A stretch of 64,000 nucleotides of DNA from Chiloscyllium plagiosum (lineage: Eukaryota), in NCBI RefSeq assembly GCF_004010195.1, contig NC_057719.1, positions 63,510,602-63,574,601 of the forward strand. The letters run 5' to 3'. Positions 1-64,000 of the stretch are shown piece after piece. Under the pieces are notes generated by a model that had not been told where the DNA came from, made no database searches, and worked only from the letters and a program-made list of their open reading frames with translations. Made by a program: the position numbers and the translations under genes. Position 1 is the first letter of the stretch, and every line of letters begins with the position of its first letter.

Positions 1-273
1 AATCCATCGAATTCAGCACCGCCTTCCTAACCTGCAATCCTCTTCCCGACCTCTCCGCCCCCCCCCCAGTCTGACCTATCACCCTCACCTTGTCCTCTTT
101 CCACCTATCACATTTCCGACGCCCCTCCCCCAAGTCCCTCCTCCCTATCTTTTATCTTAGCCTGCTGGACCAACTTTCCTCATTCCTGAAGAAGGGCTAA
201 TGCCCGAAACGTCGATTCTCCTGTTCCCTAGATGCTGCCTGACCTGCTGCGCTTTTCCAGCAACACATTTCCA
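1..273 (+). mobile_element. Penelope-like element terminal repeat (pLTR) fragment, running off the window start
   Basis: Near-identical to 48739-48937 and 31471-31602. Contains the core CTGAAGAAGGGC-TAAT-GCCCGAAACGTC followed by GATGCTGCCTGACCTGCTGCGCTTTTCCAGC. Confidence 0.8.
186..213 (+). ncRNA. Minimal hammerhead ribozyme core in a Penelope-like repeat
   Basis: CUGAAGA (186-192), extra A, stem II GGGC/GCCC with UAAU loop, GAAA (206-209), palindromic ACGU and GUC triplet. Stem I is weak. Confidence 0.6.
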
Positions 274-1324
274 TCTTGGGTATTAGTTACACAGTCATCT
301 CATTATACATTAATTATTTTTAGCCATAACTGTCTGCTCAAGGAAAGGAAAACTGGCCATTTCAATTAAAATGTCAGCTGCCTCAAGTATCCCAAAACGA
401 TATTAATTATCCTCTGGTTTTGTATTTGTGATACATTATGAGGTTGTGTATTTAGAGAAAAACAGATATGTGATTAATAATACTGTACAAATACTGGAAC
501 CACTAATTAGCTATCTCTTAAAAGATATTTATTGTATAATCTGGATCATCAGTTTAAGTCCTTCCAGTATTCGTGTGCAAGTAATCTGTCAAGTTTCATG
601 ACCACTTTTTGGTGCTACGCAATCTCTTGGATCAATAAGTGTTCTGACCCACCCTGATAACTGAAGTACTTTTTTTTAAACCCCGAATCTGTGAAAAGTT
701 AATCTAGCTTCCTTTTAAACTGAACAGAACACCAGTAGATCTCATGTCTACGTTCTTTGAAATCTTTAAACCTCCCCAAGTTTATCCTTAAGTTTATCTT
801 CTTAATTTTGAAGTCTCATATCTTGGATTTTTTTTATGTATAGCAATTTGTCAACTCAACACTTCAGTTTCATTTTCGTCTTGAATTAAGCTCACTTAAG
901 TAAACATTTTGTTTCTACATATCAAATGTTTTTATTCTGATAAGTGTCCTTGATATAATCTTTCTGTGGCACAGTACAACAGTAATGTCCTTTTTTGCCA
1001 GCTTACAGAATCCAACTGATAAAATGTATCTTTTTCCTACATTGTTTCATTTCTACTGTTGTTAAGTTTAGTTAACATAGCACAATTATTCATCATAAAG
1101 GCTTAATGTACACACCAATGCACTGTTCTGGTCAAGTCCCTGTATCTCTCTGCATCAAGAAGCCTTGGTCCTGGCCATATTGGAGGTACATTTGTTGAGT
1201 CCCACTGTACAGAAAAAAAACAGCAAACACTATGTTGCACAACTAAAGCCATACCATTGTGAAAACCCTCCTGCATGGAATGCTGTTTAGAAATATTTAA
1301 CCTATTGTTTTGCTGATATCTACA

Positions 1325-3720
1325 GGACATGAATGTATGAATTGGGAGCTGAAATAAACCAGTCATACCCTCAAGCCTGCTGCACCATTCTGTAAGATCC
1401 TGTCTCATCTGATTATTCTACATCCTTGCCTACTGCAATAATTTGTCACCCCTTTTCTCGTCAAGAATCTATCTACCTCAGCCTTAAAGAAAACTCTACT
1501 TTGATCACCTTTTGAGGAAGGCTTTCAAAGATTCATGACTGTTTGATTTAAAAGACATTCTCCTCAACTTTGCCTTAAATGGGTGATCCTCTGTTTTTAA
1601 ATAGTGACCCCTGATTCTAAAATCTTGCAGCAGTGGAAATATGCTTCCTATGCTTACCCTGCCAAGAATCCTCAGAATCTTAAATGTTTGAATCAAGTCA
1701 CCTGTTACTCTTATAACTCCATCAGATATAAGTTTAGCCTGTCTATCCTTTCCTCATTGGACAAGTAAGGCTTGCCTTATCTGAAAATTCTTTGATCCTT
1801 CTTTTAATAAGGAGACCAATACTTTGCACAGTACTCAAGATGTAGTCTCACCAATCCCTATATAGCTAAAGTATAAGTTAAACTGCCTTACTTTTGGACT
1901 AATTTCCGCTTGTAATAAGTAATAATGTGCTACCGTTCTTAATTACATGTTTTACATGCATACCATAAGACCATAAGACATAGGAGTGGAAGTAAGGCCA
2001 TTCGGCCCATCAAGTCCACTCCGCCATTCAATCATGGCTGATGCGCATTTCAGCTCCACTTACCAGCGTTCTCCCCGTAGCCCTTAATTCCTCGAGACAA
2101 CAAGAATCTATCAATCTCGGCCTTGAAGACATTTAGCGTCCCGGCTTCCACTGCACTCCGTGGCAATGAATTCCACAGGCCCACCACTCTCTGGCTGAAG
2201 AAATGCCTCCGCATTTCTGTTCTGAAATGACCCCCTCTAATTCTAAGGCTGTGTCCACGAGTCCTAGTCTCCTCGTTTAACTGAAACAATTTCCTAGCAT
2301 CCACCTTTTCCAAGCCATGTATTATTTTGTACGTCTCTATTAAGTCTCCCCTTAATCTTCTAAACTCCAACGAATACAATCCCAGTATCCTCAGCCGTTC
2401 CTCATATGTTAGACCTGTCATTCCAGGGATCATTCGTGTGAATCTCCGCTGGACACGTTCCAGTGCCAGTATGTCCTTCCTGAGGTGTGGGGACCAAAAC
2501 TGGACACAGTACTCCAAATGGGGCCTAACCAGAGCTTTATAAAGTCTTAGTAGTACATCTCTGCTTTTATATTCCAACCCTCTTGAGATAAGAGACAACA
2601 TTGCATTCGCTTTCTTAATCACGGACTCAACCTGCATGTTTACCTTTAGAGAATCCTGGACTAGCACTCCCAGATCCCTTTGTGCTTTGGCTTTAAGTAC
2701 TAATCTTTTGTGATTTGTGTACAAGTCACTGAGATCACCCTGCATCTCAGAGGTCTTCAATTTATTATCACTTCGATAATATGCTTTTTTTATGCTTTTT
2801 GCCAAAATGGGCAACTTCACATTTTCCCGCATTATTCTTCATTTGTCAGATACTTGCCCATGCACTTAACCTATCTATATTGTTTTATCGCCTCCTAATT
2901 ACCTCTTCACAACTTAGTTTTCTACCTATCTTAAAAATCTTCAGTAAATTTAACCATGTAATTTATATACATTTCAATAAGTTGAGATACCATCACTTAT
3001 GCCTGTGGCACACAACTCATGGCAACTTGCCAACCCAAAAGACCCAATTGTGCCTACTCTGTTTTTTGTTAGTTATCCAAACTTCTATTCATGCCAATAT
3101 ATCACCTTGGCATCATGGGCTATTATTTTGCACAATAACCTTTCTGGTACACTATTAAATACCTTCTGGATTCACTTTCTCTTTATCCACAGCATGTGTT
3201 ATACCTCAAAGAATTCTAATTGATTGTTTAAACATGATTTCTCCTTAAAAAGATTGATTATCTTGAACATGTCTAAGTGCCCTACATTAACTGCTTTAAA
3301 ATTAGCTTCCAAAATCTTTTCTATGCCAGATGTTCAGCTAACTGACTTGTCATTGGTTTTTACTGCTTTCTGCTGTCTTCCCTCTTGGAATCAAAGAATT
3401 ACTTTGTTATTTTCCAATTTTGCACAAACTTCCACGAATCAAGGATATTTTGGAAAATTAAAATCCAGGTATCAACTATTCTCAGTCACCACTTATTTTA
3501 AAATTCTGGGATGTGATGCATGACGACTCGCGGTCTTGTCAGTCCATAGCTCCAACAGTTGCTCTGTAGCACTTTCCTGGTGATTGCAAGTTTCGAGGGT
3601 CTCTACATTCCTTTGATTTCCTGATTTGCAACTATTTCTGCGATGCTACGTGTCCTTCCTCATGAAGAGTGATGTAAAGTACCTGTTTAGTTCATCTGTT
3701 GTCTCCTTATTTTCCATTTT
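1325..3720 (-). mobile_element. Old, degenerate CR1 LINE interrupted by a younger CR1 at 1963-2695
   Basis: Degenerate 3' tail near 1330-1420. RT C-terminal remnants in the ORF at 1505-1696 ('FRIRGHYLK...LRRMSF'). CR1-like sequence resumes after 2696. Confidence 0.7.
1963..2695 (-). mobile_element. Young 5'-truncated CR1 LINE (ORF2 C-terminus and 3' UTR)
   Basis: ORF 2050-2832 contains 'QRDLGVLV...LYKALVRPHLEYCVQFWSP...LERVQRRFTRMIPG...RRLRGDLIETYKI...TRGH...FFSQRVVGLWNSLP'. The 8-nt tail repeat (CATAAGAC)n lies at 1963-1982. Confidence 0.95.
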
Positions 3721-4429
3721 TAATCCCCTAGACTCACTTTCAATAGGACCCACATTGGTTGATTATTTTTTAAATGAGCAGCTAAAACAGGTACAAAAGT
3801 TCGAACCAGCATACTTTATACATGATCAACAACTTCTTCTGTTGGTATCAATTGTACCCAGATAATTAAAACCAGCAATTGAAGAAAATGTCAGTATAAC
3901 TTGTTTGACTTCTAATTTAATTCACTTTATATGCCACCATGCTCAATTTCACACTGATTACCACTTTAGGGTATGATGTATAATCACTCCCAAATCTTTT
4001 TTGAACTCTACCAATGGATACTATTTCAGATTGAATGACTGTTATCCCTTACCTAACATTTATATGTATGTTTCGATCCATTTCCTATATCTCAGCCCAC
4101 TTACACCCATGCCAACAAGACAGTAAACAGCAAATATCACACAAAGCTCTTTAAGAAAGTGGTATATTTCAATATGATAAATATTTGTATGAAAAATGGC
4201 ATGAAATATACAGCACAGAATGAGCCTTGGGCATAGCTCATCTTTGGTGTTAATGCTCCATGAGAGTCCTCAAAGTCGATATGTTTCACTTCAGCCTTTT
4301 GCTATTTCTTCCTATTCTTGTTTTCTCAGATACTCCTTTAGTTTCCTTTTGAAAGTACCTGAGCTATTTGGCTCAATTATTTCTTGTGACAGCAAGTTCC
4401 ATGTTCTGATCATTCTGAGCAAAGACTTT

Positions 4430-4535
4430 GAATGCTAGGGATCTGAAACAAAATCAGAAAATGATGGAGAAGGTCTAGTAGCATCTGTGACGAGAGAAAC
4501 ATACTTCATATTTCAAGTTCGATATGACTTCAAGC
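4430..4535 (-). mobile_element. Old Penelope-like terminal fragment
   Basis: Degenerate TGCTAGGGATCTGAAACAAAATCAGAAAATG...AGCATCTGTG..GAGAGAAAC, similar to 54070-54185 and 41030-41150. Confidence 0.45.
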
Positions 4536-7529
4536 TGCTACTATTTTCCTATTGGATTTATTAGTTTACATACATTTATGACTTAGCTTTGAAATATTCT
4601 CTCCATATATCCAGTCTATTTATCCATAAACACCTCTATCAAGTCTCCTTTAAATCTTCTCTTTTGCGCAGAAAAGTATCTCCACCTGTTCAGTTTTTCC
4701 CAACAGCTGTGAAGACTTGCTGCAGTCACTCAGCTGCACTAAAACTGGACATTTTAGAGTAAGACAATATATTGAACTGTAGGTGCAAGACTTGACTCGT
4801 AAAAAATTTTACACATGATTCCGAATTTTAAGGGGAGGGGAGAAAATTGGCCAGAGGGAGATACACAAGGAGTACAAATTTAGAACAAAAACACAACTGT
4901 ATTTATGACTCGATAGTTGTTGAGATGCTGTTCAGAGGATCCAATTCCCACTCTAGTGTGAGCCTCTGTAGTGAGTGCTGGTGCCTTCTGTAGAGAGCAA
5001 CGGCACTAATTTTGATCTATCTAAGTCACATCTTCAGCCAAACACACTCTTCCATCAGTGAATTTCTGTAAGAGAGCAGCAACCTAGAGATATAAAGATC
5101 TGCAGTATGTTCACCTCCATCTTATCTGATCGAAATTCCTATTTTAGTTACAAACTTATGGAGGGTGGAAAGCTTATTAATATTCTTTCAAAACTGCAGA
5201 CGATGAACTCATGCAACCAGCATGAAAGGAGGTATTTCACATCCATGTTTGCTCTCTCTGAGACCAACTCATTCCACTGACACTTTTTTTTTTGTGTCCA
5301 TGCAATTTATTTCTGTCAGGTCATTGTTCATTTTACTTCAGAATTTTGAGATTATACCATTTCTATCCAAGTAATATATATATAGTGCATGTGTATAGTG
5401 TTTACATTTAATGCCAAGTTTTTTATGAGCAATTTCACCATATTCCTTTGGAACACCATGTACATCACATCAACTAAATTGTAGCAAGTAGTTGAAGGAA
5501 AAAATGAATGTTAACCTGCCATCTGTCCAACAATGTTGTAGAAATTACAAATAGTAACAGCCTTGTCAAGAATTTAGGTTTTTTTACTAGCTTTTCTTCT
5601 GTATCTGCCCTCCAGAGATAACATGTAATCAATCATCAAGGAACTGAATATTCAGAGCTATTATTGTTAAGACTCCGAAGATCTTTCAAATCTGATGATT
5701 TGCTGCAAAAGCAGTGAATGTTTTTTCCAAAACATAATTTTGTGAAGAATTTTTAAAGAACCATTAGAGCCATCAGTAACTATGCAATAAGCCTGCTTTA
5801 GACAGCAGTTAAGAATACATAAAAATTTAGTGTGGATATTTCCATCTAAAAGGTTCCATATCTAATCATATTTCGAATGTGGGATGTAGCCCTACGATGT
5901 TTGCACCTACTTTGTGCCGAACCAGTACCACAATCTGATTCAATTTACGAAATTGACAACATGCTGGAGTGAGAAAGATTGAAAACAAAGAATGTGCAAG
6001 AACTAGGCAAAGAATGCAATGTGGTTAGGAACATGGGGGAAGCATACACGGATTTATAATCTGTAATACAGATGAGGCACACACACTTAGAATGAAGAAG
6101 AACATAGGAGCTGGAGTAGGCCATTTGGCAATAAGCATCTGAGGGACACACAGAAGACTAACTATAATTACAGATATACTGTGTCTGCAACCTCCTTTCA
6201 TATGTCAAAAAACAAAACTCTTCTCATTCCACTATTTATTTGCTTCTGAATTGCAGTTAAATCTTTAGGATTCATGTGACATTTGAACATTGCTGTCACT
6301 CTCCTATTTACTAAATTTAAAATAAGTAATTTAATTGGTGAATTCAGTCATATTTAACTTATGATTAGCAAACTCTTATGTAGACAACATTAATAACCTA
6401 CTAAACACATTACACGAGTGCTTTAAGACAGAATGTTATTTCCATATCTTTTTCTGTCTTTTAACATACCCCATGTCATATGTTAGCCTACATTTCTCAG
6501 TTTTAAATTGTTCATATCTGGCAAACCAATTTCATCGATCAACTACAATAGCATTGGAACAGGGAAGAGGAGGGAGCTACAATGAGAAACCAAGTCTCCA
6601 AGTTGTACTTTTCTAAGTCTAAATTCAAGTTGCCCCTCCCACGCTACGAAAAAAAAACAGATCATGAAGCACACAATTTGTCTACTTCACAGAAGAATGA
6701 CTGTGGCTAATTGATGGTTAATAATAACTGATACTTCCACATGAGGAATTTCACCAAGAACCTGCTCTTTTTGTTATTTGGTTGCTTCAACAGATTAAGA
6801 AGTAATGAGTAGAATCGATGATATCATATGACTAGCTTTATAAGTCTAGCTTCATATTTCAGAATGTTCATCAATTGAATTTTAATTCTACCACCCATGT
6901 TATTAGGCCATTAAACAGGGCTCTGGTTTGCCAATCTAGTGACATTGCCACTATGCCACTGTCTTGCTGTAAATTAACTAAAACGTATACCTCTTCTAAA
7001 GATTATTCAGTGAAATTGGAAGCAAGCAAGCAGGCCAGAAGGTTAAAAATAATCATTGGAAGCATTATTGCATTCTTTTAACATCCAGAGAGAGAGGAGG
7101 GGAAATTTCTTGCATTATTTGTGGTTTCTTTGGTAACATTCTGCTGAATTTATTGATAATTTTGTTTTCTTTGTTTCCATGAGAAAAGTGAAGATTTTCA
7201 GGTTGTTTCCTGAGTGATTGAAACACAAGGTGAATTTGAATTTTTAAATGCATCATGGTTGACGGAGTCTTCCCACTTCATTTTTGTTCTGAACTAAAAT
7301 GAAATGTCCCTTACTGAGAAAGACAGCAAATAATTTTTGAAGGCTCTGAATATTAATTTTCATTTTAATGCAAAAATGGGATAAATGGTCCTTTAAAAGT
7401 GCAAGATTTATAAACATCATTGTGTGTGAAAGATTGTATAAAATGGTGAGCACATTAAATGCTTCCTAGCAAGAATTTAAAATACTGAAACTGGGTGAAA
7501 AAGTGTTGAGGGAAGGTACTGAACAACAA

Positions 7530-7930
7530 TAGCAACTTCCATTTATTGTACATAGGAATATTTCACAAAGGCATAAGGAGACAAAAGCCAGCACCAAACA
7601 AGGACGTGATTAGAATGGCCCAAAAGAGGTGGATTTTAAGTAAGGTCTGAAAGGAGACAAAAGTGATGAACTGTAAGAGTACATTGGAGTGGATAGTGGT
7701 ATCTTTGCCCATGTGGTTGAAAACATGAATGTGACTAGATAGGCTGAATGGAGGGAGGTCTGCACAAGTGAACAGAATTAGAGTATTGAAGTATTGTGGG
7801 AGCTTGATGAGGTTATGAATGATGAAAGAATTTAAATAACTAGGATGAAAATTCAACTGGGTCATTGAGAACAAGTAGATTGGACACAGAAATGTATTGG
7901 ATATGGTTGGTAATGTTTTGCATGAGCTGA
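7530..7930 (-). mobile_element. Degenerate L2-like LINE 3' fragment
   Basis: 'caacaatagcaacttccatttat' tail plus a purine-rich 'aaagaggtggattttaagtaaggtctgaaaggag' body. Related copies lie near 8860-9200, 55030-55200 and 59170-59470. Confidence 0.45.
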
Positions 7931-8701
7931 AGATTGCAGCGTATGGAGCTTATGCAATATTTATCCAGTCTGGACTGCAGCATATGGTTAACATTAAATT
8001 GCCCTCAGTTCAAGGATGGGCAGCACATGCTCACCTTGTAGGTGATGCCCACATCCTATGAAATGATAATGGGAAAATAGTCTGAATTTTATTTTCCAGG
8101 ATTAGGATCTTCAAGTGCAAAGCTACTGTACTCTGTAAAGGAACAAAATCATGCCAATATTTCCATTATGCTATTATTCCAGCTGTAGAGAAAAAAAATG
8201 CCTGTATTTCCTGTAATGCATATGTCAAAATACCAGAAATCTTGTCTCGTATATAGCCTGACATTCACAAATGCAACCATCCATGTGCCACCTGTGGTGA
8301 AATTCAATTCCACCTCTGCAAACAATTGCATCCGCTTTGCAGAAGAACCCTTTGGCTTGCCTTGCATTGTTGTCTCCCACATAAAGATAACTAATTTGGA
8401 ATAGATTCACAATGACCAGTTAGCTTTGGTGCTTGAACAAAAAGCAGCAATGATGTGCACTGTGGAATTAACCCACAATTTGAAAACAAACACAATAATT
8501 ATGTTGGGCCTTGCTAGATTAACTTTGCTGTTATATTGATCACTATTGAAGTTTTTAATATTTGTATTCAGAAATAATGTATGATCTTGAACAGTGATCC
8601 AGATTACGTGGTGGGAAAGAGAGCAAAGATCTTGACTTTGGTGCAATCAAATGCACAAAGCTAATAATTGGGGACAGCACATTAGTGCTGATATATAATA
8701 G

Positions 8702-8765
8702 TAGTATCACATTATTATACTATTATGTGATACTAGTATAATAGTATAATTATTATACTATTATA
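8702..8765. repeat. Two adjacent AT-rich inverted repeats
   Basis: TAGTATCACAT (8702-8712) pairs with ATGTGATACTA (8725-8735). TATAATAGTATAAT (8737-8750) pairs with ATTATACTATTATA (8752-8765). Confidence 0.9.
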
Positions 8766-9329
8766 TTAATAGTGCATTGATGTAACACTTTTTTTGTAGT
8801 AGAACCATTTCATAGCAACACAATTAAAGAATATTTGGCACTTAGCCACTTGAGACTTTAGGCAAGGGTTGGTTAAAGAGATTGGTGTTATGGAGCATAT
8901 GAAAAATGAAGAGAAATTTATATGGATGAAATTCCAGAGCTTGGATTACAGGCAGATGTGAGTGATTAAAATTCACTTCTCAAGAGATGTGGATTGAATG
9001 AGAGTAGAAATTTCTAAGGGTTGTGGAACTGAACGAGATTCAGAGATAGGGAGGGGCATAACCATTCAAGGATTGCAAAATAAGGATGAAAGTTTTAAAA
9101 TTTTAGGTACTGTCTGACCAGCAGTCAGCTTAAATTAGTGAACACAGGGATGATGTTGAACTGGACTTGATGGAAGTTCGAGTATGAGCAGCAGAGGGTG
9201 CATCGTGAGAGGTCAACTGGGAGAGAGTTGGCATAATCTAGGCGAGAGAGAATAATTGCATGGATGAAGCTTTCCGCAGATATGAGGAAAAAGAGGGTGC
9301 AGTTTCACAAAAGTACGATAGAGTCACTG

Positions 9330-9900
9330 AAATAAATAAGAACATGAGAGGACCAGACAGGGTGAATATGGAGAATATACGACTTGTTGTAGGAAAGTCG
9401 AGCACTAGGATACAGTCCAAGAAGAAGAGGTCACGTGTTTTAAGGCAGATATGAGAAGAATTGTTCTCTCTAGAGAGGGCTATTAGATTGTAGTTCCCCA
9501 GAAATCATGGAAGTTGGCTCGTTGAGTTTATTCAAGACTGCATTAAATACATCTTTTTGGTTGACAAGGGAGGGAGCAGGGATGCAGCAGACAGTGAAGT
9601 GGAGTTGAGTCTGAAAACAGATAAGCTGTGATCTTATTGAATGCCAAACCAGACTGCCTCCTAGAGGCACAGACTGAGGATAAAGAGAAAGTTGTTTATG
9701 ACTAAGATGAGGAGAAATTTCTTCACCCATTTGTGAATGCTCTCATCATTGAGTATATTGAAAGTTGAGCTTGACAGATTTTTGGTCTCTTGTGAAATCA
9801 ATGGATAGAAGGAATGGGTGAGAAACTTGAACTACAGCTCAAGGTCAACCAATATCATACTAGATGGTGGTGTAGACTCACCAGGCTAAGTGGTCATAAC
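9330..9900 (+). mobile_element. Two degenerate CR1 3' fragments in tandem
   Basis: 'MRGPDRVNMENIRLVVGKSSTR' remnant and two 'gatgagga/gaagaaatttcttc' motifs followed by 3' UTR-like sequence. Confidence 0.6.
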
Positions 9901-11424
9901 CACAGGGATGACAAAACACCAGATCGCCACTTTATGAACTGTGAACATTCTATGATGACTAAAGTCATAACAAAAGTCTTTTTTTAACAAGAATAATGAA
10001 TTTGGAGAAAGCAATGATGAGGCTGCAGTTAGAGAATTGTGCACAGTTTGAGAATGCTATTATAAATGGACCACAAATGCCATTTAGTACAGAGTGTAGT
10101 TACAGCTGAGATGGAAATTTATAGTTCTGAGGAGGGCTCAGAGGTGAACTAATAGAGTTACATCTGTGCTGCAAATATCTATGGAAAAAATAATGATATT
10201 TTAAATGTAGTGGGTAGAGGAGTGCAGCAAGACAATACATAATGCCTCAGAATTAGTTTGGAGACAACTTCACAATTTGAGAGATCAGTCATTGTACTTA
10301 AAATTGTCAAAGCTCACTTGTTTTAATTAAGAGGGGATTGTTTGCAATGATTATAATTCCGACATGCAGCATTTGAGCAAAGTATTCATTCAGAAAGATC
10401 TTGGTGTAGCAATTAAGAAGGCAAATGGAGGTCTCCAAATTAGTTAATTAAAAATGAAAATTATTTCATCTGAGAACTCAAGTGAATCTTCCTTATGACT
10501 TTGCAAAATATTTGATACTAGAGCTAGATCTCGTGTTAAGATTAATTTTAATATCTGCCTCATATTTTCTTCATGCCCAATGAGTTAAAATTTTCGTAAT
10601 GGATTTCTTCTCCTTTGAAAGAGGCCATGAGTTCTCCCTGAAGTTCAAGATGGTGCAGAATTTGAAACATTGAGGCATCGTGCATGATCACTATAAGATA
10701 GAGTTTCTCCTCTCACCTTGCATCTCCAATTATTTTTGAACTATTAATTGCTGGTCGTACAAACCTATAAATAAGAGCTGGAATAGGCTATTCAGCCCCT
10801 CAAACATGTTCTACCATTTGATGAGATCATGGCTGATCTGTTTGTGGCTTAAGTCTACTTTTCTGTCAACCCCTTATATCCTTTGACTTCCTTATCAATC
10901 TGTCTAAATGCATCTAAATAGAGCAAGGGTATCCGAGACCTTACTAAACAATGCAATGTACTTCATCAATTAATTTTAGGATTAAGAACAAAAAAATGGA
11001 GAAAGGAAGAAACTGGAATCAATAGATATAGAAAGAGATGAAGAGAGTGAAAGAAAGTTGTGAAAAAGGGAGAAAAAAAGCAAACGGTAAATTTTTTTTC
11101 TATATATATTTTCTGTAAATCTCTAGGAACAATTTACTACTTGCAGGAATGAGATTCAATGGTTTTATTTACTCCCTTTCTGGGTCAAAGTTTGACAATG
11201 CAGGAACATAAATCATCCCCATTAACACTGTGAAGACGAGACCCACTTTTCTGCTAAGAGTTCAGACTGCATTTATAGTACATATCAAGCAATTTCTTCG
11301 CTGTCCTGCTAGTGACATAAATGGTCCAGCAATCAAGACCAACTCTCAAGTATTTATGACAACAAACTGCTGTTGTTCCCCCAAGCATTATTAGTGATTT
11401 GTATTAACATAGTCTTTCATCACG

Positions 11425-11532
11425 TCTCTCTAATTCTTGCAACAGAAGATAAAAGCAAATATAGCAGGCATTTTCCCCTGATTCTCTCTAGTTCTTGCAA
11501 CAGAAGATTAAAGCAAATATAACAGCCATTTT
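11425..11532. repeat. Direct tandem duplication (about 50-bp unit, 58-bp period)
   Basis: TCTCTCTA(A/G)TTCTTGCAACAGAAGAT(A/T)AAAGCAAATATA(G/A)CAG(G/C)CATTTT at 11425-11474 and 11483-11532. Confidence 0.9.
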
Positions 11533-12651
11533 TCACACAGTTAGATCCCAAAAGGAACAGTTAGATAAATGACCAATACATCTGTTTGTAACGTGTACGT
11601 TGGAGGGCAAATGTTATCTGGACATTGGACCAAACAGCGCCATGGAATCTTTTATGACTACCTGGCATCAATTCAAAGACGACTTATTCATAATTGTGGC
11701 GTGCTACCTAATTTAAAATGGAAATTCTGATCATAATTTCCCACCTGAAATAAATAATGTAAATATTTCAGGTGTTCGGTAACGCTGACATTGAAGCTGT
11801 TCTTTGGGCTAAGGAGTGGACAATGGAGTTGTTTGAAAATCTGGTTGGCAGTGCTGTCCAATATATTGGTATTTGATGGATCTGATAGAATTATGAATAT
11901 AAATATCAAAGTAGGAGAAGAAATGTCATAGCACTCTTACCGTTCTTAAACATGTTAGGGAAAGGGAAGATTAACCATACTTTTGTATAGAATAATTAAA
12001 AGCTGTCTTGATGAGCTTGCTGCTCTCTTCCAATGGTGAATTAGAACAAATCAGTAAATGAGTTTTGTATTTGATTCAAAGTATGCAATTATGTATTTAG
12101 TGATTTTTTTGAGGTTTCTGATAACATGGCAACCCACTGCTCTAATCAATTTATTTTCCACAGCACAAAACGTTATTTGTCCGAAAAGTAAAATTTATTT
12201 TATTCAATGTATCCTTTCGAAAGATGTAACAATTTGGAGTGGTGGATGCTCTTCAGTTTTACTCTGAGCTTTTGTGTTATCAATACGTTTTTTTTACAGT
12301 TATAGGACAGTAAGTTCACTAAATTTTTTTGACAATATTTCTATGGATGCACTTCTTTGATACGATAAGATGCCAACCCCTATTGATGGGAGTCCTTGTT
12401 TCTCTCTGTTCTCTTCTAAATGTCTTTGACTCCCTGCTGGGGTTATTTCCTGGCCATTATTTAAAATTGAGCCTCATCGTGAAGCTGTTTGACCAAGAGA
12501 GCGTTGCCAGGTCATTGCCTCATCTTCCAGTCATATCTAAACATTCCCAGAAGATGGTGGTGGGGCATAATTGGGAACAAAAATTGTTTTAATCTTATTC
12601 TCAACTAACTAACCCTGATCCTGAAAAAAAGTCCTCCTTGTGAGAAATCAT

Positions 12652-12792
12652 GATGTGGAGGTGCTGGTGTTGGACAGGGGTGGACAGAGTTTAAAAATCA
12701 CACAACACCACGTTATACTCCGACAGGTTTATTTGGAAGAATAAGCTTTTGGAGTGCTGCTTCTTCGTCAGGTAGTGCTGTTTCTTCGTCAC
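12652..12792 (-). mobile_element. Penelope-like terminal fragment of a second family, with a degenerate hammerhead
   Basis: GATGTGGAGGTGCTGGTGTTGGAC...AATCACACAACACCACGTTATACTCCGACAGGTTTATTTGGAAG. The minus strand reads CTGACGAA-GAAGC-AGC-ACTCC-AAAAG, with GAAA mutated. Confidence 0.7.
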
Positions 12793-12819
12793 CAATGCAC
12801 AATCATTGGTGAATGTTCC

Positions 12820-13541
12820 TGAGGATCTGAAACCTGAATATAGGCTGAGGTAACTAGTTGTTGTCAGGAACAACCACTTAACAGATGCTCTTAACAACTT
12901 AGGCGGCAACAAGATGGCTTCTCGATGCAAATAACATGACAAAATGGGGGGCTTTTAGGCTGCAGATTGACAATTCTGCTAAAGCTGCATAAGATGGCTT
13001 TTAAGTTACTAATTGCTAATTCTGCTATGTTGCATAATTGACTAACCACAGTCTGCTTCAATAGAGATTAGCAGACAATGCTCCCTTTACAGTATGGAAA
13101 TAGCTAGACTAGATAAGACATGACTGGCCATCCTAACTGGCCTTCAGATGCAGGTGCAATGGCTCTGTTAGTGAGATAAGGGTGGCCTGAGTGTTGAAAA
13201 ACAAAGTTGGTTCCCAGGAAATATCATTGGACCAAGTAACTGTCAAATAAAGCAGTCTCATGTATTAATTGATAATTCTTTGAATGTACTATGCGATCAT
13301 GGCCTGTACCCTTTTTTAAGAAAAGTATGAACATGTCTGTGTTTTAAGCCATGTGCGCAGCTCCTCTGAGGAATACGGAAGTATACAACCTCTGTGTTTC
13401 CAGATGCTCTGTACCTGGCCATATGAGGAAATAAAGAATAAAGGTCTTAAAGATCCAGACTGATTATTGTTATTGACAGATCACGGAACAGAGAGTGCCT
13501 CTCCCCCCCCCACCCCCCTCACCCCTGCCCCCAGATCTTCA
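12820..13541 (+). mobile_element. Solo LTR (722 bp) inserted in a LINE
   Basis: Termini TGAGGATCTG...CAGATCTTCA (9/10 inverted match, TG...CA). 4-bp target duplication TTCC/TTCA. AATAAA twice near 13429-13442. The flanks rejoin as contiguous LINE sequence. Confidence 0.8.
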
Positions 13542-13545
13542 TTCA

Positions 13546-14440
13546 CACTTCTGCATTGATGAAGGAGCTGAAGATAGTTTGACCTAATACACACCTGTGA
13601 CTAATTCCTGTAGAGATGTCTTAGCACTGAGGAGACTGATCTCAAAAACCACAACCACCATCCTTTTGCCAGGTATGATTCTAAAATGTTTTCCTCTGAT
13701 TGTCATTAACACCAGTTTAACTCTAGGTCTTCTTGATGTCCCATTCAGTCATATGTGGCCTTATATCAAGAGCAGTCACTCTCGCCTTACCTCTGGAATT
13801 CAGCTAGGTCCATGTTTGGACCTACGTATAGTGCGTCAGGGGCAGAGTGGCCCTGGCAGAACCCAAACTGAATGTTATAGAACAGGTTGTTTCTGAGCAC
13901 ATACTCCTTAATAGCACTATTGGTGGCATTTCTATTATTCTAATGACGATTGAGAATAGACTGTTGGGTAGTAATTTGCTTGGTTAGATTTGTCTTGCTT
14001 TTGTGAACAGGACGTACTTGGGCAGTTTTCCACCTAATTGGGTAGATGTACTGGAACAGCTGGCTAGAGGTGCAGAAAATTGTGGCACACAGGTCTTCAG
14101 GACTATTGCCAGAATTTTGCCTTTGTAGCCTCCAGTCGTTTGGTGATAGTGTTGAAGTGAATCGAATTAGCTGAAGACTGACATTTATTATGCTGAGGAC
14201 CTCTGGAGGAACCGAGGTGGATTACCCGCTTGATATGTTTGGTTGAAAACTGTTGTGAGTGCATCTTTCTGCTCTTACCATGTGCTGGACTCTTCAAACA
14301 TTGAGGATGAGGATGTTTGTTGAGCCGCCTCCTCAAGTGTGTTGTTTAATTATCCATTATCATTCACAACTGGAAGTGCCAGGACGGCAGAACTTAGATC
14401 TGATCTGTTGGTTGTGCAATCATTTAGCTCTGTCTTAACA
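13546..14440 (-). mobile_element. Degenerate CR1-clade LINE RT region (second family)
   Basis: The minus strand at about 13555-13615 translates as 'TGISHRCVLGQTIFSSFIN', a decayed 'GVPQGSVLGPTIFSCFIND' RT motif. Confidence 0.7.
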
Positions 14441-16799
14441 GTTTGGCACGCAAGTTTACTAATGAAATATCAGCTACATAAGTATAATGAAACATGTCAA
14501 CTACAAAAATATACAGTTAAATTTTCTGTTATAGATAAATTTGACTGTATCTAATGCCATTAAATCCCAACTTTAATACCTCACTGTATTGTATAAGAGT
14601 ACAATATCTGAATTTTTCATCTCTTGTGACTGTGTTTGCTTTCTGTGATGTCTTTTCAGATTAAATAATTGTACCATAGATTAGTTCAAATTACAGTGTT
14701 GTTCTTTGTTGATAACTTGGTTTGTCTTGCATTATTGTGAAAATTAGCTTGAAGTTTGGAATAGTGATGCTGTCGGGTTGCATGTAAATTTATGGATAGC
14801 GCATGAATGCGTTAATCTCAGAATTGAAGGATATGTGGCACAAGTTGCAAAGTGATGCACAAAATTCTGGTTTCGGCAGAAAGTAAAAAATTCCTCATGG
14901 CATTTTTGGAGTTTATATCTTTTGTGGTTGGAGATGTGATGTCCCTAGTTTTGATATCTTTGGGATAGAGTGATGAAAGTATTTCAAATTTATGCAGGGG
15001 AAACAGAATATGTCTCTTTGAATTACACATAGTGAATTGGTTTCAACATTGGAAAGCTGAAATCTGCTTGAAGGTAAATTAGGTTGACACATGCAGACTT
15101 GCCGTGTTGAATGAACATTGCACTACAAGATATATACCCTGTTTGGTGCAGCATTAATACATAAAAGCAAAGTTGCAGTGCTGCTTTTGTAGTGTTTATC
15201 AAAGAGGAAAACATGATTCATAACTGCCTCTACATTTATCTTGACTGTTCAATAGTAAAGCAGAACAAATACGAAAGATACTTTTGTTCCTGTATCTTGG
15301 GATGCAGCAGGGTAAACTGATTGTATTTTTATAATTTAGCATTGCAAGGATATTTTGAGCATCAAATGTATTTTGAATTGAGTGGAATTAAATGATTTTC
15401 AAAAGAGACTTGGATGTACCCTCCTGCACAGTGATGTTAGTTCCGAAGAAACATCAGTTCACTGGAAAATCCGTGGATTACCTTTGGGAAAGGTAGCGTT
15501 CACAGTGCATAGGTTACAACTTGAGTGGCAAGATTATTGTATGATGAAATAAATTTACTCAGCATCTTCCTCCTCATTGACAATTGACATCTAATATACC
15601 CAAAAGAGTATCCAAAAGAAATGCAATTGTAAGTGCAGCTTAAATTTAATATTGCTTCATAAGAACAGAGCAAATATCCAGTGCCAGTAATCAGTCACTT
15701 CTACATTACACTGTAAACTGCTCTTCATAAGCTGAAAAGCTTTTGATAAATGCATCCCAGACCAGCTTCTTTGTAATGGCGAAGCTTACAGCATTCTAAC
15801 TCAAAACCTGATTTTCATGCAACATTTCACCCCTAACAAATTACAAGTCAGAAGTGCCTCATTATAATTACTATAATGGTTATTATTTTTAGAATACTAA
15901 ATTGATAATTGCTGTAATTCATTGAGCAACTCTGATTGTAATAAAGGCAACTTTATGAAAATACAGTATGTTAGTGTCTGCCAACTTTTTGGTGTTGTTT
16001 ATATTCCTATTTCTTCTAATCACTGAAGCATGAATAGAAATTGATATGTTTTAATTTATCCTGGTCAATATGTTACATATCGTACTGTAAAAAAAGAAAT
16101 GAAGTTGTTAGTTAGTAAGTCCCATAAGCCACTTAAAAATGCTGAATTTGGCTTCATAAAAATTGATTCTGTAGCTAAAATAAGGAGAATGAAAGACTTG
16201 ATTCAAGAGTTTAACTGTTGTCCTATGTATAACATGACATCAATAGAGCTTTCAACATGGGTTACAGAGTCTTAGCTTAACAGTAGTGCAACAATGGCTC
16301 TGATACTTAAGTTTAGGAAAACAACATCAACAGAACTCTTGCTTTTAATCTAAACACCATTGATTCCTGCTAAGAATTTAGCCCCCTGAGTCACAAATTC
16401 TAAAACCAGAATGTTTTGTTGCATTTGTGTAAACTGACCTTGAGGCAGTCATCTGATTACTTGCCAAATTGTTTTATACTGGTCATTCTCAAACTTATTG
16501 GTGCTACTTTAATAACCATACTAGCCTCAGCTGCTTTTACATCAATGGCTCAAAGCTTAAAATCATAGTGGTTTCAATTTTATAACTATTGTTAATGTGT
16601 GCAATAATGACTGTCTTGCCTTACATGCAGTACTGTACAATATAAGATCTAAAGCTGACCACATTTGTGAACTTGGACCAGCTAAGGAAATAACAGTTTT
16701 GCAGAGACATTTGAGTGGGTTTAGTTGTATTTTGGTATAAAACTAGCTGTGTCAAGAAGGTAATGAGAAATTATAAAATCAAGTGATCAATAAATAGAC

Positions 16800-17560
16800 G
16801 AGGCTGTAGCATAATGTTAATGTCTCTTGAATAACATTCCAAGACTCAGGCAAAGTCTGTGGGGACATGGGTTCGAATCCAACCAGAGCAGATGGTGAAA
16901 TTTGCATTCACTTAATCACTATGGAACTAAAAGATAGTCTAATAACAACCATTAAACCATTGTCAGATTTTGAAATCTGCCATCCACATGTGGTCTGGCC
17001 TACCTATGACTCCCAGTCCACAGCAAAGTGGTTGACTCTTAAATACTCTGTGAAATGCCCTAGCAAGTCAATCAGTTGTATGAAGCTGCTACAAAGTGTA
17101 AGCAAAATAAGGAAACCAGGCAGACTACCTGGCACTGACCTGGCACAAGAAATAACAGCTTAAATACATTCCTCTTGACCATTGCAAAGTCCTCTTTACT
17201 GTGATCTGGAGACTTGTGACAATATTTTGACAACTGTCACCCAGACTCGTCAAGATACAATATCTCAGACATCAGTGTTGGAGAGTATGTCCTGTCCTGC
17301 CCTTCCAGAAAGGTAATTAGAGATGATGGCACCAAGGAATATGGGAGAGAGTTACTTGGAGCTCTGGACCCAGTGAAAATTGGATATTGGGTCAATCATG
17401 GACGTAAAAACTTGTTGCCACCTTCTGGTCACCACCTCGACTGATGAATCAGTACTCCTCCATGTTGAACACCAAATGGAGATAGGATTGAGGGTGGCAT
17501 GGCACAGAATGTGCTCTAGATAGGGGACTTCAATATTTATCATGAATAATCTCAGTTCTG
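16800..17560 (+). mobile_element. tRNA-derived SINE-type head contiguous with a decayed LINE APE endonuclease
   Basis: B-box-like GGGTTCGAATCC near 16869. Body matches 45660-45980. Then 'TVIWRLVTIF*QLSPRLVK' and 'STDESVLLHVEHQMEIGLRVA..QNVL*IGDFNIYHE' (APE GDFN motif). Confidence 0.7.
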
Positions 17561-17719
17561 TGCAAACACAGCAGAAGTTCCTCAAATTGTGTTCTACACC
17601 CACCCACCTTCTGCTTGATTGTTACTTATCAGCTTCAAGCTTGAATGTTGTCCAGGTCTTGCTGATAATGGATATAGATTGCTTCACTATCTAAGGGGTT
17701 ATGAATGTTTTAATTCATG

Positions 17720-18670
17720 GTTTGTAATTAGGAATGAGTAACTCATTGGCAACATTTGCAGATGATGCAAAACAGAGAGCCAGAGCAAACGCTGAAAATA
17801 CAATATAACACAAGAAGACATTGGAAAACTTGCAAGCTGGTTAGTTAAGTAGCAAATTAACATTAACATAGCTAAATGTGAGTTGAGATGATGTGCTTTG
17901 ATAGGAGAGTAGACGTGTCACCCTGCCTTGGGCAATAAATTGAATGGGTCAAAGGTGCAAAGTGATTAAGGGACATGGGTCAACAAATCATGAAAAGCAG
18001 CACCACAGCTTAGTGGAGCAATAATATACATTAGCCAAATAATGGGATTTACTTCTTGAAATTCAAAAGTAATTAAATTTGTGTACTTGTGTGGAAGCCA
18101 GGTTATACTGTACCATGCACAGCTCTAATCTTAATACTGTAAGTTTATTGCAGAAACACCATTCGAACAGCAAAAATATCTGAGCCATGAAGTATCAGTA
18201 ACAATTTGGAAAGCAGCTTGCCTCCTGGGAATGAGTTGTTTGGCTGGCCTACAGATCCAGCTCTGTTAACATGGACAAGGGTGGGGGTGGGCAGATTTGG
18301 AACAGATTGGCTTTACATTTGTGATATCTTATATTTTTACATTCCACTTGCTGCAGAAAAAGTTGTTTTGTTGTAAGGGGTACCGTTTCCACTTGTAGGA
18401 GAATCCATAATTTGGGGCCATAAATACAAGGTACATAACATTAAGTCAAATATTTTTACTCGAGTGTTTAGATCTTGGAATTGGCTCCAGCAGGAAGAGA
18501 TTGCAGTACATAGAATACATAGTTTCAAAATAAAACTAGACTAAGCCATGAGAGAAACAGAGTTGTAAGATATGGAGAAAAATTTAAATCAGGTGATAGA
18601 ATGAAAGGCAGATTCATGAGGAGAATAAGCACTAATTTAGTCTATTTGAGTTTCTATGCTGTGCAGTTAA
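17720..18670 (+). mobile_element. Very old CR1 remnants
   Basis: 'acatttgcagatgatgcaaaa' (FADD), 'aacatagctaaatgtg' (N.xKC) and a 3' region 'tttactcgagtg..tggaattggctcc'. Confidence 0.5.
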
Positions 18671-19179
18671 GTATAAGAATCCTTTCCCTTGGCACTGAGG
18701 TAAAGCAGAGTCCAATATGAAGCCATGCTTAGCAAGTATTCAACTCGGACATTAGCCACCTGAGACAGAAACCTAGTATTGTATGTTTGTAATATTCTGG
18801 TAAGAAAATGGACTCTGTTGCTTGGATTGTCATTTAAAGAAAAATAAATAAATGTTCGTATCGGAGTTCTCTTTCAGTGGACAGAGTACGAGTTGTGGAT
18901 GATAGTAAGGTTGTAGTCTTTCCCATTACAGTTCACATTTCACTACTTACCAGTCTTCTTGCAAACTCACAGAATTCTAGGTTTCATGATAATAACTCCT
19001 GGTATTCTTCAGAATTCACAAATGTGACATCTGTAATATAGAACTTCTGGTGAAAGCTGCTTAATCAGGCTAGTGCTGAGAAATTCATTCGTGGAGTAAG
19101 TATTAAGGCAGCAACAGACATTAATAATTTATTTTCATCTCATAGCCATTTCCTGGACAATTCATGTCATAAAATCATT

Positions 19180-19570
19180 TCCTTATAATACAGAAAGAAG
19201 CTGTTTAGCTCAGTTTAAACCGTGCTAATTCTGTTTAGTCCCATTCCACTACTCCAAACTTGAAGCCTACAAATGTATTTTGTCCAGCTGACCATCTAGC
19301 TCATTTTTAAATTCATTGATTGAATGCCAGTGGATCCATCCATTTGTGGGCACAGAGTTCCAGATCATTACCATTTACCGAGTAAAAAGGTTCTTCCTCT
19401 CATCTCCCTCGCATCTCATTCCCATCTTGGAAACATCTTGTTTATCCTGTCCAACCTTCTAATAATTTTACACACCCCTATCAAATCTCCCTCAATCTCC
19501 TGTGCTCCAAAGAGAACAACCCTAGATTCTCCAATTTAACCTTGGAGTAAAAATTCTCCATTGATGGAAC
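19180..19570 (-). mobile_element. Degenerate CR1 3' fragment
   Basis: 'cctatcaaatctccctcaatctcctgtgctccaaagagaacaacccta' is the reverse complement of the L..FSLE.RRLRGDLI coding region. Confidence 0.65.
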
Positions 19571-19785
19571 ATGAAGAAATTGAGGCAGTGCAGCATCAGC
19601 CTGGAGGGAAGGAAACTTCCAGCAATGATTTACAGTTGATGGTTCACAGTCTGACCAAGAAAGTTGAGGAGAATGAGGAATGCTTCAGCCTCCTCTAGGA
19701 GTACGTGAAGAATTTGAAGGACCAGCTCAACAAAGAGAAAATCCAGTATCAGGAGAAGGAAGCAATGTACATGAAAAATGTGAGT
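19571..19785 (+). pseudogene. Isolated coiled-coil exon fragment, golgin (GOLGB1-like family), with an in-frame stop and an intact splice donor
   Basis: Translates as 'EEIEAVQHQPGGKETSSNDLQLMVHSLTKKVEENEECFSLL*EYVKNLKDQLNKEKIQYQEKEAMYMKN'. TAG at 19696-19698 and donor AAT|GTGAGT at 19779/19780. The family call is from recall only. Confidence 0.55.
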
Positions 19786-19919
19786 ACACGTTGTTATAAC
19801 CCACTAAGGTAACATGTCATACATCGAACACCACTGTTCCAGAATTGTACCAAATGCTCATTTTTTTTAAAGGTACACCCAGTGCCTTGATTGACCTGAT
19901 TTTCAGACCAAGGTTGATA

Positions 19920-20823
19920 CAAAGCATAGACTATGCACCAAAATTGGAGGTGTTGCAGGCAGTGAATAATTACAATGGGATCTTGATCAGATGGGCCAAT
20001 CGGCTGAGAAGTGGCAGTGGAGTTTAATTTAGATAAATGTGAGGTGCTGCATTTTGGGAAAGCAAATCTTAGCAGAACTTATATACTTAATGGTAAGGTC
20101 CTCGGGAGTATTGCTGAACAAAGAGACCTTGGAATGCAGGTTCATAGCTCCTTGAAAGTGGAGTTGCAGGTAGATATGATAGTGAAGAAGGCGTTTGAAA
20201 TGCTTTTCTTTATTGGTCAGAGTATTGAGTACAGGAGTTGGGAGGTCATGTTGCAACTGTACAGATTGGTTAGGCCACTGTTGGAATATTACATGCAGTT
20301 TTGGTCTCCTTCCTATCAGAAAGATGTTGTGAAACTTGAAAGGGTTCAGAAAAGATTTACAAGGATGTTGCCAGGGTTGGAGGATTTGAGCTATAGGGAG
20401 AGGCTGAACATGCTGGGGTTGTTTTGCCTGGAGCGTCGGAAGCTGAGGGGTGACCTTGGAGAGGTTTACAAAATCATGAGGCGCATGGATAGGATAAATA
20501 GACAAAGTATTTTCCTTTGGGTGGGGGAGTCCAGAACTAGAGGGCATAGGTTAGGGTGAGAAGGGAAAGATATAAAAAAGACTTAAGGGGCAACTTTTTC
20601 ACACAGAGGGTGGTGCGTGTATGGAATGAGCTGCCAGAGGAAATGGTGGAGGCTGGTGCAATTGCAACATTTAAGAGGCATCTGGATGGGTATATGAATA
20701 GGAAGGGTTTAGAGGAAAATGGCCCAGATACTGCAGGTGGGACTAGATTGGGTTGGGATATCCGGACGGCATGGACGAGCTGGACCGAAGGGTCTGTTTC
20801 CATGCTGTATATCTCTATAACTC
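19920..20823 (+). mobile_element. 5'-truncated CR1 LINE (ORF2 C-terminus, frameshifted)
   Basis: ORFs 20011-20559 and 20556-20834 contain 'FNLDKCEVLHFG...QRDLG...VRPLLEYYMQFWSP...LRGDL...FFTQRVVRVWNELP'. The tail is 'gggtctgtttccatgctgtatatctctataactct'. Confidence 0.95.
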
Positions 20824-21454
20824 TATTAAAGTAATTAACTCAACCTCTCCAAATGTTAGTTAATATTTTCTCCCTCATAAGTTCAAAAACTTTACCCATC
20901 ATTAATGTTAAACTAACTGACCTGTAGTTACTGCTTTCTTGAATGAGGGTGTCACACTGCCACTCTTCAATCCATTAGCATTTCCCCCTCCACACCACAG
21001 CCACCCCACCCCATATTAGAGGAAAACGAAAGATATTGAGGGCTATTCTTCACTTCTAACCCTGGACTGGGTGACTTATCCACTTTAATCATTCAAGCCT
21101 GTTCAGAAATTTCAGCCTCTCAATTTCTGTCTATCCATTACCTCCACCATCACTGCTTCTTCCAAAAATTAAATACTTTGACACTTGTCTCTACAGTAGT
21201 AGAAACCAGTACAAACTTCTAGCCTTGTCCTGAATCTCTGAGTGTTTCACTCTCAGAATCCCACTTAGCATTTATATGCCTGGAAAAGTTTTTTTGGTTC
21301 CGGTTTATGTGATCTGCCATTCTGTTCTCATGTTCACTCTTTGCCAATCTTATTTCCTCTTCACTCTCTTCTCCCCCCACCACCCCCAACCCCTATCTAC
21401 AAAATTTGTTCTCATTTGAAAATTCAATTAATATGCATCAAACATCCTCTTCAA

Positions 21455-21905
21455 AAGACCATAAGACATAGGAGCAGAATTAGGCCGTCCATCCCATTGC
21501 GTCTGCTCTGCCATTCAATCATGGCTGATAGGTTTTTCAACCCATTTTCCTGCTTTCTCCACATAACTTTTGATCTCCTTAGTAATCAAGAATCTATCTA
21601 TCTCTGTTTTAACTTTACTCATGACCTTGCATCCACAGCCTTCTGTGGCAATGAGTTCCAGATTCACTCTCTGGCCAAAGAAGTTTCTTCTTATCTTCGT
21701 TCTAAAAGACCTTGCCTTTACTCTAAGGCTGTGCCCACAGGTCCTCATCTCTCCTGCCAATGGAAACATCTTTCCAATGTCCACTGTGTCCAGGTCATTC
21801 AGTATTCTATAAATTTCAATCAAATCTCCCTTCATCCTTCTAAATTCCGCGTGTATAGTCCCAGAGTCCTCAAACATTCCTCATATGTTAAGCCTTTCAT
21901 TCCTG
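21455..21905 (-). mobile_element. CR1 3' fragment
   Basis: ORF 21515-21877 reads 'FRRMKGDLIEIYRIL...CGHSLRV...RRNFFGQRV'. The (CATAAGAC) tail lies near 21456-21471. Confidence 0.9.
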
Positions 21906-24199
21906 GGGCATCAGATAATTCTTCAAATTGAAACATTACTCAGGGTTCTGGAGAAAAGGCATGAGACTGGCATTAAGTTGTAATGCTTGTTTAGAGAGTT
22001 ACTAGAGATGCAATAGGCTGAACAGCCTCCCTCTGCATCATTATGATTCTATGATTCTGTCATTCACTGATCTAACATTATAAATTCTCCATGACTTAAG
22101 GCATTGATGAAGTGTTATTGCAATGAGAACTTTCTTTTTTGCCAAAACTGTATCAATCAAGTAAGATGACTTTCTGTCAAATATCATAAGGACTGATATT
22201 CCTTAAATTAAGTGTTTTTGTCTCCAAGTAGAAATGCGTAACTCTTTCAAGATTTTTGTATATTTTTAATGACTTTGGGTGTACCTATAAAATGTTTCTT
22301 TGCAATTATCTCAATGACCAGCATGTAAAAGCCATTCCTTTAGAGAATAATGAAGTTTTCTTTAATTAACTATTGTAACAGAGTTAGTGAAAATAGAATT
22401 CTGAATCTAATTTATTCGAGTTCCAGCTTTGTGTCATTTTCCTTGAGGGACTTTCTTGAAATCTACTTGCAAAAGTAATTACTTCAAGTTGGGGTCATTT
22501 GAAAGTGCCAGTTTAACCTGAAGCAAAGAAATTGCATGACCTATTCATATTAAAAAATAATAATTATGTTTTATAAATACAACTTAAACAGTAAAAATAT
22601 AACCAAAAATTATTTTATTTATATTTATTCTTTTGAAACCTCTACATTAGAACCAGTGAAAGGTAACAACTTTTTTTATTAAAAACAAGTTGCCTGAGGA
22701 GAACCATGTGAATAAATCCAAAATCTTCATTGATTCAGTTTGCCAAATAAAATGCCATTATGCTCTTTGATAGCACTTTAAATCAATATCTTTCAGCATT
22801 CATTGAAGTGCTAGTGTTGTTGATAGGAGCATTTGGTTTTTGGCTGAAAGTCCCCATGTGGTGACAATTTTTTTTATCTTGGCCTTGTAGCTTTAGGAAA
22901 GTAGTCGTCCACATAGAAGCATCGAAACTGATGGGGAAAATCATACTTCCATTGCGAACATTGGTTGAAGCTCCTCATCAAGTCACTTGACTATCCTCAG
23001 AGTGAAGATGCACAACTTATGAACACTTAAGGGGTTGAGAAATTTTCTTTTTATATGTTATCTTTAGCACACTGCAGTTTTCCTATTTTTCCCTATATAA
23101 TCTGTGCTCAGTATTTTAAAAATACGTTTTATTAAGTTAAAGTAAATGGATTGCAGATTCTTATTTCAGATTAATAAAGATAAGTCATGTCTCTGTTAAG
23201 AGCTAACATAATTAAAACAATTTTCTATTGTTACTGTATTTTTGATTTAATTTGAATTTATGAAATGTATTTATATGATTAAGCCTGGCACCTTTTCGTT
23301 TTGTCTCAGATTACCATATAAAATAACACTTAGATGAAGGTTCCAAATTATTTTGACTCCCTGTTTTACTCTTACATGTTTAATTTTGTGTTTCTTCAAA
23401 GGAGCTCTTAAAGTGAACTCGTCTCTGGATCCCATGCTTAGTGAAAGTAATCTATTTACAACACAGGAATGCTGTGAATTTATTGACATTTTTTCATAAG
23501 GGAGTTTTCAGACAATAGATCATGGAGACTTGCATTAATTGTCTTCAAACAAGTGAGTGATTGTGTAAAGTTTCAAGAATTTAAGTCGTACCTTGTGGAG
23601 TTGTAAATTACTCAGTGGTGTGGTGACTTGGCCAGTTTACTGGAAGTTATAAAGGGTCCTGTTTGTGCTTAGTGAAACACTACTGGAAATATAGTACTGG
23701 ACTTACGGTTCCATTGAAGGAATACAGCTTTAGCTTTACATGAGGAAACTGTGTGTTTTCACTGATGAATTTATATAGCTTCTGTTTTGTAATTTGTTAA
23801 TTGATGAAGCCCTTTCTTCACACACTTGGACCAAACAGAAGTGGGAAGGAGAATTTATTTTTATGTTTGCCCTTGGAATGTGAACGTGATGGACAAGGGC
23901 ATCTTAATTGTCCATCAGAAGGTAGTGGTGAGCTGCCTTCTTTTACAGCTATCGCCTCCGTACGTGGTATTTTCAGTGCTGCTAGGTAATGAAGGTATAC
24001 TTTGGCCTAGTAACCATGAAGGAATGCCATGTTTCCAAGGTGGTGAGCGACTTGGAGGGAACCTTATATGTGGTAGTATTGCCATGTAGCTGCTGTCTTT
24101 GATCTTCTAGCAGATGGAAATCATTGGCTTGGCAGGTATTGTTGAAGAACCCTTAAGAGTGCAGATGCAATGCACCTTGTAAACACTTTTGCCAAACAC

Positions 24200-25290
24200 T
24201 AACCTGTCATGAGCATGTAAGAAATATCAGTAAAAGTGGCCCATAATGGCCTCCTGAGCCTGTTCTGCTATTCAAAAATAATGGCTGACCAATCAGTTCC
24301 ACTTGCTGCTTGTTCCCTATATCTCCCAATTTCTCCATTGTTCAAAGAATCTGTTGATCTCAGCTGTGATAATATTCATTGCCACAGTCACCACTGCTCC
24401 CTGGGATAGAGAATGCCATCAATTCACAATCCTCTAAGGTGAAATTAAGTTGGAGGTGCTTACTTCCAGCTTAAATGGGTGACCCATTATTCTTAAACTG
24501 TGCACCTTGAGAGGAAACATTCTCTAAGTGTCTTGTTATAATTCCCATAGGCAATAATACATTTTAGAAATACATTTGAATTTCTCAGTGACAGGCCTGT
24601 AAGGATTCGATAACAATGTTTCAAATTCTTTGACATTTACGATAGCAAAATAAATTGGAAGCAATATTGACTATGTAAATTGTTTTTAAGCAATTTCTAC
24701 TGTAAACTAAGAAATCCTTCCTTACTTGACTTCTCTATTGGCTTGTTAAATATGGGCATTATTAAGGCTACAAGAGAACATGATATAAGAACATAATTAG
24801 GCCATTCAGCCTTTTGAATCTCTTCTGCCAATTAATCATAGGTGATCTGATGTGACATTAATGCACTTTTCAGGCCTTTCCATTATCAATAGTGATTCCC
24901 TTCTCGATCAAAATCTATCAAACTCTAAGCTTTGAATATATTCAGTGATCCAACCTCTACTGCTGTCAGGGAAAGGGAATTTCAAACAGTAATGATCCTC
25001 AGAGAAGAAGTTCCTCCTCATCTCTGTCTTAGATGGGACACCCCTTCTTTGAAAACTATTTATAAAACTTCTAGATTATCTCAAAGGAGGAGCACCCTTT
25101 TAGCTTCAACCCTGTGAAGATCTCCCAAAATCTGACACACTTCACTGAGATAATTTCTCATTTATGAGTTTAGGCCCAACCAGCTTAACCTTTCTTCCTA
25201 AGACAACTCCTAAATCCCAGGTGTCAACCGAGTGAATCCTCTCATAACTGTCCTCAATGCAAGAATGCCCCTCCTTAAGTAATGTAAGCA
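24200..25290 (-). mobile_element. Two degenerate CR1 3' fragments
   Basis: Tail motifs near 24215-24290 and 24775-24850 ('ggccattcagccttttgaatc...ccaattaat') followed by typical antisense CR1 bodies. Confidence 0.6.
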
Positions 25291-25737
25291 AAGCAAGATA
25301 AAAATACTCACTCAGATTCAGTTTTATTTGCTGAGTTCACAGTGGAACTTAATTAAGCTAAATGAATTAGTGATCACTTTAACCCAGACATTGAATTTTT
25401 CAAGGATTCTTATTGAACACAGACACTAGAACCCCTTTGCCAGTGAAATGCTGTTAATTCACTGATTGTGCCCTGGGAAATTGTTTTTAAACTTATGCAG
25501 AAAAATAATTCATGAAAGGAACCAAAATTTCTCAGGGTTTGTTTTTAAATAAATGCTGGTCATACAGAATTTAAGCATTTCTAAAAGGAGGCTAGAAGTT
25601 GAAGCTTCTCATCTTGCACTCATCAGAACGAGGACGTGAGAAGCAGACTTGAGAAAAGAGCTGCTGCTTTTTACAGAATGAGAAGAGGATACTATGTTAT
25701 GGAGGCAAAAGAAATTTGTATGTACACTGTACTTGTT

Positions 25738-26300
25738 TGTTGAAGAAATTCTCTAGGAGTCAGACCTTGAGCATTAATAGACTTTATTACATGTTCTTGG
25801 GGAATATGTCATGCCTCACTGAGGGGGGGGGGTGTGGGGTGTGGTGGGGAGGCAGGCATAGTCTGGTGTAATACAAAATCTTACAGTTTATATAGTGTAT
25901 TAAGCAGGGGCTGACTATCACTCACGAAAGTCATGAGGTCGAGTGATATCAACGGTCAGTCCAAGTTGTGCTCATAGATGTTTCCTTATCAAGCGGGGCT
26001 GAAGGATTAGCAAACACTCTATGTTTGCACCAGGTCCTGCAAGAATCGGGAAGATAAGTGACACAGGCTACAGGAATCAGAACGATAAGTGACACAATGA
26101 GCCATACATCATTACAAAAGCAGAACTAGTCTAGGTCTGGGGGAAAGCAAGGATTCTCAAGTAGTTGCAAGGTTATTTTAGCAAAACAGCTAAGGCAGCA
26201 CTTCTCCAAACAGGAATGTCAGCAATTTTTGCTTTGCCCTGTGAGACCAGTTATGTGACAAGATTGCTGCAGTTTGAGGGTGCCAAATTCTCCTCCACCA
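25738..26300 (-). mobile_element. ERV 3' LTR (about 563 bp)
   Basis: Starts TG directly after the PPT and ends ...AATTTCTTCAACA. Imperfect terminal inverted repeat (TGGTGGAGGAGAATT versus TGTTGAAGAAATT). TATATAAA at 25894-25887 and AATAAA at 25788-25783. A 13-bp U3 repeat GATAAGTGACACA occurs at 26053 and 26084. Confidence 0.8.
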
Positions 26301-26312
26301 TCCTTCCTCTTT

Positions 26313-27900
26313 GATCACAAGATCAAATGAGTAAATCAGAAAAGCAGATTGGGAGATTCTGCAAATGGGGGTATCTGGTGGTGGGGGTTCAGAATCATAA
26401 AAATAAACCTCGAGCTTTGTGGCGGAGGGAACCGAGGGCAGCAATGCCTGGGGCTCTGTGTCAAGGTAGGAGTGTTCCACAAAGGGTATCCTAGCTAACT
26501 GCACGGTCAGGGGGTTGGAGAGGGGCGTGGCCAGTTTGTTTAGAAGAATTTTACAGCCAGTATTTAAGCAAGTACTGGCAATATAACACACAATGTTATT
26601 AACAACAATAATGATTAGTCGATGCAATAAATAGGACCCCCCAGGATCCTCCTAGTAGCCATCCCAGCCAGCCATCTTCTGCCTTGGGACCTTGCCTGAA
26701 ATCATCCAACTGATTCCGGATAGATTGATAACATGAGTAATGTTGAATAATTCATCCCTAACATGGGTAATACATTTATTCCCTACAATTGTACACACTC
26801 CTCTTTGTTGGGCCAGTTGATAATCCTCAGCATATCTGGTCTGCTGGGCGTAGAGCCGTAACTCAGCCAATTCCTTATTAATCGAATCCAATCCCCTCAC
26901 CTTACTGTTTCCAAGAATAGTGAGCCCGCAAATGAGCTAATTTCAGTTCTTGGCTTCTATTGTCCCTGCCAAGCCTCCCAGGGATAAGGCCCCTCGAAAC
27001 CTATGGCCAAGGGAGGATTCCAGAGTCACCGGATCCTTCCAGTCTGCGCAAAATTCTTCACTATTACTGCAGGTAACTATTTTGCAACAAAACTGTGCTT
27101 GCTGTGGGCATAGGATAGTGATTGGTCCTGTGGTCCCTACTGCAAACAGGACCGGGAGAGTCAAGGTAGCCATAGTAAAAGAGCCGTTAAGAAGGAAGAC
27201 AAACCCTGGCTTGGCCCGATAACATTTAACCTCTCTCTATTCTTATTTCTTGAACTGAATGTATCTCCAGTTACTCTCCTGCTTGGAGTTTCCCCCTGCT
27301 CCAATCAGTTGGTAGCTATTAAAGGGATATGACCAAGCAGCTGAACTGACATGGGTACCATTGCAGTGACCATAAATGAACTGCTGCCCTGCAGTAATGT
27401 TTAAACATCATTCCTTGTCACAGGTGCAAGCGAACCTTCCGTTGCGTTTCTGGCAATGCCAGTGGGCACATTGTCTTTGGACACACAGTGTATTTGTGGG
27501 GATGAGGGCGTATGCCCCACCCTTTCCCTGTAAAACAAAGCAGATAGCTCTTGAGATCAGAGCAAATTGTGCCCGTCCTACCTTGGGTGCCTACACAGTT
27601 GGGGGACTGCGCTCTATTTGAATTTATCAGTTCCACACATTGCCCCAAGGTCAACCTGCGAAAACTACCGTTATGGCCATGCAGGGACTTCGGAGTTGTC
27701 GATGGTGTACAGGCAAAGGGGAGTCTGTCCTGGGATGGCCACAAATAATGCCTCGACTGACTGGGCAAGGGGGTAGCACACGGTCCAATTGCCATGTAAC
27801 TGCACAAAGGTTTTATAAAACAAGTTGTCCTACAGGCCCATTACGGCAAAGGTAGACATACTGCTCCAAAATACAAGTAAAGTCTCCGGGCCAAATGAAG
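26313..27900 (-). pseudogene. env: Decayed retroviral envelope (SU and TM) with an internal fusion loop
   Basis: Cys-rich SU ORFs. TM reads 'FCADWKD...ALSLGGLAGTIEAKN*N*LICGLTILGN...ELAELRLYAQQTRYAEDYQLAQQRGVCTIVGNKCI' (ISD-like segment and CX6C). After frameshifts come a Trp-rich 'GWLGWLLGGSWG', a hydrophobic 'LIIIVVNNIVCYIA' and a cytoplasmic tail. Confidence 0.88.
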
Positions 27901-27980
27901 GGCTCATCACTTATAGTCTCTTAGGTGGCCTCGACACGCTGGTGCTTGAACTTGGGCAGCCTCCTGGCCTCAGTCATCCT

Positions 27981-28797
27981 TTACTTGCCTACTTCATGCT
28001 CCTTGGGTGATGCCACTCGTTTGTGGTGGGTGGTGTGTGTCCACTCGGGTTTTCCCTCAACCTTGACAGTTGTTTGGGTTATGAAGAGGACAAGGTATGG
28101 GCCTTTCCACCTAGGAGAAAAAGCACCCTTTTCAAGTGCTTTGATCATGACATTGTCGCCAGAGTGGAAGGGATGCATGGACTCATCATTAGGAGTAGGA
28201 AGGGCCTCTTTCACTGTGTCATGATTGCGGGCAATTATGGTGTAAAGAGCCTTCACATAATCAAGGAGGGCCTCTAGAGTTAAGAGTAAAGCTGCATCCA
28301 CAGGGAATTTAGGGGTTCTTGCCCCAGTGGACATTGGTCGGCTGATCAATACTTCAAATGGGGTTTGGCCAGGGGTTCTGTTGATCTGTCTACGTATGGT
28401 ATAGAGAGTCAAGGCAGGGCCTCCAGCCTTTTTGAGCCTCCGTATCTTGCACGATTTTTGTCAGAGTGGTTTCGAGAGTGCCATTCATCCGTTCCACCAT
28501 ACTCGAGGATTGAGGTTGGTACGGGAGATGATATTTCCATGCAGTTCCCAGTGCTTTGCAGACGAGTTCAGTGACCGCAGAAGTAAAGTGAGTGCCGCTG
28601 TCACCGTTAATGCCACCTGGGATCACAATTCTAGGAATTATATCTTTCATGAGATATTTGACAACGGTCCTCGCATCAACTTTCCAACTGGAGAATCTTC
28701 TATCAACTTGGAAAACATGTCCACAATTATGAGCATATACTTAAAATTCTGTCTGGCAGGCGTGTGCACAAAATCAACCTGTAGATGATTGAAGGAC
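27981..28797 (-). pseudogene. pol: Retroviral integrase (catalytic core and C-terminal domain), frameshifted
   Basis: 'FNHLQVDFVH...YMLIIVDMFSK', 'IIPR...GDSGTHFT...HLPYQPQSSSMVERMNGTL' (D-D-E triad), 'TPFEVLISRP' and 'PRWKGPYLVL...TTVKVEGKPEWTH' (GPY/F motif). Confidence 0.95.
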
Positions 28798-28799
28798 AA

Positions 28800-28853
28800 T
28801 GTTCAGCGTGGATTAGTTGGACCGAAGTTGTGTTTCCATGCTGTATGACTCTG
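28800..28853 (+). mobile_element. Short CR1 3' tail abutting the ERV truncation point
   Basis: CAGCGTGGATTAGTTGGACCGAAG..TGTTTCCATGCTGTATGACTCT matches the tail at 20765-20823. Confidence 0.75.
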
Positions 28854-29479
28854 TGGCATCATTGCAAGGTTGCTCCATATTCCAAACACTCATAACAACC
28901 ATACATTTTATACATCAAGCATATTATATATAGTATTTGGATTCATGAGTCCATATTCAACCAAATTATGCCAATAAGACATATTCTCAGTTCTTTATGG
29001 TTCCTTCTTTACTAACTTAAAAAGTTAAATTTTGAATCTGAGGGCTGTTCTGTTTATTGCTGGCACAAAGATGTCAAGCTGCTGATCCACACGATTATAA
29101 ACTAGGTCATTCAATAAGTCATGTTACTGCATTCAGTAATATATTGTCAAACATTATACCTGGTCCATTGTATCACTTTATAAAAAACAGTTTATTTACG
29201 AATGTTTAAAATCTGTTGACTTAAGAGTTATTTAGAAATGATGAAACAAGGCATAATTCATAAACAGCATTGCAGCTAATCATGTCAAGATGCACAATAT
29301 TATAGCAGAAATACATTCATGTCAAGCATTGAACTCATGACTTGTTAAGGATTCTTCAAGAGAAACATTTTCAGCAGCACTGTTGGAAAAAAGCTAATTT
29401 GTAACTGAGCAGATGCTTTCTTCAATCCTTAATTTGCATTTCTGTCTGCTGTGTTGAACATGTGTACATCAGGTATTTT

Positions 29480-29705
29480 TAAAAAAGACTTACAGCTTTT
29501 CACTGCTACCAGATGTTTCAAAGTGTTTACAGTCAATGAAGTACTGTTTGCTGAAATGTAGTCACTGTTGTAATGCAGGAAATGTGACGGCTAATCTACA
29601 TTCAGCAATCTCTGACAAACTTCCCCTCTTCTTCAGAATAGTGCCACAAGTTCTTTCCTATCCACCTGAACAAGCAATGGGGCTTTGACTTTAAGTCTCA
29701 TCGTG
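29480..29705 (-). mobile_element. Deu-domain SINE remnant (AmnSINE/SacSINE-like)
   Basis: 'caaagtgtttacagtcaatgaagtact...tgtagtcactgttgtaatgcaggaa...cttcagaatagtgccac'. An opposite-strand copy lies at 49000-49470 and a weaker one near 11570-11670. Confidence 0.6.
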
Positions 29706-31134
29706 GTGTAATGTTTGTAATCTAATTTAATGTAAAGGGTCCAATAAAAATGTGTATATGGAGGGTAACCAAGATTTTCATCTTGATATAACTGAGTGGT
29801 TGGTGTTAGTTAACCAGCGAGACAAATATTATTCAGTTCATTGTCAATATTGATTCCTTCTTCTATGAACTAAATATGGGCATAAATGTGAACATGCCCT
29901 TGAGGGATGAATAGAAAAAGTGACAGCTTCTCCATAAAAATAGGAAAGAGTTTGGTTATGTTGGTGAATTAACATCCCTGTTTCATTGCATTCTTGTTTC
30001 TCATGTTGGCATTTGGCAAAATGATGGGGAAAATAAGGAGTATAGTGCTAATCAGAAAATATTTCTATTCAGGTTTAGTTTGGAAATCCAGTTGTATTGC
30101 CAGTAAAGATATGTTTAATTATAGTATGAAAGTTGACTACACCAGACCAAGAAAAGATTAATAAAAAAAATTACTAAGCATAAGAACAAACTTAGAAGCA
30201 ATGGATGTGGTGCTTGAAATAGTCTTTTTGTGCATTTTGCAGTGGGGCTTTGTGCATATCACAAAACATGGAACACAAAGGAAGTTTAAATCTATGTTCA
30301 CACTGATTTTCAGAAGTTCAGAGTGGTTGACATGAACTGATATTGGTGTTCCAATTTAGCATTGCAAAATGAAGTAACCGTGGTGAAATAAACTATTCTA
30401 AAACTCTAGGCCTAAAACCCCTGAGCAGGTGAAACCATAAGCAACTGGAGACACACCAAGGACTATGTTATGGTGTCTGTGAGTGGGGGTTAATCTGATC
30501 TGTTGTGGGGAAGAAATAATTTGATCTAAGGCTCTGTTCACCATTCAGTTCAGGTTTGTTTCTGAGACAACACTGTTATGAAGAAGACCTTTTGTACTTT
30601 CAGGTTGAAAGTATATTTTGTTTTCTGACTCAACTGCTTGCTTTGATGGAAATAAAAAATAATAAGTAGGTCAATGTACAGTGCACAACTGGTGATTGCA
30701 GTTTTGGCAGAACATGGAGCAAGAATATTACATTCATTTCTTTTCTTTAACCTGGTAGCTTTGAGGCTCTTGGAATTTTGCAATAACTGGTTCTTCAATA
30801 TAGATGTGCACTGATTGAAAAAAACACTTAAAGTACAAAACTTATGGTCACGTATTCAGGTATTGGTTGAATTTCAATGCAGAGATTGAGTGACTGCAGT
30901 CCAAATAACAGATGGAAGTAAGGTGCAAAATTTGAGATTGGGTTGTCCAAGTTATATTCCTGTTGATCTTATTCATCCATCAGTCCCATGCACGCTGGAT
31001 TACATTGACACCCAGTCAAACAGTGAATGAAAACAAAGATCAGAATTTTAAATCAGGTTCCTCAATGGCTGTACCCCTCTTGTCTCTAAAACCTTCTCCA
31101 GTCCTACTATCCTCCAAAGTATCTGGGGCCCGAG

Positions 31135-32110
31135 AATCATACGATATAGAAAAGGCCCTTTGGTCTAACAAGTCTACTGCCAGAAATATACAACTACCTA
31201 CACTAGTCCCACTATCCTGCACTAGGCCTAAAGCCTTGAATGTTATGACACTTCACATGCTCATCCAAATACTTTTTAAATGCGGTCAGATTTCCCGCCT
31301 CAACTACCCTCCCAAGCAGTGTATTCCAGACCCCCACCAACTTCTGGGTGAAAATGTTTTCCCTCAAGCACCATCCAACCTTCCTGTCTTTCACTTTAAA
31401 ATTATGCCGATTTGTTATTGGTCATTCAACTAATGTCCAAGTTATATTCCTGTTATATTCGGGCATAAGCCCTTCCTGAAGAAGGGCTTATGCCCGAAAC
31501 GTCGATTCTCCTGTTCCCTGGATGCTGCCTGACCTGCTGCGCTTTTCCAGCAACACATTTCCAGCTCTGATCTCCAGCATCTGCAGACCTCACTTTCTCC
31601 TCATTCAACTAATGGAACAACTGCTTTCTATTCACCCTGTCCATGTCCCTCTATACCTCTATCACGTCCCCCGTCAGCCTTAACTGCTCCAAAGTAAACA
31701 ACCCAAGCTTATCCAGCCCCTCTTCATAACTGAAATGCCCCATTCCAGGCAGGTGAAATTTTTCTGCACCCTCTCCAATGCAATCACATCCTTCCTGTAA
31801 TGTCAGGATGAGAACGGCACAAAATGCTCCATCTGTGGCGGAACTAAAGTTCTCTACAACTCCAACATGTCCTCCCTGCCTATATAATCTGTGCAAAGAC
31901 TGCTAAACACAAGTGTCCTATGTGCCTTCTTGCTATTGTATAATCTGTACCGCCACCTTCAGGGTTAAGCACCCCAAAATTCCTCTCTTCTTTAGAGCTT
32001 CCTAGTGTCTTGTCATTATTAAGTCTTGTTCCTTTTTCCAATGTGTATCACCTCACTTTATCAGAGTTAAATTTAATTTGCCACTGATCTGCCCATCTGA
32101 CCAATCTGGA
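31135..32110 (-). mobile_element. CR1 3' fragment interrupted by a Penelope-like insertion
   Basis: ORFs 31212-31394 ('FTQKLVGVWNTL') and 31651-31896 ('SYEEGLDKLGLFTLEQLRLTGDVIEV'). Confidence 0.85.
31436..31602 (+). mobile_element. Penelope-like pLTR insertion with a 14-bp TSD and a hammerhead core (31476-31503)
   Basis: TSD TCATTCAACTAATG at 31422-31435 and 31601-31614. Core CTGAAGAAGGGCTTATGCCCGAAACGTC. A short inverted copy TTCGGGCATAAGCCCTTC lies at 31458-31475. Confidence 0.88.
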
Positions 32111-32609
32111 CTTTGTGGCCCGGTATTATGTATTGCTATATAATACTCATGTGGAGCGCTTTCATATGCCTTAATGTGTTAATGGAAATATAGAAATATG
32201 AATTGTTGTTTTATTTTCATTTTATGGTTTTGGCTTAACAGCGCATGTGCAACACTTTCCAATGATCTTGCAGTAAATAGAGCTGACCTCATTTTGACCC
32301 ATTGCAAAACAAAACGATGGTTGCACACAAACATCAGGCCAGTTGTCCTGATTTTTAGCCATGCATGTGAAGATTGATGATTTAACTGGGGCCAGACAAT
32401 AGACAGCTGGCAACTGGGTAGTTACAGTGCCCCAAGTTATGTAACTTCCAAGAAGTCAAAAGTGGATTTAGATTTCCACAGAAAGGTTTCTGCTCAGGTG
32501 TATAAACTACTCAAAATCACTTGGTCCGAATTGGCATATGCTCATTGTGCATTATTGGGTCCCGCATCATTTTTCTTGAATTCATAGAGGTCGGGGGTGT
32601 TGGTAGCAA

Positions 32610-32810
32610 GACTAGCATTTATTATACATCCTGAAGTGTCCTTGCCAAGGTGCTGCTAATAACTGAGTAGCTTACAGAGCTGTTTCAAAGGTCAGCTCAG
32701 AGTCCGTTATATTTCTGTAGATCTGGAGTCACTTGAAGTTTAGATGAGTTGAAGGGAAGAGCGTTCATCCCCTTCCAGAGACTTTAATGCAGTTTGTGCG
32801 GCAACCAGAC
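32610..32810 (-). mobile_element. Degenerate copy of the 45660-type SINE
   Basis: Antisense tail 'agcatttattatacatcctgaagtgtccttg' and body 'gatctggagtcac'. Another partial copy lies at 59520-59645. Confidence 0.5.
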
Positions 32811-32815
32811 AGTTT

Positions 32816-33032
32816 TTAGATTAGATTAGATTAGATTAGATTAGTTACAGTGTGGAAACAGGCCCTTTGGCCCACCGACCCGCCGAAGCGCAACCCACCC
32901 AAACCCATTCCCCTACATTTACCCCTATACCTAACACTACGGGCAATTTAGCCAAGCCAGTTCACCTAACCTGCACATTTTTGGATTGTGGGAGGAAACC
33001 GGAACACGCGGAGGAAACCCACACAGACACAG
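32816..33032 (-). mobile_element. HE1-type SINE, 3' half
   Basis: (AGATT)n tail and body homologous to 43519-43827. Confidence 0.85.
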
Positions 33033-33459
33033 GGTTCAATTCATTTAACCTGAGCCTGAGCTTGGAAGCCAACACACACTTCCTGCTGGTTGAATGTCCA
33101 CTTAAAGAAGATGAAGAAACTGAGGAGGCTTTGAAGGATAAATGCTTTGAATTCAGCTGCTGTGGATTAACAAAGCTCCTCTGCCCTCCTCTCTGCATGG
33201 AAAGTTGAAATCTTCTCTGCCTGTGCCCCTTCCTATATGATGGGGTTCTAAACAATTCCCTTACACACACTTGAGTAACCAATTTTCTAGTGACAAAGAG
33301 TTGATTTCCATCCTCTTCCTACCTTTTGCTGTGCTAATTGTGAATAAGGCTTGGCAGTTAAAATTCATCACCGCTGTCAGGAAACAAACCAAAATCAGCA
33401 GTTTCCTATTGACAGTTAAGGTTGCTCATGCTACCTCCTGCTGTCCTCCCCCACCCCCC

Positions 33460-33695
33460 ACCGTTTCTGTGTGTATCTGACTCTCTGTGTTCCTGGACGT
33501 GAATGTGCCTGATTGCCTGTGTTTGTATATCTGACTGCCTGTGCGCCTGTCTCTATGTGCAAGTTTGTGAATCCAAGTGACTGTGTCTGTCTGACTGCTT
33601 GTGTGTGTGTCTTTTTATCCAACTGCAAATGTTCCTATATCTTTGTGTGAATGCCAGTATATCTGTCTGCCCATGTGTCTGTATCTCTGTGTGGA
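33460..33695. repeat. TG/TC-rich low-complexity degenerate repeat
   Basis: Recurrent TCTGACTG(C/T) and TGTGT units. Confidence 0.6.
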
Positions 33696-34739
33696 AGCCG
33701 ATCTAACTGGAACTTTAACAATGAACCTCAACCATGTATCAACAAACTTGCATCATGACGCTGCTTTGTCTCAACACACTGCAAATGAATTGGTTCACCA
33801 GGTTTACGAGCCATCCGGGATCTCTGAGCAGCACCAGCATCTTCAGAGACCTGGAAATAACTGGGTCTCAAAATTGTAGTGTATAAGGTCTCTGCGTAAT
33901 AGCTGGTTACTAACTGTCCATTTGATCATGACTGTTTGATATACCAATCTTTATTTTTATACCATTTACAGTTAAATATTTGTTTTGCTTGGAAGATGCT
34001 TTTTAAGGTAAAATATGTGGCAGGCAGACATGCCAACAGCAAACAAATGTTCTGAGTGAAATTTGTATTTAGGAAGAGTGAGCCGCATTTCAAATCTGTC
34101 AAAACGTATCAAGCTGTATCTATTTTTAATGTTCAGATCGATCAAAATAGGCATTGTTTTTGAACCGAAATGTGTGAATGGCACTTAAGATGAGTGAGAC
34201 ATAACAGACCTGCTGTGAGCGTGATCGTTTTAAAACGTCAGATGCCGCTGCAGTTAATTTCATTTCTGTGTTAAGTGCAGCACTTTATTTAGCCATATAA
34301 AGCCACCCACATTTGTGTTTTTTTGTATTTCGTGCATTAATGAATGTGCTTACCATTTGGAAAAATCACTTGACAACTTGGTGCTACTTAATAATGCATA
34401 GTATAGGACATCTCCATTTCTGCATGTCTGTCTACACAGAATGGATAGGTGGCAACAAATATAGAAATGGCCACAATTCAAATATTTGCGTTCTAAGCAT
34501 GTTGATGAGATGTGGCAGATCATTTCAAATTTGCTTGCTATTTTTCTTCCCCTGTGGCCAAAGAAGGTCCGACAAACATCTAATGTGTACACTGTTACTT
34601 TAAAGGCATTGTCAGGTAAGTATGTACTGGTTGAGGTATGAGCAGCAATCACTTAACATATTCTGCAAGCTTTGTCTGGAATTCGGCACATTGAAATAAA
34701 CTGCAAGGAAAACGACAGCAGGCACATGCAAACATGATC

Positions 34740-34978
34740 AGCTACAAGTTCCCTTCCAAGCCACACGACATCCTTACTCGGAACTATATCACTGTTCTTT
34801 TTACTGTCATTGTGTCAAAACCCTGAATCTCTCTTACTAAAAAAAACTGCACGTGCAGCTACACCAATGATTGCACCAGTTCAAGAATACTGCTCATCAC
34901 TTTCTTGAGAACATTCGGGGGATGGTCAACAAATGCTGGACTTGTCAGCAATATCTACATCACACAAAAGAATAAAAA
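34740..34978 (+). mobile_element. 3' end of the second CR1-clade LINE family
   Basis: 'ccttccaagccacacgacatccttactcggaactatatcactgttc...cagttcaag...gatggtcaacaaatgctgg...acatcacacaaaagaataaaaa'. Confidence 0.6.
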
Positions 34979-37929
34979 TCACTGGAGTGGAGTCTCTCCT
35001 CCGGAAGGGCAGATGAGTTCAAAAAATCTAGAAATGAATTTAATAAGTTGGCTTCAACCACCATGCAATTTGATACTTAGGTCAAAATTTTGCAAGCTTC
35101 TCCTTGCCTCTTGGCATGATTCATCTGCTAATTTCAATAAACTCATTCTGTGGATTTTACACAACACCACTATTCCACAGTTTAATTAAATCTGGGAGAC
35201 CCTGAGAAAGACCTCATATGTTATTCAAGAAGCCAAATACTGGAATCAGAGTTCCTCCTTGACCCCCAGGCAATGTTTTATTGCGAGGTATTCAGAGCAA
35301 TGTATATTGGAGCAGTGCAGGAGAGGATAGCTGTGGCTAAATTTAAATGATGTGCTCTGGGTGTTCCTTTTTGGAAAAATAACTACACTGTAGCAATTAT
35401 GCAAATGATTTATTAACAATAGCAATATTTGTGTTTTCCTACTTTGGTTAATTTTGCAAACTACTAAGTAATTTCAATGGTAGCAAGTAAAGAAACTGTT
35501 TTGCTAGACAGAGCAATGCTGATCAAATGGAAGTTATCTTGAGAGGAAACAGTAAATAATCGTTTGAATTAGAGAATAATGTAGACGAAAGGGGAAGGGA
35601 TTAGTTTTGAATTGACAAAACTAAAAACCAATACAAACACAGTCACTTAAAAATCTGTGTGGTTTAATGGTACCTGTTTGCTACATATTCATCAGGTTTC
35701 TTCTGTTCAGTAATATGTAAAGCATTCAGTGTATTCTGATATAATTGATTTTCTTCTTTTATGAATCTAGTGTGCTATTGAATTTTGGCATATGCAAATT
35801 TAAAATCTACTGCAAACTTTGTGCTCTTGCATTCCAAAGTGTGAGGACCCTCCACTGAATGTGACATTTAGTTATATAAGAGGATTGTAAATTCTATTTT
35901 AGCTGATCATACAAAATAAGTAGCATTATTCCGAGATCCATTTTGCAACATTGACAAGAACAGGTTCATCCATGATCGTATCAAATGATGGAGAAGGCTT
36001 GAGGGGCTGAAATGCCTACTCCTGCTCCTAGTTCTAATGTTCTTATGTAAAAGAAAGGACTGATAAATTTCAGTAATAAAAGGTTAGCCAGAATTGCAGT
36101 TCATCTGACTGATTTTACTTGTAAGGTTTGATATAAATTCATAATAATTTGTGTTTTTCAAGGTATATGTTATTTTTGTTGACTAGTTTTAACAACATTG
36201 TTTGACCTGAAGCATAAACATGGTTCTCTTCGGTTAGAGCATATATTGCCTTCCATTCCTTGTGGTTGTCTTCAGACTGAAAGGGTTAGTAAGTTAAGTA
36301 TTACTGATGACATTTTCACAAATACAGCTAATGGTTAGCTTTTTCTCTTTAATATATCTCAAATAGTGGTAGAATATGCTTTTCATGAGACCAGTGAAAT
36401 ACTAATTCCTGGGATTTGACTTTGTACATAATTTAGTGGAATTTCCCACTCATGTTAGCTGGTTCCTGATTCCTTTGATTTGTTATGAAATACAGCAAGC
36501 AGAATGATTGACTTGAATTGCAGCAGAATGGGAAATTATAGAATGCTGGAATTAACAGAGTCTACAACAAAAGTGAGGATAAATGAATTAGATGCTTGTT
36601 TTTGGATTTCGTAATATATGATTGCTTCAGTGTTTTTTGGTACAAGGAAGAATAAAATATGAAGCCATTGTGATATATTCTATTTCACCCATGGGAACTG
36701 AATTCTAATATTAAAAATGGAACAGGTGTCAGTGTAGATATAGTGCTGTGGAATCAAAATCTAATTGCTGCAGTATACTGCTTGCATCACTATTACTTCA
36801 ATTCATTTGGATGTGGTTAGATCTGTGATACTTTTTGTACTCTATTGAAAAGTGTTATATCATGCAAGATATAATGGCTTGCCTTTTGTATCTCAACATT
36901 TTAGAAGCTTGGCCACAAAAGACTTGGACAGCAATAAAATAATGAGAATACGTTTAAACTACTGTGTTTGAGAAAATCTCTTGCATGTTGTTAGATGTGC
37001 AAAATGGCTGCTGTCTCATTTCTCAGTCATGCTGCCTTTTTATCCATTTTCTGACAGCCACCATCATCTATTTCACTCTCCCCCCCCTTCCCCAATCTTA
37101 TATTGCACCCATCTCTTGATATCCTTTACTTTCCTGCAATTTTTTTCTGTCTACTTGCTTCCTGATCTCATTTGTCAATGCTGTTCCCTTTAGTCTCCTG
37201 TCCCTCCACTAACCCATGCTTTTCTCCTTCCCAGCTGCTGCTAATCTCAACTGAGCCTTTCTTCACTAAATTAACTGTGGCATTCAGTCTCATCTGCACT
37301 CTAGCCATTCACCAAACTTCATCATCGTCCAAGGGCTCTACCCAATCAGGAATATTTATGGCAATTATTCTTTCATGCAATCTATTCATTCATCAACCAC
37401 AATCCCATTCCATCCACACCAAATAAATCATGGAATGGTATACATGAAAGGAGGCTATTCAGCCTGCCATATCTGTACTGGCTATCTGCAAGAGCAAATT
37501 ACATTTACTTATACTCACCTGTCTTTTCTCCATAGCCCTTCAAATATTTCCTCTTCAGATTCTATTCTGTTTTGACAGCTGTGGTTGAATTTGCTTTTAC
37601 CCCATACTCTTGGGCAGTATCTCGAGAGTATTGCATTAAACCGTTTTCCCCCGTGTAACTATTGCTTCTTTGTCTGTCACCTTAACTCTTGTATCTCCAG
37701 TTCTCAACCTTGAAACCAATGAGAACAACCTTTCTCTATTGACTCTGACCAGACTCCTCCTCAGTTTTCGACACAATTATTTTCTTGTCACTTTAGTACC
37801 ATCCTCCAATTTGTTTTTTTATTTCTGTGATATGACTTGGAGTATATTTACAACACTTTATGCTTTTTAAATTATTTTCCTTGCCTTTGATCTTCCTTCA
37901 ATCTGTTCTGCTGAGTATTTTCATAATCT

Positions 37930-39167
37930 TAGAACATAGAACAATACAGCACAGAACAGGCCCTTCGGCCCACGATGTTGTGCCGAACATTTGTCCTAGC
38001 TTAAGCACCCATCCATGTACCTATCCAATTGCCGCTTAAAGGTCACCAAAGATTCTGACTCTACCACTCCCACAGGCAGCGCATTCCATGCCCTCACCAC
38101 TGTCTGGGTAAAGAACCCACTCCTGACATCTCCCCTATACCTTCCACCCTTCACCTTAAATTTATGTCCCCTTGTAACACTCTGTTGCACCCGGGGAAAA
38201 AGTTTCTGACTGTCTACTCTATCTATTCCTTTGATCATCCTATAAACCTCTATCAAGTCACCCCTCATCCTTCACCGTTCCAACGAGAAAAGGCAACTGT
38301 GGCCTAACCAAAGTCCTGTACAGCTGCAACATCACTTCACGACTCTTGAGTTCAATCCCTCTGCTAATGAACGATAATACTTCATAGGCCTTCTTACAAA
38401 CTCTATCCACCTGAGTGGCAACCTTCAAAGATCTATGTACATAGACCCCAAGATCCCTCTGTTCCTCCACCTGACTAAGAACCCTACCATTAACCCTGTA
38501 TTCCGCATTCTTATTTGTTCTTCCAACCTCACACTTGGCAGGGTTGAACTCCATCTGCCACTCCTCAGCCCAGCTCTGCATCATATCTAAGTCCCTCTGC
38601 AGCCGACAACAGCCCTCCTCACTGTCCACAACTCCACCTATCTTCGTATCATCTGCAAATTTACTGACCCACCCTTCGACTCCCTCGTCCAAGTCATTAA
38701 TAAAAATTACGAACAGCAGAGGACCCAGAACTGATCCCTGCGGAGCTCCACTTGTAACTGGGCTCCAGGCTGAATATTTACCATCTACTACCACTCTCTG
38801 CCTTCGACCGGTTAGCCGGTTTTCTATCCAATTGGCCAAATTTCCCTCTATTCCATGCCTCCTGACTTTCCGCATAAGCCTACCATGGGGAACCTTATCA
38901 AATGCCTTACTAAAATCCATGTATACTACATCCACTGCTCTACCCTCATCCACATGCTTGGTCACCTCCTCAAAGAATTCAATAAGACTTGTAAGGCAAG
39001 ACCTACCCTTCACAACTCCGTGCTGGCTGTCCCTAATCAAGTAGTGTCTTTCCAGATACTCATAAATCCTATCCCTCAGTACCCTTTCCATTACTTTGCC
39101 TACCATCGAAGTAAGACTAACTGGCCTATAATTCCCGGGGTTATCCCTATTCCCTTTTTTGAACAGG
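37930..39167 (-). mobile_element. Young CR1 LINE with RT core and an internal deletion
   Basis: ORF 38258-39106 has 'SQHG..KGRSCLT', 'YMDFSKAFDKVPH', 'GAPQGSVLGPLLF' and 'KFADDTK'. ORF 37996-38268 is the C-terminus. (TAGAACA)n tail. The 'HLEY...LERVQ...Y.ERL' block is missing at about 38295. Confidence 0.96.
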
Positions 39168-39257
39168 ACACACTTTCCCTTTTCCCCATCCTACCTGATT
39201 CCAGGTCTGTAGGAATCAGAGGGACAAGAGTGGGTTATTTGAGTCCTTCAGTATGAT

Positions 39258-39475
39258 TGATAGCTCAACAGACTGGACAGCTTCGTTGTGATACGCAGTG
39301 ATACCAACAACATGGGTTCAATTCTTGCACTAGCTGAGCTTACCTCCTTAATCTTGCCCCTCACCTGAGGTTTGGTGACCCACCACTAGTCATAGCTCTG
39401 TCTCTGTCTCTCTCTCTCTCTCCAATGGGAGAACAGCCTGATGGTCAGATAGGACTATGCTGACTTTACTTTTCA
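39258..39475 (+). mobile_element. tRNA-derived SINE (third family)
   Basis: A-box-like TAGCTCAAC and B-box-like GGGTTCAATTC. An antisense homolog lies at 46480-46700. Confidence 0.65.
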
Positions 39476-40116
39476 CCTAGCTTACCTGCACCTGAATTCT
39501 ATTCACTTATTTTAGTTATATATTCATTGATGCCATTAACTAACTGAAATGTTGATCTGAGTCTGGAATATTTGATCAGACATGCATTCCTTTTTGGGGA
39601 ATGAATTTCATGTTTCACATACCTTTTGTTTGAAAAAGTGCTTCTTAATTTCACCTTTAAACTAGCTGACCTCCACTTTTAAAGTTGTGGACTTCCCCGA
39701 ATAGAGAAAATGTATTTGCCTTATCAAATCACTACACTATAGAAATAGAAGTTACTACTTTGCATGATGGCAACACTTTCAATTTCATATTTAACATGGT
39801 CAGAGAATTATCATTGAGGCAGTTGCCTTTGATAGCTTGAGTATGATTATGAGAAGAGTATAGTTCAGAAAACATGGGGGCAAAACAAGGTTGATAAAGT
39901 GCTTGTTTACCTTACTCACTTTCCTTTGCCTATGTGTTTTTCTGCTCTTTTACGTTAAATATACATTTTCATAACTACTTCCATCTCTTATTTGAAACTA
40001 AAATCTCATTCCATTGCTTTAAATTCCAGATTGACTTCCAAATAAATTAAGCTAGTATTGATGCCATATTGCAGGTGGTACTGAAATTGTACTAAGCAGA
40101 GTGTTGGTTGAATGAG

Positions 40117-40341
40117 TTGAAACTTTATTGCTGGAACAGCACAGCAGGTCAGGCAGCATCCAGGGAACAGGAGATTCGACGTTTCGGGCACAGGCCCTTC
40201 TTCAGGAATGATTCCTGAAGAAGGGCCTGTGCCCGAAACGTCGAATCTCCTGTTCCCTGGATGCTGCCTGACCTGCTGTGCTGTTCCAGCAATAAAGTTT
40301 CAACTTTGATCTCCAGCATCTGCAGACCTCACTTTCTCCTC
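40117..40341 (+). mobile_element. Penelope-like insertion: pLTR preceded by its inverted partial copy, with a 15-bp TSD
   Basis: TSD TGTTGGTTGAATGAG at 40102-40116 and 40342-40356. Perfect inverted arms at 40115-40209 and 40211-40305. Confidence 0.92.
40210..40247 (+). ncRNA. Minimal hammerhead ribozyme (best-formed copy, mirrored on the minus strand at 40178-40205)
   Basis: Stem I GAUUC (40210-40214)/GAAUC (40243-40247), CUGAAGA-A, stem II GGGC-CUGU-GCCC, GAAA-C-GUC. Confidence 0.7.
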
Positions 40342-43300
40342 TGTTGGTTGAATGAGGGAAAACTGTATTTTTCTGCAAATTTATGACGCCAGTTTCTTGG
40401 ACCTCAGTTATTTACAATGAATTATATGCATTATAAATTTATCGATTGTCTAATAAGATGTTTTGGAAAGTTGAGCATAATTTGGCACTGGTATTTTTGG
40501 GTTGACCTTCTAAATTTTGTGAGCATAAATAATTTAAGACCCTATCTCAGAGCAAATTTTGAGCTTTGTAATTTGACTTGGTCAGACCAAAATAGAGCTG
40601 TGAACGTTTTATTCTTTGTCTGGTTTTTGTTTAAGGAGTAATTTTTTTCTGTTTCTCTAGAATACAAAAAGCAATGACATGATGGGTATTATGCAATATA
40701 TAATAGAACCGAGGAAGCAACTCCATTTCACTATCTCTCACACTCTGTAAACAGCAATAAAATTACAAAGATTTCTCATTACCTGTATTGTAGAAAAATG
40801 CAAAGCCACAACTCAGAAATGGAAGCAGTTGAATCAAGATTTATAGTTTGGGTTTGAGATTATATTTGTTGTTTGTGCACTGGATTGAACAAGTCAGTAA
40901 ATGATTGAATTATAACAGAAATTGGTTAGCATAACATGAAGTTTGTGCCACAAACATTTTGCATAACATACTTGGCAGAAGCTCAAAAGATATAATACTT
41001 ATTAACGAGTAGTGCATTTTGAAGAAAAATCATATTTAACTTGAAACCTTACGATTATTTTCACTTGTACAGATGATGCCAGGCTCACTGAGCTGCTCCA
41101 GCACTTTCTGTTTTTAGTTTAGATTTCCAGCATCCTCAACTATTTTGCTTTTTTACACATACTAATGATTTGATTTAATTACATTTCTGGAATAGATCTT
41201 TTTGTTTTACAATGTTTAGAATTAGTAACTTTACTTTCTTGGGGTATTCATCAGTACGATCTAAAACAAAACAGCAAGAATTTAAATGAGTATCTGAATA
41301 TTATCACTGTCTAAATTTAAACTTTCAAATGTAACGTATTTTCAACAGAAATTAGTTGACATGTGGAAGAATTTGATTATTTTTGATTTTTTTTGTTATC
41401 TTTCTGAATAACAATCACCGACTATTTTTCTCTGATCACTTCTCAAAATGGGCATTACATCAAACCATATCAAAAATATTTTCTTTTTCAATCATCTTTT
41501 AAATTGTATGATGATGTACAATATTAAATATCTAAAACTACTAATATTAACTCAATTCTGGACAATCTGGTCACATTCACAATTAATTTTCATTTATATT
41601 TGAAACAAATGATCAACTACGACAAACATGTCCAAGAAATTGTAGATGACAATTATGTTTCATCCAAATGAGCTTTTTATCAGTGTCTGGACGTAACAGA
41701 AATCATTAGTACTTATTACATAATTTTACTGATCGGTTTCAAATATTTTATCCAAACTGTGAATCACAATAGCAGAAAGAAGAAATTCATTTTGCCCTGG
41801 CTAGACTGCTAAGAGAAATTATTGTTAACCCATTCAGTGACACATCTAATCTTTCCATGTGTACATGTTCAAGTTATCAAACATATGCTAAAATAAGCAA
41901 AACATTTCCATTTTCATTGGCTTTCTTGCTGGTCACTGATCGCACAATTTGAGCTGTCCCATGTGGAGCCATAGTAACTTGGGAGATTTTACTGGAAGAC
42001 AGTTTAGAAACTGGATCTCTGATCCTCCCCAATTAAAAACATTAAAATGCTGCAAAACCTCCCAAGTCTGAAGAAATTATTAGCTAAAAATCAAAGACAA
42101 AGAAAAATGGTTCCATCTAGAAAACTTTTGTGCACACCTGAGGAAGATAGCAAAGGAATTCAAGAGGTGATTTAAGGAATTGTGTGTATTGGGACAAATC
42201 GTCATGTTTGTCTTAAATTCATTCTTTCAAGCACACATTGGGACCTTGACTAGCAAATTCCATCAGGTGTTTGATTTAAAAAATTATTTCCATTTATTAT
42301 GGAAATAATTAGTCAACATAATGATGTTGATCTGAAAATTAGATGTTGATTTTGGGGATTTGTAAATTAAAAATAAGTACCCAGTCCTATTATCCTGTGC
42401 TTTTAAAGTAATTACTTCCTTTGACTCCACGTTCCTCCAAGAGACAAAGTTCTCCCAAATGAAAACAGTCAAGAAGATAGTATTTGATGGACTGTATATG
42501 ACTAGTAGTTTCAAACTACAGCTAAGACTTCAGGCTAGCAAATAATATGCAGTCACAGCTAATACTTGGCGAGTAGAGGACAAAATGAAAAGTTAGATGT
42601 ACTTGGCTTTATATTTTTATAGCACTAAAAGTAATGGTGAATGTTTATTCTATATTTTCATTAAGGTAAATCTTGGGTTGCACTTAAATATGAAAATATG
42701 AAAAGTTGGCCTATCTCAAGATGAGGCCAACAAGAGGTGAGGCCATACTGGATTTGGTTCTGGGTAACGAACCAGGCCAGGTGCTTACAAAGACATCAGC
42801 TTAGTTGATTGTGCATCTGTTATTGCTGAGCCATTGAGTATGCACTTAGACTTGGGTAAACAAAAATACATATTTTTCATGAACCTTGCACTGAATACAT
42901 TAATTGACCATAAAATCTAAAAGGGTTGAAACCAAGCTGCTAAATAACAAAAGGTTTAATTGTCATCACACTTAGCAACTCTTCAGCATATTGACATGGA
43001 CATGATGTATGAAAGGTTAACAGGTTAGATATAGCCCTTTCGAAAAGCTGTTAGATGAAATTTGAGAAAACTTTCATCTGATTCAGTGAAACAAAGATAG
43101 AAAGACAAAAGACTATGTTGTGGTTAAGGTTTTGAATACGCTAATTACATAAGCGATGTGATAAGTTTAAAATAGAAACATTGTGTGAGAAATTCTAGTT
43201 TGCAACATAGTGCTTTACATCATATTTTTGGAAAGCAAGTTTCAATTCAGTGAAGTATTCTCTGTTCTATGTTGTAAAGTGATTTGTATTTAAATTAGTG

Positions 43301-43518
43301 TAATCAGTCTTCAAACATTTTGATGAGACATGGGAGTTGTGACACTTTCTTACTATGTGCAGTTTGAAAATTAACTGGAGAACGAAGCGGGTGTTTTCAG
43401 AACAAATTAAAGATTTGTATTTGTTCTGCCCGCTTTGCCTACATAAAATGTAACAGATGTTACTAAAGCAGTGGTTTGATTTGTAGATGGCAGACAGATG
43501 CATACTTTAAAGTACGTT

Positions 43519-43827
43519 TTAGATTAGATTACATTAGATTAGATTACATTACAGTGTGGAAACAGGCCCTTCGGCCCAACAAGTCCAAACCAACCCGCCG
43601 AAGCGTAACCCACCCATACCCCTACATTTACCCCTTACCTAACACTACAGGCAATTTAGCATGGCCAATTCACCTGACCTGCACATCTTTGGACGGTGGA
43701 GCACCCAGAGGAAACCCACGCAGACACGGGGAGAACGTGCAAACTCCACACAGTCAGTCGCCTGAGGCGGGAATTGAACCCGGGTCTCAGGCGCTGTGAG
43801 GCAGCAGTGCTAACCACTATGCCACCC
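43519..43827 (-). mobile_element. HE1-type tRNA-derived SINE, near full length
   Basis: The minus strand reads GGTGGCATAGTGGTTAGCACTGCTGCCTCACAGCGCC...GGGTTCAATTCCC and ends in a CR1-like tail with (AATCT)n. Confidence 0.9.
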
Positions 43828-45659
43828 ACTAATTTGATTTGGTATTTCACTATATTTGTGTGAGGCATTGCAATACAAGGTTTACATTATTACAGAATTT
43901 CAAAGTATTCAAAGATGAAATTGTTCAAGCTAACATTATCATTTTACTGTGGGAGTATGATGTTTGCAGCCTTATGAGTTGATTGTCATGCAATGCCTAG
44001 CCAAAGAATGCAAAATGATTAATGCCAGTTAAAATTGATTTATAAAAGGTTTTTTGTAGGTGTTCAAGTACTTGGGAGTCTTGTGCATTTGTATAAATTT
44101 TAAGCAGGAATCTGGTTAATTTATAAATGCACCACTTGGCTTCTTGCCACTTTTACAGAGAGGTCCTGCTGTAATTCAGTATCTGCGAACAGCTTTTTCT
44201 TGTTCAAAACAATTTTTTGACTGTGATTATCTTTTTAAAAATTATCTATTGCCACTGATAATATAGATTTCCATTTTAACCATGTATATAAACTAATTGG
44301 TGTCAAGGGAGTGACACTGTACAGCGATTGGCCACAAATTATTTTGTTTTGCAGAGGTCTGCAGACTGATCAAACTTCTCAATTCTTTTGAGTATTTTGA
44401 TAAAATAGTTTAATGGATCTCAAGATAAATGTATCACTGAATTGATGCTAAGAAATTGCATTTGTGCAGATTTTTTAAAGGAATTACTTGAAGTTCCCAC
44501 AATTGTTCCTTGATGAATAAATGAGATTGGATTGCTGACTTTTGGATATCTTCCCAAGTTAAGTCACCAAACATTCAATGAGCACAGCCACTGAACTAGA
44601 AGGTGCCACTTCTCTTGCCTGGTACTATTCCTTGATTTTTTTGTGCTGTGCAGTTTATTCACAAAAGTATTTTCCAGTTGGCGCAGTACTCTCTGTGGTA
44701 GAGTGCTTTACACTTAATGAGTTTGGACTCGAAAGAGTTTGGACTGGCATTTGGTTTTACATCATACTGGCCCTTACATGGGATGTCCTGCCATTGTATT
44801 GCAGCTAAATTTTCAGTGAAATAAAAAGAGACCCTGGTAGTGAAGAAAAATCAGTTTGTAGACCAACCTGACCAAAAGATAAGGCAATTGATGGAAAACA
44901 ACTTATGAAAATATTTAGTTAATTGTCATTGAAATATTAAATATCGAAGGGCAACTTCAATAGAAATTGTTGGTATATGGAGGAATATGGCAGTGTAATG
45001 ATGAATCACATAAACATTGAGACTGAGATTTGATTTTAAATGGATACTATCACACTTTTAATGAGAGCTTTATTTCAGTTGGTCACATTCCAAAGTACAC
45101 TCATTAATATATTACAATTCCTCATATTTATGCAATTGATTATCCCCGATTGTCCCTTTACTAATATATCTGTCACTTGTTCCTTGTTCTTTAGGTCTTG
45201 GACATCCCTCCAGACCATACTTAATAACAGTGACATGCATGGTACAAAAGCTAATAGTAAATTTGGAAGGTTTAGCTAACCACTTAAGTATTGAATCTGA
45301 AAGTATGTGAGAATTTGTGAAATTCTACTTTAGCCAGTTGCACACCACAGCTACCTAAACTGATTGATTGATTAATATAGAGATTCAAGATTGCTGGTCT
45401 TTTTTTCATCAAATTAGATTACACTGCAGTCTGAAAATTATATTTAGTGTGGATGAGTTTCTGTATCCGATATTACATTAGATATTAGATAATTTCTTTG
45501 TTGACAGCTTATCTTAGCATGTGGCAAAGTTAGCCCTAGTCTCTCATAATCAATGGAGTTGGAAAGCAGTACTGTAATTGCACGTGACATTTTTTGGCAA
45601 TCAGGAAATATATTGACTCTGGTTGCAATGTATTACTGCTATAAAGCATAAAGGTGAAG

Positions 45660-46012
45660 ATGGCGTTGAAGTGATAATGTCATTTAGTAATCCAGAGACC
45701 CAGGCTATTTATCTGGGTACACAGGTTCAAATCCCACCAGAACAGCTGGTGGACTTTAAAATCAATTAATAAATATGGACCAAAAAGCTCACCTCAATAA
45801 TGGTAACCATTCCAACTATCACTGATTGTCATAAAAGTCCATCTAGTTCACTAATGACCTCGAGAGAAGGAAATCTTGCCATCTTTACCATGCCTGGCTT
45901 ACGTGTGACGCTAGGCCCACAGCAATAATGGTGAACTTTTAACTGCCCTCTGAAATAGCCAAGCAAAATACTCAGTTCAATCACAAACAGAGATGGATAG
46001 TAAATGTTGGCA
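45660..46012 (+). mobile_element. tRNA-derived SINE (second family): head and body plus LINE 3' tail
   Basis: B-box-like GGTTCAAATCCC near 45724. Body is shared with 16800-17077 and the tail 'gatggatagtaaatgttggc' is shared with 34920-34940. Confidence 0.75.
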
Positions 46013-46479
46013 GAAGTGATTCTGAAACTCAGTTTTTTTCCTTCATTATTCCTTTCAAAGCAGTATTTGGAGAGTGCCTATCTGTAGCTAAATGCCAACA
46101 TCCAGGATTTTAAAACCAATTAATTCATGTAAATGAGTAGCACTGACTAGGCCAACACTTATTACCCATTCCTGGTTACACTAAGAGTCATAGAGTCATA
46201 CAGCATGGAAACACATCCTTCAGTTCATTCACTCGATGCTAAACATATTCCCAAACTAAACTAGTCTCGCCTGCCTGCTCCTGGCCCATATCCCTTCAAA
46301 TCTTTCCGATTCATGTACTTATCCAAATGTCTTTTAAACATTGTAATTGTACCCACATTCACCACTTACTCAGGACGAACCATCTTCTGTGTAAAAAATT
46401 TGCCCCTCATGTTTTTTTTTAAATCTGTCTCCTCTCACCTTAAAAAAAAGTGCCCCCCGCCTTGAAATCCCCATCCTGT

Positions 46480-46700
46480 GGTTGTGTCACCTTAGTCTTA
46501 CAGATCATAGGGGCTACTGTCTTATCAGAGAGAAGGGACTGGTGGTGATTTAACCTGAGGGTCACCAGACTTCAGGTGAGGGAAGAGGTTGAGAAGAAGA
46601 GTCCTTCATGGTAACAAACCGGTGATGGGAATTGAACCCACATTGTTGGCATCATACTGCTCTGTAAACTGATAATCCAGCCAATTGAACTAAACCAATT
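46480..46700 (-). mobile_element. tRNA-derived SINE (same family as 39258-39475)
   Basis: Antisense B box GGGAATTGAACCC near 46627 and shared 'cctgagggtcacca...caggtgaggg' body. Confidence 0.65.
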
Positions 46701-46735
46701 CCCGAAAGCCAACTACCATGAACTCAATCTATACA

Positions 46736-47069
46736 GGCACGGTAGCTCAGTGGTTAGCACTGGCTGCCTCACAGCACCAAGGATCCGGGTTTAATTCCAC
46801 CCTCTGGCTCCGTCTGTGAGGAGTTTGCACTTTCTTAACGTGTCAGCGTGGGTTTCTTCTGGGTGCTCCAGTTTCCTTCGGCAGTCCAACAATATGCGTG
46901 TTAGGTGGCATGGCCATGCTAAGTTGCCCGTAGTGTCCAGGATATGCAGGGTAGGTGGATTAGCTATGGGAAATGTAGGGTTACACTGATAGGATGGGGG
47001 GGGAGAGACTAGATGGTGTGGACACGATGGGCTAAATGGCCTGCTTCCACACTGTAGAGATTCTGTGAT
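46736..47069 (+). mobile_element. HE1-type SINE
   Basis: GGCACGGTAGCTCAGTGGTTAGCACT head, 'gtgaggagtttgcac...gcgtgggtttc' core and CR1-like tail. Confidence 0.88.
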
Positions 47070-47394
47070 AATACCCCTCATTACTTTAAAAACTTCTACA
47101 AGGTTGCTTTTCAATCTCCTATGCTCCAGTGAAAAAAGTTCCAGCCTATCCAGCTTTTCTTTATAACTCAAACCTTCCATACCTGACAACATCCTGGAAA
47201 AGGACTTCTGAACTCTCTCCACTGTAATAATATCCTTCTATAACAGGGTGACCGTAACTGGACACAGTATTTCAGAAGAGGCCTCACAAATGTCCTATAC
47301 TCCCTCAACATGACTTCCCAACTCCTTTACTTAAAGAACTTAGCAATGGAGGCAAATGTCTGTTTAATCACATCTATATACGATGCAAACTTGA

Positions 47395-47938
47395 GTATGT
47401 GCTTTGCATTTGAGCAGGCAGGGAAAGAGTTAAATTTTGGGTTTTGTGAAACAAAAGGTTCAGCTGAGCATGATTCAGATCAATAAGAACTTGCAGTTAA
47501 CAATAGGGTGCTGCAGGCAAGAGTAATGGGTTAACAAGGTGGAAAAGCATTTGTTATGTAGAGCCATTTAACAGTATTGGAAGCATTCAGTATGTAAGGT
47601 CAGTTAACAAGGTGAAAAGTATTCATTATGTGAAGCCAGTTAAGGTTAAGAACATTCGTTGTGTAACAGTACATGGTTTAATCTTTACTGTTGATGCTTA
47701 CTGATTGTAATAGTCACCCAATCAATATGTGTATTGCCTTATCTGGATGCCTCTCCCTGTAAAATGATTATATCATTCATTAAGGAACTGCTATTCCAGA
47801 GAAGACCAAGAACTCATTTATCTGAGCACATGGGTAATCATTCTCTCTCCGTCCAGGGCCTAGAATAAAGATGAAGGAGATAAGACTACTCTGTGTCTCT
47901 GAGCATTTTGCTCCAACTGAGGGGGAACAGATGACAAT
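47395..47938 (+). mobile_element. LTR-like insertion (544 bp) with an 8-bp target duplication
   Basis: AAACTTGA at 47387-47394 and 47939-47946. About 36-bp tandem repeats at 47531-47680, CCAAT near 47718 and AATAAA at 47864-47869. Confidence 0.65.
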
Positions 47939-48437
47939 AAACTTGAAAGAATTTTGTACCTGAACCTAGTTCCCTCTTCTCTACAACACCACCCAAGGGT
48001 CTACTATGAATTGCATAAACCCTACCCTTGCTTGTTGTACCAAAATGAAAATAGTCATGCACTGTGTTCTTAAATTGCTGGATTCCTTGTGGGTGTAAGT
48101 ACACCCATTATTCTGTTAGAGAGTTCTAGCAATTTGATACAATGGCAGTGAAGACAGTAATAATGTTCCAACTCAGAATGATATGTTGCTTAGAGAGGAT
48201 CTTGCTGGAGATGGTATTCCAAAGTATCTGCTGCCCTTGTCTTTCTTGGTGGTAGAGGTTGTGGGTTTTACAGGTGCTTTTGAACAAACATTAGGAAATT
48301 ATACAGATCAATTTGTAGATGGTACACACTGCTGTGAGTGTATATTGATGGGGCACCAATCAAGAGGGTGCCTTTGTCCTAGATGGTTTCAAACATGGTG
48401 AGTGTTCTTCAACATCTTGGTTGACAATCCAGTGAGG

Positions 48438-48937
48438 GAAAAAGTGAGGTCTGCAGATGCTGGAGATTAGAGCTGGAAATGTGTTGCTGGAAAAACGCAG
48501 CAGGTCAGGCAGCATCCAGGGAACAGGAGAATCGACGTTTCGGGCATAAGCCCTTCTTCAGGAAAGAGGGAAGTTTGTCCAGCAGGCTAAGATAAAAGGT
48601 AGGGAGGAGAGACTTGGGAGAGGGACGTCGGAAATGTGATAGGTGGAAAGAGGTCAAGGTGAGGGTGATAGGTCAGACTGGGGTGGGGGCGGAGAGGTCG
48701 GGAAGAAGATGGACTAAGGGGGACAGGACGGTGTCAAGTGACCTATCACCCTCACCTTGACCTCTTTCCACCTATCACATTTCCGACGCCCCTCCCCCAA
48801 GTCCCTCCTCCCTACCTTTTATCTTAGCCTGCTGGACAAACTTTCCTCATTCCTGAAGAAGGGTTTATGCCCGAAACGTCGATTCTCCTGTTCCCTGGAT
48901 GCTGCCTGACCTGCTGCGCTTTTCCAGCAACACATTC
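48438..48937 (-). mobile_element. Penelope-like insertion: pLTR (-) plus inverted partial pLTR (+), with a TSD and two hammerhead cores
   Basis: CAATCCAGTGAGGGAA at 48425-48440 and 48938-48953. Inverted arms of about 200 bp (about 48478-48675 and 48739-48937). Cores at 48534-48561 (-) and 48853-48880 (+). Confidence 0.9.
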
Positions 48938-48999
48938 CAATCCAGTGAGGGAAGTTGGAAGATTTAAGCTGCTATCTTTTTGACGAGAGCCTACTAAGT

Positions 49000-49470
49000 G
49001 AAGGCCTGTCTGTCCTCTAATGTAGACATAGAAGAGCCAATGGCACTATTTTTAATAAGAGTTATAGATACATAGAAAACACAGTAAGATTTCATGCACA
49101 GAAGGTAGTCGTCTGGCACATTATGTCCATACCAGTCGATGAATACCTCGTCACACTAATCCCACTCTCCAAATTTTGATTCCTAAACCCATTGACTGTT
49201 CCACCGCATGTTTTAATGTGATTATGGTTTTTGCCTGTATTACCCTTTGAACTCGTGGGTTCCAGAACCTCACCACTGATGAGAAAGTTGTTCCAGGTGT
49301 CATAGTCAATATTTTTTCAATAATTAGTACAGCATTTCTTTTTGTGGGAGCTTGCTACATGTAAATTGCCTGCTATGTGTCAACACTGACTGTACTTCCA
49401 AAGTACTTTATTGGCTGTAAAGCATTTTGGATCTTTCTGTGGCCATAACAGTTACTATATAAATGCAATT
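49000..49470 (+). mobile_element. Deu-domain SINE remnant interrupted by a CR1 tail (about 49065-49260)
   Basis: 'ccaatggcactatttt...ttgtgggagcttgct...aaagtactttattggctgtaaagcattttgg...tatataaatgcaa'. Confidence 0.55.
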
Positions 49471-50342
49471 TAATTTTAATAACTCAATAGTTACTCATAG
49501 AAATCTAATGTTATATCACTGGGATGCTTTTTTGCCATTATTATGGCAATAATGTTTTTTTCAAATTTAAAAAAAAGTTATGATATTTCAGCTACTTTAA
49601 TCCCATGTGTATCACTGATGATTTGTATTTACTCTGTGGAAATTTTAATTGAGTAGAAGATTTTACTGCATTTTACTTTCTGATTTGCTGTTTGAGAATA
49701 CTTCAGTGTAATTGGCTGCCAACTCCCTGCGGTGATATCACTGTTACTGTATGCCTAGTGTTTGTCTTGATCTTGCACATATCAAGAAAGGGAAACTTCA
49801 TGCCTCAGAGATCACTAGATAACAGAAAATCCCTTTAATACTTCAAAGTACTCTTTTGGTATGATCCTAGATATTGAATATTGTTAGATATTATTACTGG
49901 AGCGAATCATAGATTTACATTTAAATAGTTCCCATTTCTGTCTTTGTTCACTCCTTTCCTCAGCAATATTTTGTGTTTGATTTTGTCTACTTTCTGTGGT
50001 TTTATTTACCCTAATGAAGAAGAGCATATCTTCTCAACATCACAACTATTGATCTCACCCTGCTTGGCTGTTGTATGGAACCCCCTACGTGTTAACCCCT
50101 TAAAGCCAAATACATAACAATATTGTCAAATTTGATGGAATTTTAATGCATTTACTTTAGGGGAAATTTGGCATGTTAATATGCTGCAGTTTTTCTTATC
50201 TGCGATGTTTTGTGTTATGTTGCTGAAAATATTACTGATGAAATACTTAGCAGTTGTAGTAAAATCATGCGTATACTTAGGATGAAGAAGATTATGAGTA
50301 CCACATATGCTTGGTCCAGTTCTTGTTGGATTCATTTGGATA

Positions 50343-50462
50343 TCAAAGTTGAAACTTTATTGCTGGAACAGCACAGCAGGTCAGGCAGCATCCAGGGAAC
50401 AGGAGATTCGACGCTTCGGGCACAGGGTGGGGGTGCAGGTGAATCTGTGGCGGATATGGAAG
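50343..50462 (-). mobile_element. Penelope-like pLTR fragment with a broken hammerhead
   Basis: 50347-50425 is nearly identical to 40115-40194 and breaks off inside stem II. Confidence 0.8.
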
Positions 50463-53400
50463 TTTCATTTGGATATGCCTACTCAACTTCCTCAGTAGGC
50501 ATAATGGGATGTGTTCAAATATTCCCTCCCTGAATCCTTGGGGAAAAATTTACCCAAGTGGAATTCTGCAGATTTTCAGTTTACTCGTGAAGATGGCCTG
50601 TGGGAATTTTCCAAGGGCGGTTTATAAGAGCTGTTTCTTTACAGCAGTCCCTAGCCGATTCAAGGAAGTTCCAGGAGATCTAAAATACTTTGATTAATGC
50701 CAGAAAAACCTTGCCTTCCATCAATGAAGACACACAATTTTGCAATAATGTATCTAATACCATCTCGAAGGATTGCAATGTTGCAGTCTTCATCACAAAC
50801 TCCAGAATCAAAAAAAAGATATCAGTGTATCTAGCCTCCTTCCCACTTCCCTCAGTTTAGTTGTGTGTACTTCTAGTTTTACTTGGCCCCATTGCCTCAA
50901 GCAATTGATCAAAAAGAATACTACTGATGCCTTTAATAGTTCTAAGTAACTGAATCAGATCCTGTCCAATTTCACTATCTTCCTGTGAATCTAACACAAG
51001 ATCCAATTCATTAATAATCATAATAAATGGGTGGGAAGAATAAAACATTGAACTATGGACCAATCCCAAAAGTGACGTGATCCAATTGAAAGAATCCTAC
51101 TTCAAATCAGTCCCTGCTTGAATGTAGATATTTTAACTTAATTTTAACACACTGAATCTTTGCTAGCACTTTATCAAAAGCTTTCAGAAATACAAACTGA
51201 TAAGTTCTACCAGATCTTCATTTATCTGCCATTCCTATATCTAAATATTGGATGAAGTTTGTCAAATAACCTTTGTTTTCTGAATGTTTTCAGCGCTGTA
51301 TGAACTATGAACATTCCATATGGTCATCAGTGGAATCCTTAATGATGCTTTATGCGAAATTCCCTATCAAAGAGGTTAAGTTCAGAAGTGTGCTGGAGCA
51401 AGGTTTGTTTTTATTTAAAATATACACCATTCATGCCATCTTCTGAATATATAGCAGTTCTATTCTTGCTGAATTTTTGAATGGTACTTATTCCAGCATT
51501 ACTTCAGCAATTTTCCTCAGAATCCTAGATTAAATTAAATTTGCAACTTTTCCTTCCCCTCAATGTCTTTCATGCAGTTTCACTTGAGATATGCAAGCAG
51601 CCCATTTGGATTTTTTTTTCACTTATCCATTATACAAATGGATAATGCAATATTTTTACGTGATAATATGAACAAATTATCTGTTCAAATTTCTTGTTGT
51701 CTATAATTTTGGCCATCATCCTCCACACACCTTGTTTATTGTTTGCCTCATAACATTTAACAATTTCGTTCCCATTATTTTTCAGTTGTTCTCCTTTCTC
51801 AATTTATTGTAGTGCACTTACTATTTCCTTTTATTAACATCATCTACTTTTGTATTACGTTTTAATTAACTATTCTTGAAACTTAACTCTTTGTTAGCTT
51901 GGAAACAAATGGACCGTTTAAAGTACAATTGTTTAGAACCCATTATTGAGAATATTTTCCTAGGACTTTGAAGCCTATCACTCTTCCCGCTTCAGCACAC
52001 AGACAGCTGCCTTTTATCTCCAAGTGTAAGCACCAATACCTTCTACCCAGTAAAATAATTTAGATCCTCTCTAACTCTGACAATCAAACTGCCCAAGCTT
52101 GCTATCAGGCAAAATAAGTCACACTACCCCTTTCATTTTATCTTAACAGTCTTATAAATCACATAATTGCAACACAGGAGACATGAAAAATTCTATTTGA
52201 AAATCAGCAGGCAGGTGGGTCTAGTTCATCTTGGGAACATGGTTTCATAGACTGGTTGGACCGAAGGGTCTATTTTCATGCTGTATGGCTGTATCTCTAT
52301 TTATTGGTAGATGTATGTTTAAGAACAAAAATAAAGCTAATTAGCCATTTTTTTTGAAAGCTACAGCATTTTATAGAACACAATAATTATCACTGAGGTG
52401 AATACATAAATACTTTGATTCTAAATGTAGAGATTTGGTGATAGAGGGCGAACAGATTGTAAGCAAAGTAAATAAGTAAAGGGTTACTTTGCACCCAAAT
52501 GTCAAAGTTCTTCCAACTTAATATTCATTAGTTAGTTGTGAAGCACTTGAACGCATATCTGGGTGATGTGATCAAGTCTTACATAAATGTTAGGGTTTTG
52601 TCTATTTTTATGATAACCTGTTACTCTTAAAATATGTTATGCCCTAATTATAAATACATTATTTCCAAAGCTTAGGCATTATTATTCTGTCTTCATGTTT
52701 TAGGTTCATTAAATCATTGTTAACTTTAAGGAGATGCACTTATGATAAATGTGAAAATTCTTTTCTCCTTCTGATCCTTTTACAATGTTCCAGTAGTTTT
52801 TCTGGCAGCATAATGTTCCATCATTCTCATTTATTGTAACACTTGTCATTTGTATTACTTCCCTGGGCACATAAATTTTCTAATGTGCTTGAATTTGACA
52901 TGCTTCAACTTCTGGTTTTTATTTATTTTCACTTCCATTGGTGCCTTTGCTCAGTTGTGATTAAATTTTTTCTATTTATCTGAAAAACCCTTCACCACCA
53001 CACACTGAGTTCATGCTCATCAGGAGACATATTATAATTCATTGCCACATTTCAGCTTGTTGATGTTTTCACTTACTTCATTTTGGTTTTAAAAAGAAGC
53101 TATTTTATTCTTAATATTTGATAGTCTCTTTCTGTCTGCAAGAAGAAAAAGCCTTGCTAAAGACTTTCAATTGATAACCATCAGAACTTTGCTCCAAACA
53201 CATTGATTTCATTTAGTGTTTAATATTTCAAATTGTATGTTTTAAACAAACTTCATATTTGTTTAGAAAAGACTATCTCAAATCCATTAAATTCAAATGT
53301 AGTTTTGAGCACACTGCAACTTCTTTTAACTTTCAGATGCATGTAGGTTCAGTGACTGAAAGAATAATCTGTAAAGTCACAATGCTGTTTCTTTTCTTAA

Positions 53401-53839
53401 CATTCCCCAAAATTTGCTATCATTGTAATGACAAGAAATTTAAAAGTTGAATAAATTTGATTGGTGCATATCATTTTTGTTTCCAAGTTAAAAGCCTTTG
53501 TGAAAAGTATACAGATCTTGTGCACTTTGTAAATTCATATCCATGTCTGCCTCTTAATTCCATTGAATAGTCTGCACTTAAAAAAACACAAACCCTAAAG
53601 TGCGTACAAATTTTCAATCCATCCGATTTCCTTTGATAAATTAAATAGTTAATCTGAAATCCATTTGGAGTAAAATTAATTTCGAGCTCAATTGGATAAA
53701 TCTGTTTAAAATAGAACTTGTTCCTGTTTACAGTTTAGAGACCTAATTAATTGGGTATTCAGAGTAGTTGAAAATATCAGCTGCTTAAACTCTTATATGC
53801 AGAAGCTTGGGAATATATACATGCAGTTCCTTCATCCTA

Positions 53840-54265
53840 CACATCACAGGGCTCACAATCTAAGGACACAGGGTAAGCTATTTATGACTGAGCTGGGGAG
53901 ACCTTTGCTTCACCTAGCGTCTTGTGTGCCTGTGGAATTCACTACCACAAAAGATTTATGCTAAAACATTGAATGTTTTCAAGAAGGAGTTAGAAAAGTT
54001 TTAGGGGTTAAAGGGATCGAAGGGTATGAGGCAAAAGTGGGAACAGACTACTGAATAAGATAAAAGCTGAAAAACTGCAGGTGCTGGAAATCAGAAACAA
54101 AAACAGAAATACTGGAGAAGTTCTGCAGGTCTGTGGAGAGAAATCAGAGTTAATGTTTTAGGTCAAATGATCCTTCCTCAGAACAGTACTAAATAAGATG
54201 ATCATCCATGATCATACTAAAGGCATAGCAGAATCAAAGGGCCGAATGGCCTACTCATGTTGCTC
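53840..54265 (+). mobile_element. CR1 3' fragment interrupted by an old Penelope-like fragment (about 54065-54185)
   Basis: 'agggctcacaatctaagg...tgtggaattcactaccaca...gggccgaatggcctactc'. (A)CTA/GAATAAGAT is duplicated around the insert. Confidence 0.65.
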
Positions 54266-54814
54266 TTTTCTTTATTGTATTGTGCGGTATACAGTGCTTA
54301 TAACCATATCATTGTAGAATAACTGTATATTGAATTTTAGTTTTGTGTTTGAAATTTTGGATTTGCACAAGATATTTTTTCGTTTCAGGTTCGGCAATCC
54401 CACCTGTAAGTAGATACCACATCTCCTAAGATCAAATGTCTTTCCTTACTGTAATATCTAGCACTATGGTATCATGACATGATATCAGTGAAAGCAATCA
54501 GTCTACGGCACTCACATACTTCCAATGTCAAAGCTCCTGTTGTGACCAGAGGACACTCTGAAACTGTTTGGCTCTGTACTGAAAAAGAAACCATTCTCCT
54601 TTTAGAGATTTTTCCTTCACCAGGTTGTTTAAGCTATGTCTGAATGTGTGCTCCCTCATTTATTTATTAACCGGACAAAAATCCAAAGGCTTGACAACAA
54701 CTTCCTTTCCCATGTCCGCAGATGTGAATACCAATCAAATTTGTGGTATCCTGTACAACCACACACTTCCCAAATCATGCAACATGTCGTCTAGATTTGC
54801 CACTTCATACTTAG

Positions 54815-55640
54815 TTATAGAGATACACAGCATGGAAATAGACCCTACATCCAAACCCATCCATGCTGACGAGATATTATATCTAAATCTAGTCCTATTT
54901 GCCAGCATTTGGCCCATATCCCTCTAAACTCTTCCTATTCATTTACCCATCCAGGTGCCTTTTAAATGTTGGAATTGTACCAGCTACCACTACCTCCTCT
55001 GGCAGCACATTTGACCTTTGCTTTTCTCATCTACATCAGCAACTTGCATTTATGCCTTAATGTCTTTAATAAATGCCTCAAAATATTTTGCAAAAGCATC
55101 AGCAGACAAAATTTGAACACTGAATGATAGGATAGTGTAGGATTGATAACTAAAAGCTTAATCAAAGAACTAGATTAAGAAGGAACTTAAAGGAGGACAG
55201 AAGGGCTTACAAACAAGGAACAAGAGAAGTCTATTCAACCCTTCAAGTCTGCTCCACCATTCAGTAACATGATAGCTGAACTCATTTTAACCCCAATTCT
55301 TTCATCCCCTTGGTAATCAATAATCTATCTGCTTCTTCCTTAAAAAAAATTAAAGATTCTGCATCCACTCTATTTTGAGGAAGGGAATTCCAAAGGCTCT
55401 CAACCTTTTCTTAGAGAAGGAAAAAGTCCTTAACTCTATATGTATGACTTTTATTTACTTCAGGGCACAACTTTTGTTCTAGTTTCTCCCAGAGGAGAAA
55501 ACATCTTTTTCACACCCAGCTGGTCAAGTCCCCTCAGGATCCTATTTGTTTAAATTAAGACACCTCTGAATATTCTAAACTCCAGAGGATACAGGGATAC
55601 CATGTCCAACCTTTCCTCATAAGGCAATGCATTCAGCGAA
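54815..55640 (-). mobile_element. CR1 3' tail, L2 remnant and older CR1 fragment
   Basis: 'tagagatacacagcatggaaatagaccc' tail and antisense CR1 body at 55210-55640. Confidence 0.65.
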
Positions 55641-56329
55641 GAAATTTATACATTTCCTTTCAGTAACATCACCTGTAAGTATGGGATCGATATCCACATG
55701 CTGTAACAAAAGTTGTTTCCACTTTTCTGTTATCTCTCTTGATCCTTATGTTTGCTGTTCTTTGTCAGCCAGTTTGGATTATGTGTGGTTTCCTGTGGAA
55801 AGATGAGAGGCATTCAGCTCCTGTCATCAACCATATGTCCCTCTCTGCCCACTATCTTAAAGTTAACTAGACTATTGACATCTGAGCTTCAGCCCACATA
55901 ACCCCTCCATCACAGAGACTTCTAACATTCACTTATCTAATGTCACCAACCTTCACTTCACCTCAACTTATTCGCATCATCTAAACATTTATACTTCTGC
56001 CACTTCAGTTTCTTTATATTGTCTTGTAATTTTCCTAATGTTTGAGACTTGAGACTTTGAAATTCCTTTTCACAGAGAGACATGTGGGGGCATAGTCTTT
56101 GTGTATATTTAAGGTTGAGATAGATCCTTGATCAGTAGGGGAATCAAAGTTTATTAAGAAAGGACAGGAAAGTGGATGCGATGAATGTTTGCTCAGCCAT
56201 GACCCTAATAATTGGTGGAGCAGGCTTAAGGGGTCAGAGAATCAGAGCCAAATCTTTGTTGATGAGGTAAGAGATCGAGAGTAAGATGAAACAGAAAAAT
56301 GTCTCTATAACATTTTGATTATACAATTT

Positions 56330-57370
56330 AGATTAATGACTGAGATAAGCAAACTGAGTACAATATATCCAAGTTTGCCAAAGATAACAAAATTAAGTGA
56401 GATAGTAAGTGCTGAAGTGGCACAAGGAGGCTACAGTGGAATAAAGGCAGTGAGCAAACAATTACACATTATTTTAGTCAGAAATATAAAAGGTAGATTA
56501 TTCTTTTTGAATCTTGAGAAGGTGGAAAAGAGTTTCATTCAGGGGCACTTGTGTATTTTGATAAAGGAATCAGAAATTAATGTACTGATACAGCAAGCAA
56601 TTAAGAAGGCAAATGGGATGTTGCTTTTGTTATAATGGAATTCGTAGCTTTATATTGAATAATTTTTATTAGTTGTACTGGGAATTGGTGAGGCCACACC
56701 TGTAGTAGTGTTCTGTTATTGATACCTTAGCTAAGGAAGGATAAGATCAAAGAATTTTACAGTATAGAAAGAGGCCATTTGTTACCTCTTGTCTGTACCA
56801 GCTCCCAGAAGAGCTACCCAGCTATGCCACTTCTCCAGCCTATCTCCATTGCTCTGTAAATTCATCTCTTTCACATATATATCCATCCTAGGATAATTCG
56901 ATCCTAGAGAGAGTGCAATGAAAGTTCATTAATCTAGATCCTAAATTGGGGAGGTTGCCCTATGAAGGCAGATTAAGCAGAATAGGCTAATATTCTCTGG
57001 AATCTAGAAGACTATAAGGTGATCTACTTGAAATATATGAAATTATTAAGGGACTTGACCATTTATATGCTGAGAAATTGTTTACTCTGGCTGGGAAATC
57101 TAGAATATAGGGTCACTGTCTTGGATATCAATGTTGCCAATTTAAGATTAAGTTGAGCAGAAATTTCTTCTCTCAAAGGGTTGTGAACCTCCAGAATTCT
57201 CTATCTTAGAGCTGTGGATGCTTAATAGTTGAGGATTCTCAAAATAAGAATCATTAGAGTTTTGGTATTAAAGGATATGGGCCTTGTGTGGGAAAGTGGA
57301 GTTGAAATATAAAAATCAGCTGTGATCAACAGCAGAGTCAATGCAAAGGACCAAATGACCAATGCATATG
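56330..57370 (+). mobile_element. Old CR1 ORF2 C-terminal fragment
   Basis: 'QQAIKKANGML', 'ttggtgaggccacacc', 'aggtgatctacttgaaatatatgaaatt' and 'aatttcttctctcaaagggttgtgaa'. Confidence 0.7.
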
Positions 57371-58039
57371 TCTCAAGATCTAATGTTGTCAGTCCTCTTA
57401 AAAGGCAATTGCAAAACATAGTACTTTGTCAGTAACACCGTTTTTGTGCTGAATTTGTTTTCTCCCATAGTACTGTGGGATTTATCTATGAAAGAAAACA
57501 GAAGGAAGCAGCAGTGTTTCTGCCAATGCAACTGTAACCATCCAACTGGAACACTGAGAGTGTTTACCAAGAGGGCCATTCTGCATATTTTGTAATGAGA
57601 TTTAGAATTCCAGTCACAGTACATTGTATGAGAAACACAGAAGATGCTGTTCTACCTCCTGGAGCTCATATCACCACTTTGCTGCATTACTTCATCTTCA
57701 GATTACTGAATCTCACTGCCACCTTTATGTAGATGTGCATCAGAGGCAACTTCATGTTGATGAGAAAGAGATAGTGCTAAAAGTGAAATAGATAGTTTCA
57801 GTGATATTATTTGAGTGCAGCAGTACTGTGATGATTATTTAATTGAAAGGAGAAGATTGACTTCTCAGTTTGGATGTGTTTCCTGTCCACATCTTTGATA
57901 GCTTTTCATCTGAGAAAGGTGATGGACACATAACAAACAATCCGCCTCAAATAGGGTTTTCATTTGGCTGATGGTTTGAGAGGCAGATTCTGCCATAAGT
58001 ATGAGTTACCAAGTGTTGTGGGTTGTTGTTTTGGCATGG

Positions 58040-58385
58040 TAACCATTGCCTAACCACTGAAGTCTCTGTTTCTTGTGATGGTATATGCCAGTCCACAGTA
58101 GGAGTCACCATTTCCCCGTTATCAACTAATGACTCCCAGGTGAAATAATTGCTGTCTAGAGCCCTCATGTCACAATTGCAAGCATCCGTGAAGCAGATGA
58201 GCATCCCAGTGCTCACCTGGCTCCAGCCTCCTTGCTAAACAAAGAGTTCATGAGTCTTTGACCATCTTCCATCTTGTGGCTGTGCCTGGCTCAACGAAGC
58301 AGCCTCTGTTTAATGAGTGCAGACAAATTTGGAAGATTTGCCTTTGAGGGGCATTTTGTCCTCAGTGTTACAATGAAGCTGAGTA
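58040..58385 (-). mobile_element. RTE-clade LINE C-terminal fragment
   Basis: The minus strand gives 'KANLPNLSALIKQRLLR*ARHSHKMEDGQRLMNSLF' and, after a frameshift, 'FTDACNCDMRALDSNYFTWESLVDN'. This matches the RTE 'QRRLRWLGHV.RMEDGR...RFKD.CKRDMKAL...WE.LA' pattern. Confidence 0.7.
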
Positions 58386-60749
58386 AGATAAAGTGAAGAT
58401 GATAGTTATGGGGTGTTTCACAGGAAAAAAAAAATCAGAAGCTAAGAATTGTATAATAGGATAAAACTCATACAAATGCAAAATCAAAGCTGAATAGTTA
58501 AATGTAGAATGGTCCCACTGGGATATTACTGACCTAGATGAGAAATGCTTAGTGTTTAAAAAAAAACGTCAAATACAATCTGAATGCAGAACATGCTCCA
58601 GAGACTTCTGGCCAGCTGTCTATCTAACTACAGAAAACCTTGTAACTGAACTGCAACCATGAAATTAATTTTGTTGGGGATATTACACTGAATCCAATAT
58701 TAGTCTTTTGGAGAAGCTTGAATATATTAAATGGTGGCCTGAAGCACACTACAGGCATCCATCTTTAATTTAAAAATATGGGGTAAAGGGAATTGTTTTG
58801 CTTTCAAGTGTCCCTTTCATGTCTGAAGTTTTTGTTGTGTTTGCTGTTTTGACTTTCATCATATTATTTGTGTATATGTGAGTGTTAAATGCATGAAAGT
58901 GTTGAAAAATATGCAGGCCAAGACAGCTTGTACACTATCTTGTTAAATATGTGGCAACAGCTGTGAAATGAGGTTTGAAGCACACGTTTTAATCCCCAAA
59001 CATACATAATAATAGTATAGCTGGAGACTCAAAATTTGGTTCAACACTTTTATTGCAGCAGAGTAACTAATCCAATTTTACAAGATTATTATGCAAAACA
59101 TGGTAAGACAAGGTATAAATGGCACATCAACGACAACTGCCACTATCATAGAAGAACATGCCAAAGGAATTTAACAGTCATACGAAGAAAATGGACCCAA
59201 GTCAATGAGGTACTGCATAAGATCACCGAACCTTGGTCAAAGATGTTTGCTTCTGTTCTAAGAGGGAGTTTATTGGACGTATAAAAGATTTTGTGGAAGG
59301 AATTCTTGGATCCTTGTGACTGATTAGAGAAGAAAGATGCAGGAGAGGCCAGATTTTATTTGGAGGCTGGGGGCTAATATCTACCTGGTGAAAATTGCAG
59401 AGCCTAGTGATGTGAAAGAATTTTAAATACAAGGATGAAAACTTGACTCCATAATGCCTCACTGCAGATCAGGAAGGAAAAGGTGTGATAATCAAGTGAG
59501 ATTTTAAATTTTATCTTTCATGAGAGTTAAGAATCAACTACATTGCTGTGGGTCTAGAGTCATCTGTAAGCCAAACCAGGTAAAGAAGACAGATTTCTTT
59601 CCCTAAAGACTTCAGTGGTCCAGATGTGTTTTATGACAACCGATTATACTTTCATTGTCCCCATTTCTGAGAGGGAATTTTTCAACTCGAGAAATATTGG
59701 AGAGGAGGCCATGCAGGAATGTATTAGAATAGTCGTGTGATAGATGTCATGGATGAATATTTCATCAGCAAGTAGGCTGAGGTAGAAATAGAGATGGATA
59801 ATATTATTGAGGTAGAAATTGGTATCAAAAGAGGCATAGTTAGGAACAGCAGCAAAGGCTACAGAGAGAACAAGCACCCATAATGTATTATGATCCCAGC
59901 TATGTTATTACTGGTCAAAGCAGATCTCAGATTGAAATCTGGCTTGATAGATTCTTTTGGTGAACAAGATGGTCTTTTACTGAAACACAAGTAGATAATG
60001 CTGCAGATTTGCTGTTCACAATTAAGCAGAAGTTTCTTTTGCAAAAGAACTGAAAATAAAATACAATGACCCAAGCTACATTGCACAAGTTTAAATATTA
60101 TGAAACATACAATAAAATGCAATCCCCTTAATCCCAAAAGCACTCCTTTGCACTACTCACACCAGAGATACTTTTGTTTTCTGTCACATCGGCAAGATTT
60201 GACTTAACCATGGCTTCAATTCCTAGTCTTGAGAATCCAATAGTGTTTTAACCACTGGTGTGGAGCGTTCAAAATATCTCCATACACTAAGATAACTTGT
60301 TTCTTAATGCTTCTAAACTCTCTCCCTTTTTCAGGAGCAACTGTCTTCACATCTAACTTGAGCCAAGATCTCTCCAAACTAAAATCAAAAGCCATTGGTG
60401 TTTCTCCTCAGCCAGAAACAAATTCCAAAGCCTTCTAATTGAAGCCTATGCAACACTCTTTAGTCTATGCTTGTAAAACTTACACAATGAATAAAAGGTC
60501 CAGAGAAAGCAAAACCCCATTGCTCTCCAAAAAATCCCTCTCATACAGTGCTTTAAATGAAATCATTCGTGGCTAGAAATGCTCACAAATTAATCATTAA
60601 GCCACTCCACAGATAGAGACTAAAACCACATGCCACTATTTCAAATTTTTCAAAATATATGCATAATATCACGCACCTTAAATCACAAAGGTGCATTTGT
60701 AGTCACAGCATATGATTCATAACTTTGATTCAAACTATTTTGGTGATGC

Positions 60750-62120
60750 ACTGGGGAGAAAACAGGACCACAGGAGCAACACTGGACCATCCATCCTCTT
60801 GAGCATGTACTGCAATTCAGTTAGGTTACTGACTTTTACCTCAACTCCATTTGCTTGTGTTTGCTACACTTTCTTTGATATCTTTACTAAGCAATCCCGT
60901 TGTAAATTTCGATTTAGCAAGCATCAAAGTCTTTTGCCAGACAGACTTCAGATTACATCTGGCTTTGTGTGAAAAGTGGTTTCAGTTTTCATACCTGAAT
61001 AGCCTTGCTCCAAGTGTAATATTATTTCCACATAGCTCAGGATATCCAACTGAATCTTTTAATCATTTTAACATCTTAATATATCATGCTTCAGTTTTAT
61101 ACTCAAGGGAAGATCATATTCTCAAAATTTAACTTTTTATACCTTGGTATTATTCTCCGCTATGTCCCCTCAAAGAACAATTTACATCTTTCTTGAGATG
61201 CAGAACTGAAAACTAAACTTAGTCCTCCAGCTGGGCTCTCACCTAGGCTCTGTAGAGCTAAAGCATTCCTTGCTTATTTTATATTACAATTTGTTTGAGA
61301 TAGAGACCACGTATCCAGTCACCTTTTTACTTACCTCCCCTCCCTGTCCACTAACTTTCAATGATTTGGAAACATGACATCTTAATATCATAGTCTATTC
61401 ACAGCATTGAGAAAATATTTGGGTTTAACTTTCTCAGTTCCTAAGTGGTTAACCCTATCTGTCCCAAAGTTGAATTCCATCTGTGATAGTTTTGCCAACA
61501 TTCTATTTCCTTTTACAGCTCCCTCCATACATCTACTGTGCCTTGTATTGTAGAACATTAAGTATCCAACTCCTTTATTTCTTTATCCAAGTCGGTAGTA
61601 TGGTGAAGAGCCAAGTTTCCAGTACAGATCTCTGGTAAACACTATTTTTCATACCCTACGAGTCAAATGCTGTTTTGTCTACCACTACTTAATATTTCCT
61701 ATCTCCTGCTCAGTTTGCAACCCATGTTGTACCTCTACTTCCATGTGTTTTCACTTTTGACAATCTTAGATACAGAACTTTAACAGAAGTTCATGAAGGA
61801 AATAGTTATAGAGATTAACTTATCCATCATTTTTGTGACCTTCTCAAAAGAAATTCAATGAAGAGCTACTATTTATCTATCAATGCTGATGCTTTTGATC
61901 AGTTGATATATATTCAGCTGTTCAATCTTTCCTTCTGATATATTCCAGTTATGCACAAATTAAACTACTGAATTGTATTTGCCTATTTTCATTCCCTCCT
62001 TCTTTTCTAAATTGCAGAGTAGCATTGCCATTTTTTCTATCCAAAGGTGTAACACTGAATCTAGAGGTCTTTGCAATATAGCATTTCAAACTTCCTCACT
62101 CATTTCACATAACAACTTAG
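60750..62120 (-). mobile_element. Very old CR1 remnants
   Basis: 'tagtcctccagctgggctctcacctaggctctgtag' (antisense of LY.ALVRPHLEY) and 'ttgaattccatctg' (antisense of QMEFN). Confidence 0.5.
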
Positions 62121-62564
62121 AATGAAAGCAATATAATGTTTTTATCGAGATCCAAACAGAGGTGCAGAAGAATTGACATGGGCTCTGGAGCTCAAAACAA
62201 GCTCTCACAGTTAGGAGAAGCAAGTGAGATTGGGGATAGATTGGTAATTTGCAGTGTCGGAGGGTGCAACTGAAATGGTTGAGAATCGTCTTGAAAGGGA
62301 AATGGCTTGCATGGGCAGTAAGAAAGGAATTTGAGTGGTTAAACAGGATTGAAGATCAGGAGGATGAGTCTTTTCCATGCAATGAGGTTAGAAAGGGCAT
62401 GAAGAGTTCAAGTGGAAATTCAAGCAAGAGGATTTGCAGCTGGATGATCAACTTTGGCGAGAGACTTTACAATTGTGGGCAAGAAGAAGAATCAGCAAAC
62501 TGGTTGAATTATTGTGAAGAAGGAAACTGAACTTTGCATATGATCTTCCTCATTTTAGGTTGGA

Positions 62565-62893
62565 GGTGCAACGGTGGCTCAGTGATTAGCACTGCTGCCT
62601 CACAGTGCCAGGGACCTGGGTTCAATTCCAGACTCCGCTAACTGTCTGTGTGGAGTTTGCACATTCTTCCCATGTCTGCGAGTTTCCTCTGGGTGCTCTG
62701 GTTTCCTCTCACAATCCAGAGATATGCAGGTTAGGTGAATTGGCCAGGCTAAATTGCCCATAGTTTTGAGTGCATTAGTCAGGGGTAAATATAGGGTAGG
62801 GGAATGGGTCTTGGTGGGTTACTGTTCAGAGGGTTGCTGTGGACTTGTTGGGCCAAATGGCCTGTTTCTATACTGTAGGGAATCTAATCTAAT
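62565..62893 (+). mobile_element. HE1-type tRNA-derived SINE, full length
   Basis: A box TGGCTCAGTGATTAG, B box GGTTCAATTCC (62619-62629) and tail GGCCTGTTTCTATACTGTAGGG(AATCT)n. Confidence 0.92.
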
Positions 62894-64000
62894 ATAAAGG
62901 TAAGCTAACACACATTATGTATTGGATAACATTTCAGTGGGGGGAGATCAAATTTCTTGTAACCTTATAGAACTCTTGCCTGATAGCTATTGTTGGTTTG
63001 AGCTAAACAGAAGAGCAACAAATACTTTATTAATGCTTATAGTCCGGGAAGTCTTCTGGCACGATGATAGAGTCCCTACCTCTGGACCAGAAGTTCTTGG
63101 GTAAAATCGTGGACTGGGACTTGTAAGCTCTGAAAGAATGTTAATGATGTGTTTGTTTTAACAAGTTGGGATTCCTTCCTCTCTTTCCCCACTGAAATCT
63201 GCAAAAAAAGGAGGAGAAGAGGAGAGCGATAGTGTGTATGTGTAAATACAATTTAAAAATTAAATTGCTGAGTACTGTGAGTGTTTGCAAAACATGAAGT
63301 CTTGCTTCATAAAGGCCAAAGTGTTACTTGCAAATGAACTGTATCCTCCCTTCACAAGACTTAATTGTGATGCAAGAAGAACAAATATAAATGAAGTTCC
63401 ATTCATCATCTCAAATCATTGCTATGTAATTTTCAGCTCAATAACGTTTTTTACACTCCCGTTAATTACTTTTCTCTCCATTTGCTCTCCCAATTTTATA
63501 AAATACAATTTATTTGATAGTTATCAATATATGCCTTACTAATACTGTACACGTAAAATTATTATTTTATAACTTTTATCAATACCAAAATAAATGTTGA
63601 GTTTCATGATCATTGAGAAATTAATTTAGATTTTGACAGTAGAGAATCACAATTAACATTCTTTGGTGAAGTAGTCGTAATTGTTAAATTACTGTGAATT
63701 TATGATTATCTCCATGACTGCTAACTACCCCAACTTGGTTTTACTTCAGCACACTCCAAACATTACACTTAACCATTATGATCTGGAATATTTGGCAGAC
63801 CTCTTCTTGGCTTGCAAATTCAAAACACATCCTTTTTGAATAAGTGTCCTTGAAATGGATCTTGAGGAGAAAAAACTCAAAAGGCATTAGAACAGTTTTA
63901 ATCTTCCTCATATCTTTTAAAGGGAGTTCTTTTCACAAAAGTAATATTTTTCAGATGAGATGTGATTGTTTTGCAATCAACCAGCATTTATTTTGCATGA

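What the first reader, a model, noticed from the sequence alone, without database searches (positions are those of the whole stretch)
25738..28797. Possible pol/env discordance: class I-type integrase coupled to an ASLV/filovirus-type TM
Seen: the integrase motifs (HLQVDF, IIPR, H.PY.PQSS..VERMN, TPFEVL..RP, WKGPY.VL...T.VKV.G...W.H) are typical of epsilon/gamma-like class I retroviruses, while the TM follows the internal-loop plan. Inference: env was swapped by recombination, or this env type is ancestral in an under-sampled chondrichthyan retrovirus clade.
Basis: partly seen in the sequence, partly recalled or inferred. Interest (0 to 1): 0.7.

Follow-up and report, generated by a model that had tools for sequence, protein, structure and literature searches.

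The report
Shark retrovirus with swapped filovirus-like envelope
This is the broken tail end of an old shark retrovirus whose envelope gene resembles the fusion protein of Ebola and Marburg viruses and was likely swapped in from another shark retrovirus; both this envelope type in sharks and envelope swapping in fish retroviruses are already published.

Summary
Window 25738-28797 (minus strand) is a dead, 5'-truncated provirus: integrase, env, polypurine tract, 3' LTR. The listed integrase motifs and the cysteine-flanked internal fusion loop are real. The TM is filovirus-like, not ASLV-like: best solved-structure hits are filovirus GP2; for an intact relative ASLV TM scores E~1; and the motif is CX6C without the third cysteine. 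Discordance is shown inside this genome. The integrase is 71-72% identical (DNA) to proviruses with an ordinary gamma-type env; the env is 66-72% identical to proviruses of a distant pol lineage; a third, still more distant pol also carries this env type. Monophyly of its carriers on the integrase tree is rejected (p-AU 0.0016). Direction of transfer is inferred only. The env type matches the cartilaginous-fish filovirus-like ectodomains of PMC11521997, and pol/env incongruence in anamniotes is reported (bioRxiv 2021.11.23.469661), so this is a new member of a known kind. I did not find in print: the three-backbone mosaic, or surface-subunit homology linking shark env, Mabuya Env2 and Tapajos virus GP (with a weak predicted GP1-like fold).

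The parts
25738..26300 (-). 3' LTR, 563 bp, TG...CA, AATAAA at 25788-25783
   Evidence: sequence; local alignment to LTRs of L011, L012, L014 scores 346-441 vs shuffle max 34; no similarity to pol2 or pol3 LTRs
26301..26312 (-). polypurine tract
   Evidence: shared with L011, L027, L028
26400..27907 (-). env pseudogene of the filovirus-like type (envA): signal peptide from ATG 27907, short Cys-rich SU, TM; 6 stops and 4 frameshifts; 3' end approximate
   Evidence: 66% aa identity over 405 residues to P0001 when read with X at breaks; tblastn
26930..27052 (-). Cys-flanked internal fusion loop (EFC...LICGL)
   Evidence: both Cys invariant across 12 proteins incl. filovirus GP, Tapajos GP, Mab-Env2
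26769..26918 (-). HR1, ISD-like stretch and C-X6-C-I loop (no third Cys)
   Evidence: PF22307 E 0.011, below cut-off in this decayed copy
26560..26635 (-). membrane-spanning segment of TM (approximate)
   Evidence: hydrophobic stretch in ORF 26190-26651; aligned to siblings
27981..28797 (-). integrase core (D,D,E letters kept) and MLV-type C-terminal domain; N-terminal zinc finger and all upstream pol/gag missing
   Evidence: only pol hit in the whole window is 28793-27984
28800..28856 (+). short 3' tail of a LINE-type repeat at the truncation point
   Evidence: aligns with the repeat ends at 20755-20830 and 52230-52305, mean column identity 76%; CR1 label is recalled

Best explanation
This is a decayed, 5'-truncated copy of a class I-like shark endogenous retrovirus that is a mosaic: its integrase, polypurine tract and LTR end match one virus lineage, while its filovirus-like env matches another and was likely acquired as a cassette by recombination. 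Shown: three distant pol lineages in this genome (pol1, the window's; pol2; pol3) carry the same env type (envA), and pol1 also occurs with an ordinary furin-site/CX6CC env (envB). Inferred: template switching between co-packaged genomes replaced the stretch from the env start (~27930-28030) to the cytoplasmic tail (~26530-26400), most simply a pol1/envB virus taking envA from a pol2-type virus (about 65% for this direction). Inferred from motifs: the Env was a class I fusogen with an internal disulfide-closed fusion loop like filovirus GP2, whose SU and TM were likely not joined through the TM loop, because the third cysteine is absent. The copy itself is dead and has no evident function.
For: Mosaic map: window 28795-28034 matches envB carriers L027-L030 at 70.7-71.9% DNA (4 of 4) and no pol2 locus (0 of 8); 27928-26510 matches pol2 loci L019-L026 at 66-75% (8 of 8) and no envB carrier (0 of 4); PPT and LTR end match L027 and L028 again (79-88%, 2 of 4). 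Integrase tree: pol1 99/100, pol2 98/99; window IN 61-64% aa to envB carriers, 25-31% to pol2; envA carriers as one clade rejected, p-AU 0.0016. RT tree: three starred groups, 22-40% identity between, 51-76% within. Env tree: pol1 env + pol2 env 100/99; equally decayed pol3 envs group elsewhere (with P0002, P0008), so shared decay does not explain the grouping. TM trees: window TM in the shark/ray clade (95/89), L027 TM among ordinary CX6CC envs. The pol1-envA junction is native to a family: L011 and L012 have it with RT upstream, L012 with gag-like zinc knuckle, LTR remnant and tRNA-Ser PBS. Third Cys absent in 12 of 12 and 19 of 19 copies with data.
Against: Relationships inside pol1 are unresolved, so envA and envB carriers cannot be ordered and the direction is parsimony only. 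No named epsilon, SnRV or ZFERV references were available; the window's IN core alone does not assign a class (top PDB hits delta- and foamy integrases). EnvB evidence is full TM for L027 and L028, an SU piece for L029, weak for L030 (E 1.6e-4). Loci were the best-scoring hits (20 stretches from 49 matches; 20 from 124), not a census. Rows are decayed copies read with X at breaks.
Confidence: 0.85

Rival explanations
1. EnvA is the ancestral env of pol1 (and of a chondrichthyan retrovirus clade); the envB carriers are the recombinants, and pol2 got envA from pol1.
For: EnvA occurs in bullhead shark, sawshark, catshark, epaulette/bamboo shark and manta records, so it is old; pol1 topology is open.
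Against: Needs two exchanges instead of one among pol1/pol2. Vertical descent cannot explain envA on pol1, pol2 and pol3: pol1 and pol2 env are 56-67% identical while their IN are 20-45% and RT 29-40% identical.
Confidence: 0.25
2. No recombination: pol and env are congruent and the apparent conflict comes from rate differences or decay bias.
For: All G000 copies are heavily decayed; TM alignments are short (115-122 columns).
Against: Env normally diverges faster than pol, yet here it is far more similar between pol1 and pol2; AU test p 0.0016; pol3 envs of similar decay do not join pol1/pol2 envs; sharp mosaic boundaries.
Confidence: 0.04
3. The TM is a filovirus-derived endogenous element inserted next to a retroviral integrase.
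For: Best PDB hits are filovirus GP2.
Against: Signal peptide-SU-TM gene sits at the env position between IN and PPT/LTR in many proviruses; no sequence similarity of SU to GP1; third Cys absent whereas mammalian filoviruses have CX6CC.
Confidence: 0.03

Closest known systems
Cartilaginous-fish retroelements with filovirus-like ectodomains (Nino Barreat & Katzourakis 2024, PMC11521997, Fig. 6 and supplementary table page 8)
   Same: Shark/skate hosts, env position in a retroviral element, Ebola-like HR1-HR2 domain, best viral hits Mengla, Marburg, Lloviu, Tapajos GP.
   Different: In the section and table I read they treat only the ectodomain, 14 chondrichthyan loci, with no pol lineage, SU or third-Cys analysis. 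Their shark+mammalian-filovirus sister group (pp 0.83) is recovered here with only 39/20 support.
Anamniote ERVs with gamma-type Env (Chen et al., bioRxiv 10.1101/2021.11.23.469661)
   Same: Epsilon- or gamma-related class I pol and SnRV-related class III pol with gamma-type env; CXnC variant; pol/env incongruence; cartilaginous fish incl. Chiloscyllium.
   Different: Which of their nine env clades this is could not be seen (figures and supplements closed); their text does not link a shark env to filovirus GP2 specifically.
Avian gamma-type (ASLV) TM (Henzy & Johnson 2013, PMC3758190)
   Same: [quoted passage not shown]
   Different: No CX6CC; ASLV TM scores E~1 against relative P0002 versus 1e-15 for a filovirus GP; no canonical R-X-K/R-R site in this subclade.
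Mabuya lizard Env2 (ATY46612) and Tapajos virus GP (YP_010798909)
   Same: Whole-length relatives: Mab-Env2 E 4e-27 and Tapajos GP E 1e-22 to the shark profile; Cys-flanked loop; no third Cys; SU-only scores shark-Mab2 and Mab2-Tapajos exceed 500 of 500 shuffles.
   Different: CX7C spacing; 23-25% identity; direct shark-Tapajos SU similarity is not significant until Mab2 is added to the profile (7.5 bits, 0 of 100 shuffles).
Filovirus GP1,2 (Marburg, Mengla, Lloviu, Ebola)
   Same: GP2-like HR1/ISD/loop (hhalign prob. 98.9); predicted SU overlays weakly on the GP1 core.
   Different: Filoviruses keep CX6CC and a glycan cap/mucin region; SU and GP1 show no sequence similarity.

Membership tests
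Class I (gamma/epsilon-like) ERV pol | RT closer to MLV than to foamy or class II RT | tested here: met
   Not in the window; sibling L011 RT 86.7 bits MLV-type vs 59.2 foamy; relative P0190 498 vs 183 bits
Class I (gamma/epsilon-like) ERV pol | MLV-type integrase C-terminal domain | tested here: met
   PF18697 E 2.4e-14
Class I (gamma/epsilon-like) ERV pol | Placement with epsilonretroviruses or gammaretroviruses in a reference tree | not testable with these tools
   Only one named class I reference (P0191, Sorex) was returned; IN core search uninformative
Avian gamma-type (ASLV) TM | [quoted passage not shown] | tested here: met
Avian gamma-type (ASLV) TM | CX6CC motif for the SU-TM disulfide | tested here: not met
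   C-X6-C-I in the window; no third Cys in 12 of 12 and 19 of 19 copies or in the shark/ray proteins
Avian gamma-type (ASLV) TM | [quoted passage not shown] | tested here: met
   ISD-like stretch in the window; N-x-T in relatives; the window copy reads N-S-K
Avian gamma-type (ASLV) TM | Canonical furin site before the loop | tested here: not met
   Subclade reads RRIVTR-type; canonical R-X-K-R seen only in P0019 and P0020; protease rule recalled
Avian gamma-type (ASLV) TM | Sequence affinity to ASLV TM | tested here: not met
   4jpr/5h9c E 1.0-1.1 for P0002; ASLV itself was not in the trees
Chondrichthyan filovirus-like ectodomain retroelements (PMC11521997) | Best viral hits are filovirus GP; Ebola-like HR1-HR2 domain | tested here: met
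   PF22307 above cut-off in relatives P0009, P0012, P0018-P0020, below in the window copy
Chondrichthyan filovirus-like ectodomain retroelements (PMC11521997) | Retroviral context in a cartilaginous fish | tested here: met
   IN-env-PPT-LTR; nearest named relatives are sharks and rays
Chondrichthyan filovirus-like ectodomain retroelements (PMC11521997) | Falls in the clade of their Fig. 6 sequences | not testable with these tools
   No such alignment found in the readable supplements; four archives too large to read
Chondrichthyan filovirus-like ectodomain retroelements (PMC11521997) | Sister group of mammalian filovirus GP2 | tested here: inconclusive
   Best tree has it at 39/20; shark+Mabuya+Tapajos not rejected, p-AU 0.456

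The most novel reading that the evidence does not exclude
The shark env family is a whole-gene (SU plus TM) relative of the filovirus spike: a compact, non-covalent, internal-loop envelope cassette that moved among class I and class III-like retroviral backbones in sharks, survives in lizards (Mab-Env2), was captured whole by the snake filovirus Tapajos virus, and supplied GP1 core as well as GP2 to the Ebola/Marburg lineage, which later added the intersubunit cysteine, glycan cap and mucin domain.
Probability: 0.3. Interest if true: 0.72.

Novelty: new member of a known kind. Interest (0 to 1): 0.4.

Why it matters
The locus itself is a dead fragment. Its family matters as a fossil record for the origin of the filovirus entry protein: it supplies hundreds of candidate copies in one genome, shows that the envelope moved as a cassette between distant retroviral backbones, and suggests that the unit shared with filoviruses is the whole envelope gene and not only the heptad-repeat ectodomain. 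It also shows that the cysteine-flanked internal fusion loop, once thought specific to bird retroviruses (PMC3758190), occurs without the SU-TM cysteine in sharks.

Tried and rejected
First fold of P0002 with 7 sequences failed (pLDDT 34). Second fold (27 sequences, pLDDT 50, SU patches 70-80): Foldseek found nothing at E<=0.001 in the PDB, though the listed rows were all filovirus GP at E 0.17-0.68; the wide VIA search was filled by helices, with Marburg GP1 (Z 4.8) the only row covering SU. Atlas structure search gave no TM-score above 0.31; feature search pointed to TLV_coat and Avian_gp85 clusters at 0.92-0.93, a lead only. Homolog search with Tapajos GP returned only itself; integrase search returned 2 proteins. 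Metagenome and viral contig scans gave one weak locus and none, so pol partners in other species were not seen. SU versus GP1 by sequence: not significant. Domestication of this copy rejected: 6 stops, 4 frameshifts. Target-site duplication and LTR dating are impossible for the window copy (no 5' LTR). No upstream gag/RT elsewhere in the window. The Mabuya paper (PMC5754801) was not held and 'Mab-Env2' had no hits.

Full report
Observation. On the minus strand the window holds an integrase (28797-27981), an env pseudogene (ATG 27907 to about 26400), a polypurine tract (26312-26301) and a 563-bp LTR (26300-25738). The env has 6 stops and 4 frameshifts. Upstream, the element ends at a 57-base repeat tail that matches the ends of LINE fragments elsewhere in the window; no other pol sequence lies in the 64 kb. 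The host is a shark by inference from the named relatives (Pristiophorus, Heterodontus, Scyliorhinus, Hemiscyllium, Chiloscyllium, Mobula).

The TM. It has a cysteine pair around a hydrophobic stretch, HR1, an ISD-like stretch and C-X6-C followed by I. Against the PDB the window TM hits filovirus GP2 (best E 1.8e-7) and no retroviral TM. The intact relative P0002 gives 1e-15 for a filovirus GP, 5e-7 for 4n21, 1e-5 for syncytin-2 and about 1 for ASLV TM. A profile of 7 relatives against 1.84 billion proteins found 1068 at E<=0.001; of the 150 listed, the shark/ray group leads, and Mabuya Env2 (4e-27) and Tapajos virus GP (1e-22) rank above Marburg (2e-15) and Mengla (6e-15) GP, with many ordinary CX6CC envs in between. 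The third cysteine is missing in 12 of 12 and 19 of 19 (1 of 20 had no data) genomic copies. So the plan is like ASLV/filovirus, but it fails the CX6CC criterion of the avian gamma-type as defined in PMC3758190 (passages read).

TM trees. With 109 rows (51 of 156 proteins dropped as truncated or lacking the anchor motif) the window TM sits in an 18-row shark/ray clade (SH-aLRT 95). With 49 hand-picked rows this clade has 95/89 and joins mammalian filoviruses, Mabuya+Tapajos (99/95) and a squamate clade in an unresolved group (90/76). Shark+filovirus has 39/20; shark+Mabuya+Tapajos is not rejected (p-AU 0.456).

Is pol discordant with env? I fetched 20 stretches around the best of 49 DNA matches. 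L011 and L012 carry the same integrase-env junction with RT upstream; L012 also has a zinc knuckle, a 5' LTR remnant (86% to its 3' LTR over 132 bp) and a tRNA-Ser primer-binding site. Their RT is MLV-like. L027 and L028 have the same pol lineage with an ordinary RTKR/CX6CC env, L029 an SU piece of it, L030 a weak hit. L019-L026 have the filovirus-like env on a different pol (MLV 79 vs foamy 57 bits). On the integrase tree the two pol lineages are starred, the window is 61-64% identical to the ordinary-env carriers and 25-31% to the second lineage, and one clade of filovirus-like-env carriers is rejected (p-AU 0.0016). Along the element, similarity switches from ordinary-env carriers (28795-28034) to second-lineage proviruses (27928-26510) and back (26341-26295, 25793-25738). 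A protein search found 124 env matches from 97 scored of 2691 candidates. Of the 20 best not already held, none had a clear pol1 or pol2 integrase (19 none, 1 marginal); at least 17 of 20 share a third pol (output partly cut; L045, L046, L050 not seen), the most distant in the RT tree and equidistant from foamy and MLV RT. On the env tree pol1 and pol2 envs are sisters (100/99) and pol3 envs group with other species' proteins.

Mechanism. Shown: mosaic ancestry and sharing of one env type by three pol lineages. Inferred from established retroviral biology: exchange by template switching between co-packaged genomes, with breakpoints near the env start and the cytoplasmic tail. The simplest order is a pol1 virus with ordinary env taking the filovirus-like env from a pol2-type virus; the reverse needs two swaps and is not excluded. 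Inferred from motifs: a class I fusogen with an internal disulfide-closed loop, no SU-TM bond through the TM loop, and a non-canonical maturation site. The copy later lost its 5' part and decayed.

Surface subunit. SU-only comparisons link shark env to Mabuya Env2 (39.6 bits, 0 of 100 shuffles) and Mabuya Env2 to Tapajos GP (0 of 500), but not directly shark to Tapajos and not to GP1. A moderate model of P0002 (pLDDT 50) overlays residues ~24-262 on the Marburg/Ebola GP1 core at Z 4.2-5.4, rmsd 3.1-4.6 A, 85-107 residues; Marburg GP1 was the only SU-covering row in the wide search (Z 4.8). These scores are below the tool's own bar of 8, and a domain shared by all retroviral SU and GP1 is already described (bioRxiv 10.1101/2023.10.07.561363, passages), so this is a lead.

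What is known. PMC11521997 (section 11 read whole, passages, supplementary table page 8, supplement searches; four archives unreadable) reports filovirus-like ectodomains in retroelements of Chiloscyllium, Scyliorhinus, Amblyraja and Leucoraja as sister to mammalian filovirus GP2 (pp 0.83) and Tapajos virus with Mabuya/Varanus. The Chen preprint (parts 1-4 of 6 read, supplements closed) reports epsilon-like, gamma-like and SnRV-like pols with gamma-type env, CXnC variants and frequent recombination in anamniotes. PMC9967133 (passages) states that many fish ERVs with epsilon-like RT carry gamma-type env. PMC8498845 (first of two parts) does not discuss the origin of Tapajos GP. PMC11089739 (passages) notes such cross-hits as ERVs. 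Searches (listings only for papers not named above) did not show the three-backbone mosaic, the missing cysteine in this clade or the SU-level link; unseen supplements and subscription papers may hold them. Earlier scan notes had nothing on this env.

Verdict. Real feature, observation confirmed, swap supported, env type and general phenomenon published. New member of a known kind; interest 0.4.

Noticed in passing
L035-L060 (G000, e.g. C6:180000-189999, C23:14445500-14455499): A third pol lineage carries envA and supplies most of the best env matches; its RT fragment scores equally to foamy and MLV RT (59.8 vs 58.9 bits) and is the most distant group in the RT tree, so it may be class III/SnRV-like.
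   Followed up: partly
P0026 (Tapajos virus GP) and P0022 (Mabuya Env2): They align over nearly their whole length including SU (28% identity, E 3e-40; SU-only score 137 vs shuffle max 63): the snake filovirus seems to have taken a whole env gene.
   Followed up: partly
window 27100-27060; L011-L054: The SU/TM boundary of this subclade reads RRIVTR-type, not R-X-K/R-R; it resembles an SKI-1/S1P site (rule recalled, untested).
   Followed up: no
L012:9210-9260: Primer-binding site matches 17 of 18 bases of a host tRNA-Ser(AGA) 3' end.
   Followed up: yes
   Followed up: no
P0012, P0156, P0034, P0056: A sister subclade of envA has an extra ~150-residue Cys-containing N-terminal domain, in some followed by a basic site, before the shared SU start.
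   Followed up: no
P0110 (Anolis), P0036 (Pseudonaja), P0086, P0152: Squamate envs with a Cys-flanked loop and no third Cys form a further clade in the same group; P0152 is fused in its gene model to Gag_p24 and dUTPase.
   Followed up: no
BFVD hit V5NYT7: Chelonid alphaherpesvirus 5 F-env is the top viral-model match of the shark env model (E 5.5e-5); its link to shark ERV envs is noted in the Chen preprint.
   Followed up: no
window 2050-2838, 20008-20834, 38258-39190; 37-312, 31362-31602, 40114-40341, 48437-48979: LINE fragments (RVT_1 E 8e-35 for 38261-39190) and a short repeat family, twice as head-to-head inverted pairs. No host coding ORF of 150 aa or more was evident.
   Followed up: no
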